64,000 nucleotides of DNA from an uncultured Chloroflexia bacterium. Its GTDB lineage: Bacteria; Chloroflexota; Limnocylindria; Limnocylindrales; CSP1-4. The stretch's first letter is position 1, and the number at the start of each line of letters is the position of its first letter. Of the stretch, positions 1-64,000 are shown one piece after another. The notes below the pieces were generated by a model. It was not told the origin of the DNA and did not search any database. It was given only the letters and a program-made list of their open reading frames with translations. Where the stretch lies: positions 448,001 through 512,000 of the forward strand of contig CAVYIM010000005.1 of NCBI GenBank assembly GCA_963768655.1, written 5' to 3'. The position numbers were made by a program, and so were the translations under genes.

Positions 1-23
1 ATATGGGTTGGCCCCCTCGACGG

Positions 24-2048
24 TCAAGCACGACTCCTGCCGGCCTCCGGCGGGGCGGCCGGCGGTACGCCGGCATCGACCGAAAGCGCGGCATCGACCG
101 CCGGGCCGGCCAGCGTGCCGGGCAGCAGTTCATCCGCCGCCCCGGCCGGCGGCGCCTCCGCCCCGGCCGGCGCCGCGTCGGCCACGCCGGCCCGCGCAGC
201 CCTCCGCCGCCGCGGCCCGGGCTCGGCAGGCTGCGACGCGAGGGCGGTCTCCGCGGCGGGTTCGAGCGCCGCCGGCTCAGGCGACGTGGCGTCCACGGGC
301 GCAGCAGCGACGAGTGGACGGTCACCGGCGCGCTGGCTCGAAGCCTCATATAGAAGGATCGAGCCGGCGACCGAGGCGTTGAGAGAACTCACCTTGCCGC
401 GCATCGGGATCCGGACGACGGTGTCGCAGCGGCGACGGACCGCAGGTCCGAGACCCTGGCCCTCGCTGCCGATTACGATCGCCACCGGTCCGCGCAGATC
501 GGCCTGACGGGCGGTCAGCGGGGCGTCGGCGTCTGAGCCGATTATCCGCAGACCGCGGACGTGCAGGTCCGTCAGCGCATCGGCCAGATCGTCGACGGGA
601 ACCAGGAGCAGGTGCTCCACGGCTCCGGCCGAAGCCTTGATGGCGGCGGCCGAAAGCGGCGCCTGGCGATGGGTCGGGTAGACCACGCCCTGCACGCCGC
701 AGGCCTCGGCGGTTCGCAGCAACGAGCCGAAGTTCTGCGGATCCTCGAAGGAGTCGAGGACGATCACAAACGGCGGTTCCCCGCGCTCGATCGCGCGCGC
801 GAGGAGGTCGTCGAGGCCGGCGTACTGGCGGCGGTCGGTGACGAGGGCGATGCCCTGGTGGCCGTCGAATCCGGCCAGGGACGTCAGCGTTCCCCCTTCG
901 ACCTCGATTATCGGAATGCGCAGGTTGGTCGCGTGCAGGACCAGCTTCTCCAGAGCCTGGCGGCGCTGCGGCACGACGAGCAGGCGCAAGGCCTTGCGGT
1001 GGGCGATGAATGCTTCCTCGACCGGGTGGCGGCCGGCGACGATTTCCTCTTCTTCGCCGAGGAGATCGGCAAGGGGCGGAGGGGCGGGCGGCCGCGGCCA
1101 ATCGGCCGTCGGAGGCGGCGTGGGGCGGGGCTGGTGGCGATCCTGGTAGCCGCCCGACCGGGCACGGTAGTCGGGGTAGCCGCCCGACCGGGCACGGTAG
1201 TCGGGGCGGCGCGGGGGCCCCGGCCGGCGGGCGGACGGCCCGGAGAGCTCCGGCGGCTCAGCGGATTCGGCCGGTCCGGGGCCGGCGGCGCCGGGCGGCA
1301 GGTCGTCGAAGTCGCGATCGGGCGGCGCGGGACGAGGCGGGCGTTGGGGCGCCGCATCCGGGCGGTGCTCGCCAAAGCCGAAGCCACCACGCTCCGGATG
1401 AGGTCCGGCAGCTCCGGGGCGGGGGCCGCCGTACGCGCGACGCGGGCCGGCGAATCCGGGGCGGGGGCCGGCGAACCCGGGGCGCGGGCCGGTGTGCCCA
1501 AACGGGCGCGACGGGCGCGGCGCCCACGCGTCGTTGGGCTGCCACTCCCGGCCGGGGGCGCGGTACTGACCTTCATCCCTTCTGTCTTCGGGGCGCCCCT
1601 CGGAAGGGCCGGGCCCCGGACCGCCGGAGCCTGGACCTCCCGGCTTGTGACCACCGTGCTGCGGGCGAGAGTCGCCCGGCCGCGGACCGCCGAAACCCGG
1701 GCGCGGGCCGCCGTACGGGTAGCCGCCCGGGCGCGGGCCGGCGTGGCCGAAGCCGGGGCCACCCTGGCCGGGCCCGTAGTAGTCGGGGCGCGGCCCGTCT
1801 GGGCGCCGGCCTCTGAAGCCCCCGGCGCTCGGCCCGTCGGGTCGCGATCCGAACGACTTCGGGCCCTCGAACCCTGCTCCGTCCGGCCGCGGACCCTCGG
1901 CGCGTGGACCTGGGGCACGCTTACCCCGGCCGCTCGGACCCGGGGCGCTCGAACCCTCGCCGCGAGGGCTGTCCGGGCGCGGCTTCCTGGCGCCGGGCTT
2001 TCGGCCTCCGGCGTGCTCGTCGCCGGGCTTGTGTCGATGGTCAGGCAA
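24..2048 (-). CDS. rlmB: 23S rRNA Gm2251 2'-O-methyltransferase (SpoU/TrmH family) with long low-complexity N-terminal extension
   Basis: Core motifs GRHPVEEA, HQGIAL, LDSFEDPQNFGSLLRTA, IGSEGQG and IPMRGKVSSLNASVA; directly downstream of cysS. TTG start 52 nt past the cysS stop; the true start is uncertain. Confidence 0.92.
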   Translation of the reverse strand: MPDHRHKPGDEHAGGRKPGARKPRPDSPRGEGSSAPGPSGRGKRAPGPRAEGPRPDGAGFEGPKSFGSRPDGPSAGGFRGRRPDGPRPDYYGPGQGGPGFGHAGPRPGGYPYGGPRPGFGGPRPGDSRPQHGGHKPGGPGSGGPGPGPSEGRPEDRRDEGQYRAPGREWQPNDAWAPRPSRPFGHTGPRPGFAGPRPGFAGPRRAYGGPRPGAAGPHPERGGFGFGEHRPDAAPQRPPRPAPPDRDFDDLPPGAAGPGPAESAEPPELSGPSARRPGPPRRPDYRARSGGYPDYRARSGGYQDRHQPRPTPPPTADWPRPPAPPPLADLLGEEEEIVAGRHPVEEAFIAHRKALRLLVVPQRRQALEKLVLHATNLRIPIIEVEGGTLTSLAGFDGHQGIALVTDRRQYAGLDDLLARAIERGEPPFVIVLDSFEDPQNFGSLLRTAEACGVQGVVYPTHRQAPLSAAAIKASAGAVEHLLLVPVDDLADALTDLHVRGLRIIGSDADAPLTARQADLRGPVAIVIGSEGQGLGPAVRRRCDTVVRIPMRGKVSSLNASVAGSILLYEASSQRAGDRPLVAAAPVDATSPEPAALEPAAETALASQPAEPGPRRRRAARAGVADAAPAGAEAPPAGAADELLPGTLAGPAVDAALSVDAGVPPAAPPEAGRSRA
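1145..1206. repeat. 30-nt tandem direct repeat encoding PDYRARSGGY twice within the rlmB extension
   Basis: ggtagccgcccgaccgggcacggtagtcgg at 1145 and 1175. Confidence 0.9.
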
Positions 2049-2099
2049 GATTCGCCAATCTCTCTCTGCGTGCCATTGGGCGCGCCGCTATCGCAGGCG

Positions 2100-3494
2100 T
2101 CAGGCGCGGCGCCAGCGCTGGCCGTCGCGAGTATCTTCGACCAGGATGCCGCGCTCGGCCAGAACCGTCCGGAGGCGATCTGAGGCCGCCCAGTCTCGAC
2201 CGGCTCGGGCGGCAGCTCGATCATCGATGAGTTTCTGCAGCTCGGCGTCCAGCGCGTCTTCGACGACGGGCGCAATCCCCAGCACCCGATCGAGGTCGCG
2301 CAGGAAGTCAGTCGCGCGCCCGGCGTCGGCCGTCGAGAGCGTCCGTGCGTCGATCCGCCGGTTCAGTTCGCGAACCAGCTCGAACACGGCCGCCAGGGCC
2401 GCCGAGATGTTCAGGTCGTCGTCCAGGGCCGCTTCGAAGGCTTCTCGCGTCCCGTCCAGTATTGTCGGCAGCATGGCATCGTCCCGGCAGTCGTTGCTGT
2501 ATGCCGCCAGGGCGGCGAACAGCGCGTCCAGTCGATCGATCGCCGAGCTCGCCGCCGCCAGCGAGTCCTCGCCGAACGAGAGCGCCATCCGGTAGTGGGC
2601 CGAGATCAGCGCCAGGCGGAGGGCGCGGGGAGAGACACCCCGGGCCAGCACGTCTCCGACGCGATCGATGTTGCCGAGCGATTTCGACATCTTCTCGCCG
2701 CCCATCTGGAGGTGGGCGCAGTGCAGCCAGTAGTTCACGAAGGTCTCGCCCGTGGCCGCCTCGCTCTGGGCGAGCTCATCCTGGTGGTGCGGGAAGATCA
2801 GGTCTACTCCGCCGGTGTGGATGTCGAACGTCTGGCCGAGGTAAGCCATGCTCATGGCCGAGCATTCGATGTGCCAGCCGGGCCGGCCGGGCCCGATCGA
2901 CGTCTCCCAGCTCGGCTCGTCAGCTTTCGGCCCCTTCCACAGCGCGAAGTCCCGAACGTCGTCCTTGCCGTAGTCGTCGGCCTCGACCCGCTCGCCGACC
3001 CGCAGGCCCGAGGGGTCCAGGCGCGCGAGCCGCCCGTACTCCGGCCAGGAGGCGATCCGGAAGAAGATCGAGCCGTCGTCGGTCTTGTAGGCGTGGCCGC
3101 GCTCGATGAGCTTCTCGATCAGCGCGACCATCTGGGGGATGTGCTCGGTGGCCTTTGGCATCACGTCCGGCCTGGTCATGCCCAGGATCGAGGCATCCTC
3201 GAGGAGGAGGCATGTGAACCTCTCCGAGAGCTCGCCGATCGAGATGCCGGCGGCGTCGGCGCCCTTGATGATCCGATCGTCCACGTCGGTGACGTTCATC
3301 ACCCACGTCACCCGCAGGCCGCGATAGCGCAGGTAGCGGACCAGCAGGTCGGCGAACAGGAACGACCGAAAGTTGCCGACGTGGGCCGGGCCGTAGACGG
3401 TGGGGCCGCAGCTGTAGACGCGGACGTGGCCAGGCTCCAGCGGCACCAGCTCGCGCGCCGCGCCGGCCATCGTGTCGTGGAGCCGGATCGTCAT
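2100..3494 (-). CDS. cysS: cysteinyl-tRNA synthetase
   Basis: YSCGPTVY, HVGN (HIGH-like), GRPGWHIECSAM and KMSKS; ATG at 3494 overlaps the ispDF stop (ATGA) and has an upstream GGAGGAG RBS. Confidence 0.97.
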   Translation of the reverse strand: MTIRLHDTMAGAARELVPLEPGHVRVYSCGPTVYGPAHVGNFRSFLFADLLVRYLRYRGLRVTWVMNVTDVDDRIIKGADAAGISIGELSERFTCLLLEDASILGMTRPDVMPKATEHIPQMVALIEKLIERGHAYKTDDGSIFFRIASWPEYGRLARLDPSGLRVGERVEADDYGKDDVRDFALWKGPKADEPSWETSIGPGRPGWHIECSAMSMAYLGQTFDIHTGGVDLIFPHHQDELAQSEAATGETFVNYWLHCAHLQMGGEKMSKSLGNIDRVGDVLARGVSPRALRLALISAHYRMALSFGEDSLAAASSAIDRLDALFAALAAYSNDCRDDAMLPTILDGTREAFEAALDDDLNISAALAAVFELVRELNRRIDARTLSTADAGRATDFLRDLDRVLGIAPVVEDALDAELQKLIDDRAAARAGRDWAASDRLRTVLAERGILVEDTRDGQRWRRA

Positions 3495-4828
3495 GGCCGC
3501 TCTCCTCCCGCCGGGTGGCCGCCGCGCGGCGCGAGCCAGGCGATGGCGCTGGCGGAGATCGAGCGCCCGCCGCCTTCGGAACCCTCCAGGTTTCCAGTCG
3601 AAGCCTTGACGTTGACCGCACCCGCGTCCATGCCCACGATCGCGGCGATCGCCGCGGCCATCTCCGGCAGCAACTCCGCCAGGCGCGGGCGCGAAGCGAC
3701 GATCGTCATGTCGATGTTCACCGGACGCCAGCCGGCGGCCCAAATCTCCTCTGCAACCCTGCCCAGCAGAACGCGGCTGTCGATCCCGACGGGCGTGCGA
3801 GAGTCGGCCGGGAAGAGCCGGCCCAGGTCGCCGAGTCCAGCCGCACCGAGCAACGCGTCGGCGACGGCGTGCAGGGCGACGTCCCCGTCCGAATGCCCGG
3901 CCAGTCTGGGCGCGCCGGCGATCGTCAGGCCACCCAGGACGAGAGGCTCGCCGGGGCCGAAGGGATGGCCATCGGTGCCGAGCCCGACGCGGCCGGACAG
4001 CCGGCGCCCGGCCGCAGTCGCCTCGCCGGCGAGCGCAGCCGAAGCCGGACGGCCTGGCACGAGGCCGCCGTCGAGCATGGCTCGGGCGCGTTCGAGGTCG
4101 ACTGGCACGGTGACCTTCAGATTCGTCGCTTCGCCGCTGATTGCGTGGACGGAGATTCTACAGGCCTCCAGCAGGGAAGCTTCATCGGTCCAGGTCTCGG
4201 GACCGTCGGGAGGGTATGCGGCGTAGGCGCGCTCGAGCAGGCTGCGTCGCACGCCCTGCGGGGTCTGCGCCGCCACGACACCCGTTCGATCGACGGTGGC
4301 GCCGACCCGATCGCCGTCCAGCCGCTTGAGCGTCTCGCTCACTGGCAGCACCGGGATCGCCGCCCCGTGGCTGGCGGTCGCCTCAGCCACCGCCACAACC
4401 AGCGCGGGGCTGACCAGCGGCCGGGCCGCGTCGTGGACGAGAATCACCGGGTCGCTGGCCTTCGCCGCTTCGCCGGGCCTGCCGCCGGGCGTCCTGCCCG
4501 CGCTGGCGGCGCCTCCCTCGGCCAGGGCCGCCACGCCCGCGGCGACGGACTCCTGGCGCCGCTTCCCGCCGGCAACCACGGCCACCACCGAGTCCGGCAG
4601 CCAATTCGCGGCGGCGATCTCGGGGATCCGCGCCGGGGACGTAACGACGACGATCCGCTCGGCACCGGCCGCGGCGAGCGCCTCGATCGACCAGCGCAGG
4701 ATGGTTCGGCCTTGCAGCTCCGCGTCGAGCTTGTCCAGGCCGCCCATTCGACGGCTGGCGCCTGCGGCTACGACGACCGCCTCGATCGGATCGGCGGCCC
4801 CGGCCGGCGGGCTCCTGCGAGCGCTCAC
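3491..4828 (-). CDS. ispDF: bifunctional IspD/IspF (MEP cytidylyltransferase / MEcPP synthase)
   Basis: AAGASRRMG, HDAARP, QTPQG and TDEA (IspD), followed by GLGTDGH, GHSDGDVALHAVADALLGA and NVKAST (IspF). Confidence 0.95.
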   Translation of the reverse strand: MSARRSPPAGAADPIEAVVVAAGASRRMGGLDKLDAELQGRTILRWSIEALAAAGAERIVVVTSPARIPEIAAANWLPDSVVAVVAGGKRRQESVAAGVAALAEGGAASAGRTPGGRPGEAAKASDPVILVHDAARPLVSPALVVAVAEATASHGAAIPVLPVSETLKRLDGDRVGATVDRTGVVAAQTPQGVRRSLLERAYAAYPPDGPETWTDEASLLEACRISVHAISGEATNLKVTVPVDLERARAMLDGGLVPGRPASAALAGEATAAGRRLSGRVGLGTDGHPFGPGEPLVLGGLTIAGAPRLAGHSDGDVALHAVADALLGAAGLGDLGRLFPADSRTPVGIDSRVLLGRVAEEIWAAGWRPVNIDMTIVASRPRLAELLPEMAAAIAAIVGMDAGAVNVKASTGNLEGSEGGGRSISASAIAWLAPRGGHPAGGERP

Positions 4829-5904
4829 TCCGGGTGCATCTGCGCGAAGACCATCCGGCCCATGACCGTCTGGAGAACGCGCGTGACCACGACGTCGAGC
4901 TCGGCGCCGACAAAGCGAGAGCCGCCTTCGATCACGACCATCGTGCCGTCGTCCAGGTAGCCGACTCCCTGGCCCTGCTCCTTGCCCTCGGTGATGATCT
5001 TGATTCGAAGCGGGTCGCCGGGCAGCAATGCCGGTTTGAGCGCGTTCGCGAGCGAGTTGATGTTCAGGACACGGATGGACTGCAGGTCCGCGACGCGGTT
5101 GAGGTTGAAGTCGTTGGTGAGGATCGCGGCGCCTCTGGCGCGGGCCATCGCCACCAGCTTGCTGTCTACGTCGCCGGCCTCCACCGGATCGTCGGTCACG
5201 ATCTCGACCGGCGTCGGGCCTTCCTTCTGAAGGCGGGCCAGGATCTCCAGGCCGCGCCGGCCCCTGCCGCGCCGCTGTGAGTCGGAGCTGTCCGCTATCC
5301 GCTGCAACTCTTCGAGGACGAAGTGCGGGATGACGAGCTTGTGATACAGGAAGCCCGAGTCGACGATGTCGGCGATACGGCCGTCGATGATGGCGCTGGT
5401 GTCGACGACGACTTCCGTCTGACCGCCCTGGCTCCCGCCCGAGACCGGGCTCTCGCCGCGCAGCAGCCCTGCGGCCTGTGCGGCGGCCACCAGGTCCTCG
5501 CGTTTGGCCACGGTCAGCCCGAGCATGCCGAGCCCGAAGCAGATGGAGACGCCGATCGGCAGGTAATGGCCGAACGGCTCGGGCAGAGCCGCCAGCGGAA
5601 GGCCGAGAAGCAGGGCGATCAAGAGGCCGAGCAGGAGCCCGACCACGGCCGCAACGAATTCGGCTGTGGACATCGCCTGGACTTCGCGGATCAGCCGGCC
5701 CGCGGGAACGACGGACAGGTACGGCAGCAGCAGGAAGCCGACCGAAACCCAGGCCAGAACCCAGACCAGGATGATCAGAGTCGCGGAGCCGGTGTTCTCG
5801 AACAGCTTCTCATCGGCAAACACGAACGTGAGACTGATGAGCGCCCCGAGAGCCGCTCCGAGTAACCGAATGATGCGGACCACGCTGTTTGCCTCGAGGG
5901 CCAC
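4825..5904 (-). CDS. membrane PIN/TRAM domain protein (YacL-like)
   Basis: Four N-terminal hydrophobic segments, PIN motif VDTSAIIDGRI, TNDFNLNRVA, TRAM GVGYLDDGTMVV; sits between radA and ispD. Confidence 0.92.
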   Translation of the reverse strand: MALEANSVVRIIRLLGAALGALISLTFVFADEKLFENTGSATLIILVWVLAWVSVGFLLLPYLSVVPAGRLIREVQAMSTAEFVAAVVGLLLGLLIALLLGLPLAALPEPFGHYLPIGVSICFGLGMLGLTVAKREDLVAAAQAAGLLRGESPVSGGSQGGQTEVVVDTSAIIDGRIADIVDSGFLYHKLVIPHFVLEELQRIADSSDSQRRGRGRRGLEILARLQKEGPTPVEIVTDDPVEAGDVDSKLVAMARARGAAILTNDFNLNRVADLQSIRVLNINSLANALKPALLPGDPLRIKIITEGKEQGQGVGYLDDGTMVVIEGGSRFVGAELDVVVTRVLQTVMGRMVFAQMHPE

Positions 5905-6024
5905 CGGGGGCCGGGATGATGGATAAGAACGATAAATGGCGCTCCGGTGGAGTCAGCCTAGCATCGCGCCCGTTCCGCCGCCAGCATGGATCGTGCGGCT
6001 CGCCCGGTGAGCCCGCCGCCGCCT

Positions 6025-7449
6025 CTACTCCGGTCCGATCCCAGGGGCGGTCTCGTGAGACCCGCCCAGGGCGTGGCCGATCGCCTCCCGCAGGTTCGAG
6101 ACCGCCAGGACGGTCATGTCCTTCACCTCGGGCGGGTCACCGCGGCGTGACTTCGGCACGACCGCCGTCCGAAAGCCAAGCCTGGCCGCCTCGCGCAGGC
6201 GGCGCTCCAGGCCAGGCACCGGCCGCAACTCGCCCAGCAGGCCCACTTCCCCGATCGCTATCAGGTCCGCGGGAATCGGCCTGTCGCGCAGCGACGACGC
6301 CAGAGCCAGCGCCAGCGGAAGGTCCAGCCCGGGATCGGCCAGGTCCAGGCCGCCGGCGAGGTTCGCATAGACGTCGTGGCTGCCCAGGCCGACGCCGGCG
6401 CGACGCCCCAGCACCGCGATCAAGAGGGAGAGACGGTTCGCATCGATGCCCGAGGCAGTGCGGCGTGGGCTTCCGTACGCGCCCGGCGCCACCAGGCCCT
6501 GGACCTCGACCAGCAGCGGCCGGGTTCCTTCGAGCGTGGCGCCGACGACGCTGCCCGGGGCATGCTGCTCGGCACCGGCCAGAAAGGCCCGGCCGGGGTC
6601 GGCGACCTCGGCCAGACCGCGCTCGGCCATCTCGAACACACCGACCTCCTCGGTGGAGCCGAAGCGATTCTTCGTCGCGCGCAGGAGGCGCAGCGTCGCC
6701 GTCCGTTCCCCTTCCAGGCTCAGCACCGTGTCGACCAGGTGCTCCAGGGTCTTGGGGCCGGCCAGCGTTCCATCTTTGGTCACGTGGCCGACCACGATGA
6801 CCGCGATGCCGTCACCCTTCGCGAGCTCCATCAGCCGCAGCGCCGACTCGCGCACCTGGCCCACTGACCCCGCCGGCCCCTCGAGATCGTCCACGGTCAC
6901 GGTCTGGATCGAGTCCACGACCAGGACGCCCGGCCGGCTTTCGCGCGCCAGGGCCGAGATCCTGCCGACCTCGTTCTCCGCCACGACCCGGATCCGCTCG
7001 CCGGCCGTGCCCGCGAGCAGCCCCAGCCGGCCGGCTCGCAGCCGCACCTGGCCCGCCGACTCCTCGCCGGTGGCGTACAGGACCTCGCCGGCGGTTCCGG
7101 TCAGGCCGGCGGCTGCCTGCAGCAGCAGCGTGGACTTGCCGATCCCCGGCTCGCCGCCGAGCAGCACCACCGACCCGGGAACCAGCCCCCCGCCGAGGAC
7201 GCGGTCCAGCTCCGCGATGCCCGTGGGAGTGCGGACGAGCTCGGCTTCACGCAGGCCCGCCAGCGATTGCGGCGCGGCGCCGGACCCCGGCCCGGCGCCC
7301 GCCCGGGGCGCGCGCGCCTTGCGGTCGGGTTCGTGGACGAGCGTCTCGACGAGTGTGTTCCAGGCGCCGCAGGTCCGGCATTGTCCTTCCCAGCGGAGAT
7401 GGGCCGCGCCGCACGCCTGGCAGACGTAGCGGCTTTGCTGGCGTGCCAA
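6025..7449 (-). CDS. radA: DNA repair protein RadA/Sms
   Basis: CQACG...CRTCG zinc ribbon, GEPGIGKST Walker A, KNRFG motif, Lon-like C-terminus. Confidence 0.97.
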   Translation of the reverse strand: MARQQSRYVCQACGAAHLRWEGQCRTCGAWNTLVETLVHEPDRKARAPRAGAGPGSGAAPQSLAGLREAELVRTPTGIAELDRVLGGGLVPGSVVLLGGEPGIGKSTLLLQAAAGLTGTAGEVLYATGEESAGQVRLRAGRLGLLAGTAGERIRVVAENEVGRISALARESRPGVLVVDSIQTVTVDDLEGPAGSVGQVRESALRLMELAKGDGIAVIVVGHVTKDGTLAGPKTLEHLVDTVLSLEGERTATLRLLRATKNRFGSTEEVGVFEMAERGLAEVADPGRAFLAGAEQHAPGSVVGATLEGTRPLLVEVQGLVAPGAYGSPRRTASGIDANRLSLLIAVLGRRAGVGLGSHDVYANLAGGLDLADPGLDLPLALALASSLRDRPIPADLIAIGEVGLLGELRPVPGLERRLREAARLGFRTAVVPKSRRGDPPEVKDMTVLAVSNLREAIGHALGGSHETAPGIGPE

Positions 7450-7465
7450 CCCCCTCGACCCCGCC

Positions 7466-9943
<2,478 letters not shown>

Positions 9944-10224
9944 CAACCTGAACGCCTGTTCTGTCTTTTCGCCGAGGGGCGACCGTGGGGCCATGCTAGC
10001 ACGCCCCGCCAGCGGTGTAACTCGCCCCAACCGGGGAGGGACTGGTGGCCCAGCGCGTGGGTCGGACCTTCGAGTGGCCACCCCCTCCCTGGGCTGTCCC
10101 GCGGTCAGGACGTGGTCGCCCGGGAGAGGCAGACGACCCGCCGGCGGGGCCGGCGGGTCGTCGGTTACGTCATGTCTGGCTGGTGTGAGCGGCAAGCGGC
10201 AGCGGATCTGCCGGCCGCCCGGAA

Positions 10225-12081
10225 CTAGGGCTGAGGCTCCTCGGTGGACGCTTCGGCATTGGCCTCGGCGGCCGCTTCGGCCGCGGCTTCGGCCTCGGCT
10301 GGCGCTTCGGCGGCCGCTTCGGCCGTGGCTTCGACGGGTGCCTCCGCCTCTGCCGCTGCCTCCGCTTCGACCTCGACGACAGTCTCGGCCTTGGGGGTCC
10401 TGGGGGCTCGGGCCGGCTTGGGCTTCGCCGACGCCGGCGCAGGCGCCGCTCTCGTTTCGGCGACCGGCGCCGCCTCGGCGGCCGGAGCGGCTTCTGCCGG
10501 AGTCTCGGTCGGGGCCGCGGCCTTCGCCTCGGACTCGGCGACCTGGGCCCGGATCTGCGCGAACGCAGATGCGAGCGTGTCGTCGATCCCGCCTTCGGGC
10601 TCCTGGACCGCGTCGGTCATCGAGTAGCCGCGTTCCGGGCGAGGACGTCGCTCCGGCCGCGGGGCCATGGTGATGGGTTGGACCGGCGCCTCGGGGACCG
10701 GCGGTCGAGCAGGCGGCTCCTCGGCTTGCTTGAGGCTGAGGCCGAGGCGATGTCGCTCGGAGTCGAGGGAGATGATCTTCAGCTTGATCGTCTGACCCTC
10801 GTGGACGACGTCGCCCGGATGAGCGACGCGCTGATGGGACAGCTCGGAGATGTGGATCAGGCCCTCGAGGCCGTCGCGCACTCGCACGAAGGCGCCGAAG
10901 TTCACGAGCTTGGTGACCGTGCCGTCGATGACGTCGCCAACCTTGAAGTCGGCGACCGTGGAGTGCCACGGGTCCGGCTGGAGCTTGCGGATCGACAGGC
11001 TGATGCGGCCGCGCTCGTGGTTGATGTCGATGACTTCTGCCTCGACCTGATCACCGACCTTGTATCCGGCCTCGGGGTTGTTGACCTTGTTCCACGAGAG
11101 CTCGCTCTTGTGGACCAGGCCGTCGATGCCGCCGAGGTCGATGAAGACGCCGAACGGCGCGATCGAGCGGACCGTGCCGCTGACCTTCTGGCCGATCTGG
11201 AGGCTGCTGAACAGCTCGTCCCGCTTCTCGCGGCGCTCTTCGTAGAGAGCGACCTTCTCGGAGAGGATCAGGCGGTTGGCCTTGCGGTTGACCTCGAGGA
11301 TCTTGAGGCGGAGCTTGCGGCCGACGTACGGCTGCAGCTTCTCTGCGATCTCTTGAGCCGCGTCGCGCGGTTGATCGTTCTGCGGGCGCCGCGGGAAGTC
11401 GACGATCTGGCTGATCGGGACGAAGCCGCGGATGCCGCAGTCGACGATGAGGCCACCTTTGTTGTGGTCGATGACGGGTGCGTCGATGATCGCCCCGGCC
11501 TCGAACTGCTCCTGCATCGAGCGCCACTTACGCTCGAGCCCGGCGCGTCGCAGGGAGAGGACCGCGTGGCCCTCCTGGGATTCCGGCTGAAGCACATAGA
11601 CGAGGACTACGTCCCCGACTGCCAGCGCCGGCGCGGATTCGGCATGCCGACCGTAGAGCTCGCGGTTCGAGACGACGCCCTCGCTCTTGGCTCCGATGTC
11701 GACGAGGATCTCGTCTCGATCGATCCGAACGACGGTGCCTTCGACGACGTCGCCGTGCTTGAAGCTCCGGATGTCCGCGTCCTGCTCGGCGAGCAACTCC
11801 TCCATGGTGGAGGGCTCCGGGCGCCGGATCACCGGCACCACCGGGCTAACTTCGGGCTCCTCGGCGGCCGGCGCGTCGGCGACCTCCGCTTCGCTCACCG
11901 CGACCGGTTCGAGCGGAGCCGGGGCGGGCGGCTCGACGCTTGTTTCGATCGTCGCGATGGGGCTCGTCTCGGCGGGCTCGTCGGCGATCGCTACGCCGGC
12001 GGCTTGCTCGGACGCCTGGTCAGCGATGGGGGCGGATGCCTCCATCTCCGGCGTGGTCCCGCCCGTCTGCTCCTCAGTCAA
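10225..12081 (-). CDS. rpsA: 30S ribosomal protein S1 (four S1 domains) with acidic Ala/Glu/Pro-rich N- and C-terminal tails
   Basis: Repeated S1 motifs (GDVVEGTV..DIGAKSEG; FGVFIDLGGIDGLVHKSELSW; FGAFVRVRDGLEGLIHISEL); TTG start with AGGAG RBS. Confidence 0.9.
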   Translation of the reverse strand: MTEEQTGGTTPEMEASAPIADQASEQAAGVAIADEPAETSPIATIETSVEPPAPAPLEPVAVSEAEVADAPAAEEPEVSPVVPVIRRPEPSTMEELLAEQDADIRSFKHGDVVEGTVVRIDRDEILVDIGAKSEGVVSNRELYGRHAESAPALAVGDVVLVYVLQPESQEGHAVLSLRRAGLERKWRSMQEQFEAGAIIDAPVIDHNKGGLIVDCGIRGFVPISQIVDFPRRPQNDQPRDAAQEIAEKLQPYVGRKLRLKILEVNRKANRLILSEKVALYEERREKRDELFSSLQIGQKVSGTVRSIAPFGVFIDLGGIDGLVHKSELSWNKVNNPEAGYKVGDQVEAEVIDINHERGRISLSIRKLQPDPWHSTVADFKVGDVIDGTVTKLVNFGAFVRVRDGLEGLIHISELSHQRVAHPGDVVHEGQTIKLKIISLDSERHRLGLSLKQAEEPPARPPVPEAPVQPITMAPRPERRPRPERGYSMTDAVQEPEGGIDDTLASAFAQIRAQVAESEAKAAAPTETPAEAAPAAEAAPVAETRAAPAPASAKPKPARAPRTPKAETVVEVEAEAAAEAEAPVEATAEAAAEAPAEAEAAAEAAAEANAEASTEEPQP

Positions 12082-12353
12082 GGCTATAAGTCTCCTAATG
12101 GATGGTCGCTGCCCCGAAAAGCAAGAACGGCTCGAGCCTCGCTCAAGCCGTCGATCAGATCAGCAGTCCGGAGGCTTTCGTGCGCTCGGTCCACTCCTTC
12201 GATCAGGCGAGGGCTCGGCTCTATACCAATCTTGCCCTAGGGCCGCGTGAATCTAGCACACACACCTGGGGTCAACAATCTAATGCCGAACGCCACGCGC
12301 GCGTGACCGAACCCGGATCGATCCCCCGGCCAGGCCCCCGTACAATCTGAGAC

Positions 12354-13235
12354 ATGCCCGAACTGCCCGATCTGGCCATCCTGGCCGACGCGTTTCATGC
12401 CGCCATGGCCGGCCGGCGCGTGCTCTCCATCGAAGCCCCCGGACCGCTCACGGTGCGCGGCACACCCCATGAGATGGGCGCGTTCGAGGGTCAGCGCCTG
12501 GAGCGCTTCTACCGTCGAGGCAAATTCCTGTGGCTGGTATTCGAGCGCGACCGGATCGCCATCAATGCCATGCTCACGGGCCGACTGCAGCTGGCCGCCT
12601 CGCCCGGCGTCCCGAGGCCGCAGAAGACGATGTTCGTCATGCGGTTCGGAACTCGCAGTGGAGGCCCGCCGGCCGATGCCGCGACCTGGACCGCCGGCGC
12701 CGCCTGGATACCGAGTCCAGACTCGACACCTGAGCTCCGCTACCGCGACCCAACTCAGATGGGCAAGATCTACCTCCTGCCGCACGGTCTCAACCGGCAA
12801 GCGCCAGGCGCCGGTTCCGATGAGATGGGCCCCGACGCCGACGACCCGGTCCTGGACCTGAACGAGTGGCGAGCCCGCATCAGACGACATCCGGGCGAAC
12901 TCAAGAATCTCCTTCGCAACCAGGAGTTCGTGGCCGGGATCGGCAACGCGTACTCGGATGAGATCCTCCACGCTGCGCGGCTGCAGCCATTCCGAAAGCG
13001 CGGAATGCTGGCTCCCGAGGAAGTGGATGAGCTGTACGCGGCCACGCGCGCCACTCTGGCGAATGCCGTGGGCGTCCTGCGCGAGCGAGTCCCGCCCACT
13101 TTCGAGACGGAGGTGCGCGACTTCCTGGAAGTCCACAACCGTGGCGGCGAGCCGTGCCCGAGGTGCGGCCATCGGATCACCCAGACCGAGGCGGGCGGCT
13201 TCGTCACCAGCTATTGCCGCAACTGCCAGCGCTGA
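12354..13235 (+). CDS. Fpg/Nei family DNA glycosylase/AP lyase
   Basis: N-terminal PELPD, RRGKFL, H2TH motif AGIGNAYSDEILH, C-terminal CPRC...CRNCQ zinc finger. Confidence 0.92.
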   Translation: MPELPDLAILADAFHAAMAGRRVLSIEAPGPLTVRGTPHEMGAFEGQRLERFYRRGKFLWLVFERDRIAINAMLTGRLQLAASPGVPRPQKTMFVMRFGTRSGGPPADAATWTAGAAWIPSPDSTPELRYRDPTQMGKIYLLPHGLNRQAPGAGSDEMGPDADDPVLDLNEWRARIRRHPGELKNLLRNQEFVAGIGNAYSDEILHAARLQPFRKRGMLAPEEVDELYAATRATLANAVGVLRERVPPTFETEVRDFLEVHNRGGEPCPRCGHRITQTEAGGFVTSYCRNCQR

Positions 13236-13369
13236 CGCGGCGCGCGGCAGGCCAGATCCGCAGCGGTCAGCTCGCCCGCGCGTCGACGCACGTCGGCTCG
13301 CACCGCGCGTCGTGCCGACTCACCCGCGCCCTCGCCCACAACCCTCGATTCGGGCCGCTAACGCAGAAA

Positions 13370-13486
13370 TCCTGGCGACGACCTATTTTCCCGAAAGGCT
13401 GCCCTCTCAGTATCTTCGGCGCTGGAGAGCTTAACTACCGTGTTCGGGATGGGAACGGGTGTGGCCTCTCCGCTAGTGTCACCAGG
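13370..13486 (-). rRNA. rrf: 5S rRNA
   Basis: Reverse complement contains CACCCGTTCCCATCCCGAACACGG and paired termini CCTGGTG/CGCCAGGA. Confidence 0.96.
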
Positions 13487-13634
13487 ATTCCTTGCGTCTG
13501 GACGTGTTTCGGCAGGACGGGCGCGCCTGATTCGCGACCAGGCGCAGCGGCCGCCACCGCAGATCTTCAATCTCGCGTTATGTGCAGTTCATGCTTCTCG
13601 AACCAGCACCCGACCCTTGGTAAGGTGCTGTAGC

Positions 13635-16705
<3,071 letters not shown>

Positions 16706-17064
16706 ACCACAGCAACTCACCAAGAGGTCAGCTGCCGTGTGGCCCGGGATGCACCTTGCACATAACTCGGCGAAATTGAAGATCTTCAATCTGCCGAAAC
16801 ATATCCAGTTGTTAAGGTGGGGCCTTGCGGCCTCGGCCGGCCAGATGCCGGCTGCCCAGCGATCCGCTGGTCGGTGAGCTGTCCTGGCTCACGGATCAGA
16901 GGAGCGATGAAGGTCCAGACACCAAACGACGGCTCGATCGTTGCCGAGCCGCCGTTCTCACAGCGTTGCGTCTCGAGCTTGCTTGGGGCGTCTGGCCCCG
17001 ATATTCATTTTGATCGCTTGTGCGTCGGAGGCAGTTGACCGGTCCTCCAGCTGGCTCCGGGTTG

Positions 17065-17137
17065 TGGAGACGAGGAGACTCGAACTCCTGACCCTCTCCT
17101 TGCAAAGGAGATGCTCTGCCAACTGAGCTACGTCCCC
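17065..17137 (-). tRNA. tRNA-Ala(TGC), in the ITS, CCA not encoded
   Basis: GGGGACG...CGTCTCCA acceptor; anticodon arm TCTCC-TTTGCAA-GGAGA; T-loop TTCGAGT. Confidence 0.96.
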
Positions 17138-17151
17138 AGGCGGCAAGGGAG

Positions 17152-17228
17152 TGGTGGGCGACACTGGACTCGAACCAGTGACCTCTGCCTTATCAGGGCA
17201 GCGCTCTAACCAGCTGAGCTAGTCGCCC
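17152..17228 (-). tRNA. tRNA-Ile(GAT), in the ITS
   Basis: GGGCGAC...GTCGCCC-A-CCA; anticodon arm CTGCC-CTGATAA-GGCAG. Confidence 0.96.
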
Positions 17229-17470
17229 GCCTGGCGGTGCCGACGAGCGTCGACCGTCGGTCGCCACGCGGTGCACCTTAACCCTTGAAGAGTGACAGGA
17301 ATTCCGGCCCGAACCGGGCGGTATCGGTGCTTTGCCAGGTCGTCATCGACCTCGCCAGCCCGAGGGCCGGCGTCGCGCTCACCTGACCAGAGCGCAATGT
17401 CGATCGTGACGATCAACCTGGGAGCCATTTAGCGCCGAAGTCTCACCGATGACTCCGACTTGGAACTCCC

Positions 17471-18970
<1,500 letters not shown>

Positions 18971-19040
18971 AAACCTCAGCCTTGCAGCTGAATACGTCCG
19001 AGGGTTATTCCCGCTCGATCCTTACCGGATTTCCTGCCAC

Positions 19041-19060
19041 TCTTCACTTGTTAAGGTGCC
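19041..19060 (-). promoter_or_regulatory. boxA-like antitermination element / processing stem in the rrn leader (second copy in the ITS at ~16801-16820)
   Basis: GCACCTTAACAAG in the leader and CCACCTTAACAAC before the 23S; the leader is complementary to the post-16S sequence at ~17271-17307. Confidence 0.65.
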
Positions 19061-19100
19061 CGCGTTGAAGGCGCGCAACCGCGCCAGGCGCAACACTCGA

Positions 19101-19129
19101 ATGATGAGGGGTGACCTCATCAGTGTCAA
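19101..19129 (-). promoter_or_regulatory. rrn promoter P2 (sigma70-type)
   Basis: TTGACA-17 nt-CATCAT. Confidence 0.7.
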
Positions 19130-19196
19130 GCGACGCACCGGGGGACCGGCCCGTCAGCCGACGGCCAAGAAGGTCGTCGGACCAGGGCGCCGCGGA

Positions 19197-19225
19197 ATAC
19201 TATCGGCCTCCGCCCCGCGTGTCAA
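19197..19225 (-). promoter_or_regulatory. rrn promoter P1 (sigma70-type)
   Basis: TTGACA-17 nt-TAGTAT followed by a GC-rich discriminator. Confidence 0.8.
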
Positions 19226-19465
19226 ACGCTCTCCCGCCCGGTATCGGTCGCGCCAAAGCCGGGCTGCGCCGAGGCCGGGACAGCCGCGGGACGGCCGTCA
19301 GTGCCATGGGCCGCGAGATGGGCCGCGAGCCACTCAGGCGCAGGTCAACGCGGCGACGACTGCCGCAGCGGGCGACACCCGAACGCCCTGGTCAAGGGGC
19401 CCAAAACCAACGCCGGAATGCGCCGCCTGACAAGCAGGACGCAAGCGGCGATACGGTGGGCCGGG

Positions 19466-19651
19466 CTAAATCGGGCTGCTCTCGACCAGCAGGAGAGCCA
19501 CCGCCGCGGAGATCCAGCACAGCGCCGCGAGCTCGAAAGTGGGCGTTACGCCGGCCGCCAGGACAGCCACGAGGTAGATGATCGCGCCGACGATGCCGGC
19601 CGCGACCAGCTTGGCGAGGCGGAGCAGGATCTCGTTGATCAGCTGACTCAT
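19466..19651 (-). CDS. small two-TM membrane protein, hypothetical
   Basis: 61 aa, two hydrophobic segments, GGAG RBS, co-oriented downstream of recR. Confidence 0.7.
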   Translation of the reverse strand: MSQLINEILLRLAKLVAAGIVGAIIYLVAVLAAGVTPTFELAALCWISAAVALLLVESSPI

Positions 19652-19730
19652 GAAGCACTCCTGAGTATCGTGGAGACGATCCCGGGCCGAGGCCGGCCGC
19701 TCGAGACGCAGGGTCGCGCGAAGCGCCGCA

Positions 19731-20348
19731 TCAGATCGCCCGCCGGCCCTGCAGCGCTCTGATCAGAGTCACTTCGTCCGCGTATTCGAGGTCGCCGCCG
19801 ACGGGCAATCCCCGCGCGATCCTGGTCACGCTGCCGACGAGCGGCTCCAGGCGTTCGGCCAGATACATCGCGGTGGCCTCCCCTTCGAGCGTGGGGTTCG
19901 TGGCGATCACGACCTCCTCGAAGCGCGCGCCGGCCCGGTTCGCCTCGTCGGCCCGCTCCAGCAACTGGCGGACCTTCAGTCGCTCGGGACCCACGCCATC
20001 GATCGGCGAGATGGCGCCGTGGAGCACGTGGTATAGACCCTTGAACTCGCCGGTCCGCTCCAGCGCCAGGACATCCAGCGGCTCCTCCACCACGCACAGC
20101 CGCGCGGCGTCCCGCCCCGGGTCGGAGCATATGGCGCAGACCGGCCGATCGCTGATGTTGAAGCAGCGCTCGCAGAAGACGACCTGCTCTCGCACGGCGA
20201 TGAGGGCGGCGGCAAGGGCGCGCGCTTCGGTGTCGGGCGCGCGCAGCAAGTGGTACGTCAGCCGCTGCGCCGTCTTGGGTCCGATGCCGGGCAGGCGGGC
20301 GAAGGAGTCGATGAGCCGCGCGACCGGCTCGATCAGAAGAGCGGGCAC
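19731..20348 (-). CDS. recR: recombination mediator RecR
   Basis: LPGIGPKTAQRL HhH, CERC...CAIC zinc finger, TOPRIM ATNPTLEGEATA, GLPVGGDLEYAD. Confidence 0.97.
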   Translation of the reverse strand: MPALLIEPVARLIDSFARLPGIGPKTAQRLTYHLLRAPDTEARALAAALIAVREQVVFCERCFNISDRPVCAICSDPGRDAARLCVVEEPLDVLALERTGEFKGLYHVLHGAISPIDGVGPERLKVRQLLERADEANRAGARFEEVVIATNPTLEGEATAMYLAERLEPLVGSVTRIARGLPVGGDLEYADEVTLIRALQGRRAI

Positions 20349-20354
20349 GGAAGG

Positions 20355-20660
20355 CTACATTCCCGGCAACCGGAGACCGCCGGTGACGGCCCCCATCTTC
20401 GCCTCGGCCAGCTCCCGGGCCGCCCGCTGCGCGTCGGTGACGGCGGCCACGATCAGGTCCTGGAGCATCTCGACGTCCGCGGGATCGACGGCCGACGGAT
20501 CGATGGCGATGCTCACGAGCTCCTGTTTGCCGTTGGCAACGGCCTTGACGACGCCGCCTCCGGCGGTCCCCTCGACGGTCGTCACGGCGAGCTCCTGCTG
20601 GACGCGCGCGAGGTCTTGCTGCATCTGCATTGCCATCCGCTGCAGGTTGGCCATGCTCAT
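20355..20660 (-). CDS. ybaB: YbaB/EbfC nucleoid-associated protein
   Basis: GTAGGGVVKA, DVEMLQDLIVAA; lies between dnaX and recR. Confidence 0.95.
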   Translation of the reverse strand: MSMANLQRMAMQMQQDLARVQQELAVTTVEGTAGGGVVKAVANGKQELVSIAIDPSAVDPADVEMLQDLIVAAVTDAQRAARELAEAKMGAVTGGLRLPGM

Positions 20661-20798
20661 TTCGTGTCCTCCTGGGATCCGTTGCGGCTCACCGGCTGCG
20701 TCCGCCGCCGCCTCCGAAGTCTGGCCGAAACCATACCCGGCTGCACGGCCGAAAGGAGCGGTCAGCCCGGGCGCCCCGCGCCATCGGCCAATTGGGGC

Positions 20799-22469
20799 TC
20801 AACCTACGTCGCCCACGTCGATCGCGTCGTCGCCGTAGATCCGTTTGAACTCGGTCAGCAGGCGGGAGCTGTCTGGGTCCTCGGGCAGCGGCGCGACCTC
20901 GACGTTCGCGGCTACGCAGCGCACGGACACGGGCATGCCTAGAACGCGGCTGACGCCGTCCTCCAGGATCGGACGGCGGCGATCGGCGACATCCTTGAAG
21001 AAGCTCTGGGTCTCCGGGAAGCCCAGCGTGACGACATTGCCGTCGACGCTGACGGGGCGGCAGGCGACGATGAGCGGCCGCGTCGGCGGGCTCTTGCTGA
21101 TGACCTCGACGATCTCGGCCCAGCGCTCCAGCAGCAGGGCGAGCGTCGGCCCGGACCGTGTGCCAGGGGCGGTCGAAGGCGCAGGCTCACTGCGAGCCGG
21201 AGGGACGGCCGGAGCCGAACTGGCGGCCGGGGCCGGATGCGCGGCCGGGGCCGACACATCGGCCGGAGCCGCTGGCGGGGGCGGGGCCGAAGACGGGCGC
21301 TCGGCCGAACGTTCTGGCGCGGCCGAAGGCACCCGTGCGGGGACCGGCGCCCGAACCGCGGGTCGCTCCAGGGGCGCGGGTGCGGGCGCATACGCGGGTG
21401 CGGCCGCGGAGATCGCGGCGGTTCCAACGGGCGCCAGCAGGGCCAGCTCCAGCTGGAGGCGCAAGCCGCCGGCACCGGGATGGGCCATGTCGATCGAGGC
21501 CAGGCGCCGGGCGGCTGCCGACAGAGCGCCGGGGCCGGCGGACGCAAGCCCCGAGGGCGTTCCGCGACCCAGCGACGAAAGCAGCGCCAGCCGCAACCCC
21601 TCGATGGCCTGCTCCGTGAAGGCGCGCAGGTCGCGGCCTCGCTCCTCCAGCCCGTCGAGTATCTCGATGCCGGCGACGGCCTCGCCGCCGACCAGCGCTT
21701 CGAGAAAAGCCTCGACCGTCTCCTCCTCGACCAGACCCAGTACGTCGCGAACGTGGTCCGCCGTCAGATCGCCGGCATCAGTGCCGAGGAGCTGGTCGAG
21801 CATCGACTCGGCGTCGCGCATGCCGCCGGCGGCCAGGCGGGCGATCAGGTCGATCGCCTCCGGCTCAGCCGTTCGGCCGTCGGCCGCCAGGATCGTCCGC
21901 AGCTTGCCGCCGATCTCGCCCACGGTCAGCCGCCGGAAGTCGAAGCGCTGAACCCGCGAAACGACGGCCGGCCGGATCTGGGTGCTGTCGGTGGTGCAGA
22001 AGACGAAGACGACGTGGTCGGGCGGCTCTTCGAGGGTCTTGAGCAGGACGTCCCAGCCCTCGCGGATCCGTTGGACTTCATCGACAATGAAGACCTTGAC
22101 GGTCAGGTCCGAAGGCGCGGTGTAGATCCGGGGCAGGAGCTCGCGCATGTCGTCAACGCGGTTGTTCGAGGCCGCGTCCATCTCGCTGACGTCGAGGGCG
22201 CGGCCGTCGCGAATGGCCACGCAGGCGGGGCACTCGTCGCACGGCTCGCCGTCACGAAGGTTCGAGCAGTTGAGCGCCTTCGCCAGGATTCGCGCCATCG
22301 AAGTCTTGCCGGTTCCGCGCGGACCGACGAACAGATAGGCATGGGCGGTCCGGCCCGAGCGCACGGCGTTGCGCAGCGTCTCGACGACCGCCTGCTGGCC
22401 GACGATCTGGCCGAACGTCTGGGCGCGCCAGCGGCGATAGATGGCCTGGTGCTGTGGTGTCGAGCTCAC
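20799..22469 (-). CDS. dnaX: DNA polymerase III subunit gamma/tau
   Basis: YRRWR, GPRGTGKTS Walker A, DAASN, LLKTLEEPP, GGMRDA; Pro/Ala-rich linker. Confidence 0.96.
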   Translation of the reverse strand: MSSTPQHQAIYRRWRAQTFGQIVGQQAVVETLRNAVRSGRTAHAYLFVGPRGTGKTSMARILAKALNCSNLRDGEPCDECPACVAIRDGRALDVSEMDAASNNRVDDMRELLPRIYTAPSDLTVKVFIVDEVQRIREGWDVLLKTLEEPPDHVVFVFCTTDSTQIRPAVVSRVQRFDFRRLTVGEIGGKLRTILAADGRTAEPEAIDLIARLAAGGMRDAESMLDQLLGTDAGDLTADHVRDVLGLVEEETVEAFLEALVGGEAVAGIEILDGLEERGRDLRAFTEQAIEGLRLALLSSLGRGTPSGLASAGPGALSAAARRLASIDMAHPGAGGLRLQLELALLAPVGTAAISAAAPAYAPAPAPLERPAVRAPVPARVPSAAPERSAERPSSAPPPPAAPADVSAPAAHPAPAASSAPAVPPARSEPAPSTAPGTRSGPTLALLLERWAEIVEVISKSPPTRPLIVACRPVSVDGNVVTLGFPETQSFFKDVADRRRPILEDGVSRVLGMPVSVRCVAANVEVAPLPEDPDSSRLLTEFKRIYGDDAIDVGDVG

Positions 22470-22540
22470 GCTGCTCCTGCCGGCACGGGCAAGACGAGGG
22501 GCGGCGCCGCCGGCGCTGTCCGCCGGCCGCCGGGTCGAGT

Positions 22541-22807
22541 GCCGTGCACCCTCCGTCGACCGACCGTTCCCGTGCCCACCAGTTGAGGCAGCTCAGACCA
22601 GGCCATTCCGCGGCACCCGACGATCATCGCTTAGTGCTGCTTCCTTCCGGACCTGACACGCTTCGCGAGCCGCCGCTGCGCGGGACCCGGCCCTCAACGT
22701 CACCACAAGCGGCGGCCTTCGAGGACGGGGACCTCGGGAGGGAATTCAGCCCTGCTGGAGCGGATTGCAGGTTACAGGGCACCGCTAGTTCCCCGCCTAG
22801 CACGGCC
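22541..22807 (-). ncRNA. ffs: signal recognition particle RNA, large bacterial type with Alu domain
   Basis: 5' GCCGTGCTAGGCGGGGAACTAGCGGTGCCCTGTAACCTGCAATCCGCT, helix 8 GTCAGGTCCGGAAGGAAGCAGC, 3' GGGTGCACGGC; immediately upstream of dnaX. Confidence 0.93.
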
Positions 22808-22812
22808 CGAGA

Positions 22813-22821
22813 ATCATAGCA
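22813..22821 (-). promoter_or_regulatory. extended -10 promoter of the SRP RNA
   Basis: TGcTATGAT about 5 nt upstream of the SRP RNA 5' end. Confidence 0.7.
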
Positions 22822-22892
22822 GCAGCCGGTGCCGGAGCCGAGCCTCGGCCTGGAGCGACGCGCGCGCGGCACCACGGCGACATGGAAACGAG

Positions 22893-22980
22893 TGGCGGAG
22901 AGGGAGGGATTTGAACCCTCGATGGGTTGCCCCATACCGCATTTCCAGTGCGGCGCCCTAGGCCACTAGGCGACCTCTCC
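22893..22980 (-). tRNA. tRNA-Ser(GGA)
   Basis: GGAGAGG...CCTCTCC-G-CCA, anticodon arm CCGCA-CTGGAAA-TGCGG, long variable arm. Confidence 0.96.
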
Positions 22981-23047
22981 GCGAAGACGGCCCGCGCGAC
23001 GGGCAGATCGCCGACCGGCCGGGCCGGCGACCCGGGAACCGAGAGAG

Positions 23048-23133
<86 letters not shown>

Positions 23134-23211
23134 GCGCGAGAGAATACCAGAGCCCGGCGAGGCGTCTGCCGATGGGAGCGGTGGACGGGGCCGATCGCTC
23201 CGCCGACCGGT

Positions 23212-23694
23212 TCAGCCGGCTGCCGTCCTGAGGCGCTCGGTAGCGCGCAGGCTTTCGACCGGGCCGGCCTTGACGAAGAGCTCTTCGGCCTCCTCGCAGC
23301 GGATGCCGCTGACGACCTTGAGCTTGCGCGACAGCCGCGTTTCCTGGGCGAGCTGAATCGCCCCGCCGGCCGCGCCGTCGACCAAGTTGGAGACGGCGAA
23401 GACCAGCGCCTCGACGTCGCAAGCCAGGAGAGCCCCGACGCACATCGGGCACGGCTCACGGGTGACGAAGATCGTGGCGTCGGCCAGGCGGACGCGGCCG
23501 AGCTTTCGAGCGGCCTCGCGCAGGGCGACGATAACCGCGTGGGCGGTGGGATCGTTGCATTCCTGGACCCTGTCGTGGGCCCGGGCCACCATGGCGTCGC
23601 TGACGACCGCGACGGCGCCGATCGGGGCCTTGCCCTGGTCGAGCGCGAGTTGGGCCTCGGCCAGAGCCTCTCCCATGAACAGCTCGTAGTTCAT
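23212..23694 (-). CDS. tadA: TadA-family tRNA adenosine deaminase homolog, predicted catalytically inactive (HAV instead of HAE)
   Basis: FMGEALAEA, PIGAV, DPTAHA(V), VTREPCPMCVGA; syntenic upstream of ffs-dnaX. Confidence 0.85.
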   Translation of the reverse strand: MNYELFMGEALAEAQLALDQGKAPIGAVAVVSDAMVARAHDRVQECNDPTAHAVIVALREAARKLGRVRLADATIFVTREPCPMCVGALLACDVEALVFAVSNLVDGAAGGAIQLAQETRLSRKLKVVSGIRCEEAEELFVKAGPVESLRATERLRTAAG

Positions 23695-23776
23695 GGGCGG
23701 ATCATACAGGCCCGCGGCGTCGAAAATGGGCTCGGGAAGCCCGTTACCGGCCGGCGGGCCGCGCACTGGATCGCAC

Positions 23777-24712
23777 TCAGTCCCGTGCCGGGTCGGGCGG
23801 GGCCGCCGGCTCCGACAGCTCCGAGTCCGGCGGGGCCGCCGGGGCCGACAGCTCGCGAATGGCCCGGGCCACGACCGACATGTCCTCGTCGCCGTGGCCG
23901 CCGTCGAGCAGCCGATCCTCCAGGGCCGCGGCCAGCATCGCCGTCGGAAGCATGACACCGGTTTCGCCGGCCATCTCGAGGGCGATCCCAAGGTCCTTGC
24001 GGTGCAGCGCCAGGCGGAAGCCGAGCGGGTACTCGTCATCGATCATCCGGCCGCTCCGGTTCGCCAGGACCCAGCTCGCGGCCGCGCCGCCCGACAGGGC
24101 TTCCACAAGGCGGCTCGGATCGAGCCCCGCCCGAATGCCCAGGACGATGCCCTCAGCCACGCCCAGATAGGCCCCGGCGATGATCACCTGGTTCACTGCC
24201 TTGGCGGCCTGGCCGTTGCCGAGCGGCCCGAGGTGAGTGACGGTCCGTCCGATCACCTCCAGGACGGGCCGAGCCCGCGCGACGTCGGCGTCGGAGCCGC
24301 CGGCGAAGATGGTCAGAGTGCCCAGTCGGGCGCCCTCCGAGCCGCCCGAGACGGGGGCGTCCACCATGCCGATGCCACGTTCCGCCAGGCGGCGGCCGAA
24401 CTGGCGGGTCGCGGCCGGAGCGATGGTCGAACAGTCGATGACGAGGGATCCGGCGGCGGCGCCCGTGGCCACTCCGCCCGGACCGAAGAGGACGGACGCG
24501 ACGTCCGGGCTGTCCGAGACGCAGACGACGACGACGTCCGAGGAGGCGGCCAGCTCCGCGGGACTCGCGGCCTCGCGCGCGCCGAGCTCGAGGAGTGCCG
24601 CGGCACGCCCGGGCGTTCTATTCCAGACGGTGAGCGGCGCACCCGCCCGAGCCAGGTTGGCGGCCATCGAGGCGCCCATGGTGCCGAGCCCCACGAACCC
24701 GATCCGTTCCAC
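23777..24712 (-). CDS. NAD(P)-dependent oxidoreductase, 3-hydroxyisobutyrate/tartronate semialdehyde reductase family
   Basis: IGFVGLGTMGASMA, WNRT, DAPVSGG, GQAAKAVNQ, KDL; GTG start with AAGGAG RBS. Confidence 0.92.
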   Translation of the reverse strand: MERIGFVGLGTMGASMAANLARAGAPLTVWNRTPGRAAALLELGAREAASPAELAASSDVVVVCVSDSPDVASVLFGPGGVATGAAAGSLVIDCSTIAPAATRQFGRRLAERGIGMVDAPVSGGSEGARLGTLTIFAGGSDADVARARPVLEVIGRTVTHLGPLGNGQAAKAVNQVIIAGAYLGVAEGIVLGIRAGLDPSRLVEALSGGAAASWVLANRSGRMIDDEYPLGFRLALHRKDLGIALEMAGETGVMLPTAMLAAALEDRLLDGGHGDEDMSVVARAIRELSAPAAPPDSELSEPAAPPDPARD

Positions 24713-24892
24713 GCTCGCTCCTTCGCCAGCTTGCATCTGCCGGCTCCATGCTAGCGGCCCGGCCGAGGATCCTGGCGGGGGCTTGGATGGGCGGTGATAC
24801 GATGCCGCCCCGAGGAAGCATCTGCGTCCATCCACAGTCGGATGTCGATGCTCGCGTCTCTTCGCCCCCGAGCCCATGATGGAGTCGAAATC

Positions 24893-25945
24893 TTGAATCC
24901 GCCTATCCGTTCGGGGCTCGTCGGGAGAATGGCGAGCGCCCTGCTCGTATCGGCGCTCGTGGCCGCGTGCGGCGCGGCGACTCTCTCGCCGTCTCCGAGC
25001 CAGACTCGACAGAGCGCGAGTCCGGCGGAGGCAGTCGCGTCTGCCGGGTCGACGCCGACGCCCTCGCCCACAGGCACGCCGTCCCCCACGGCGTCGTCGG
25101 CGCCGTCCATGACGCCCGCGACGCCCTCGCCCACTCCCTCGCCCAAACCCTCGCCGACCCCATTCTCGGTCGTCGCCGCCACGAGCTGCGACCCCAGCGT
25201 GGTCCCGGGCTCCGAGTACGCGCCGCCACCGCCGGCGCCGTCCCCGAATTCGAAGCCGGTCACGCTGCACGTCCCCATCCTCGAGTACCACCGTATCGTT
25301 CCGCCGGCCCGAGCCGGGAGATCGGCCCCGGGGCTGACGATGACGCCCCAGGTCTTCGACGCCCAGATGGCCGCGCTGGCCAAGGCGGGGTGGCACACCA
25401 TCACCCTCGCCGCCCTCGCCGACGATCTGGCGGCCAACGTGAGCCCGCCCTCGCATACCTTCGTAGTCACGATCGACGATGGCTGGTGGGACAGCTTTGA
25501 CTACGCCTTCAACATCCTCCTCAGATACGGGTTCGTGGCCACCTTCTTCGTGATCGCCGACCGGATCGGCCAGCCCCTGTTCCTGGCACCGGACGAGATC
25601 CAGATCCTGGCCGCGGCGGGCAACGACATCGGCGACCACACCGTCCACCACGACGCGTTGACCGCCGCGCAGCCGAAGGCGCTGACCTACGAGATCGATT
25701 CCGGGGCGGCGACGATCGCCGCCATCACCGGACGCTGGCCCGAGACGCTGGCCTATCCACTGGGCAAGGCCGACTCGCGGGTGCTGGCCGCCGTCGCCGC
25801 CTGCAAGTCGCTGCGTCTGGCGGTTGTCGAGGGCAGCGGCGCTCGCGAGACCTGGGCCACTCAATTCCACGTGTCGCGCATTCAGGTCGGCCCGCAGCGG
25901 CTGCCGGCAGATCTGCTCGCCGAGGTTCAACGTGTCGGCCGCTGA
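24893..25945 (+). CDS. polysaccharide deacetylase (NodB homology) lipoprotein with Ser/Pro/Thr linker
   Basis: Lipobox-like LVAAC, PILEYH, TIDDG, HTVHH and AYPLG motifs; start uncertain (TTG 24893 or ATG 24929). Confidence 0.85.
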   Translation: MNPPIRSGLVGRMASALLVSALVAACGAATLSPSPSQTRQSASPAEAVASAGSTPTPSPTGTPSPTASSAPSMTPATPSPTPSPKPSPTPFSVVAATSCDPSVVPGSEYAPPPPAPSPNSKPVTLHVPILEYHRIVPPARAGRSAPGLTMTPQVFDAQMAALAKAGWHTITLAALADDLAANVSPPSHTFVVTIDDGWWDSFDYAFNILLRYGFVATFFVIADRIGQPLFLAPDEIQILAAAGNDIGDHTVHHDALTAAQPKALTYEIDSGAATIAAITGRWPETLAYPLGKADSRVLAAVAACKSLRLAVVEGSGARETWATQFHVSRIQVGPQRLPADLLAEVQRVGR

Positions 25946-26822
25946 TCGGCGCCGGCGGAGCGCGACACGGACGCGACTGCTGTCGCTCCTGGCGCTGGCG
26001 GCCGTGCTCGCCTTCACGCGTCCGGGCAGGCGCGCCGTCCGGCGGCTGGCGCTGCTGATCGATTCTCATGTCGAGGGCGCCGCGGAGCCGGATGCACGCG
26101 GCTATGCGCGCTTCATCGCGCCGGTGTTTCGCCGGCTGTATGAGCGTGTGACCGATGACGTGGCCTCCGAGCTGGAGGGCCGAACTGGCGTCGACGGCGG
26201 CCGCGGCGGCGGCGACAACGGCGCCGGCGGCAGAGGCGGCCGAGGCAGCGACGGCGGCCGCGGCGGCGGCAACGGCCGCGATCTCACGATCCTGGACGTG
26301 GGCTGCGGACCGGGCGACCTGGCCGCAATGCTGTCCGAACGACTGCCGGAGGCGCGCGTGTGCGGCGTCGACCTCGCGCCGAGTATGGTCGAGCTGGCGA
26401 GGCAGAAGGCGACGGACGACGGCCGGCTCGGCTTCGAAGGCGGAGACGTGGCCGACCTGCCATTCGAATCCGGATCGTTCGACCTGGTCGTCTCGACGCT
26501 CAGCCTGCACCACTGGCCGGACCCTGGGGCCGGTTTCGCCGAGATCGCGCGGGTGCTTCGACCCGGTGGCGTCGCTCTCATCTACGACCTCCGCCTGGTG
26601 ACACTGGAGGCGGAAAGGCTGACCGAGGTTGCGCGTCGGGCCGGGCTGCCGGCCTCGGTGCTTCGGCGTGAGCGCCTCCGCGGCGGCATCCTCGCCGGCC
26701 TGTTCGTCCGTTTCCGCGTCGATCGCCCGGTCGGCGGAGGATCGACCGACTTCTCGCCCGCTGCGGGGGCAGCGGGCCATGCTAGAATTCCGGCCGCTGT
26801 GACTCCTGGAGAGGTCGCATAG
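25932..26822 (+). CDS. class I SAM-dependent methyltransferase with Gly/Arg-rich insertion
   Basis: ILDVGCGPG, GVDLAPSM, DLPFESGSFDLVVSTLSLHHW, RVLRPGG; stop codon lies inside the tRNA-Ser gene; start uncertain. Confidence 0.85.
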   Translation: MSAADRRRRSATRTRLLSLLALAAVLAFTRPGRRAVRRLALLIDSHVEGAAEPDARGYARFIAPVFRRLYERVTDDVASELEGRTGVDGGRGGGDNGAGGRGGRGSDGGRGGGNGRDLTILDVGCGPGDLAAMLSERLPEARVCGVDLAPSMVELARQKATDDGRLGFEGGDVADLPFESGSFDLVVSTLSLHHWPDPGAGFAEIARVLRPGGVALIYDLRLVTLEAERLTEVARRAGLPASVLRRERLRGGILAGLFVRFRVDRPVGGGSTDFSPAAGAAGHARIPAAVTPGEVA

Positions 26823-26900
26823 TCGGTCTAGTGCAGCGGTTTGCTAAACCGCCAGGTGGGGTAACCTGCCTCGAGGGTTCGAATCCCTCCCTCTCCGCCA
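26808..26900 (+). tRNA. tRNA-Ser(GCT)
   Basis: GGAGAGG...CCTCTCC-G-CCA, anticodon arm GCGGT-TTGCTAA-ACCGC, long variable arm; TGcTAGAAT extended -10 upstream. Confidence 0.96.
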
Positions 26901-26926
26901 GTCCTCGCAATGAAGCACAGCCGCGC

Positions 26927-27002
26927 GCGCCCGTAGCTCAGTGGATAGAGCGTCAGGTTGCGGACCTGAAGGCCGTGGGTTCGAGTCCCGCCGGGCGCGC
27001 CA
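26927..27002 (+). tRNA. tRNA-Arg(GCG)
   Basis: 76-nt cloverleaf GCGCCCG...CGGGCGC-G-CCA; anticodon arm TCAGG-TTGCGGA-CCTGA (anticodon 26960-26962); Arg-type D-loop AGTGGATA. Confidence 0.94.
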
Positions 27003-27090
27003 ACATCCGAACGCGAAGCGACTCCCAGGAGCCCTCGGTGTCGTGCGGTTTCACGCTCCGGATGCCCGCGCCGCGCGTGCCGCGGGCCCT

Positions 27091-27336
27091 CTACCCTCTG
27101 TGGATCAGCCGGCGGAGCATACCGACACCGTGGCCCTCATGCGCCGGCTCGGGGAGCGCTTCGTCCTTACCCACGATCTCATCGATCGGGCCCGGCGGCA
27201 TCTTCCACTCGTCCTCGGGCTCGGGCTTGACCGGGCCCAGCTCGTCGCTCAGGGTCCGCATCGGCCCGGGGGCCAGCATCTCCGTCGCAAGGAACCTGCC
27301 AGCGTTTCTCTCGGCGGTTCGCTTTGGGTCGCTCAT
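27091..27336 (-). CDS. hypothetical 81-aa acidic Pro-rich protein (paralog 2)
   Basis: GGAGG RBS; colinear with the adjacent paralog (RTAExNAG, PEDEWK.P.GP.DEI, GHGVG.L.RLIHRG). Confidence 0.75.
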   Translation of the reverse strand: MSDPKRTAERNAGRFLATEMLAPGPMRTLSDELGPVKPEPEDEWKMPPGPIDEIVGKDEALPEPAHEGHGVGMLRRLIHRG

Positions 27337-27481
27337 CGCGATACGTCCTCCAAGCAAGCGGGCGGACGGCCGTCGGCGTTCTCCATGCTCGACGCAGGCG
27401 CCGCGGCCGAGGCGCGAGGATGCGTCTGGACCGGGTGAACTCGGCTCACCTGACGTCGAGGCAGGGCAACCCCGGCCGGGG

Positions 27482-27727
27482 TCAGCCTCTATGGATCAGG
27501 CGGTGGAGCAGCCCGACCCCGTGGCCGGCGGCGGCCGGCTCGGGAACCGCTTCGGCGTGGCCTGCGATCTCATCGACGGGGCCCGTCGGGATCTTCCACT
27601 CGTCTTCCGGCCCGGGATCACCCGGCCCCACATGCAGAGTGTTCGTCGGCATCGGGACCAGCCCCACCCCTACGTCCCCGAGGAACGCACCGGCATTCTG
27701 CTCGGCGGTTCGTATCGGCTCGCTCAT
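27482..27727 (-). CDS. hypothetical 81-aa acidic Pro-rich protein (paralog 1)
   Basis: GGAGG RBS, upstream TGcTACGTT extended -10-like element; frame-preserving similarity to 27091-27336. Confidence 0.75.
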   Translation of the reverse strand: MSEPIRTAEQNAGAFLGDVGVGLVPMPTNTLHVGPGDPGPEDEWKIPTGPVDEIAGHAEAVPEPAAAGHGVGLLHRLIHRG

Positions 27728-27850
27728 CGACACATCCTCCACCGGAATGGGCGGGCGCTTGCCGTCGGCATTCTTCGAGCTCAACGTAGCACCGCGGTCA
27801 ACGACCGAGACAGCCGCCGTTCTACGCCGGCGCCGGCGGGTCGATTCGAT

Positions 27851-27879
27851 TTGACACCGCGCTCGTAGCCCGCTACTGT
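27851..27879 (+). promoter_or_regulatory. sigma70-type promoter of the aro operon
   Basis: TTGACA-17 nt-TACTGT. Confidence 0.8.
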
Positions 27880-27892
27880 CGCGGACACTGAC

Positions 27893-27931
27893 ATGGAACA
27901 GACCTTCTACTTTTACCGCAACCCGGCATGA
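27893..27931 (+). CDS. attenuator leader peptide MEQTFYFYRNPA
   Basis: 12-codon ORF with consecutive Phe-Tyr-Phe-Tyr codons, lying between the promoter and the terminator upstream of DAHP synthase. Confidence 0.82.
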   Translation: MEQTFYFYRNPA

Positions 27932-27975
27932 CCGTTCCCGGAGCCTAGGCCCGGGATCGCGGGTCGTGCCGGGTG

Positions 27976-28002
27976 AAGCAGAGGCAGCGCCTCTGCTTTT
28001 TT
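27976..28002 (+). terminator. intrinsic terminator (attenuator) upstream of aroF
   Basis: AAGCAGAGGC-AGC-GCCTCTGCTT perfect stem followed by a T run. Confidence 0.88.
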
Positions 28003-28051
28003 GTTGCCCGACCAGACCCCGCCGGCAGGCCCCCATTCAGAGGACCGCCCG

Positions 28052-29128
28052 ATGATCGTAGTGATGTCCGTAGGAGCAACCGAACAAGAGGCCAATGACG
28101 TCCGCGACCTCGTCAAGGCCGCCGGGCTGACACCGCATGACAATTACGGCACGCAGCGAGTTGTGATCGCCGTGCTGGGCGACGTAGGGCCGCAGAGGGA
28201 CCATCTGATGAGCAAGCTGAACCTGATGCCCGGCGTCGAATCGGTGACGCCCATCAGTCGCCCTTACAAGCTGGCGTCTCGGGAATCCCACCCCGAAGAC
28301 ACGGTCATCGAAGTCCCCGGCGCCAGAATCGGCAACGGCACGCTGACGATCATGGCCGGCCCGTGTTCGGTCGAGAACCGCGACATGATGATCGCGACGG
28401 CACGGGCGGTAGCCGCGGCCGGAGCCACGATCCTGCGTGGCGGCGCGTTCAAGCCGCGCACCAGCCCTTACGCCTTCCAGGGCCTGGGAGTCGAGGGCCT
28501 CGGATACCTGCAGGAAGCCGGCAAGGAGGCGGGCCTGCCCACGATCACCGAGGTGATGGAGCCGGGCCAGGTCGAGGTCGTGGCCAGGCACGCGGACATC
28601 CTCCAGGTCGGCACCCGCAACATGCAGAACTACTCCCTCCTGACGGCCGTGGGCAAGGCCGGCAAGCCGGTCATGCTGAAGCGCGGCTATGGGGCGACGA
28701 TCGAGGAGTGGCTCATGGCGGCCGAGTACATCGTCTCGTCGGGGCAGCCCAACGTCATCCTGTGCGAGCGCGGCATCCGAACCTTCGAGACGTACACGCG
28801 CAACACGCTCGACCTGACGGCCGTGCCGCTCCTCCACCACTTGACCCACCTGCCGGTCATCGTCGACCCGTCCCATGCCACCGGGAAGCGCTGGCTGGTG
28901 CGGCCGATGGCCATGGCAGCGGTGGCCGCCGGCGCGGACGGCATCATGGTCGAGGTCCATCCGAGTCCGGATGAGGCTCTGTCAGACGGCGAGCAGTCGC
29001 TCACCTTCGACCAGTTCACGGACATGGCGAGCGCGCTCAAGAAGATCCACGAGGAGGTTCGAACCCTCATCAAGGATCCCTTCGCCATGACCGGCCCGGT
29101 CCGCGTCGACGGCGTAAGCCGGCACTGA
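28052..29128 (+). CDS. aroF: DAHP synthase type I-beta with N-terminal regulatory domain
   Basis: [46 protein letters not shown]. Confidence 0.96.
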
Positions 29129-29132
29129 CCTC

Positions 29133-30515
29133 ATGAGGACCTCGCCGCTCCGAGGGGAGCAGCCCCGTTCTGTCCAGCCTGCCGAGCGCCTGCGCGGCGA
29201 GCCCCGGCTGCCCGGCGACAAGTCGATCTCACACCGGGCGCTGATCATGGCCGCGCTGGCCGATGGGCCGAGCGAGATCACCGGGGCGGGCGACGGCCGC
29301 GACGTCGCGGCCACGGCCGGGATCGTTGCCGCGCTCGGGGCGAGCGTGGAGCGGGTTCGCGAGGACGGCCTCAACGTCGACTACCGGGTGGTCTCACCGG
29401 GCGTGGACGGGCTCCACGAAGCCGACGGCGTGCTCGACTGCCGCAACTCCGGCACGAGCCTGCGACTGTGCTCCGGAATGCTGGCCGGCCTGCCCTTCTT
29501 CTCCGTCCTGGACGGGGATGCTTCATTGCGGAGCCGTCCGGTGGCCCGTATCATCGAGCCGCTGCGCTCGATGGGCGCAGACTTGCGCGCACGTCGATCC
29601 GATTCCCTTCCACCGCTGGTCGTCATCGGTCGCTCGCAGTTGCGGGCGATCGATTTTGAGACCCGCGTACCGAGCGCTCAGGTCAAGTCGGCGATCCTGC
29701 TGGCGGGCCTGCGCGCCGAGGGGCGAACGACGGTGCGCGAGGCTGTTGCCACGCGGGACCACACCGAGCGGATGCTTCGTTCGCGCGGCGTCGAGGTCCG
29801 GCGTGTGTCGGAGGATGAGTCTGGAGGCGGACCGGTGGCCTGGACGCTGGAGGGTGGAGCGCGGCTTTCCCCGCTCGACGAGCGCGTCCCGGGCGATCCC
29901 TCGGCCGCGGCCTTCTGGCTCGTGGCCGGGGCGATCCATCCGGACGCGGCCCTGACGCTGCGGGGCGTAGGTGTAAACCCTACCCGTCGGGCGGCGATCG
30001 ACTTACTGGTCCGAATGGGCGCACGGATCGAGGAGACGGCGGTCGGCCGGGCTGACGGCGCGGCCGTCCCGCCCCCAGGCGACGCCGGCGAGCCGCTGGC
30101 CGACCTGACGGTCCGATCGAGCGAGCTCACGGCCATCGACCTCGGGCCGGCGGACGTGGCCGCGGCCATCGACGAGATACCGATCCTCTGCCTGGCCGCC
30201 ACGCAGGCCCGTGGCACGACCACGATCCGTGGCGCCGGGGAGCTGCGCAACAAGGAATCCGACCGCATCGCGGGCATCGCCGCCGGCCTGACCGCTCTCG
30301 GAGCGCGGATCGCCGTCAGCGACGACGACATCGCCATCACCGGCCCCACGCCGCTGGTGGGGGCCGCCACCGAGACCCTCGACGACCACCGGCTGGCGAT
30401 GACCTTCGCCGTGGCCGGCCTGATCGCCCGAGGCAAGACGACCATCGACGTGGCCGAGAGCGCCGCCGTCTCGTACCCGAGCTTCTTCCTCGAACTCGAA
30501 AGGCTGAGAGCATGA
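29133..30515 (+). CDS. aroA: EPSP synthase
   Basis: PGDKSISHRAL, NSGTSLR, SAQVKSA, RDHTERML, KESDRI, DHRLAM. Confidence 0.97.
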   Translation: MRTSPLRGEQPRSVQPAERLRGEPRLPGDKSISHRALIMAALADGPSEITGAGDGRDVAATAGIVAALGASVERVREDGLNVDYRVVSPGVDGLHEADGVLDCRNSGTSLRLCSGMLAGLPFFSVLDGDASLRSRPVARIIEPLRSMGADLRARRSDSLPPLVVIGRSQLRAIDFETRVPSAQVKSAILLAGLRAEGRTTVREAVATRDHTERMLRSRGVEVRRVSEDESGGGPVAWTLEGGARLSPLDERVPGDPSAAAFWLVAGAIHPDAALTLRGVGVNPTRRAAIDLLVRMGARIEETAVGRADGAAVPPPGDAGEPLADLTVRSSELTAIDLGPADVAAAIDEIPILCLAATQARGTTTIRGAGELRNKESDRIAGIAAGLTALGARIAVSDDDIAITGPTPLVGAATETLDDHRLAMTFAVAGLIARGKTTIDVAESAAVSYPSFFLELERLRA

Positions 30516-31414
30516 CCAATCGCGTCGTCCTGATCGGCCACCCGGTCGCCCACTCGTTCTCGGGAGGGATGCAGCAGGCTGCCCTCGATGCCCTCGAAAT
30601 CGACGCCCGCTACGAGCTGTGGGACCGCCGGCCGCTTGACCTCGTCGACGCCATCGCCGAGCTGCGCGGCGACGACTTCCTGGGAGCGAACATCACGATC
30701 CCCCACAAGGAGCATGTCGTCCCCCTCGTGGACAAGCTCTCCGAGGAAGCGGCGGCCATCGGTGCCGTCAACGTGATCGCCCGCGACGGCAAGAAGCTCG
30801 TCGGCCACAACACCGACGTGGCCGGGTTCAAGTCGGCCCTCGACAAGATCGTCGGCCGTCAGAAGATGCCGCGCCACGCCGTCGTCCTCGGCGCCGGCGG
30901 CGCCGCCCGAGCGGTCGTGTACGCGCTGATCACCGAGGGATTCCAGCGTGTCGTGGTCTTCAATCGTCACCTCCACCGCGCCGAAGGGATGGTCCGGCAT
31001 TTCGGCCGGAGCGCCTCGCACATGGATCTGCACGCGATGCCCTGGCACGAGTCGGTTCTCGAGGCGGAGCTGGCCAAGACCAGGCTCCTGGTCAACGCCA
31101 CTTCCATCGGCCTGGTCCCGACCGAGACGCCGATCCCGGCCGAACTCCTGCCGGCCGACCTGCTGGTGATGGATCTGGTCTACAACCCGCCCCAGTCGCA
31201 GCTCCTGCGGGACGCCACGGCGGCGGGCTGCACCACGTTGAACGGCGAACACATGCTGCTCCATCAGGGCGCGTGCTCTTTCGAGCTGTGGACGGGCAAA
31301 ACCGCCCCGCTCGAGGTCATGCAGGCGGAACTCGATCGCGCCCGCGAACACGGTCTGCGCCAGATGCCGATCGACATGGGTCCGGCCGGCGAGGCCGGCC
31401 CGGCCGCGGGCTAG
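30512..31414 (+). CDS. aroE: shikimate dehydrogenase
   Basis: GHPVAHS, GANITIPHK, GHNTD, GAGGAARA, NATSIG, DLVYNP. Confidence 0.95.
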   Translation: MTNRVVLIGHPVAHSFSGGMQQAALDALEIDARYELWDRRPLDLVDAIAELRGDDFLGANITIPHKEHVVPLVDKLSEEAAAIGAVNVIARDGKKLVGHNTDVAGFKSALDKIVGRQKMPRHAVVLGAGGAARAVVYALITEGFQRVVVFNRHLHRAEGMVRHFGRSASHMDLHAMPWHESVLEAELAKTRLLVNATSIGLVPTETPIPAELLPADLLVMDLVYNPPQSQLLRDATAAGCTTLNGEHMLLHQGACSFELWTGKTAPLEVMQAELDRAREHGLRQMPIDMGPAGEAGPAAG

Positions 31415-31432
31415 GAAGGCCGGGCACCGGAG

Positions 31433-32719
31433 ATGGGCAGACTCCGCTTCCTGACCGCCGGGGAGTCGCACGGCCCTGCCCTCGCCGCGACGTTGGAGGG
31501 CATTCCCGCCGGGCTACCCATGACCGCGGACCAGATCGCGCTCGACCTGGCCCGGCGCCAGCGCGGCTACGGCCGCGGCGCACGCAGCACCAGCATCGAG
31601 CAGGACCGGGCCGAGATCCTGGCCGGCATCCGCCACGGGCTCACGATCGGGTCGCCGATCCTCTTGCTCATCCGCAATCGCGACTGGGACAACTGGACCC
31701 GGGTGATGGCGGTCGAGCCGTTGACGGACGAGGGGGCCGCCGAGCTGGCCCGGCTCGCGGAGGCGGGCGACAAGCGCGCCGCTCCGATAACGCGGCTGCG
31801 CGCCGGGCACGCGGATCTGGCCGGAGCGACGAAATACGGCTTCGAAGATGTGCGCAACGTCCTGGAGCGTGCCTCGGCTCGGGAGACGGCGGCCCGGGTC
31901 GCGGCGGGAGCGGTGGCGCGGGCCCTGCTCGCCGGCCTCGGCATCGACGTGTGGTCCCACACCGTCGAGGTGGGCGGAGTGGCGATTGAGCGTGCCTGCG
32001 CGACCCGCACGCGCGAGGAAGCGGAGGCGAGCCCGCTGCGCTGCCTCGACCCCGAGGCGGAGATACGAATGGTGGCGCGCATCGATGAGGCGCGCCAGGC
32101 CGGCGACACCGTAGGCGGCATCTTCGAGGTCGTGGCCGATGGCGTTCCGATGGGTCTGGGCAGCCACGTGCACTGGGACCGGCGCCTGGACGGCGCCCTC
32201 GCCGGCGCGGTCACGAGCATCCCGATCGTCAAGGGCGTGGAGTTCGGCCTTGGCTTCGCGCAGACGCGTCTGTTCGGGTCGGCGGTCCAGGACGTGATCC
32301 TGGGTCGCGACGCCGGCGGTGCCTGGCTCCGGCGCACGAACAACGCCGGCGGTCTCGAAGGCGGCATCTCCAACGGCGGGCCGATCGTCATCCGGGGCGC
32401 CGTGAAGCCGATCTCAACTCTGCCGCGGCCGCTCCCGTCGGCGGACCTGATCAGCGGCGAGCCCGTGGAGAAGGCCCACTACGAGCGCAGCGACATCAGC
32501 GTGGTGCCGGCCACCGGGGTCGTGGCCGAAGCGATGGTCTGCCTGACGCTGGCCGATTTCGCGCTCGACAAGTTCGGCGGCAATTCGATGGCGGAGCTGC
32601 TGGACAACGCCGCGCGCTACCGGGCCCGGATCGCCGGGGACGGTGGCCCGATCCGGCGCCCTGGCGCCGCGGCCCCGCGCGACGCCGCCGGCCGCGGGGC
32701 CCCGGCCGGGAGCGAGTAG
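31433..32719 (+). CDS. aroC: chorismate synthase
   Basis: [44 protein letters not shown]. Confidence 0.97.
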
Positions 32720-32722
32720 ACC

Positions 32723-34405
32723 GTGGATCTGGTCCTGGTCGGCCTGCCCGGCAGCGGCAAGAGCGCCGTGGGCAGGCGGCTCGCCGCGCGGCACGGCGCC
32801 ACCTTCGTCGACCTCGACGATCTGATCGAGCGCCGCGTCGGCCGGCCCGTGGCCGCCATCTTCGCCGACGAGGGCGAGGACGCCTTCCGGCGCTACGAAC
32901 GAGAAGCCATCGTCTCGCTCGGACCGGCCGATCCGGACGCCCGGCTGCGCCGGGTCATCGCCACGGGCGGCGGCGCGGTCATCGACCCGCGCAACCGCTG
33001 GCTGCTGTATCGCGGCCGCTTCCCGGTCTGGCTGCACGCCTCGCCCGAAGTGCTCGGCCACCGCCTGGGGCGGAGCCCGAACGTCCGCCCTCTCATCTCC
33101 GGCCGCGATCCCGCGGTCGCGATTCGAGAGCTTGCGCTCGCCCGAGAGCGCTTCTACTCGCCGGCCTTGCAGGTCGGCACGACATCCCCGATCAACGCCA
33201 TCGTCGGCGCCCTGGAGCACCAGATGGCCGGCGGCCCGACCAATTCCGTGATGCTCCTTCGCGCCGATACCTCGATCGGCCGGGTGGAGATCGGCCATGG
33301 CATCGCCGCCTCCGCGATCTCCGGGGCGCTGCGCCGGCAGCATGCCCGCCGCGCCATCCTGCTCGCCGAACCGCGGACCTGGGAGGTCGCCGCCGCCGGG
33401 ATCGCCGCCGCGCTGGCCGCGGACGGCTGGCCGGTCGAGCGCGTCCTTCTGCCGCGCGGTGAGAACGCCAAGCGCCTGCGGGTCGTGGGCCAGGCCTGCC
33501 GCGAGCTTGCCCGTCTCCACGTCGATCGGCGCGAGACGCTGGTCGCCATCGGCGGCGGTGCGCTCACCGACGCGGCCGGGTTCGTCGCCGCCGTGTACCT
33601 CCGCGGCGTGCCGATCGTCCAGGTGCCCACGACGCTGGTCGGCCAGATCGACGCGGCGCTGGGCGGCAAGACGGCCGTGGACCTGCCGGAGGGCAAGAAT
33701 CTCGTCGGCGCGTTCCACCAGCCCGTGGCCTTCGTGGCCGACGTGTCGCTCCTGGCAACGCTGCCGCCGAGACAGCTTCGAGCGGCTCTGGGGGAGGCCG
33801 TCAAGATGGGCGCCCTTGGCGACGACCGTCTGCTGGAGCTCATCGAGGAAGACGGCGAAATGATCGCGTGCGGCGAGCGGCGGCCGTTCGAGTCGGGCAG
33901 CCTGGCCGAGCTGGTCGAGCGGTGCGTCTGGGCCAAGGTCGAAGTCGCCAGCGCCGACGAGCGCGAGTCGGGCCCGCGGATGACGCTCAACCTGGGCCAC
34001 ACCATCGGCCACGGTATCGAAGCGGCCGCGGGCTACAGCAGGATCCTCCACGGCGAGGCGGTTGCCTACGGACTGCGCGGAGCCTTCGCCATCTCCCGAG
34101 CCCTCGACATCACGCCGCCCGAGCGCGCTCGGCGTGTCATCGCCCTGCTGGATCGGCTCGGGCTGGGAGTGGAGCCGCCGCCGGTTTCGCCGGAGTCCGT
34201 CGCCGAGCACATGGCCACTGACAAGAAGCACGCTCTCGGCCGCCTGAGCTGGGTCCTGCCGACCGCAACCGGCGTCGTCATTCGCTCGGACGTGCCCGCC
34301 GAGGCGGTCGCGGCGGGACTCGCGGCCGCCCTCCGACTCCCGCGCAGGGACGCCGCCGTGACCTCGAGCGTGGCCGCGCCCGCGGAGGCTGCGGTTCGAT
34401 CATGA
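32723..34405 (+). CDS. aroKB: shikimate kinase / 3-dehydroquinate synthase fusion
   Basis: GLPGSGKS and ATGGG (AroK), then GGGALTD, PTTLVGQIDAALGGKT and LNLGHTIGH (AroB). Confidence 0.95.
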   Translation: MDLVLVGLPGSGKSAVGRRLAARHGATFVDLDDLIERRVGRPVAAIFADEGEDAFRRYEREAIVSLGPADPDARLRRVIATGGGAVIDPRNRWLLYRGRFPVWLHASPEVLGHRLGRSPNVRPLISGRDPAVAIRELALARERFYSPALQVGTTSPINAIVGALEHQMAGGPTNSVMLLRADTSIGRVEIGHGIAASAISGALRRQHARRAILLAEPRTWEVAAAGIAAALAADGWPVERVLLPRGENAKRLRVVGQACRELARLHVDRRETLVAIGGGALTDAAGFVAAVYLRGVPIVQVPTTLVGQIDAALGGKTAVDLPEGKNLVGAFHQPVAFVADVSLLATLPPRQLRAALGEAVKMGALGDDRLLELIEEDGEMIACGERRPFESGSLAELVERCVWAKVEVASADERESGPRMTLNLGHTIGHGIEAAAGYSRILHGEAVAYGLRGAFAISRALDITPPERARRVIALLDRLGLGVEPPPVSPESVAEHMATDKKHALGRLSWVLPTATGVVIRSDVPAEAVAAGLAAALRLPRRDAAVTSSVAAPAEAAVRS

Positions 34406-34875
34406 CTCGCGTCCTCGTGCTCAACGGCCCGAACCTGAACCTGCTCGGCACTCGCGAACCCGAGATCTACGGCCGCACGACGCTGGCCGAGATCGACGAG
34501 CAGCTGGTTCGACGGGGCGCCGAACTCGGCCTGACGGTCGAGACCTTCCAGTCGAACCATGAGGGCGTCCTGATCGACCGCCTCCACCGGCGCGACTTCG
34601 ACTGGGCGATCGTGAACGCCGGGGGCCTCACCCACACCAGCGTCTCCCTGCGCGACGCTCTGCTCGGAATCGACCGGCCCTTCGTCGAGGTTCACCTCAG
34701 CGACCCGTCCAAGCGAGAGCCGTTCCGGCACGTCAACTTCCTGCAGGACATCGCCGCGCAGCGGATCGTCGGTCGGGGCGCGGCCGGGTACACCGCCGCG
34801 CTCGAGTTCATCGCCCATCGCCTGGGCGGCGCCCGCGATGCAGACGACCAGGAGAGAGCGAGGCTCCATGACTGA
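34402..34875 (+). CDS. aroQ: type II 3-dehydroquinate dehydratase
   Basis: LNGPNLNLLGTREPEIYG, QSNHEG, EVHLS, REPFRH. Confidence 0.96.
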   Translation: MTRVLVLNGPNLNLLGTREPEIYGRTTLAEIDEQLVRRGAELGLTVETFQSNHEGVLIDRLHRRDFDWAIVNAGGLTHTSVSLRDALLGIDRPFVEVHLSDPSKREPFRHVNFLQDIAAQRIVGRGAAGYTAALEFIAHRLGGARDADDQERARLHD

Positions 34876-35200
34876 AGGGTCCGGAGGATCGAAGAGTTCC
34901 GCCGAACCGGGCGAGCTCGAGGCGCTGCGATCCCAGATCGACGATCTGGACGCTCAGATCGTCAGGCTGCTCAACCGTCGAGCGCGGCTCGGCCTGCAGG
35001 CGGGGCGGGCGAAGGTCCGCAGCGGCCGCCCCGTCGCCGACTCGGAGCGCGAGCGCGAGGTGCTCGTCAGGGTCGCCATGGCCAACGACGGCCCGTTGCC
35101 GCAGGACGCGATACTGGCGTTGTATCGCCACCTGATCGAGACTATCAAGCGGCTCGAGGAGCTGGAAGGCATCGGGCCGAAAGGTGATTCGAATGGCTGA
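34868..35200 (+). CDS. chorismate mutase (AroQ/CM_2 class)
   Basis: LRSQIDDLDAQIVRLLNRR, D.EREREVL; last enzyme gene of the aro operon. Confidence 0.9.
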   Translation: MTEGSGGSKSSAEPGELEALRSQIDDLDAQIVRLLNRRARLGLQAGRAKVRSGRPVADSEREREVLVRVAMANDGPLPQDAILALYRHLIETIKRLEELEGIGPKGDSNG

Positions 35201-35351
35201 GACCAGGCCTCAGAAGGGCAGGATGCGCAGCTTGACCGTCGCTGCGCTGCTGGGCGTCTTCGTAGTGGCGGCCGTTCTGGCGGTGATCAGCCGGCTCTTG
35301 CCGGGTCGGCTCTCGCGGATCGTGCGTAGGCCGGGCGGCGGCGGCTCGTAG
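35193..35351 (+). CDS. small single-TM protein (52 aa), not in the ORF track
   Basis: MAETRPQKGRMRSLTVAALLGVFVVAAVLAVISRLLPGRLSRIVRRPGGGGS; ATG overlaps the chorismate mutase 3' end; AAAGGTG RBS-like element. Confidence 0.5.
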   Translation: MAETRPQKGRMRSLTVAALLGVFVVAAVLAVISRLLPGRLSRIVRRPGGGGS

Positions 35352-35509
35352 CCGGATCGGGCGTCGCGTTTCGACGATCGCCGGGGCAGCGGTCGCGAAC
35401 GGGAGACTTGCCCGCTCGACCCCGTGGCGAACGCAGATGGTCAAACGTCGCGAAGACTTCTGGGTCACCCCGATACGGAAATGGCCCCTGCCGTCCGACA
35501 CCTTGGAGG

Positions 35510-37570
35510 ATGCCTGATACCCAGACCTCCGAGCGGACATCCAATTCGGTCTGGGGGCGGCTGCGGTCACGTCTACGCCACATGAGCGGGGTGGGCCGCG
35601 GGATCGCACCCAAACTGGATCTGTTCGTGCTGGCCGTGACGTTGGTGATGCTGGCGTCGTGCATCGAGGCCGACTATCAGGCCGGTGCCGCCGTCGCCCT
35701 TCTGCTGGCCGTCCTGGTCGTCCTCCGACAGATGCTGACGGTGCGTCAGGTCGTGGAGATCGACCGGGCGCGTCGTCAGTCCGAGGCTCGCTTCGGCTGG
35801 CTGGTCATGAACTCATCCGACCTGATCATGGCCGTCGACTCCCACCGCAAGATCGACTACGTGAGCCCTTCGGTAAAGCGCCTGCTCGGGGCCGGCGACG
35901 GCAAACTCCTCGGCGCCCGCCTGACCGACCTCGCTCATCCCGAGGACGCCCGCGCCATCGAGGGGCTGCTGGACCGGGCCGCGCGCTCGCCAGGCGAACG
36001 CGTCAGCGTCGAGTGGCGGATCCGCCAGGGCGATGGGACGTGGCTGCCGGTCGAGACCGTGGCCACCAGCGGCGCGCTCGACGGCGACGCCCCCGGAGTG
36101 GTGCTCAACACTCGCGACCTCCAGGAGCGCAAAGCCCTCGAGCAGAAGCTGACGTTTCAGGCGTTTCATGATCCGCTGACCCGGCTGGCCAACCGCAGCC
36201 TCTTCCGAGAGCGCGTCGAGCATGCGCTGGAGCGGCGCCAGTCCGGCGATACTTCGGTGCTGTTCATCGACCTGGACAACTTCAAGACGATCAACGACAG
36301 CCTGGGACACGCCGCGGGCGATCACGTTCTGGTCGAGACGGCGCACCGGTTGCGCTCGACTCTGCGCGCGGAGGACACGGCGGCACGACTCGGAGGCGAC
36401 GAGTTCGCGGTCCTGCTCGAGGACGCCGACGTGACCGCTTCGGCGCGTATCGCGGAGCGCATCCGCTCGACGCTCGGAGTGCCGTTTTGGGTCATGGGCC
36501 AGGAGGTCTTCATCAGCGCCAGCATCGGCATCGCGACGCGCGAGCCGGGCGACACGGCTACCGAGCTGCTGCGCAACGCCGACGTGGCGATGTACACCGC
36601 CAAGACGAAGGGCAAGGCTCGCTTCGAGATCTTCGAGGCCAGGATGCACGACGCGGTCGTGGCCCGCCTTGGCCTGGAGGCCGAGCTTCGCCGCGCCATC
36701 GACCGACGCGAGTTCGTGATCCACTACCAGCCCATCGTGAAGCTCGAGACGGGCGAGGTGATCGGGGCGGAGGCCCTCGTTCGCTGGCAGCATCCGACCC
36801 GTGGCATGGTGCCGCCGCTGGAGTTCATTCCGCTGGCCGAGGAGACGGGCCTGATCGTGCCGCTCGGAGGCTGGATCCTGAGGCAGGCCTGCCGCCAGCT
36901 CGCCGAATGGCAGCGCCTCCGCGGCGGCGGCGAACCCTTCGTCATGAACGTCAACCTGTCGTCGCGGCAACTGGTGCGTGACGTCATCGCGGACGAGGTC
37001 GCGGCAGCCGTGGATGAGTCGGGCATCCGTGCCAGCTGGCTCGTTCTGGAGGTGACGGAAACGGTCCTGATGGCGGACCCGGTCGTTGCCGCCACGGCCC
37101 TGGGGCACATCCGCGACCTGGGCGTGCGGGTGGCGCTGGACGACTTCGGCTCCGGCTACTCGTCGCTGAGCCATCTGCGCCGTTTCCCGATCGACATCGT
37201 CAAGATCGACAAGTCCTTCGTCGACGACGTCGCCAGCGGCGGCGTGGAGTCGGCCATCGCCCGAAGCATCATCGACCTCGGTCGGGCGATGCAGATCGAC
37301 ACCGTCGCCGAGGGGATCGAACTCGATGAGCAGGCGGAGATGCTGCGGTCACTGGGCTGCGAATTCGGCCAGGGCTTTTACTTCGCAAAGCCGCTGGAGC
37401 CCGCGGCCTGGGAGGAGCTGCTCCAGACCGATTTCATCGGCGGCGCCGAAGGCGGCGCCGATGGGAGTGGCGCGGGCGGGAGTGGCGCGGGCCGCCGTGC
37501 CGCGAGCAACCGAGGCGCGGGCAACCGGTCCTCCGACACGAAGCGGCGTCATCGGCGAGCCGCCGCGTAG
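35510..37570 (+). CDS. membrane-anchored PAS-GGDEF-EAL diguanylate cyclase/phosphodiesterase
   Basis: Two TM segments, PAS, HDPLTRLANR, RAED I-site, GGDEF, EAL, DDFGSGYSSL; start uncertain. Confidence 0.92.
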   Translation: MPDTQTSERTSNSVWGRLRSRLRHMSGVGRGIAPKLDLFVLAVTLVMLASCIEADYQAGAAVALLLAVLVVLRQMLTVRQVVEIDRARRQSEARFGWLVMNSSDLIMAVDSHRKIDYVSPSVKRLLGAGDGKLLGARLTDLAHPEDARAIEGLLDRAARSPGERVSVEWRIRQGDGTWLPVETVATSGALDGDAPGVVLNTRDLQERKALEQKLTFQAFHDPLTRLANRSLFRERVEHALERRQSGDTSVLFIDLDNFKTINDSLGHAAGDHVLVETAHRLRSTLRAEDTAARLGGDEFAVLLEDADVTASARIAERIRSTLGVPFWVMGQEVFISASIGIATREPGDTATELLRNADVAMYTAKTKGKARFEIFEARMHDAVVARLGLEAELRRAIDRREFVIHYQPIVKLETGEVIGAEALVRWQHPTRGMVPPLEFIPLAEETGLIVPLGGWILRQACRQLAEWQRLRGGGEPFVMNVNLSSRQLVRDVIADEVAAAVDESGIRASWLVLEVTETVLMADPVVAATALGHIRDLGVRVALDDFGSGYSSLSHLRRFPIDIVKIDKSFVDDVASGGVESAIARSIIDLGRAMQIDTVAEGIELDEQAEMLRSLGCEFGQGFYFAKPLEPAAWEELLQTDFIGGAEGGADGSGAGGSGAGRRAASNRGAGNRSSDTKRRHRRAAA

Positions 37571-37824
37571 CTCGCTCTGCGTCGCGTCCAGTCCGTGGCC
37601 CGTTGCTGAGGATTATTCGCCCTCGGGCATGCTGCTGACTGCAAGAACGGCACGCGCCCGCCACAAGGCTGAGCTAGTCTCCTATTCAGACGTCCGGCCG
37701 ATAATCCCGACGCCGCAGGGAGAAGCCGCAGGGGTCGCGATTGCCGGATCGGGACGGGACGTCGGTCGGGGATTCCTCGAGCCACGGCCGAGACTCGCCT
37801 GCATTGGGGAAGGAGAACCGTCAC

Positions 37825-39803
37825 GTGGCGACAGCCAGACGCCTGTACCTGTACGTGGTTTCGGCCGCCGGCCTGATCCTGATGGTGGCGGGGTCGGCCA
37901 TTCTTCTGGAGGTCCTGATCAACAAGGTTGGCGTCGGTCAGCCGCCAACGGGCGGGGTACACGTTGACCGCGACATGCTGAGCCTGGCGATAGCCCTCGG
38001 CCTGGTCGGATTCGTCGTCTGGCTGGCCCACTGGTCCATCGTCGAACGGATGGTCACCGGGCCGTCGGCCGGGGCGGCGGAGTTGGCACCTGGTACGGCC
38101 GATGCCGCGGCGGCCGAGCGCCGGTCGATCGTGCGGTCCGTCTTCCTGGCGCTCGTCGCATGGACCAGCCTTGTGTACGCGGCGACGCTCGGGGCCGGCC
38201 TCGCCGGCCGCGCGATCGCGGACGTCCTGGGCGCCCCGCAGGTCTCGCCGCTTTCGACTACGTCGCTTTCGGTCCCGTCGCTGCTGCCGATCGGCGACGC
38301 CTGGTCTTTGTCGATCATCCTCGTGCTTTGCGCCGTCTGGGCGTACCACGCCTGGATTCGCAGCCGCGACGTCCGCCAGGGGCCGGCCATCAAGGGCGCT
38401 GCCGCATGGGTTTCGAGGTTCTACCTCTACTACGCGGCGTTCACCGGACTGGTCACAGTCCTTGAAATCTCTCCTCGCTGATCAACACGGCCGCGACCCA
38501 GGTGGCGCTTCCCGACCAGTCCGGCGTCACCTCCTACTTCAGCGAGCCGACGAACACGTTCACGAATGCGGGCTCCTCGGGATGGGAGCGGCCGGCGATC
38601 GCCGCTCTTGTGGGCATCGCGATCTACGGTGCGATATGGCTGATCCACTGGATCTACTCGAACCGCCTTTACTCGGGTTCGAGCGAGCAGTCGGCCCTCG
38701 AGCGCTCCTCGAGAGTCCGGCTCGCTTTCCTCATGACCGTGGTGCTCTACGGCGCGGCGACGATGGTCGGCGGTTTCGGCGCCGGGCTCGGTCAGCTGTT
38801 CAGCTCGGTTCTCGGTGTGAGCAACGCCGAGCCGTTGTGGTACCTGGTGCTCGTTCCGCCCGTTGCGGCGGTGCCAGCCGGGCTGGCCTGGTGGTGGCAC
38901 CGGCAGCGCGCTTTCGCCGAAGCGACATCGCACCCGGACGGCATCTCGGCGAGCCGTATCGCCGGCTATCTGGTGGCCCTGGTCGGGTTGACGGCCTTCG
39001 CCGCGGCCCTGGAGGATGGCCTGGCCACGATTTTCGGGCAATGGTGGCCGCCTTCGACGAACGCCCTCTTCGGGAACATCGTCACTCCTGATTCTGTGTG
39101 GAAGTCAGCGGTCGCCGCCGACGGCGCACTCGTTCTCGTCGGCGTGGCCGTCTGGGTCGGGCCCTGGTTGTTCGCCCAGCGCCGGCGCGCGGCCGCTGCG
39201 ATCGAGCGTGAGGTCGAGCTCGGATCCTCGTCGCGGGCCTACTACTTGTACGTCATCGCCGGCGCGGCCGTGCTGGTCCTCGCCGGGAACGCGGCTGTCC
39301 TGGCGTACCGAGGCCTCCGCCTGGGCTTCGGGCTGCCCGAAACCAGCTTCGGCTCGGAGGTCAGCGGTGCGATCGCGGGAGCCCTGGTTGCGGCCTTGAT
39401 CCTCGCCTACCACGCCCGCGTTCTGCTAACGGATAGGTCGAAGCCGGCGCCGATGGCGGGAGCGATGCCGGGGGCGGTGCCGTGGCCCGGCGCGCCGGCG
39501 GGCGGCCCGATGGGCGGCCCCGCGCCGATGCCGCCCACGCCGATGGCACCGCCGCCGATGCCGCCCGCGCCGATGGCCCCGCCGCCGATGCCGATGGCGC
39601 CGTGGCCCGGCGCGCCGGCGGGCGGCCCGATGGGCGGCCCCGCGCCGATGCCGCCCACGCCGATGGCACCGCCGCCGATGGCACCGCCGCCGATGCCGGA
39701 GACCGAGCCGATCCCCGGTCAGACCCCTGGTCCGGATCAATCCGGTGCAGGCGGCCCAGCCGGCCCCGCTCCGGCTGACGAAGGACCGGTCTCAAACAGC
39801 TAG
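37825..39803 (+). pseudogene. multi-TM membrane protein (DUF5671-like repeats) split by a frameshift at ~38470
   Basis: GTG with GGAAGGAG RBS; repeated R.YLY and W..H modules in both halves; the frame change at ATCTCTCC joins ORFs 37741-38481 and 38502-39803. Family assignment is tentative. Confidence 0.72.
39479..39680. repeat. 82-nt exact direct repeat (period 120) encoding a Pro/Met/Gly-rich tail
   Basis: 39479-39560 is identical to 39599-39680 (PWPGAPAGGPMGGPAPMPPTPMAPPPM twice). Confidence 0.9.
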
Positions 39804-39917
39804 ACCTGGCATCGGCCTTCACAAGTCACGCTGGGCCCGGCGTCAGCCGGGCACCAGGTCCCAGCGATGGGGCGCAGCGCTCGTTCGGGGGCGGAAGCGG
39901 CGGGCGTTGCCTGCCGC

Positions 39918-40789
39918 TCACCGCGCCGTGGCGCCTCGAAGCTCCCCGACGAGACGGCCCATCGCCGAAACGTTCTGGCCGTCCGGGCCGAGGGCGTCGA
40001 TCAGGGCCGAGGCGACGATGACCCCATCTGCCCCGGCCGAAACAAGCATCCGGACGTGGGCGGGACGGCTCACGCCGAAGCCGACAGCGACCGGGACCGG
40101 CGACTCCGCCTTCGCGGCAGCGACGAGGCCGCGTACCGACGGCGGCAGAGACGCGCGAGCGCCGGTCACGCCCACGAGCGAGACGCAGTACAGGAACCCG
40201 CCCGAGCGCCGGGCAACGGCGACCCTCCGCTCGGGTGTGGTCGTGGGCGCGATGAGGTAAACGACGGCCAGGCCCACATCCCGAGCCACGGCCTCGAACC
40301 GCTCACCTTCATCGGGGGTCATGTCCGCGACGATGACGCCCGCGGCGCCGGCCTCCGCCAGACGAGTGGCCACGGCCCGGCCGTCGCCGCCGCCCAGGAT
40401 CTGGTTGGCGTAGCACATCGGCACGAGCGGCAACTCCGGCCGGGCCGCGCTGATCTCGCGCAGCAGCGCGACCGAGCCAGCCAGCGTCGCCCCGGCGCGC
40501 AGCGCGGCCGAGGTCGCCCGCTGGAGAGTGGCTCCGTCGGCGAGGGGATCGGAATACGGCAACCCCACCTCGAGCAGGTCTGCGCCCGCATCGGCGGCCG
40601 CGAGAGCCGTGGCGAGCGACGTCCCGTGGTCGGGATAGCCGGCCACGACATACGGAATCATGGCCGCGCGGCCGGCGGAGGCGGCCCGGCCGAACGCGGC
40701 CGCGATCCGGCGCGCACCGGGCGTGGAGTTGGTGCCGAGGAACTGGGCCGGCGGCGGAGTGCCGGCAACGGATGCGGTCGGCGCCGCGC

Positions 40790-40793
<4 letters not shown>
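39918..40793 (-). CDS. trpA: tryptophan synthase alpha chain
   Basis: EVGLPYSDPLADGATLQ, GFLYCVS..GVTG, VGFGV, ADGVIVAS. Confidence 0.96.
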
Positions 40794-43806
<3,013 letters not shown>

Positions 43807-43810
<4 letters not shown>

Positions 43811-44883
43811 GCCGGCGTCGCCTCCAGGCTCTGTGCCTCGGCCGCCGCATCGGCGGCCTTCGCCGCGTCGCGGGCCGTCTTCGCGGCGCGAAGTCTTGCC
43901 AGCCGGGCCATCGCCGCGCCGGTGTCGATCACCTGCGCGGCGAGAGCGATGCCGCCGGGGAGATCGGCCGCTCGGCCGGCGACGATGAAGGCCGCCGCCG
44001 CGTTCAGCAGGACGACGTCGCGGCGCGGTCCGGTCTCGCCGGCGAGGACCGCCTCGACGAGAGCCACGTTGTCGGTGGGAGTTCCACCCGCCAGGGCGGC
44101 GAGCGGAGCGGGGGTCAGGCCCAGGTCGGCGGCCACGACCGCCTGTCGCGTCACGCCGGCGGGGGTGACGTCGTACATGACGCCCGACCCGTCGAGCGGC
44201 AGCTCGTCCACGCCGTCGCCGTGCACGACCAGCGCCCGTTCCGCGCCGAGCAGCCGCAACACTTCGGCCAGCTTCGGGGCAGCCGACGCGGCACCAACGC
44301 CCACCAGCTGGCGGCTCGTCCCGGCGGGGTTCGTCATGGGCCCGATGAGGTTGAAGGCCGTCCGGACGCCGATCTCACGCCGGGTCGGTCCCGCGTGCCT
44401 CATGGCCGGGTGGTAGGCCTGGGCGAAAAGGAACGCGAATCCAACCGTGCGCAGGGCCTCACCGGCCTCCGCAGGCGACAGGTCGGTCGCGACTCCCAGC
44501 GCCTCCAGCACGTCGGCCGAGCCACAGGCCGAGGTCATCGCCCGGTTGCCGTGCTTGGCGACCGGCACACCCGCCGCGGCCACGACCAGCGCCGCGGTAG
44601 TCGAGATGTTGAAGGTGTTGCTGCCGTCGCCACCCGTGCCGCACGTGTCGATGGCGCCGTCCGGCGCCTGGACCCGCAGGGCACGCTCGCGCATGGCGGC
44701 GGCGAAGCCGGCCAGCTCCTCGACCGTCTCGCCGCGCATCCGCAGGGCGACGAGCAAGGCCGCCAGCTGGGACGGCGTCGCCTCGCCGTCCATGACCGAC
44801 CCCATGGCCGCTCGGGCCTCGTCCATGGCGAGGCGCTTGCCCTCGACCACGCCCGCCAGGGCGGTTCTCACGACTTCGCTCAT
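43807..44883 (-). CDS. trpD: anthranilate phosphoribosyltransferase
   Basis: DTCGTGGDG..TFNIST, KHGNR, GSADVLEALG, RTAFNLIGP. Confidence 0.97.
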
Positions 44884-45650
44884 CGAACCATCTCCACGCG
44901 GCCCGCGACGGCCGCCTCTGTCGCTTTGTTTGGCTGGATTAGCGCCGCGGCAACGGCCGGCTCGGCCGCGCGGTGCGCCCCGGCCGCGCCGCCATCCCCG
45001 CCGAACCCGGCCAGGGCGAATGAGCCGCTGGCTCCGTCGAGGAGCGCGGCCTCGCCCTCTCGGGCCAGGCGCAGGAAGTTGGCCAGGAGGCGCGGCCCCT
45101 CCGGCGTCAGGACCGATTCCGGATGGAACTGCACGCCTTCGATGGGGGCTGTCAGGTGACGAATGCCCATGACCACGTAGTCGTCCTCGGTCCGGGCCGT
45201 GACGATCACGTCGGGCGGGAGCGTCTCAGGGGCCACGCTCAGGGAGTGGTACCGCGCCGCCATGAACGGCATCGGCATCCCGGCGAGCAGACCCTTGCCA
45301 TCGTGGCGGACGCTCGACGCCTCGCCGTGGACGAGCGTCGGGGCGCGGCGGATGGTCGCGCCCAGGGCGGCGCCCATGGACTGCATGCCGAGGCACACGC
45401 CCAGCAGCGGGATCTTGCGGTCGATGGCGACGCGGACCGTATCCATCGAGACGCCGGCCGAATCCGGGTCGCCGGGACCGGGCGAGACGACGATGCCGCG
45501 CAGGTCGGCCGCCGGGTCGTCGGCCAGGGCTTCGAGCCCGGCCCGGTCGATGGCGTCGTTGCGGAGCACGCGGACGTTCGCGCCGGCGGCCTCGAGCGCC
45601 TGGACGAGGTTGAACGTGAACGAGTCGTAGTTGTCGATCATGAGGATCAT
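44880..45650 (-). CDS. trpG: anthranilate synthase component II (glutamine amidotransferase)
   Basis: IDNYDSFTFN, SPGPG, GVCLG, RYHSL, GVQFHPES. Confidence 0.96.
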   Translation of the reverse strand: MILMIDNYDSFTFNLVQALEAAGANVRVLRNDAIDRAGLEALADDPAADLRGIVVSPGPGDPDSAGVSMDTVRVAIDRKIPLLGVCLGMQSMGAALGATIRRAPTLVHGEASSVRHDGKGLLAGMPMPFMAARYHSLSVAPETLPPDVIVTARTEDDYVVMGIRHLTAPIEGVQFHPESVLTPEGPRLLANFLRLAREGEAALLDGASGSFALAGFGGDGGAAGAHRAAEPAVAAALIQPNKATEAAVAGRVEMVR

Positions 45651-47398
45651 CGGGACGCCTCCTCGCTGATGGCGGGACCAGCGGTCGCGGCCGCCACGGG
45701 GCGGTCCGCCGGGCCACGGAACGTTGTCGTGCCACTCCCCTGCCCGCTCGCGGCCTCAGCGGCGGCCTCGGCAACTGCCTCGGCCACGGCCATCTCGAGC
45801 GCGCCGCGGATCGCCCCGGCCTTGTGCTCGGTCTCCTCGAACTCGCGTTCCGGGACGGACTTGGCGACGATCCCCGCCCCGACGGTGAGGTGGATGAGGT
45901 CGCCCTTGAGCACCGCCGAGCGGATCGTGATGGCGGTGTCGAGATTGCCGTCGTAGCCGAGATAGCCCACGGCCCCGCCGTACAACCCGCGCCGCTCCTT
46001 CTCGGCCTCGGCAATGAGCTGCATCGCCCGGACCTTCGGGGCGCCCGAGAGCGTCCCGGCCGGGAAGATGCTGCGCAGCGCGTCCAGGGCGTCGCAGCCC
46101 GGCTTCAGTCGCGCCTCCACGTTGCTCACCAGGTGGAGCACGTGGCTGTAGCGCTCCACTTCCATGTACTTGGTCACGGCCACCGTGCCGGGCCTCGCCA
46201 CCCGGCCCAGATCGTTTCGCCCCAGGTCGACGAGCATCACGTGCTCGGCCCGCTCCTTGGGATCTCGCTCCAGGTTGTAGGCGAGCTGCGCGTCCTCCGC
46301 CGGAGTGGCGCCGCGTGGCCGCGTGCCGGCGATCGGGTGCGTGGTCATGCGGTCGCCCTCGACCCGGACCAGCAGCTCCGGGCTCGCCCCGACGACGGCG
46401 AACTCCGGCATCCGGACGAAGAACAGGTACGGGCTCGGGTTGATGCGACGCAGCGAGCGGTACAGCGCCACCGCGTCGAGCGGCTCGCCGGCGATGACCG
46501 GCCGCTCGAAGGTCTGGCGCCGGGCGATCACGACCTGGATGCCCTCGCCGGCGGCGATGGCATCGATGGCCGTTCGGACCGCGGCCTCGTACTCGTTCCG
46601 GTCCAGGCTGACTTCGACCTGGCGCAAGCCACTCCCCGAAGCGCCGCCGGGGGCTGCGGAACCGGCGTCCCGGCTGGCTCCGTCGCCAGGCCTGGCACCG
46701 TCCGTCCTTTCGACCGCAGTCGTTCGCCTGGTCAGGTTGGCGAGTTCCATGTCCGTGGGCCGGGCGGTTCGCTCGAGGGCGTCGAAAATCGCCCGCTCGG
46801 CGATGGCGTATCGACCCTCCAGGTCCGGCGTCTCGGTGTGGAGCGAGGCGACGGCTGAGAGCGTGTGCGTCAGGTGATCGAAGACCAGCACCAGGTCCGC
46901 CTCCTGGAAGGCGGCCAGCGGTGTGCCGATCGGGTCGCGTGCAGGCAGCGGCACCGTCGGCTCGAACGTCGAGACGGCGTCGTAGGCGAGCGCGCCCACC
47001 GCCCCACCCGGGAACCGGGGAATGCCCTCGTCCGGGAGGATCCGCCTCCGGGGCAGGAACCGCCGCAGCGCCGTCAGCGGATCGGGCGCCGGCAGCGTCT
47101 CGGTCGGAAGGTCCGGCGTGAAGTCGGTCACGCCGACCGGGCGGGTCTGGATCGTGGCCCGGCCGTCACGCACCGTGAGGAGCCGCCGCGGACCCACGCC
47201 CATGAAGGAGTAGCGGCCCAGCCGCTCGCCGCCTTCGACGGACTCGAGCAGGAAGGCCGGGCCGCCGTCGTCGAAGCGCATGAAGGCGCCGATCGGGGTT
47301 TCGAGGTCCGCGTTGCGAGTGGCCGTCAGCAGGATGGTGTCGGCCGAGCTGGACAAGCGCCGGACCTCGCGAAGACTGAGCGGATCTGTGAGTGCCAT
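45647..47398 (-). CDS. trpE: anthranilate synthase component I
   Basis: LLES Trp-binding motif, NPSPY, PIAGTRPRG, EHVMLVDLGRND, GTLSGAPK. Confidence 0.97.
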   Translation of the reverse strand: MALTDPLSLREVRRLSSSADTILLTATRNADLETPIGAFMRFDDGGPAFLLESVEGGERLGRYSFMGVGPRRLLTVRDGRATIQTRPVGVTDFTPDLPTETLPAPDPLTALRRFLPRRRILPDEGIPRFPGGAVGALAYDAVSTFEPTVPLPARDPIGTPLAAFQEADLVLVFDHLTHTLSAVASLHTETPDLEGRYAIAERAIFDALERTARPTDMELANLTRRTTAVERTDGARPGDGASRDAGSAAPGGASGSGLRQVEVSLDRNEYEAAVRTAIDAIAAGEGIQVVIARRQTFERPVIAGEPLDAVALYRSLRRINPSPYLFFVRMPEFAVVGASPELLVRVEGDRMTTHPIAGTRPRGATPAEDAQLAYNLERDPKERAEHVMLVDLGRNDLGRVARPGTVAVTKYMEVERYSHVLHLVSNVEARLKPGCDALDALRSIFPAGTLSGAPKVRAMQLIAEAEKERRGLYGGAVGYLGYDGNLDTAITIRSAVLKGDLIHLTVGAGIVAKSVPEREFEETEHKAGAIRGALEMAVAEAVAEAAAEAASGQGSGTTTFRGPADRPVAAATAGPAISEEASR

Positions 47399-47552
47399 TG
47401 GGATCGCCTGTTGCCTTTCTTCGTTGTGGCGCCCGTCCGCCTGTCGAGGCGGAGCGGGCCCGCACCTTCGTCCCCTCTGCCCGCTTCTCCGGGGGCCTGG
47501 CGTCGGGCCCCCTCAGGGTCCCGGCGGTCGGCCCCGGAGAATGGCGGGGAAT

Positions 47553-47585
47553 CAAAACGACCTTCCGTCCAGGGACGAAAGGTCG
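47553..47585 (-). terminator. T-box terminator hairpin
   Basis: CGACCTTTCGTCC-CT-GGACGGAAGGTCG followed by TTTTG on the minus strand. Confidence 0.85.
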
Positions 47586-47875
47586 ATCCTTCCGCGGTGC
47601 CACCCACATTCGGCGATGCCGCTCTCTTGGCCGACGGGCCGGGCTCTCGGGTGGCGGCCGGTCGGTTGTCCGTACCTGCCGCCGGCGACTCCCGCCGATC
47701 GGTGCTGCCCTGTATCGCTGGCGCTCTGCGCCGGAGCCTACTGGCGAGCCCTGGAAGCTCGCGGTTTGGTCCGGTGGCTCACGGGGCCATTCGCTCCTGC
47801 TGCCGCCCCAGCTTCCACCAGCCGCTGGGTCTCTGTGCCGGCAACCGGGAGGTACTCGTCCCGATCATCGCCCGT
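47553..47875 (-). promoter_or_regulatory. Trp-specific T-box riboswitch leader of the trp operon
   Basis: Stem I motifs (GCGATGA..GAGTA, AGAGA, GGTGGAA), specifier GAA-TGG (Trp codon, 47789-47787), AGTA in stem II, T-box AATGTGGGTGGCACCGCGG (47610-47592). Confidence 0.92.
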
Positions 47876-47893
47876 ATTCCCGATGTGGCGCGG

Positions 47894-47923
47894 AGTCTAC
47901 GGGCACGAGCGCTTCGGTGTCAA
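47894..47923 (-). promoter_or_regulatory. sigma70-type promoter of the trp operon
   Basis: TTGACA-18 nt-TAGACT. Confidence 0.75.
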
Positions 47924-48453
47924 ACGCCGTGGCCCGTGGCGGCCGGCGCCGCGCGGGTGGCGCGCATCCTGGTCAGATGCAAACCCGGGAGCGCGAGCCC
48001 GAACCGCGGCGCCTCCGAGGCCACTATTCCGTTGCCGCGGCAACAGCGGACCGTCGATCCACGCTCGGCGAGCGGCTTCGTGACCGCCGCCCGGGGCTTG
48101 TCGGCCGCCCGCCCACTGCCCGTTCCGGTCTCGCGCTACCCTCATTCGCATTTGGGCAAGTTCGCCGCGGGCTAGCTGCTGCTCCGCGCCACCGAACCTC
48201 CGACGGCCAGAACGAGCGAACCTTCACGACTGATGCCCGCCTGGACGTCAATCACCACGTTGGCGCGGACGTAACCATGACCACTCGCTCGTAGCAGCCA
48301 TCCATGGATCCAGAGGCATATAAGGACATTACCAGCACTAGTACGACCAGGACGCCATAGATGAACAACAGGAAAAGCAGCCACGAGACCTTTCCGATTC
48401 ATCCGGCGGATATCGAAGCGCCCGGTATTTGCTGAGCATGCCCCTTTGGTGCC

Positions 48454-49389
48454 TTACCAGTACTCCTCGGTGTGGAGCGTGCCGATGTCGTGGCCCCTGT
48501 CGCGGACGAAGCCGCGCGCCGCCGCCCAGGCGATGACGGTCTCGATCATGCCGGGATTGCCGCACAGGAAGATGTCGAAGTTGTCGGGCGTGACCGGCAG
48601 ACCCGTCTCCTGCTCGACCGCGTCCGAGGCGATGACGTTCTGGAGATAGCCGCTCCTGCCCCGCCAGGTGACGTCCTCGGCCGGCCGGGTGATGACCGGA
48701 ACGTAATGGAAGTTGTGGCAATGTCGGGCCAGGCCGGTCAGCTCGGTCCGATAGCCCAGGTCCCACGAGTAGCGCGCTCCGTGGACGACCACGAACTGCC
48801 GCGGCCCGTTGCAAACGAGTTCGCTGCGCAGCATCGACATGTAGGGCGCCAGGCCGGTGCCGGTGCCAATCATCAGCACGTGCTTGCCCGGCGCCACCTT
48901 GTCGAGCGTGAAGACGCCCACCGCCTTGGGCCCCACGTACACGCGATCGCGGAGCTTGAGGCTGAAGAGTCGCGGCGTCAGCTCGCCGCTCAGCACGAGG
49001 GTCAGGTAGAACTCGATGTACTCGTCGGCGCGGCTTTCCGACGCGATCGAATATGCCCGGCGGATCATCCGATCGGGATCGGCGGCGGCGCGCTCGACGG
49101 CCGCAGCCTGGGCGTCGACAGCAGCCTGACTCTCGGCCGTGCCCGCGACGGCCGCGGACGCGGCCACGGCTCCAGCGCGCGGCGAGTCGGCGCGCGCGCC
49201 GGCCACTACGCTCGGCTCGGATTCGCCCTCAGCCTCATCGACCCGCGGCACGGACGCCTTGACGCCCAGGACGACGTACTGGCCGGCCTTGAACTCGAAA
49301 GGCAGCCTGTCCGGCACGACCCGCAGGATGATCAGGCCAGGGGCCACTTCCACCCGACCGGTCACGGTTGCGTTGTATTCGGCCGCCAT
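48454..49389 (-). CDS. fpr: ferredoxin/flavodoxin-NADP+ reductase with Ala-rich insertion
   Basis: F.AGQY, RAYSIAS, GELTPRL, GTGTGLAPY, LCGNPGM, C-terminal EEYW; GGAGG RBS. Confidence 0.92.
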   Translation of the reverse strand: MAAEYNATVTGRVEVAPGLIILRVVPDRLPFEFKAGQYVVLGVKASVPRVDEAEGESEPSVVAGARADSPRAGAVAASAAVAGTAESQAAVDAQAAAVERAAADPDRMIRRAYSIASESRADEYIEFYLTLVLSGELTPRLFSLKLRDRVYVGPKAVGVFTLDKVAPGKHVLMIGTGTGLAPYMSMLRSELVCNGPRQFVVVHGARYSWDLGYRTELTGLARHCHNFHYVPVITRPAEDVTWRGRSGYLQNVIASDAVEQETGLPVTPDNFDIFLCGNPGMIETVIAWAAARGFVRDRGHDIGTLHTEEYW

Positions 49390-49611
49390 GCTGACCTCCG
49401 AAGCGCCACATCGGTCCGGCTGCTCATGCCTTCCCGTCGAGGAAAGGATACGAGCCCGGGCAGGAGGTGTCAGGACGTCGGACCTCCGGCCCGGACCCAC
49501 GATGGAAGTGTTCGCGGGCCGGCAGCCGACCGGATAAGCTGAAGCGAGGAACGTGTGCGCCGTTGCCCGCGGCGCCATCGGGAACGCGCCCCGGAGGTTG
49601 GACTACCGGTC

Positions 49612-52600
49612 ATGAGCGACGCCGAACGGAGGCCTCCGAGGCAGCCAGCGGTCGAACGCGGCCGGCCCGGCCAGGACGGCGCGGCCGGTTCGGCCGGCGG
49701 GAGGATCGGCGGGGCCGGAGCGGCCGGCAGACCCGGCGGGTCGAGTGACGCGACCGCCGAACCCGGCCTGGCGAGTGATGCGACCCCTGGACCCGGTTGC
49801 ACGCTGGACGGCCTGCTGGCGAGGACCGACCGGATCGACGTCTACCGGGCGCGGCTCGAGCCGGCGAGAGGCTCCGCCACCCCCATCCTGGCGAAGTTTC
49901 TGCGCGCCGCCTCGCCGGCGGCGGAAGAGATCGCCCGGTTCGACGCCGAGCGCGAGATGATCCGCTCGCTGAAGGTCGACGGCGTAGCACGCCTCGCCAG
50001 CGCCACAAAGACCCTGAGCGGCCGGCCCGCCATCGCGCTCGAGGCCGTCCCCGGCGAGCAGCTGCGGACCTTCGTCGACGGCCGGCCGCTGCCCCTCGGC
50101 CGTTTTCTGTCGATCGCGATCGAGATGACCGCCATCGTCGGCCGGCTCCACGCCGCCGGCGTCACGCACAAGGACCTCACGCCCGACCGTTTCCTGTGGG
50201 ACGAGAGAGATTCGCGCCTGACGTTGATCGACCTCGGCCGCGCGACGCGGCTCTCGAGGGAGCGGCTCGCGCCCTCGGGCCGCGCGGTGATCGACGGCCG
50301 GCCGGCCTATGTCTCGCCTGAGCAGACGGGCAGGATGAATCGGCCGCTGGACCATCGAACCGACTTCTACTCGCTGGGCATCTGCTTCTTCGAGATGCTC
50401 ACCGGCCACGTGCCGTTCGAATTGGACGACCCTCTCGAGATCGTCCACGGCCACATCGCCCGGCGGCCGGCACGAGTGGAAACACTGAACCCGGACGTGC
50501 CGGCCGCCGTCGGCGACATCGTGGCGCGACTCCTCGAGAAGAGCGCCCACGACCGCTATCAGTCCGCCGCCGGCCTCCGGGCCGACCTGGATCGCTGCCG
50601 CACCCAGCTGGTCGAAACGCATCGCGTCGAGCCGTTCCAGCTCGGGCAGGACGACGTCTCGACCGTGTTGCGGATTCCGGACCAGCTCTACGGCCGGGAT
50701 CGTGAGGTCGAAACGCTCCTTGCCGCGTTCGAGCATATCCGCGCGGGCGGCACCGATTTCATCCTCGTCGCCGGCCGGTCGGGGATCGGCAAGACTGCGC
50801 TCGTCGGAGAGATCCACAGGCCGGTCGCCACCCGGCGCGGTCACTTCGTCGAGGGCAGGTTCGACCCGCTCGGGCGAAACATCCCCTACTCCGGCTGGAT
50901 CGGCGCGTTCACCAACCTGGCCCACTCCCTGCTCATGGAGAGCCAGGCCGAGCTGGACGCGTGGCGGGCCCGACTCGCGGGCGCGCTCGCCACGAACGGG
51001 AGGGTCGTCACGGCCGTGATCCCAGACCTGCGTCTCGTGGTCGGACCTCAACCCGATGTTCCCAACCTCGGACCATCCGAGATGCAGAATCGTTTCCAGC
51101 GCGTCTTCGGCGAGATCGTACGGGCTCTGGCCACACCAGAACGGCCACTGGTCGTCTTCCTCGACGATCTGCAGTGGGCCGATCAGGCAAGCCTGGCGCT
51201 GCTCGAATTGCTGCTGGCCGACCGCGAATTGGCCCACGTGCTGATCGTCGGCGCATACCGGGACAACGAACTCGCCCCGGACCATTTGCTGACCGAATCG
51301 CTGGCACGGATCGAGAAGAGCGGCCGGCCCGTGACGACGATCAAGGTCGGCTCGCTGCGCGTTGGGGACGTGGCCCACCTGCTGGCCGACACGTTGCACT
51401 GCCCGATCGAGCGCACCGGCGAGCTGGCCCGGCTCGTGCACGCCAAGACGGACGGCAATCCGTGGTTCATCGCCGGGCTGCTCGAGGCCATGTTCGACTC
51501 CGGGCTGCTCGAATACAGCGGAGGCTGGCAATGGGATCTCGAGCGGGTCCGCCTGGCTCCGATCGGGGACGACATCGCCGACCTGATGGTCGGCCGCATC
51601 GCCGGGTTGCCGCCCGCCACGATGGCGGTCCTGAAGATGGCCGCCTGCACGGGCGTCGAGTTCGACCTGGACGTCGTGGCCCTGGCCCGGGGCAGGTCCG
51701 TGGCCGAGACGATCGCCGACCTGCAGCCGGCCTTCCAGGCCGGCATCGTCGAGGGCTCAGACAGAACCGGCCGGTTCATCCACGACCGGGTCAGCGAGGC
51801 GACGTACAACCTGATCTCCGCCGAAGAGCGCGAGGATCTCCACCATGCCATCGGCCGAACGCTGCTCACGGCGGCCGGCGGTGCCTGGCCGGAGGATCTG
51901 GTCTTCCGGATCGCCGAGCAGTTCAACGCCTCCGGTTCCCGCCTCACTACCGCCGAAAGGCCTATCGCGTTCCAGGCAAATCTCCAGGCAGGACGGCGAG
52001 CCAGGGCCTCGGCGGCTTTCGAGGCCGCGTCCCGCTTCTGCGCCAGGGCAGCCGAGCTGCTGCCCGAGAACGCCTGGGAGCTCGACTACGCGACCACGCT
52101 GGCGCTCTACACCGATTGGGCCGAAGCCGCGTACGCGGCCATGGACTATGGCCGCGCAGAGGAGCTCTTCGCGCTGGTCCTCGACCGGGCTGCCACTCTC
52201 ACCGACAGGATCCGGATCCACGTCGCCCAGATCGAGTACTCCCTGGCCTCGATGCGCTTCGAGGAGGCCCTCGAGGTGGTCGTCACGGTGATCGGGGAGC
52301 TCGGCATCCCGTTCGTGCCGCCGGCTGAGATCGACGAAGCCGCCACCGCGGAGCAGCTGGCCCAATTCATGGCCAACCTGGGCGACCGCAACCCGGCCGA
52401 GCTGGACCGCCTGCCGGCCGCCGCCTCCCCGTACAAGGAGGCGATCGAGGTCCTCGCCTCGGCCGACCCGCTGCTGTGGCTGGCCTATCCCGGCGCCGCC
52501 TTCTACGGGGTCCTTCAAGGCGCGAACCTGTCCATGGAACACGGCGTCTGCGGGGCGACCGCCGGAACGCTGGCATCGCTCGGATCGATCCTGTGCGCCA

Positions 52601-55600
52601 GGGGTCAGGTCGAGCTGGGTACGGCGATATGCGAGGCCGGGCTGCGATTGCTCGCCCGCTTCGACGAGCCATATCGACGGGCGATGGTCTTGCTCACTTA
52701 CCACAACTTCGTCGCCTGCTGGAAGAGCCCGCGGCGGCAATCGGTCGAACCGCTGCTGGCCGAGTACTACGAGGCGGCTCGGATCGGCGACAACCTCGGC
52801 GCGGCCAATCTGATCAGGGACCACCTGACGATGAGGTTGCAGTCGGGCGAAGAACTCCCCAGCGTGGCCGCCGCCTTCGACCAGTTCGCCGGCCCGTTCC
52901 TGCGCCTCAACCAGCCCAGCGCGGCCGTGACGTTCAGCATCCTGCGCCAGGCGACACAGGTTCTGTGCGGGAACGCTCCGGACCCGCTCGCGCTCGAAGG
53001 CGAGTTCTGGAGTGAGGCCCGCGACCTGCCTGAGCTGTGGAGGCTGAGATTCAGTGTCGCCATCGCCACCGTCGGCTTCGCGAAGCTCCTCATTGCGTCG
53101 GTCATGGGCGACTTCGGCGCCGCCCTGGAGTGGGTGACCCGCCCCGGTGTCGAGGAATGCAGGCGATCCGCGACGGGCCTCTACATGGAGTTCGTGTCGG
53201 CCGGCTGCACCGCCCTCGCCTACCTCCGCGGCGGCGGGACGGCGGACGAACGGCGGGAGGAACACCTTGCCAGCGCCGAGGCGATCGCCGCGCGGCTGCG
53301 GACTGCGGCGGAGGAGTATCCCCCCAATTTCCTGCCGCTCTATGCCCTGGTCGCGGCCGAGATCGCCCGCGTCAAGGATGAACCCTGGACCGCAATTCGC
53401 CACTACAACCAGGCCATTGCCGCGGCGCGCGGCCAGGAGTTCCCGCATCTCGAAGGCCTGGCCAACGAGTTGGCGGGTCTCTTCTGGCTGGACCAGGGCC
53501 GCGACGCGTACGCCCGGCCGCATCTGGCCGCTGCACTTTCCGCGTATCGGCGCTGGGGCGCGCGCCCCAAGGTAGCCCAGATGCTGGCCCAGCACCCGTG
53601 GCTTGCAGCGGAGGCGCGGGACGCGGGCGAGTCCGGGCCGCTCGATCTGAGGACCGTCGTGAAGGCCAGCCAGGCCATCTCCGGCGAGATCGAGCTGGAC
53701 CGGTTGCTGGCGCGCCTCCTGCAGATCACGATCGAGAACGCCGGGGCCGGCCGCGGCGTGCTGCTGCTGCGCCGGGGCAAGAGCCTGATCGTGGCCGCCG
53801 AGGCGTCGAGCGAGGAGCGAGCAGCGATTCTGACCAGCGCGCCTCTGGAGAGCCGCACGGACGTGGCCCACTCGATCGTCAACTACGTCGTCAGGTCGGG
53901 CCACAGCGTGCTCCTCGACGATGCCGCCAATGAGGGTGACTTCGTCGCGGATCCATCGATCGCGGCTCGCAAGCCACGTTCGGTGCTGTGTCTGCCGATC
54001 GCCCTCGGTGGCGCGCTGCTGGGTGTCGTCTACCTGGAGAACAACCTGGCCGCCGGTGCATTCGGCCCGGACCGCCTCGAGGTCCTGGAGATCCTGTGCG
54101 CCCAGGCGGCCATCTCCCTGGAGAACGCCCGCCTCTACGCCGAGCGCGATCGAGCCGCCGAGGCTCTCCGCCAGTCGGAAGAGAAGTTCCGCACGCTCGT
54201 CGAAAACACCGCGGACGTGGTCTTCGCCATGGACACGGAGGGCTGCTTCACGTACATCAGCCCGGCCATCGAGGCCCTCTCCGGGTACATGCCGGCCGAG
54301 GTTGTCGGACGGAGCTTCCGCGAGTTCACGCTGCCCGAAGAGCTGGCTCGGGTGGCGTCCAGCTTTGCCGCCGCGCTCGGCGGGACGATCGCGCCGATCG
54401 AGTTCCGCGGGCTGGCGCGGGATGGCCGCGTCGTGCACATTCGCGTGTCCGGCCGTCCGCAGTTCGAGGACGGCAAGCCCGTCGGCTTCACGGGCATCTT
54501 CACCGACATCAGTGAGCGCCGCGAACTTCAGGAACAACTCCTCCAGGCCATGAAGATGGAGAGCATCGGCCGCCTGGCCGGAGGTGTCGCCCACGACTTC
54601 AACAACCTGTTGACGGCCATCCTCGGGAACGCGGAACTGGCCATGCTGGAGCTGCCGCCGGACGCTGAGGCCCGCGAGGCGATCGCCGAGATCGCCAAGG
54701 CCGGGCAGCGCGCTTCGAGTCTGACCAGACAGCTGCTCGCCTTCGCCAGCAAACAGATCGTGGCGCCGGTCAGGCTGAGCCTCAGCACTGTCGTCTCGGA
54801 TTCCGAGCGAATGTTGAGCCGTCTGCTCGGCGAGGACATCGAGATCACGACAGTCCTCGACCCCCATCTTGCCGCGGTCGAGGCCGACCCGGGGCAGATG
54901 GAGCAGCTCCTCGTCAACCTGACCATCAACGCCCGCGACGCCATGCCGAACGGCGGGCATCTGGTCATCGAGACTCGAAACGCCCTCGTGGAAGCCGGGG
55001 GGCCAGGCGGCAGCTCTGAGGTCGCGCCCGGGCCCTGGGTAGTCCTGACCGTCACCGACACCGGCGAGGGAATGTCGGCCGAGACGATGTCACACATCTT
55101 CGAGCCGTTCTTCACGACCAAGGAGGCGGGCAAGGGGACGGGTCTCGGCCTGGCGACCTGCCACGGCATCGTCAAGCAGAACCGGGGCCACATTTTCGTC
55201 TTCAGCGAACCGGGCCTTGGCTCGACCTTCCGCATCATGCTGCCGACCGCGTCCCGCGAGGTCGCGGCCGCTGGCCACGAGCAGACGCCTCCGACGTCGA
55301 TCGATGGAACGGAAACGATCCTGGTGGTCGAGGACGAAGAGCAGGTTCGACGGCTGGCGGTCCTCGGGTTGCGCGCTCACGGCTACACCGTCATCGAGGC
55401 CGCGGGCGGCGCACAGGCCCTGAAGATCGTCGGCCGCGCCGATACCCGCCTGGACCTCGTCGTCAGCGACGTGGTGATGCCCGGCATGGGCGGCCTCGAG
55501 CTGGAACGGCGCCTGGCCCGGATCAGACCGGCCCTGCCGCTTATCCTGGCTTCCGGCCACGCCGAAACTCTGGTCGCCTCAGAGCAGACAGGCCGCGGCG

Positions 55601-55707
55601 GCGTGGCATTCGTCCAGAAGCCGTTCACGCCCGAGCAGCTCGCCCGCAAGGTGCGTGAGGTCCTCGATGCGACCGCGCCGCCGGAGTCGCCGCCGGCCGA
55701 AGGCTAA
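49612..55707 (+). CDS. hybrid Ser/Thr kinase-like / AAA ATPase / GAF / PAS / histidine kinase / receiver protein
   Basis: Y.SPEQTGRMNR..D.RTDFYSLG, GRSGIGKT, VFLDDLQWAD, YLENNL (GAF), PAS, AHDFNNLL, FTTK..GKGTGLGL, receiver VEDE...DVVMP...KPF; start uncertain. Confidence 0.93.
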   Translation: MSDAERRPPRQPAVERGRPGQDGAAGSAGGRIGGAGAAGRPGGSSDATAEPGLASDATPGPGCTLDGLLARTDRIDVYRARLEPARGSATPILAKFLRAASPAAEEIARFDAEREMIRSLKVDGVARLASATKTLSGRPAIALEAVPGEQLRTFVDGRPLPLGRFLSIAIEMTAIVGRLHAAGVTHKDLTPDRFLWDERDSRLTLIDLGRATRLSRERLAPSGRAVIDGRPAYVSPEQTGRMNRPLDHRTDFYSLGICFFEMLTGHVPFELDDPLEIVHGHIARRPARVETLNPDVPAAVGDIVARLLEKSAHDRYQSAAGLRADLDRCRTQLVETHRVEPFQLGQDDVSTVLRIPDQLYGRDREVETLLAAFEHIRAGGTDFILVAGRSGIGKTALVGEIHRPVATRRGHFVEGRFDPLGRNIPYSGWIGAFTNLAHSLLMESQAELDAWRARLAGALATNGRVVTAVIPDLRLVVGPQPDVPNLGPSEMQNRFQRVFGEIVRALATPERPLVVFLDDLQWADQASLALLELLLADRELAHVLIVGAYRDNELAPDHLLTESLARIEKSGRPVTTIKVGSLRVGDVAHLLADTLHCPIERTGELARLVHAKTDGNPWFIAGLLEAMFDSGLLEYSGGWQWDLERVRLAPIGDDIADLMVGRIAGLPPATMAVLKMAACTGVEFDLDVVALARGRSVAETIADLQPAFQAGIVEGSDRTGRFIHDRVSEATYNLISAEEREDLHHAIGRTLLTAAGGAWPEDLVFRIAEQFNASGSRLTTAERPIAFQANLQAGRRARASAAFEAASRFCARAAELLPENAWELDYATTLALYTDWAEAAYAAMDYGRAEELFALVLDRAATLTDRIRIHVAQIEYSLASMRFEEALEVVVTVIGELGIPFVPPAEIDEAATAEQLAQFMANLGDRNPAELDRLPAAASPYKEAIEVLASADPLLWLAYPGAAFYGVLQGANLSMEHGVCGATAGTLASLGSILCARGQVELGTAICEAGLRLLARFDEPYRRAMVLLTYHNFVACWKSPRRQSVEPLLAEYYEAARIGDNLGAANLIRDHLTMRLQSGEELPSVAAAFDQFAGPFLRLNQPSAAVTFSILRQATQVLCGNAPDPLALEGEFWSEARDLPELWRLRFSVAIATVGFAKLLIASVMGDFGAALEWVTRPGVEECRRSATGLYMEFVSAGCTALAYLRGGGTADERREEHLASAEAIAARLRTAAEEYPPNFLPLYALVAAEIARVKDEPWTAIRHYNQAIAAARGQEFPHLEGLANELAGLFWLDQGRDAYARPHLAAALSAYRRWGARPKVAQMLAQHPWLAAEARDAGESGPLDLRTVVKASQAISGEIELDRLLARLLQITIENAGAGRGVLLLRRGKSLIVAAEASSEERAAILTSAPLESRTDVAHSIVNYVVRSGHSVLLDDAANEGDFVADPSIAARKPRSVLCLPIALGGALLGVVYLENNLAAGAFGPDRLEVLEILCAQAAISLENARLYAERDRAAEALRQSEEKFRTLVENTADVVFAMDTEGCFTYISPAIEALSGYMPAEVVGRSFREFTLPEELARVASSFAAALGGTIAPIEFRGLARDGRVVHIRVSGRPQFEDGKPVGFTGIFTDISERRELQEQLLQAMKMESIGRLAGGVAHDFNNLLTAILGNAELAMLELPPDAEAREAIAEIAKAGQRASSLTRQLLAFASKQIVAPVRLSLSTVVSDSERMLSRLLGEDIEITTVLDPHLAAVEADPGQMEQLLVNLTINARDAMPNGGHLVIETRNALVEAGGPGGSSEVAPGPWVVLTVTDTGEGMSAETMSHIFEPFFTTKEAGKGTGLGLATCHGIVKQNRGHIFVFSEPGLGSTFRIMLPTASREVAAAGHEQTPPTSIDGTETILVVEDEEQVRRLAVLGLRAHGYTVIEAAGGAQALKIVGRADTRLDLVVSDVVMPGMGGLELERRLARIRPALPLILASGHAETLVASEQTGRGGVAFVQKPFTPEQLARKVREVLDATAPPESPPAEG

Positions 55708-55725
55708 TCGTTCGCCCGGCCACGA

Positions 55726-56631
55726 TCAGGTCTGTGTCGGAAACCCCGCCAGACGAGCGGCCGGCCCGTCCGGTTGCATCACGCTCTTGAGGCTCGCCCA
55801 CGGAATCAGGACGGAGGGCATCCCAACCGCGGAGGTGCCCACCTGGAACTCGGCGAACGTGACCTTGAGGCCGGAGGGTGTGAGGGCCCAGTTGTCGAAG
55901 TTGTCCGCCGCCGCGGCCGCACCGGCGTCGACGACCGTGGCGTTGTAGTCCTTGCCCAGCGACTTGCGTAGCTGCGCCTTGGACTGCTCGGAGATGATCG
56001 CCGCGGCCGCCTGCGTGTCCACGAAGATCTGGTCGAAGCCAAGGCGCTGGCCGCTGTCGAGCGCGTAGTTCAGTGTTTCGATGGTGGTGTCAGGGTGCCC
56101 CGGCGTCGTGTCGTCGACCCATTTCAGCGTGAAGCTCACCAGGTCCGGCGAGATCATGTTGACGGTGAACAAGCCGGTCAGGGTGTTGGTCTTGCCCGGA
56201 AGCTGCTGTACCGCGGCGGGACCAGCCTCGAAAGTCTGGATCTGCGTGGTGACTTCATCGTAAATGTCCTCATTCATGACGCCCGCCAGGGGTGTGCTCC
56301 CGACCTGGAACTGCGGATAGCGCCAGACAACGAACCAGAGCCGGCCGGGATCGTGATCGCCGCTATAGATGGTGAGGATGACCGGCGTCGTCGTGGGGAT
56401 CGGCACGGTCATCAACGGCGAAGCTGTTTCGGTCGGCGAAGCCAGCGCCGTTGGCGCTTCGGGGGCGATCGTGGGCACGGCCGTAGGGCTCGCGGAGGGT
56501 GAGGGCGTCGCGTCGGGCGTCGTGTTCGCGAGGATCGTCATGGCGGTCGTCACGCCCACGAGACCGACGAGCGCGAGTCCCGCGATCGGAAACAGGGCCT
56601 TGATTCCTCTCACGAGGGGGTTCGACTCCAT
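55726..56631 (-). CDS. exported RsiV/DUF3298-like protein with Pro/Thr linker
   Basis: N-terminal TM segment, P/T/S linker, TLNY.L.SGQRL...IF, F.LT..GL.V.F..FQV, V.IPW..L pattern. Confidence 0.75.
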   Translation of the reverse strand: MESNPLVRGIKALFPIAGLALVGLVGVTTAMTILANTTPDATPSPSASPTAVPTIAPEAPTALASPTETASPLMTVPIPTTTPVILTIYSGDHDPGRLWFVVWRYPQFQVGSTPLAGVMNEDIYDEVTTQIQTFEAGPAAVQQLPGKTNTLTGLFTVNMISPDLVSFTLKWVDDTTPGHPDTTIETLNYALDSGQRLGFDQIFVDTQAAAAIISEQSKAQLRKSLGKDYNATVVDAGAAAAADNFDNWALTPSGLKVTFAEFQVGTSAVGMPSVLIPWASLKSVMQPDGPAARLAGFPTQT

Positions 56632-56746
56632 GGCACGAGTATGGACCGACAGGCGCTTTCTCCGCTTGTAGGAGGCTCGGGAGACCCGCGACGGCCGTCA
56701 GGGGGCGACTGGTGGCTCAACGCACGTGACATGGGAGCCCTCACTT

Positions 56747-56809
56747 GAGCTGAGATTGCCACAAATCTCTCGATCAGCGGTATTCAAGTCCAGGCGACAG
56801 CGTTTGCGG
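56747..56809 (-). mobile_element. degenerate att site (decayed copy of the tRNA-Ser(TGA) 3' fragment plus island flank)
   Basis: tgagatt...ctctcgatcagcggtattcaagtccaggcgacagcgtttgcgg aligns with tgagatt...ctctcgtccagcggttttcaagtctgggtcgaagcgttcgcgg at 58687-58750. Confidence 0.65.
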
Positions 56810-57228
56810 ATCAAGTGCCCAAGCACGGATCACCCATCCGCCCAGGCTTTGCGACCGGCTCGGTTCGCCCCTGCGGCTGCCGGCCGCTGCTGCCGAAGGG
56901 CCCGACCTCGGCCCAAGGCGCTGCCACGCTCGGCTGGGCTCGATCGCCTGAGCGCTTCTTGGGCTCGAGGGAGCAGCCACATCGCTCACGTAGTACGGGG
57001 ACAGTGGCCACGAGTTCGGGACAGGTGACGGGCAGCAACCACTATCCCCCCCACACGAACCCGCTTCGACCGCTGGTTTCAGGCCGAAGCCGACTGCCTC
57101 GCCTAACTAGCGAAGCCGCACGGTTCTGCCAGGAATCTGCCCGCGCCCGGCGCGACGCGTAGATGAAACCGCCGGAAGGGGAGAGCTGAGCCTTCGATCG
57201 CGGGTCTGGGGACAGGCTGCTCCGGCGC

Positions 57229-57420
57229 TTACTTGACCTCGCGCTCCAGCAGGACCGGCAGCGTCTTGGTCGCGAACGAGGCGTGCGCCATGAGATCCAC
57301 GGCCACGACGCGCCAGCCGTCCTTGGCGAACACGTTGAGGTGCTCCACCAGCTGGTCGAGGCGGGCCTCGGGCTCGTCCTTCCAGTGCACCTGCTCGACC
57401 TTGTACTCTACGCGAGCCAC
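57229..57420 (-). CDS. small DUF4177-like protein (63 aa)
   Basis: EYKV...LN.F.KDGWRVV.V...LLERE pattern; AAGGAAGGAG RBS before GTG. Confidence 0.75.
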   Translation of the reverse strand: MARVEYKVEQVHWKDEPEARLDQLVEHLNVFAKDGWRVVAVDLMAHASFATKTLPVLLEREVK

Positions 57421-57774
57421 GGCATGCTCCTTCCTTGCTTCGGGGCTGGCGTCCGCGAGCCCCACCGAACTCGACTCTGCGCAAAGCGTAGGAGCGGTGT
57501 GCGCCACGAAAGATCGAATCTTTGTCAAATTGCGGGGGAGCTTCCGTGCGATCCACCGCGCTAACACCTGGGCGAATGGGTCGCCGCCGAGGGCGCCATC
57601 CGGAACCTGCCGCAGGACAAGATCCGCACACCCGACCAGGCCGACTGGCACCGCGTCTACGTGGGGTCGACTGAGGCTACCAGCACGCCTTCGCCTGCGA
57701 CGGTCCGCTCTCGGTCAATCCGTTCCGCCGGTCTCGACGGCGGCCTCGCTCAATCCCCTCCTGACATCGGAGTG

Positions 57775-58212
57775 ACGCCCGCGTCTGGCTCCATCTGGTA
57801 CGCCACCGGAGCGCGTTGAAGTGCCGCATCCATGCCACGCTCATGACCTTCGGCCACCAACTCCCGGTCACTGACCTGTTCGGGACATCCGGCCGCGAGC
57901 GACTCGCGGGCCTGGCGCTGCCCAAGCCTTGGGCCAGGACCATGGCCGCGAGCCTGGCCATGGTCGACGAGCTCGACGAGCGGATCGACGAGTGCGGGCG
58001 AGAGCTCATACGCCTCGGCGTCGGCCACCCCTACATCCCGCTGCTTCTGACCGTACCCGGCGTCGGCCCGCTTCTCGCCTACAGCATCGCGTCCGAGATC
58101 GGCGACATTGCCCGCTTCGCCAGTCCGAAGAAGCTCACCGGATACACCGGCCCGTGCGGCCGCCAGCGTGGCGCCAAGGTCGCCCACGCCGACATTGCCC
58201 GCCAGCTCGCCG
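57775..58212 (+). pseudogene. IS110-family transposase remnant
   Basis: LLLTVPGVGPLLAYSIASEIGDIARFASPKKLTGYTG followed directly by GRQRGAKVA..DIARQLA; no N-terminal DEDD domain and the internal serine-motif segment is missing. Confidence 0.8.
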
Positions 58213-58530
58213 CGACTGACTCCCTGCGGGTTCTCGACGACGATCTCGTACCTGGCGGAGTGATAGCGGAAGGCGATCTCGTAGCCCGGCCAGGCCCGCG
58301 GGATGCATGGGTCAAGAAGGAGCGTCGTTCCGCGCAGACGGAATCCGAGGATCCACTCGACGCCGGCCTGGTACATCCAGCCCGCCGACCCGGTGTACCA
58401 GGTCCAACCGCCGCGGCCGACATGCGGCGGTTCGGTGTAGACGTCGGCCGCCATCACGTACGGCTCCACCTTGTATCGCTGAACCCCCGCCCGCGTGCTG
58501 GCGTGGTTGATGGGGTTGAGGATTGACGGC
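58213..58530 (-). pseudogene. C-terminal fragment of a GH94 glycoside phosphorylase / cyclic beta-1,2-glucan synthase
   Basis: LNPINH, YKVEPYVMAADVY, GRGGWTWYTGSAGWMY, DPCIPRAWPGY; only ~105 aa remain. Confidence 0.82.
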
Positions 58531-58592
58531 GGGGCTTCTGCCACGGCAGCGTTCCTCCTTCATAGGAGCGCGTACCTGTTCTGGATCTTGTG

Positions 58593-58620
58593 CTGTTGCT
58601 TACCGGCGTTGCTACCGGCA
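58593..58620. repeat. tandem direct repeats (GTTGCTACCGG-like), probable integrase arm-type sites; matching pair at 58821-58846
   Basis: ctgttgcttaccggcgttgctaccggc on the left and ctgttgctaccggctgttgctaccgg on the right of the tRNA fragment. Confidence 0.65.
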
Positions 58621-58675
58621 GTTCGCAGGCTGAGCCGCCGACAACCTCAAATGGCCCAATTCACGCTCAGGTGAG

Positions 58676-58729
58676 TGGCGGAGAGGGTGAGATTCGAACT
58701 CACGGGACTCTCGTCCAGCGGTTTTCAAG
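58676..58729 (-). mobile_element. att site: 3' half of tRNA-Ser(TGA), from anticodon loop to CCA
   Basis: CTTGAAA-ACCGC-variable arm-GTGAGTTCGAATCTCAC-CCTCTCC-G-CCA; 5' half absent (anticodon stem has no partner). Confidence 0.88.
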
Positions 58730-58891
58730 TCTGGGTCGAAGCGTTCGCGGGGGTTCGTCGATGGCCAATTCACGAGGGAATCGGCCAATTCCCGGGCCTC
58801 GAATCCGCCGACGTTCGCCCCTGTTGCTACCGGCTGTTGCTACCGGTAGGCTGCCCGTCGTGACCTGCAGTAGTTGTGCCAACTTGATCGA

Positions 58892-60100
58892 CTAGACTCC
58901 CGGTTTGGGCCCGCCGGCCGTCGCCAGCGCTTGATCTACCTCAGCTTCGGTCATCTCCCGGTCGTTCTCAGGACTCTCCTGCGAGGGAGGGGGGAACAGC
59001 GGAACGATAACTGCCCTCGCAAGAGACTGATCGATCCCTGACAGGAACCGCCCCACCGAGTACGTCTCCGCGAGGATATTCCATAGCTGGTTGCGCAAGA
59101 CGAAAAGCGTTCGCATCGTGATGGCGCTCACAGTCACTCCACCGATCGCCCCACTCCTAGAGGCAGCACCTAGACGCGCCATTTCCCGACCAGGCCACTC
59201 GTCGTCAGTCCGGCCCCGCATCGTGAGATCGAATTGAGCGATCCGCTCGCCGAGGTCTAGGAGTTGTGCCTGCAGCGGGCCAACGCGGAATGTCGAGGAC
59301 GTAGCGTCGAACTCCAGGAACTCGCCGCTAGCCACGGAATCGTCGAGAGCCTTTCTCCGTAGCCCGCGAGCGCCTGCCGGCGCCAACATCCAGAACCACG
59401 TCAGCCGGCGAGCCTGGTCATTCGTAAGGTCGACCTCGGAATCGCGCCCAGCGTCATCTTCGCGGAGTTCCGGAATCGATTCCTTCGAGAACACGCTAGG
59501 TATCGGCAAAGCCGGGTGGCCAGCTCGGGCATAGTGGCAAGCTTTGATGTTCGCCCTGAGCTCCCAGAGGAGATTGGCCTCCAACGCGCGGCGGCGCAGT
59601 GGACGGGACAGGCGGAGGACCGCTCCGAGAGTGTCGGCGACGTCGCGGAAGGAATCGAACTTGTGGATCCAGTTGGAAACTCCCGGCCGTTCGGCCGCGA
59701 CCTCGGTGAGGAAGGCTCGAAATCAGCGGCCAGTCTTCGATATCCGGCACCGACTCCACGTTGTGCCGCCAAGAGTTGAAGACCGAGCCCCTAGCGAAGG
59801 GGATGAGCTGGAGCCTGCCCTCGGATGCCAACTGTCGCGCCCGACGGTATTCGGCTCGCGTCACCGAGATCCCATCATCGAACTGGGACCCGTAGCGGTC
59901 TCCGACGATGAGGACGAAGTAGTCGGAGGCCTCGATTGCTTGGACCGCGGCAAGCCGGGCGGTCTCATCGAGTGAATGCGGAAACGTCGGGAATTCGCTC
60001 AAAATGACTTCGAAGCCGGACTCCTCAAGGAAGTACTTGATGGTCGAGCGCAGGTCGGCCAAATCAACGATTGTCGAGCTCACGAATACCCGAGGAGTCC
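58892..60100 (-). pseudogene. DUF4062-domain protein, frameshifted at ~59714
   Basis: PRVFVSST..DL...R, SDYFVLIVGDRYGS, ISVTRAEYRRA; continues in another frame as FLTEV...NWIHKFDSF into ORF 58892-59584. Confidence 0.78.
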
Positions 60101-60140
60101 CGGCGAGCTGCGGAGAGCCTCCGACCCTTCGATTCCACTG

Positions 60141-60794
60141 CTACCCTGTCACTTGGTCTGTCGTGATCCGGAGAGGAGCAGCGCCTTCTACGTTCGGCGC
60201 GATCTCGACAAGGCGGAGACGGACGAAGACTCCGTCTTTCGGTTCTGGCCGCCATTCGTACCGCTGCAGCACGCCCTGTCCGAGCACTCCCATGGTCTGG
60301 ATGTCATAGATGATTTGCTCAGGCCAGAGTGGTGGCCTGCCCGGCTTCGCCTCCGCCGACTGGACGAAATCGTTGATGACGCCGCGGAAAGTCCCCTTTT
60401 CACCGGGCATCAAAGCGTTGGCAAGCTCCAGTGTCATCTCGGCGGAGCCTATCGGCGCTTCCCAATGCGGACCCACGACGGGGCTCTTTGGAGCGCGAAG
60501 AACGAGTCTTGGCCTGAGGACAGCCGCCGAGTCGCTTGGGTTGGCCACCTCGAGCTCGATCGTGTGCGGCCCGTTCGAGTAAGCCGGCGGGCTCGCCTGA
60601 ACGATCACCGCGGCAATGATCTGCGCGTCTCGCGCTCGGTTGCGCTCAGTGGCCTCCGCCAGGTCTGCCTGGCGTTTGAGCACGCCGACCATGTTGTGGT
60701 TCTGCCAAGCGTAGTAGGCCGTGACACCGACCAAGACCAAGGTCCCCGCGGCGAGGATCACGGTCGCGGCCGCAAGAACCGTGTTTGAGTCCAT
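60141..60794 (-). CDS. hypothetical protein with N-terminal TM helix and short coiled coil
   Basis: 217-aa ORF; AAATVILAAGTLVLVGVTAYYAW TM segment; co-oriented with island neighbours. Confidence 0.7.
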   Translation of the reverse strand: MDSNTVLAAATVILAAGTLVLVGVTAYYAWQNHNMVGVLKRQADLAEATERNRARDAQIIAAVIVQASPPAYSNGPHTIELEVANPSDSAAVLRPRLVLRAPKSPVVGPHWEAPIGSAEMTLELANALMPGEKGTFRGVINDFVQSAEAKPGRPPLWPEQIIYDIQTMGVLGQGVLQRYEWRPEPKDGVFVRLRLVEIAPNVEGAAPLRITTDQVTG

Positions 60795-60924
60795 TGCCTT
60801 CGCCCTCTATGGTCGATGGGTCATCGACCACTCTTGACGTGTTCACCCACAGCAGGAGGATCGATGCAGAGCCCGACGATCTCGCAAACTTGGGCACCCC
60901 ATCGGGCTGCGAGTTGCGGTCCTT

Positions 60925-61658
60925 CTACTCGATGGGGGCCGGCCACTGGACGATGGCATCTTGCCATAGCCGCGCCTGTCCCTCGATGCCTAGAGAGCAG
61001 ATCCGGCTCGCCGTGCCGAGCAGGTGCGCTATCAAAGGGCCAGCCATCGCCCTGAGGTGGATCCCACGGAAGGCACCCTCCACGACGAGGTGCTGCCCAT
61101 CGGGCCGCTGCTCGATCCGATGACTTGACAGCGCCGAGCCTCCGAGGTGGGCCCAATCGCTGGATATGCGGAAGATGACCTGGTAGGCCTCCCACATGGC
61201 ACTATCGCCGGTCGCCAGGGCCATCGCTTCGCTTGATGGGAGCAGCGGGCCGCGTTCACCGATCTTCTCGCCGGCATCCCGGGCTCGATTGCGTACGTCA
61301 GCCACGTTGGCCTCCATCTCGGCCATACGCTCGGTTGAATAGACCGGACCGCTGCTACTGCCTCGGCGAGTTCTGAACTCTCGAAATGGCGCAGCGCGGG
61401 CGATCCGATTCCGATCGTCTTCTGCGAAATGCATCTCGACGCGAAGGGGTGGGTCATCTTCGATCCAGCGCAGCAGGATCGCCGCGTCGGCGACTGTTCG
61501 GAGCAGGATCGGTGCCGTGATGCCGAGGGGATCGGCCACAGCCTCACGCCGGAGCCCGCGGTACACCTCGAACGCCTGACGAGCGAGGCCAAGAACGACC
61601 ACGCACGGCTTGCCTCGTTCCTCCACTGGGACATCGAGATAGCCCGCGAGTTTGTCTA
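60925..61658 (-). pseudogene. DUF5677-like (HEPN-like) protein interrupted by IS630; 5' end at 62796-62848
   Basis: LLRTVADA..LLRWI and YQVIFRISSDWAH motifs; ORF open up to the IS end; ATG with AAGAAGGA RBS lies on the far side of the IS. Family assignment is tentative. Confidence 0.62.
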
Positions 61659-62795
61659 GTGTCCCGGGCTGCAGCAGGCTAGGCAGTTCTGCCGTTCGCA
61701 GCTACAATTCGGTGCATGCCGAACCACGCAGCGCCCCCATTGACCATCAGCGAGTCTGAGCGAGCGTCGCTACGAGCCCTCTTGCGAGCAGGCACGACCG
61801 AGCAACGCCTGGTGATGCGAGCCCGGATCGTGCTCGCCGCCGCCGACGGGACCGCGAACGAACGCATAGCTGCGCAGCTCGGGGTCCACCGCATGACGGT
61901 GCTGCTGTGGCGCGGACGGTTTCTGCGTGAACGCATGGCCGGTCTCGCAGATTTGCCCAGGCCAGGCCGCGAACTGACCTATGACCGGGCCGCCCGCGAT
62001 CGGGTCATCGCCTTCACCCTGGAGCCGCCGCCTTTCGGGACTACCCACTGGAGTTCGCGGGCCATGGCAGCGCGGACCGGCATCAGCGTCACGACCATCC
62101 AGCGCATCTGGCGCGAGGCGAACCTGAAGCCGCACCGGACCGAGACGTTCAAGTTCAGCACCGATCCCGATCTTGTGGCCAAGGTCCGTGACGTCGTGGG
62201 GCTGTATCTGAACCCTCCGGAGCGAGCGATCGTGCTCAGCGTCGACGAGAAGACCCAGATCCAGGCTCTCGAGCGAACGGCCCCGATGCTGCCGCTCAAG
62301 CCCGGCCAGGTCGAGCGCCATACCCACGACTACAAACGCAACGGCACCACTCAGCTGTTCGCCGCTCTCGAAGTCGCCACTGGCAAGGTGACCACTCAGA
62401 CGCGGGCTCGCCACACGGCTGCCGACTTCCTGGCCTTCCTGCGCGAGATCGAGCGGGCCTATCCGCAGGGAGAACTTGCGGTCGTGCTCGACAACGTCAG
62501 CTCCCACAAGACGCCGGCCATCCGCGAGTGGCTCGAAGCTAATCCGCGAGTTAGCTTTCACTTCACCCCCACCAGCGCGTCCTGGATGAACCAGATCGAG
62601 ACCTGGTTCGGCATCCTCTCCCGTCAGGCTATTCGCCGGGGCAGCTTCCGCTCCGTCAAGGAACTCATCGCGATGATCGTGGCCTTCACGGCCAGCTGGA
62701 ACGAGGGCTCTACGCCCTTCGCCTGGGTCAAGACCGCCGATCAGATCCTGGCCAAGGCGGTGCGCAAGCCCTCAGTGATCGGCGAATCGGGACAC
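61659..62795 (+). mobile_element. IS630-family insertion sequence (1137 bp) with TA target duplication
   Basis: Terminal inverted repeats GTGTCCCG / CGGGACAC flanked by TA at 61657-58 and 62796-97, within CTAG. Confidence 0.92.
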
Positions 62796-62798
62796 TAG
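61716..62798 (+). CDS. IS630-family transposase
   Basis: HTH N-terminus, VDEKTQIQAL, HDYKRNGT, LDNVSSHK, SASWMNQIETWF; stop codon uses the target TA. Confidence 0.96.
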   Translation: MPNHAAPPLTISESERASLRALLRAGTTEQRLVMRARIVLAAADGTANERIAAQLGVHRMTVLLWRGRFLRERMAGLADLPRPGRELTYDRAARDRVIAFTLEPPPFGTTHWSSRAMAARTGISVTTIQRIWREANLKPHRTETFKFSTDPDLVAKVRDVVGLYLNPPERAIVLSVDEKTQIQALERTAPMLPLKPGQVERHTHDYKRNGTTQLFAALEVATGKVTTQTRARHTAADFLAFLREIERAYPQGELAVVLDNVSSHKTPAIREWLEANPRVSFHFTPTSASWMNQIETWFGILSRQAIRRGSFRSVKELIAMIVAFTASWNEGSTPFAWVKTADQILAKAVRKPSVIGESGH

Positions 62799-62894
62799 AA
62801 CCGCCCCGCCGCTTCTATGGCCTCCAGGAACGGCGCGGGCTCTGGCATATATATCCTTCTTGGGTGATTTGGAGCTTTACGCCATGAAGGCGCC

Positions 62895-63464
62895 CTATAG
62901 CTTGCCCGCAATCCTCACGATGCGATGCGGCTCAACCAGCTTGGCGATCTCGGCGGTGAACCTGTCGCCCAGCGACGGCCAATTCCAGAACGTGAGGCTC
63001 AGCGAGCCCGCAGCGAGCCAGGGTTCGAGTCTCCATTCACGAACCGGATAGTCAGCACCGCAAACCTCGCACGTAAACCCCGCGTCGTCCGACCCGTCGT
63101 ACCAGAGCCCGATCACGTCCCCCCAGTCGTCCGGAAGTTGCCGAGTGTGACCACGCGGGCATTTCCCGACCTCGTCCCAGCCAACCGACACGGAAACGTT
63201 TCGTACGGCCGACAGGTCTAGGCCGTTGGTCCGAAGTTGTCGCAGATCGCTCCGCTTATCCTCGGGGATCTCATCTTCAGGGTCCACCCACTCCGCGTAC
63301 CGTTCGCCCGGTCCGTACCCTCCGCCCGACCCAGGAACGCAGTCGGAGAGCGCACGTTCGACGATGCCCTGGGCCCACAGCCAATCGAGCGCTCGAGCCG
63401 CAAGGCTCTTCGCCTCCGCGTCGGAGGCGTCGACGTCCACGATGGCTTGAAACCCGTCGCCCAT
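62895..63464 (-). CDS. hypothetical protein with putative Zn-binding motifs
   Basis: 189 aa; CPRGH and CEVCG motifs, FWNWP; AGAGGGG RBS. Confidence 0.75.
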   Translation of the reverse strand: MGDGFQAIVDVDASDAEAKSLAARALDWLWAQGIVERALSDCVPGSGGGYGPGERYAEWVDPEDEIPEDKRSDLRQLRTNGLDLSAVRNVSVSVGWDEVGKCPRGHTRQLPDDWGDVIGLWYDGSDDAGFTCEVCGADYPVREWRLEPWLAAGSLSLTFWNWPSLGDRFTAEIAKLVEPHRIVRIAGKL

Positions 63465-63542
63465 GATCGTCCCCTCTTGTCTCGGTGTCTCGGCCGCGCA
63501 CCTTCGAGATTGCCATCGTACCGGAAGCAAACCAGGGCTCGT

Positions 63543-63818
63543 TCAGCGGCGCGGTTGTTCGTCGGCGGCGAGTTCAGCGATTGCCGAAGCTGGAACCAGC
63601 CGGCGGCGGCCAACCTTGATCGACCGCAAGCGCCCGGCGCCGATCGCAGCGTAGATGGTCGTCCTGCCCACTCCCGTCAGCTCGGCTGCCTGTTCGATCG
63701 AGAGCAACTGCTCCGCGACGGTCTCATGGCTGTTGGCCTCAGCTCGGACCGCGGCCAGGATCGCGTCTGCCAGGGCATCTGTCGCGGCTCGGATGGCAGC
63801 CTCGTGATCGGCGCTCAT
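63543..63818 (-). CDS. excisionase-like DNA-binding protein (HTH_17)
   Basis: LLSIEQAAELTGVGRTTIYAAI..G.L.SIKVGRRRLVP. Confidence 0.88.
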   Translation of the reverse strand: MSADHEAAIRAATDALADAILAAVRAEANSHETVAEQLLSIEQAAELTGVGRTTIYAAIGAGRLRSIKVGRRRLVPASAIAELAADEQPRR

Positions 63819-64000
63819 CGCTCGCAGGTTTCGGGCCACTTGCCTTCGATCGGCACTTACCCGTTGATCGCCCGGAGGCCGGCCATTTGCTCGCCAATTG
63901 GTCGCGGCCCCTGCGTTTCTTACAATTCTTACAACTCCTGTAACAACGACCCGGGGCCCAATTCGCGGCCGCCAGCACCTCCTCGACCTTACGGAGCCGC

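What the first reader, a model, noticed from the sequence alone, without database searches (positions are those of the whole stretch)
23212..27002. Catalytically dead TadA (HAE to HAV) retained next to a tRNA-Arg with an editing-independent GCG anticodon
Seen: the tadA ORF reads DPTAHAVIVAL (codons CAC GCG GTT) where TadA has DPTAHAE. The zinc ligands (H, PCxxC) are intact, but other typical residues have drifted (EVP to KAP, HN to HD, LNH to LSR). About 3 kb away, the tRNA-Arg after tRNA-Ser(GCT) has anticodon GCG (26960-26962), not ACG. Established: bacterial TadA converts A34 to inosine in tRNA-Arg(ACG) using the HAE glutamate, and the non-catalytic eukaryotic ADAT3/Tad3 subunit has Val at this position. 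The tadA-SRP RNA-dnaX-ybaB-recR order matches Bacillus, which supports orthology. Inference: this lineage decodes CGY codons with G34 and lost the editing activity, yet kept an intact ORF with a plausible promoter. The protein may therefore be a pseudoenzyme with a new role (tRNA binding or chaperoning, or the inactive half of a heterodimer), convergent with ADAT3.
Basis: partly seen in the sequence, partly recalled or inferred. Interest (0 to 1): 0.85.

Follow-up and report, generated by a model that had tools for sequence, protein, structure and literature searches.

The report
Dead TadA kept after inosine loss
A soil and peat bacterial lineage (Limnocylindria) no longer needs the enzyme that edits its arginine tRNA, yet has long kept a catalytically disabled copy of it under selection, so the protein probably does something else.

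Summary
The ORF at window 23212-23694 (-) is the positional orthologue of tadA. It reads H-A-V where TadA has H-A-E, and its zinc ligands are intact. The tRNA-Arg at 26927-27002 has anticodon GCG. The genome (88.6% complete) has 51 tRNAs: none has A34, there is no Arg-ACG, and Arg-UCG and Arg-CCG are present. It has no second TadA.

The state is lineage-wide, not an error. In a class-level sample, the tadA orthologue lacks Glu (V/I/L) in 40 of 40 loci from families f1 and f4. These families have the Arg-GCG pattern (39/44, 46/50) and never the ACG pattern (0/94). Sister family f3 has H-A-E (30/30 loci, with f5 and one f4 contig) and ACG (39/49). The streamlined family f2 has GCG and no tadA.

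The Glu-less proteins form one clan (SH-aLRT 100). They evolve under purifying selection (genus median dN/dS 0.12) and have a conserved upstream -10-like box. They keep the zinc site, the TadA fold and the predicted dimer interface. They have lost most residues that contact the anticodon loop.

Replacement of ACG by GCG with TadA loss is already published for other bacteria. Retention of a selected, Glu-less TadA orthologue was not found in print. Its function is unknown. Canonical tRNA binding and a heterodimer role are disfavoured.

The parts
23212..23694 (-). tadA-like CDS (160 codons plus stop), the positional orthologue of tadA with H52-A53-V54 in place of H-A-E. Zinc ligands H52, C82 and C85 are intact.
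   Evidence: sequence, translation. NF008113 101.9 bits, below the cut-off of 150. PF14437 90.5 bits. Foldseek best matches are TadA structures (TM 0.85-0.90). H52, C82 and C85 are invariant in 53 orthologues.
23533..23535 (-). GTT codon for V54, the position of the catalytic proton-shuttle Glu of TadA.
   Evidence: read from the ruler; the same position is GTG 28, GTC 28, GTT 1, ATC 2, CTG 2 in 61 orthologues.
23701..23706 (-). TATGAT, a -10-like hexamer that ends 6 nt before the ATG. This suggests a dedicated promoter and a leaderless or near-leaderless mRNA (inferred).
   Evidence: TAT[GC]AT stands at this place in 21 of 21 genus loci, within otherwise unconserved upstream sequence (read by eye from the printed sequences). 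The consensus scan found no full sigma-70 site.
26927..27002 (+). tRNA-Arg(GCG), anticodon at 26960-26962. It reads CGC and CGU without inosine.
   Evidence: (Rfam tRNA 71.5 bits). GCG in 30 of 30 genus loci; class-wide pattern tally.
26808..26900 (+). tRNA-Ser(GCT), immediately upstream of tRNA-Arg(GCG). The pair is conserved in relatives.
   Evidence: Ser(GCT) lies beside Arg(GCG) in 28 of 30 loci..
23048..23133 (-). tRNA-Ser(CGA), directly downstream of the tadA-like gene (synteny marker).
   Evidence: Ser(CGA) and Ser(GGA) lie beside the gene in 39 of 40 f1/f4 loci.
22893..22980 (-). tRNA-Ser(GGA) (synteny marker).
22542..22805 (-). Large (Bacillus-type) SRP RNA (synteny marker).
   Evidence: RF01854, 174.3 bits; the same arrangement stands downstream of the H-A-E tadA in f3 genomes.
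20799..22469 (-). dnaX (synteny marker).
   Evidence: DNA_pol3_delta2 119.9 bits, DnaX_C.
20355..20660 (-). ybaB/ebfC (synteny marker).
   Evidence: YbaB_DNA_bd 112.1 bits.
19731..20348 (-). recR (synteny marker).
   Evidence: RecR_HhH, RecR_ZnF, Toprim_4.
23777..24700 (-). 3-hydroxyisobutyrate/6-phosphogluconate-dehydrogenase-like gene upstream (start approximate). It is an inherited neighbour, also present where the tadA-like gene is gone.
   Evidence: NAD_binding_2 171.3 bits, NAD_binding_11 108.4 bits; the f2 locus L229 keeps this gene, with a PNPOx-family gene in the tadA slot.

Best explanation
The ORF is the orthologue of tadA in a Limnocylindria (Chloroflexota) genome, and it can no longer deaminate A34. 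The proton-shuttle Glu is a hydrophobic residue, and the genome has no A34 tRNA to edit.

CGC and CGU are read by tRNA-Arg(GCG), CGA by tRNA-Arg(UCG) and CGG by tRNA-Arg(CCG). This suits a 69% G+C genome in which CGC is 44% of Arg codons.

After the switch the ex-enzyme was neither deleted nor left to decay in families f1 and f4. It passed through a burst of change and lost most anticodon-loop contact residues. It has since been held under purifying selection as a small, acidic protein, predicted to bind zinc and to form a homodimer, with its own conserved promoter element.

The most likely reading is a pseudoenzyme whose retained fold, zinc pocket and dimer serve a non-catalytic binding or scaffolding role that is not the canonical recognition of the tRNA-Arg anticodon loop.

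Shown: the sequence state, its distribution, its coupling to the anticodon, selection, the fold and orthology. Inferred: loss of catalysis (from the established role of the Glu in CDA-fold deaminases), zinc binding, dimerisation, and the existence and nature of the new role.
For: **Sequence state.**
- H-A-V with an intact PCxxC.
- 51 tRNAs in the genome, none with A34. The Arg tRNAs are TCT, GCG, CCT, CCG and TCG.
- The only other CDA-fold genes in the genome are a dCMP-deaminase/ComEB-like gene and a cytidine deaminase.

**Distribution.**
- Genus: 21 of 24 relatives have the orthologue. All are H-A-V except the two copies in G008, which are H-A-I.
- 20 of 20 loci from 12 other f1 genera are H-A-V (19) or H-A-I (1). 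20 of 20 f4 loci are H-A-V (18) or H-A-L (2). 30 of 30 loci of f3, f5 and the G110 contig are H-A-E.
- ACG pattern: f1 0/44, f2 0/6, f3 39/49, f4 0/50, f5 0/1.
- GCG pattern: f1 39/44, f2 6/6, f3 3/49, f4 46/50, f5 0/1.
- Two of the three f3 genomes with GCG (G070 at 97% and G111 at 86% complete) have no TadA. Their best CDA hits score 35 and 42 bits.
- In a phylum sample of 121 genomes, high scores to the H-A-V profile (216-249 bits) occur only in f1 and f4. All other matches score 136 bits or less.

**Orthology.**
- The order tadA, two tRNA-Ser, SRP RNA holds here. In f3 genomes with H-A-E tadA, the two tRNAs follow in 4 of 4 loci and the SRP RNA is in view in 3 of 4.

**Single origin.**
- 61 H-A-V rows form one clan with SH-aLRT 100. 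The separating branch is 0.47 + 0.58 changes per column (quick method).

**Selection.**
- Genus median dN/dS is 0.121 (range 0.031-0.301; 202 of 210 pairs usable). f4 gives 0.239 and other f1 0.321, against 0.325 for the H-A-E clade.
- Nine non-overlapping genus pairs give pN/pS 0.02-0.19, with Fisher p at most 2e-7.
- 26 columns are invariant in 53 sequences, including H52, C82 and C85.
- 79 of 80 further loci are uninterrupted.
- Synonymous codons vary at V54.

**Expression signal.**
- TAT[GC]AT lies 6 nt before the ATG in 21 of 21 genus loci. TAGACT lies within 70 nt upstream in 20 of 20 f4 loci (by eye).

**Fold and dimer.**
- AlphaFold2 model with pLDDT 89.9. The best PDB matches are TadA structures.
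- Homodimer prediction scores 0.84, against 0.00 for the best of 3 controls. The runs agree in at least 93% of contacts and the partner pLDDT is at least 87. The tool's calibration: 20 of 30 proteins solved as pairs and 1 of 23 solved as single chains reached the mark. Because TadA homodimers are solved, the pass may reflect likeness only.

**Loss of tRNA contacts.**
- V23, R43, E44, W68, R93, K105, N122, H123, R133, F143 and F144 are each present in at least 93% of 30 H-A-E sequences and unconserved in 44 H-A-V sequences. N41 is D in 34 of 44.
- These map to the published contacts S. aureus Arg94, Lys106 and Asn123 and E. coli Phe149 (PMC3711424). The mapping was done by hand from ungapped alignments.
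- Median net charge is -6 against -1.
Against: - There are no biochemical data: catalysis, zinc content, oligomer state and ligands are all inferred.
- The gene is dispensable in some relatives. It is absent from f2 (0/16, 0/6), where a PNPOx-family gene occupies the slot.
- One genus member (G014, a 69%-complete assembly) shows an internal deletion of residues 70-127.
- Conservation of the zinc pocket would also fit residual or altered catalysis.
- dS is near saturation beyond the genus, so the deeper dN/dS values are rough.
- The tree used the quick method.
- All genomes are metagenome assemblies. G000 is 88.6% complete, so a second tadA in the missing part cannot be excluded from this genome alone.
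- Some f1/f4 relatives hold other H-A-E CDA-fold paralogues. All 8 examined score 70-93.5 bits on the TadA model, below the cut-off of 150. A partner among them is not excluded in those genomes.
- No candidate function emerges from the gene neighbourhood.
Confidence: 0.7

Rival explanations
1. The protein still binds tRNA. It may bind tRNA-Arg(GCG), reading or shielding G34, or another tRNA, and act as a non-catalytic tRNA chaperone or regulator.
For: - The fold, zinc pocket and dimer interface that build the TadA RNA site are conserved.
- R69, the equivalent of S. aureus Arg70, is kept in 35 of 44 sequences.
- The pocket Asn is replaced by Asp in 34 of 44. This could accept hydrogen bonds from a guanine (speculation).
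- Inactive deaminases have been proposed elsewhere as RNA-binding regulators (PMC3239186, passage).
Against: - R93, K105, N122/H123 and F143/F144, which map to published anticodon-loop contacts, are unconserved.
- Median net charge is -6 and median pI is about 5.1, against -1 and 6.6 in the H-A-E clade.
- D41 is not invariant.
- ADAT3, the known parallel, also lost its anticodon-loop pockets (PMC8216470).
Confidence: 0.15
2. It is a relic without a function of its own, decaying slowly or kept for a reason unrelated to its protein product (for example, its DNA carries signals for the downstream tRNA-Ser and SRP RNA genes).
For: - The gene is gone in f2, and tadA is gone in the f3 genomes G070 and G111.
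- G014 has an internal deletion.
- The gene lies directly upstream of two tRNA genes.
Against: - pN/pS is 0.02-0.19 while dS is around 0.2-1 in nine independent pairs. The constraint is therefore on the protein, not the DNA.
- Open frames are intact in 79 of 80 further loci and in the 61 sequences used for the alignments.
- 26 columns are invariant across two families.
- The state has persisted across two families placed in different orders by the tool's kinship labels.
Confidence: 0.08
3. It is still an enzyme. It would have a different substrate or chemistry that does not need the Glu, for example with D41 or a zinc-bound water acting alone.
For: - H52, C82, C85 and the pocket loops DPTAHA, TxEPCxMC and G107-G110 are invariant or nearly so.
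- N41 has become Asp in most members.
Against: - The Glu position tolerates V, I, L (and P-V in G068), so only a hydrophobic residue is selected there.
- D41 is replaced by N, E, H, Q, A or R in 10 of 44 sequences.
- The Glu is required in the characterised tRNA deaminases: a yeast Tad2p mutant with this Glu changed to Ala loses activity, as cited in PMC8216470. That this holds for CDA-fold deaminases in general is recalled.
- The genome has no A34 tRNA.
Confidence: 0.05
4. It is the inactive half of a heterodimer with an active CDA-fold partner, as ADAT3 is for ADAT2.
For: - It has the same Glu-to-Val change as ADAT3 (PMC8216470).
- Some relatives carry extra H-A-E paralogues.
Against: - G000 has no TadA-type partner, only a dCMP-deaminase-like gene and a cytidine deaminase.
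- The extra paralogues are sporadic, and most genus genomes have one match only.
- The homodimer prediction passes.
Confidence: 0.02

Closest known systems
Bacterial TadA (tRNA adenosine-34 deaminase; E. coli TadA, S. aureus TadA 2B3J, B. subtilis TadA 7CPH)
   Same: - Same fold: Foldseek TM 0.85-0.90 and 31-39% identity.
- Same genomic slot next to the SRP RNA, dnaX, ybaB and recR.
- Same zinc ligands and EPCxMC motif.
- Predicted homodimer through the same helices.
   Different: - The catalytic Glu is Val, Ile or Leu.
- The strand-2 Asn is mostly Asp.
- The basic residue after strand 4 and the Phe pair of the C-terminal helix are lost.
- It scores below the NCBIfam TadA cut-off (101.9 against 150).
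- The genome has no tRNA-Arg(ACG) substrate.
Eukaryotic ADAT3/Tad3, the inactive subunit of the ADAT2/ADAT3 tRNA deaminase
   Same: - Glu replaced by Val in the H-x-E motif.
- Zinc ligands kept.
- Anticodon-loop recognition determinants lost (PMC8216470, passages read; Iyer et al. PMC3239186).
   Different: - ADAT3 works only as the partner of active ADAT2. It has an extra N-terminal domain, and its C-terminus caps the zinc site.
- Here the protein is 160 aa with no extra domain. G000 has no active partner.
- The clan arises inside bacterial TadA, so the likeness is convergent.
- Zinc capping could not be tested.
Bacterial lineages that gave up I34 (Mollicutes; Thermotogae, Spirochaetes and others)
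   Same: [quoted passage not shown]
   Different: - In those accounts tadA is lost, or in some Mollicutes weakened with the H-A-E kept.
- Here a Glu-less orthologue is retained under purifying selection across two families.
- Surveys that score TadA by homology would count such a gene as 'present'. The supplementary tables of those papers could not be seen.

Membership tests
TadA (tRNA adenosine(34) deaminase) | H-x-E motif with the catalytic proton-shuttle Glu | tested here: not met
   H52-A53-V54. V, I or L in 40 of 40 f1/f4 loci.
TadA (tRNA adenosine(34) deaminase) | Zinc ligands His plus PCxxC (EPCxMC motif) | tested here: met
   H52, E80, P81, C82, M84 and C85 are invariant in 53 sequences.
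TadA (tRNA adenosine(34) deaminase) | Asn in strand 2 (Iyer et al. 2011, PMC3239186, table passage) | tested here: not met
   Position 41 is D in 34 of 44 H-A-V sequences and N in 3. It is N in 30 of 30 H-A-E sequences.
TadA (tRNA adenosine(34) deaminase) | Basic residue after strand 4 (the S. aureus Lys106 equivalent) | tested here: not met
   Position 105 is V, R, E, D or Q in the H-A-V clade (R in 12 of 44). It is K in 29 of 30 H-A-E sequences.
TadA (tRNA adenosine(34) deaminase) | Two helices after strand 5, with a conserved Glu and Phe in the first | tested here: inconclusive
   The model has helices 133-143 and 146-159, the second at low confidence. E135 is kept in 40 of 44. The Phe pair at 143/144 of the H-A-E clade is lost.
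TadA (tRNA adenosine(34) deaminase) | Score over the curated equivalog cut-off (NF008113, 150 bits) | tested here: not met
   101.9 bits. Only 5 of 151 class genomes score over the cut-off, none of them in f1.
TadA (tRNA adenosine(34) deaminase) | Substrate tRNA-Arg(ACG) encoded in the genome | tested here: not met
   No ACG or other A34 anticodon among the 51 tRNAs. The ACG pattern is found in 0 of 94 f1 and f4 genomes.
TadA (tRNA adenosine(34) deaminase) | Descent from tadA (orthology by position and tree) | tested here: met
   The synteny is shared with the H-A-E tadA of f3. The nearest structures and sequences are TadA.
TadA (tRNA adenosine(34) deaminase) | A34-to-I34 deaminase activity | not testable with these tools
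   This needs an enzyme assay or tRNA sequencing.
ADAT3/Tad3 | Glu of H-x-E replaced (Val), zinc ligands kept | tested here: met
   The ADAT3 facts are from PMC8216470.
ADAT3/Tad3 | Obligate partner of an active ADAT2/Tad2-type subunit | tested here: not met
   No H-A-E TadA-type gene in G000. The homodimer prediction passes.
ADAT3/Tad3 | Additional N-terminal domain | tested here: not met
   The protein is 160 aa and starts at the conserved MNYELFM.
ADAT3/Tad3 | C-terminus caps the zinc pocket | not testable with these tools
Bacteria without I34 decoding | No tRNA-Arg(ACG), with tRNA-Arg(GCG) and/or tRNA-Arg(UCG) present | tested here: met
Bacteria without I34 decoding | tadA gene absent | tested here: not met
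   A Glu-less orthologue is retained in f1 (39/44 genomes with a match) and f4 (49/50). It is absent in f2 (0/6 and 0/16).

The most novel reading that the evidence does not exclude
A free-living bacterial class has turned its essential tRNA-editing enzyme into a stand-alone pseudoenzyme. This would be a bacterial, homodimeric counterpart of ADAT3, exapted for a new zinc-pocket-dependent binding role (RNA, nucleotide or protein) and kept for a time span covering at least two families in different orders. If so, homology-based surveys overstate where inosine-34 exists in bacteria, and TadA-derived pseudoenzymes may hide in other I34-less phyla.
Probability: 0.4. Interest if true: 0.8.

Novelty: new variant of a known kind. 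Interest (0 to 1): 0.62.

Why it matters
- **Annotation.** TadA is treated as a near-universal, essential bacterial enzyme, and its presence is used to infer inosine-34 decoding. Here JGI annotates the gene as 'tRNA(adenine34) deaminase', although it lacks the catalytic residue and its substrate. Annotation, and surveys based on homology, would therefore mis-score this class.
- **Pseudoenzyme evolution.** This is a natural experiment on what happens to an essential modification enzyme once its substrate is rewired. Relatives show three outcomes: an active enzyme (f3), clean loss (f2, G070, G111) and long-term retention of a dead form (f1, f4).
- **Parallel with ADAT3.** The Glu-to-Val change together with loss of anticodon-loop contacts recurs here independently of ADAT3, which suggests a repeatable route to deaminase pseudoenzymes.
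- **Practical use.** The clan offers TadA scaffolds with a silenced active site, and a testable case for finding non-catalytic roles of the CDA fold.

Tried and rejected
- BLAST-type searches for tRNA-Arg in family f3 with strict thresholds found matches in only 3 of 22 and 7 of 22 genomes. They were replaced by IUPAC patterns.
- The sigma-70 and terminator consensus scan of 22400-25000 found nothing. The promoter statement rests on conservation seen by eye.
- The look-up of sequencing runs gave only small shares (0.15 or less), so no habitat or strain claim is made.
- Read laying on four RNA libraries (contigs only) placed pieces at 85% identity or more over the ORF. Examples are 23245-23592 in X17 and 23423-23679 in X16. 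DNA carry-over and relatives cannot be excluded, so this is no more than a weak hint of transcription. The uncovered bins at 24749-24922 say nothing.
- The listing of cluster members showed that the three non-Glu TadA-like representatives outside the clan (P0144 H-A-V, P0204 H-P-I, P0211 H-A-P) are singletons on single contigs with no organism. They may be errors.
- The apparent truncation of the gene in G068 is an assembly gap of N, not a pseudogene. Its motif reads H-P-V.
- I tested whether the GCG tRNA gene is the positional orthologue of the f3 ACG gene. In 6 of 6 f3 loci the ACG gene is not beside tRNA-Ser(GCT), and the anticodon stems differ. The origin of the GCG gene stays open.
- The N-terminal MNYELFM looked 'gained' in the column comparison. 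That is partly an artefact of my start-codon choice for the H-A-E sequences, and E. coli and B. subtilis TadA have a similar E-x-x-M. I make no claim on it.
- The gene neighbourhood offered no conserved partner. The distance and content between the gene and tRNA-Arg vary.
- A second structure job, the viral fold library and the protein atlas were not used.

Full report
**1. What is in the window**

The minus strand of 23212-23694 encodes a 160-aa protein, P0001.
- It matches the Pfam deaminase families MafB19-deam (90.5 bits) and dCMP_cyt_deam_1 (79.2 bits).
- Its best NCBIfam match is the TadA equivalog NF008113 at 101.9 bits, below the curated cut-off of 150.
- It reads DPTAHAVIVAL with codons CAC GCG GTT. 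V54 is at 23533-23535.
- PCPMC is intact. K-A-P, H-D and L-S-R stand where TadA has E-V-P, H-N and L-N-H.

ARAGORN finds tRNA-Ser(GCT) at 26808-26900 and tRNA-Arg(GCG) at 26927-27002, with the anticodon at 26960-26962.

Downstream of the ORF on the same strand lie tRNA-Ser(CGA), tRNA-Ser(GGA), a large SRP RNA (174 bits), dnaX, ybaB and recR.

**2. The whole genome**

The window is G000:C5:448001-512000 of a 3.37-Mb, 9-contig assembly with 68-69% G+C. The assembly is 88.6% complete with 0.6% contamination.
- ARAGORN finds 51 tRNAs, none with A at position 34.
- The Arg tRNAs are TCT, GCG, CCT, CCG and TCG.
- The only other CDA-fold genes are a dCMP-deaminase/ComEB-like gene (H-A-E) and a tetrameric-type cytidine deaminase. 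No second TadA was found.
- In 867 long ORFs with high GC3, CGC is 44.1% of Arg codons, CGG 29.6%, CGA 10.7% and CGT 7.0%. A G34 tRNA therefore reads the commonest Arg codon by a Watson-Crick pair.

**3. Taxon**

The 80 closest loci in the species-representative collection carry record titles such as Chloroflexi or Chloroflexota bacterium, Candidatus Limnocylindrales and Candidatus Limnocylindria. A few carry other Chloroflexota labels. NCBI places Limnocylindrales in the class Limnocylindria, phylum Chloroflexota. Equating the tool's coded 'class' with Limnocylindria is my inference.

**4. Distribution of the two traits**

In the genus:
- 21 of 24 relatives have the orthologue, at 75-96% identity.
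- All read H-A-V except the two copies in G008, which read H-A-I.
- G014, a 69%-complete assembly, shows an internal deletion of residues 70-127.
- The orthologous tRNA is GCG in 30 of 30 loci examined, and 28 of them have tRNA-Ser(GCT) beside it.

In a class-level sample of 151 genomes I fetched 70 tadA loci:

| Group | Loci | Motif |
|---|---|---|
| f3, f5 and one contig of the f4 genome G110 | 30 of 30 | H-A-E |
| 12 other f1 genera | 20 of 20 | H-A-V (19), H-A-I (1) |
| f4 | 20 of 20 | H-A-V (18), H-A-L (2) |

Two pattern searches for the tRNA-Arg D-arm plus anticodon loop gave these tallies:

| Pattern | f1 | f2 | f3 | f4 | f5 |
|---|---|---|---|---|---|
| ACG | 0/44 | 0/6 | 39/49 | 0/50 | 0/1 |
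| GCG | 39/44 | 6/6 | 3/49 | 46/50 | 0/1 |

- Family f2 (genomes of about 1.1 Mb, same order as f1) has no TadA-family match at all: 0/16 and 0/6. In its syntenic slot, between the dehydrogenase-like gene and tRNA-Ser(CGA), sits a PNPOx-family gene.
- Of the three f3 genomes with the GCG pattern, G070 and G111 have no TadA. Their best CDA hits score 35 and 42 bits. Each carries a tRNA-Arg(GCG)-tRNA-Arg(UCG) tandem.
- The third, G158 (76% complete), has both patterns and an H-A-E tadA. It may be mixed.
- Of the five f1 genomes without a TadA-family match, four (G023, G161, G164, G178) also lack the GCG pattern. This suggests an unassembled region.
- In a phylum sample of 121 genomes, high scores to the H-A-V profile (216-249 bits) occur only in f1 (G000, G071, G074) and f4 (9 of 9). 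Ten other genomes score 93-136 bits and 98 have no match at 1e-25. The partial match in G068 is cut by an assembly gap.
- The 80 loci read H-A-V (78) or H-A-I (2). Their flanks hold 54 tRNA-Arg(GCG), one tRNA-Arg(CCT) and no ACG. These loci come from the same collection as the G handles, so they partly repeat genomes already counted.
- Four H-A-E loci (L063, L065, L082, L087), and seven genomes in the tallies, are flagged as unpublished by the tool. Without them the H-A-E count is 26 of 26.

**5. Orthology and origin**

In f3 genomes the H-A-E tadA also lies upstream of two tRNAs (4 of 4 loci). The SRP RNA is in view in 3 of the 4. In 39 of 40 f1/f4 loci the Glu-less gene is followed by tRNA-Ser(CGA) and tRNA-Ser(GGA). 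These are positional orthologues.

A tree was built of 157 rows: 44 H-A-V and 30 H-A-E sequences from loci, plus 83 near-full-length representatives from a search of 1.84 billion proteins.
- All 61 Limnocylindria-type H-A-V rows fall in one clan with SH-aLRT 100. The separating branch is 0.47 + 0.58 changes per column. f4 and f1 separate inside the clan (quick method, midpoint root only).
- One H-A-V and one H-P-I representative sit among the H-A-E rows. They, and one H-A-P protein, are singletons of unknown origin.

The origin of the GCG tRNA gene is not resolved. It is 82-84% identical to the genome's own UCG and CCG tRNAs and to an f3 ACG tRNA. Its anticodon stem differs from the ACG genes, and the f3 ACG genes are not beside tRNA-Ser(GCT).

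**6. Selection and expression signals**

Nei-Gojobori estimates:

| Group | Median dN/dS | Notes |
|---|---|---|
| Genus g1 (H-A-V) | 0.121 | range 0.031-0.301; 202 of 210 pairs with dS 0.05-1.5 |
| f4 (H-A-V) | 0.239 | |
| Other f1 genera (H-A-V) | 0.321 | |
| H-A-E clade | 0.325 | |

- Beyond the genus dS is near saturation, so those values are rough.
- Nine non-overlapping genus pairs give pN/pS 0.02-0.19, with Fisher p at most 2e-7.
- Twenty-six columns are invariant in 53 sequences.
- V54 is encoded by three Val codons across the clan.
- 79 of 80 further loci are uninterrupted. In L177 the match runs through one stop, whose place I did not examine.
- Upstream, TAT[GC]AT ends 6 nt before the ATG in 21 of 21 genus loci. 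Similar hexamers stand there in 18 of 20 other f1 loci. TAGACT occurs within 70 nt in 20 of 20 f4 loci. The rest of the upstream sequence is not conserved (read by eye). This fits a dedicated promoter and, in f1, a leaderless mRNA (inferred).
- RNA-library contigs of four wetland metatranscriptomes cover the ORF at 85% identity or more. This cannot be told from DNA carry-over.

**7. What has changed in the protein**

The AlphaFold2 model is confident (pLDDT 89.9). Its best PDB matches are bacterial TadA structures: 7CPH, 2B3J, 1WWR and 1Z3A, with TM 0.84-0.90.

A homodimer prediction scores 0.84, against 0.00 for the best of 3 controls.
- The runs agree in at least 93% of contacts, and the partner pLDDT is at least 87.
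- In the tool's calibration, 20 of 30 proteins solved as pairs and 1 of 23 solved as single chains reached the mark.
- TadA dimers are solved, so the pass may only show likeness.

I compared 44 H-A-V sequences (4 of the 21 genus sequences plus 40 others) with 30 H-A-E sequences.
- Kept: the zinc ligands, DPTAHA, TxEPCxMCxGA, G107, G130 and E135.
- No longer conserved in the H-A-V clan: V23, R43, E44, W68, R93, K105, A106, S111, N122, H123, P125, R133, E137, L140, F143 and F144. Each is present in at least 90% of the H-A-E sequences.
- N41 is Asp in 34 of 44.
- By hand-mapping through ungapped alignments, R93, K105 and N122 correspond to S. aureus Arg94, Lys106 and Asn123, and F143/F144 to the E. 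coli Phe149 region. All are described as anticodon-loop contacts (PMC3711424, passages).
- The H-A-V proteins are more acidic: median net charge -6 and pI about 5.1, against -1 and 6.6.

**8. Interpretation**

The lineage reads CGY with G34 and has no use for A34 deamination. Its tadA orthologue lacks the residue that this enzyme class needs for catalysis. In f2, and in two f3 genomes, the gene disappeared. In f1 and f4 it was remodelled and then conserved.

I read it as a pseudoenzyme with a non-catalytic role that uses the retained fold, zinc pocket and dimer (confidence 0.7).
- The canonical tRNA-binding mode is unlikely to survive.
- A heterodimer role lacks a partner in G000. Some relatives carry other H-A-E CDA-fold paralogues: 8 examined, at 70-93.5 bits on the TadA model. 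One, in G157, is TadA-like, lies in a 61% G+C stretch and is followed in the same stop-free frame by a sequence I take to be a superoxide dismutase, named by eye and not family-tested.
- Residual catalysis and slow decay are minor rivals.

**9. Comparison with what is known**

- Replacement of tRNA-Arg(ACG) by GCG together with loss of tadA is described for Mollicutes (PMC3711424; abstract and passages).
- A review states that all sequenced Thermotogae and Spirochaetes carry GCG instead of ACG (PMC8007984; passage).
- A survey of 1093 bacteria reports repeated losses of the inosine modification, with loss of the target tRNA and gain of the non-target tRNA (PMC6063277; passages).
- The tRNA side is therefore a new instance of a known kind.
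- Eight full-text searches found no account of a retained Glu-less TadA orthologue, nor of this trait in Limnocylindria or Chloroflexota.
- Public annotation calls these proteins 'tRNA(adenine34) deaminase' (JGI) or 'nucleoside deaminase' (NCBI).

**10. Verdict**

I rate it a new variant of a known kind, with interest 0.62. It is a clean, clade-wide natural case of an essential tRNA-editing enzyme turned into a conserved pseudoenzyme. Its function is still to be found.

Noticed in passing
G000:C9:169957-170032 (outside the window); whole genome: The genome has a tRNA-Ile(UAU) and only two CAU tRNAs. The TilS N-terminal family TIGR02432 finds only 22.7 bits, against a cut-off of 93.6. The lineage may therefore also lack lysidine and read AUA (3.9% of Ile codons) with U34. 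That would be a second wobble-modification system given up.
   Followed up: partly
L060 (G110:C60) and L118 (G110:C56): One f4 genome holds both an H-A-E tadA (184.5 bits, on a 3.4-kb contig that groups with non-Limnocylindria representatives in the tree) and an H-A-V one. Both lie next to tRNA-Ser(CGA), and their G+C is 0.70 and 0.69. Contamination, transfer or a transitional state is unresolved.
   Followed up: partly
L252 (G157:C3:150000-152300): A second, TadA-like H-A-E reading frame (93.5 bits) lies in an f4 genome, in a stretch of 61% G+C. The same stop-free frame continues into a sequence that I take to be a superoxide dismutase (named by eye, not family-tested). It looks foreign to the class's 68-70% G+C.
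   Followed up: partly
L231 (G070:C26) 9998-10167 and L232 (G111:C21) 4126-4284: Two f3 genomes without any TadA carry a tandem of tRNA-Arg(GCG) and tRNA-Arg(UCG). The anticodon arm of the GCG gene resembles that of f1/f4 rather than the f3 ACG genes. This hints that the GCG gene spread or is older than the family split.
   Followed up: partly
window 23695-23764 and the upstream regions of L061-L089: In f3 the H-A-E tadA seems to abut or overlap the end of an upstream gene: a conserved '...TACCTCGGTGTCTAG' lies a few tens of bases before the start in many loci. In the H-A-V clan the gene has its own conserved -10-like box. The operon structure seems to have changed along with the loss of function (by eye).
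   Followed up: no
window 13370-18971 (-): A complete rRNA operon (16S, tRNA-Ile(GAT), tRNA-Ala(TGC), 23S, 5S) lies about 4 kb downstream of recR on the same strand.
   Followed up: no
L027/L029 (G014:C198): In one genus member the gene matches residues 1-69 and 128-159 only, so the PCxxC region is missing. This is either a real deletion or an assembly fault in a 69%-complete assembly.
   Followed up: no
window 26927-27002 compared with f3 loci L133-L139: The GCG tRNAs have U32 and G37 (loop TTGCGGA). The ACG tRNAs of f3 have C32 and mostly A37 (CTACGAA). The anticodon-loop context changed together with position 34.
   Followed up: no
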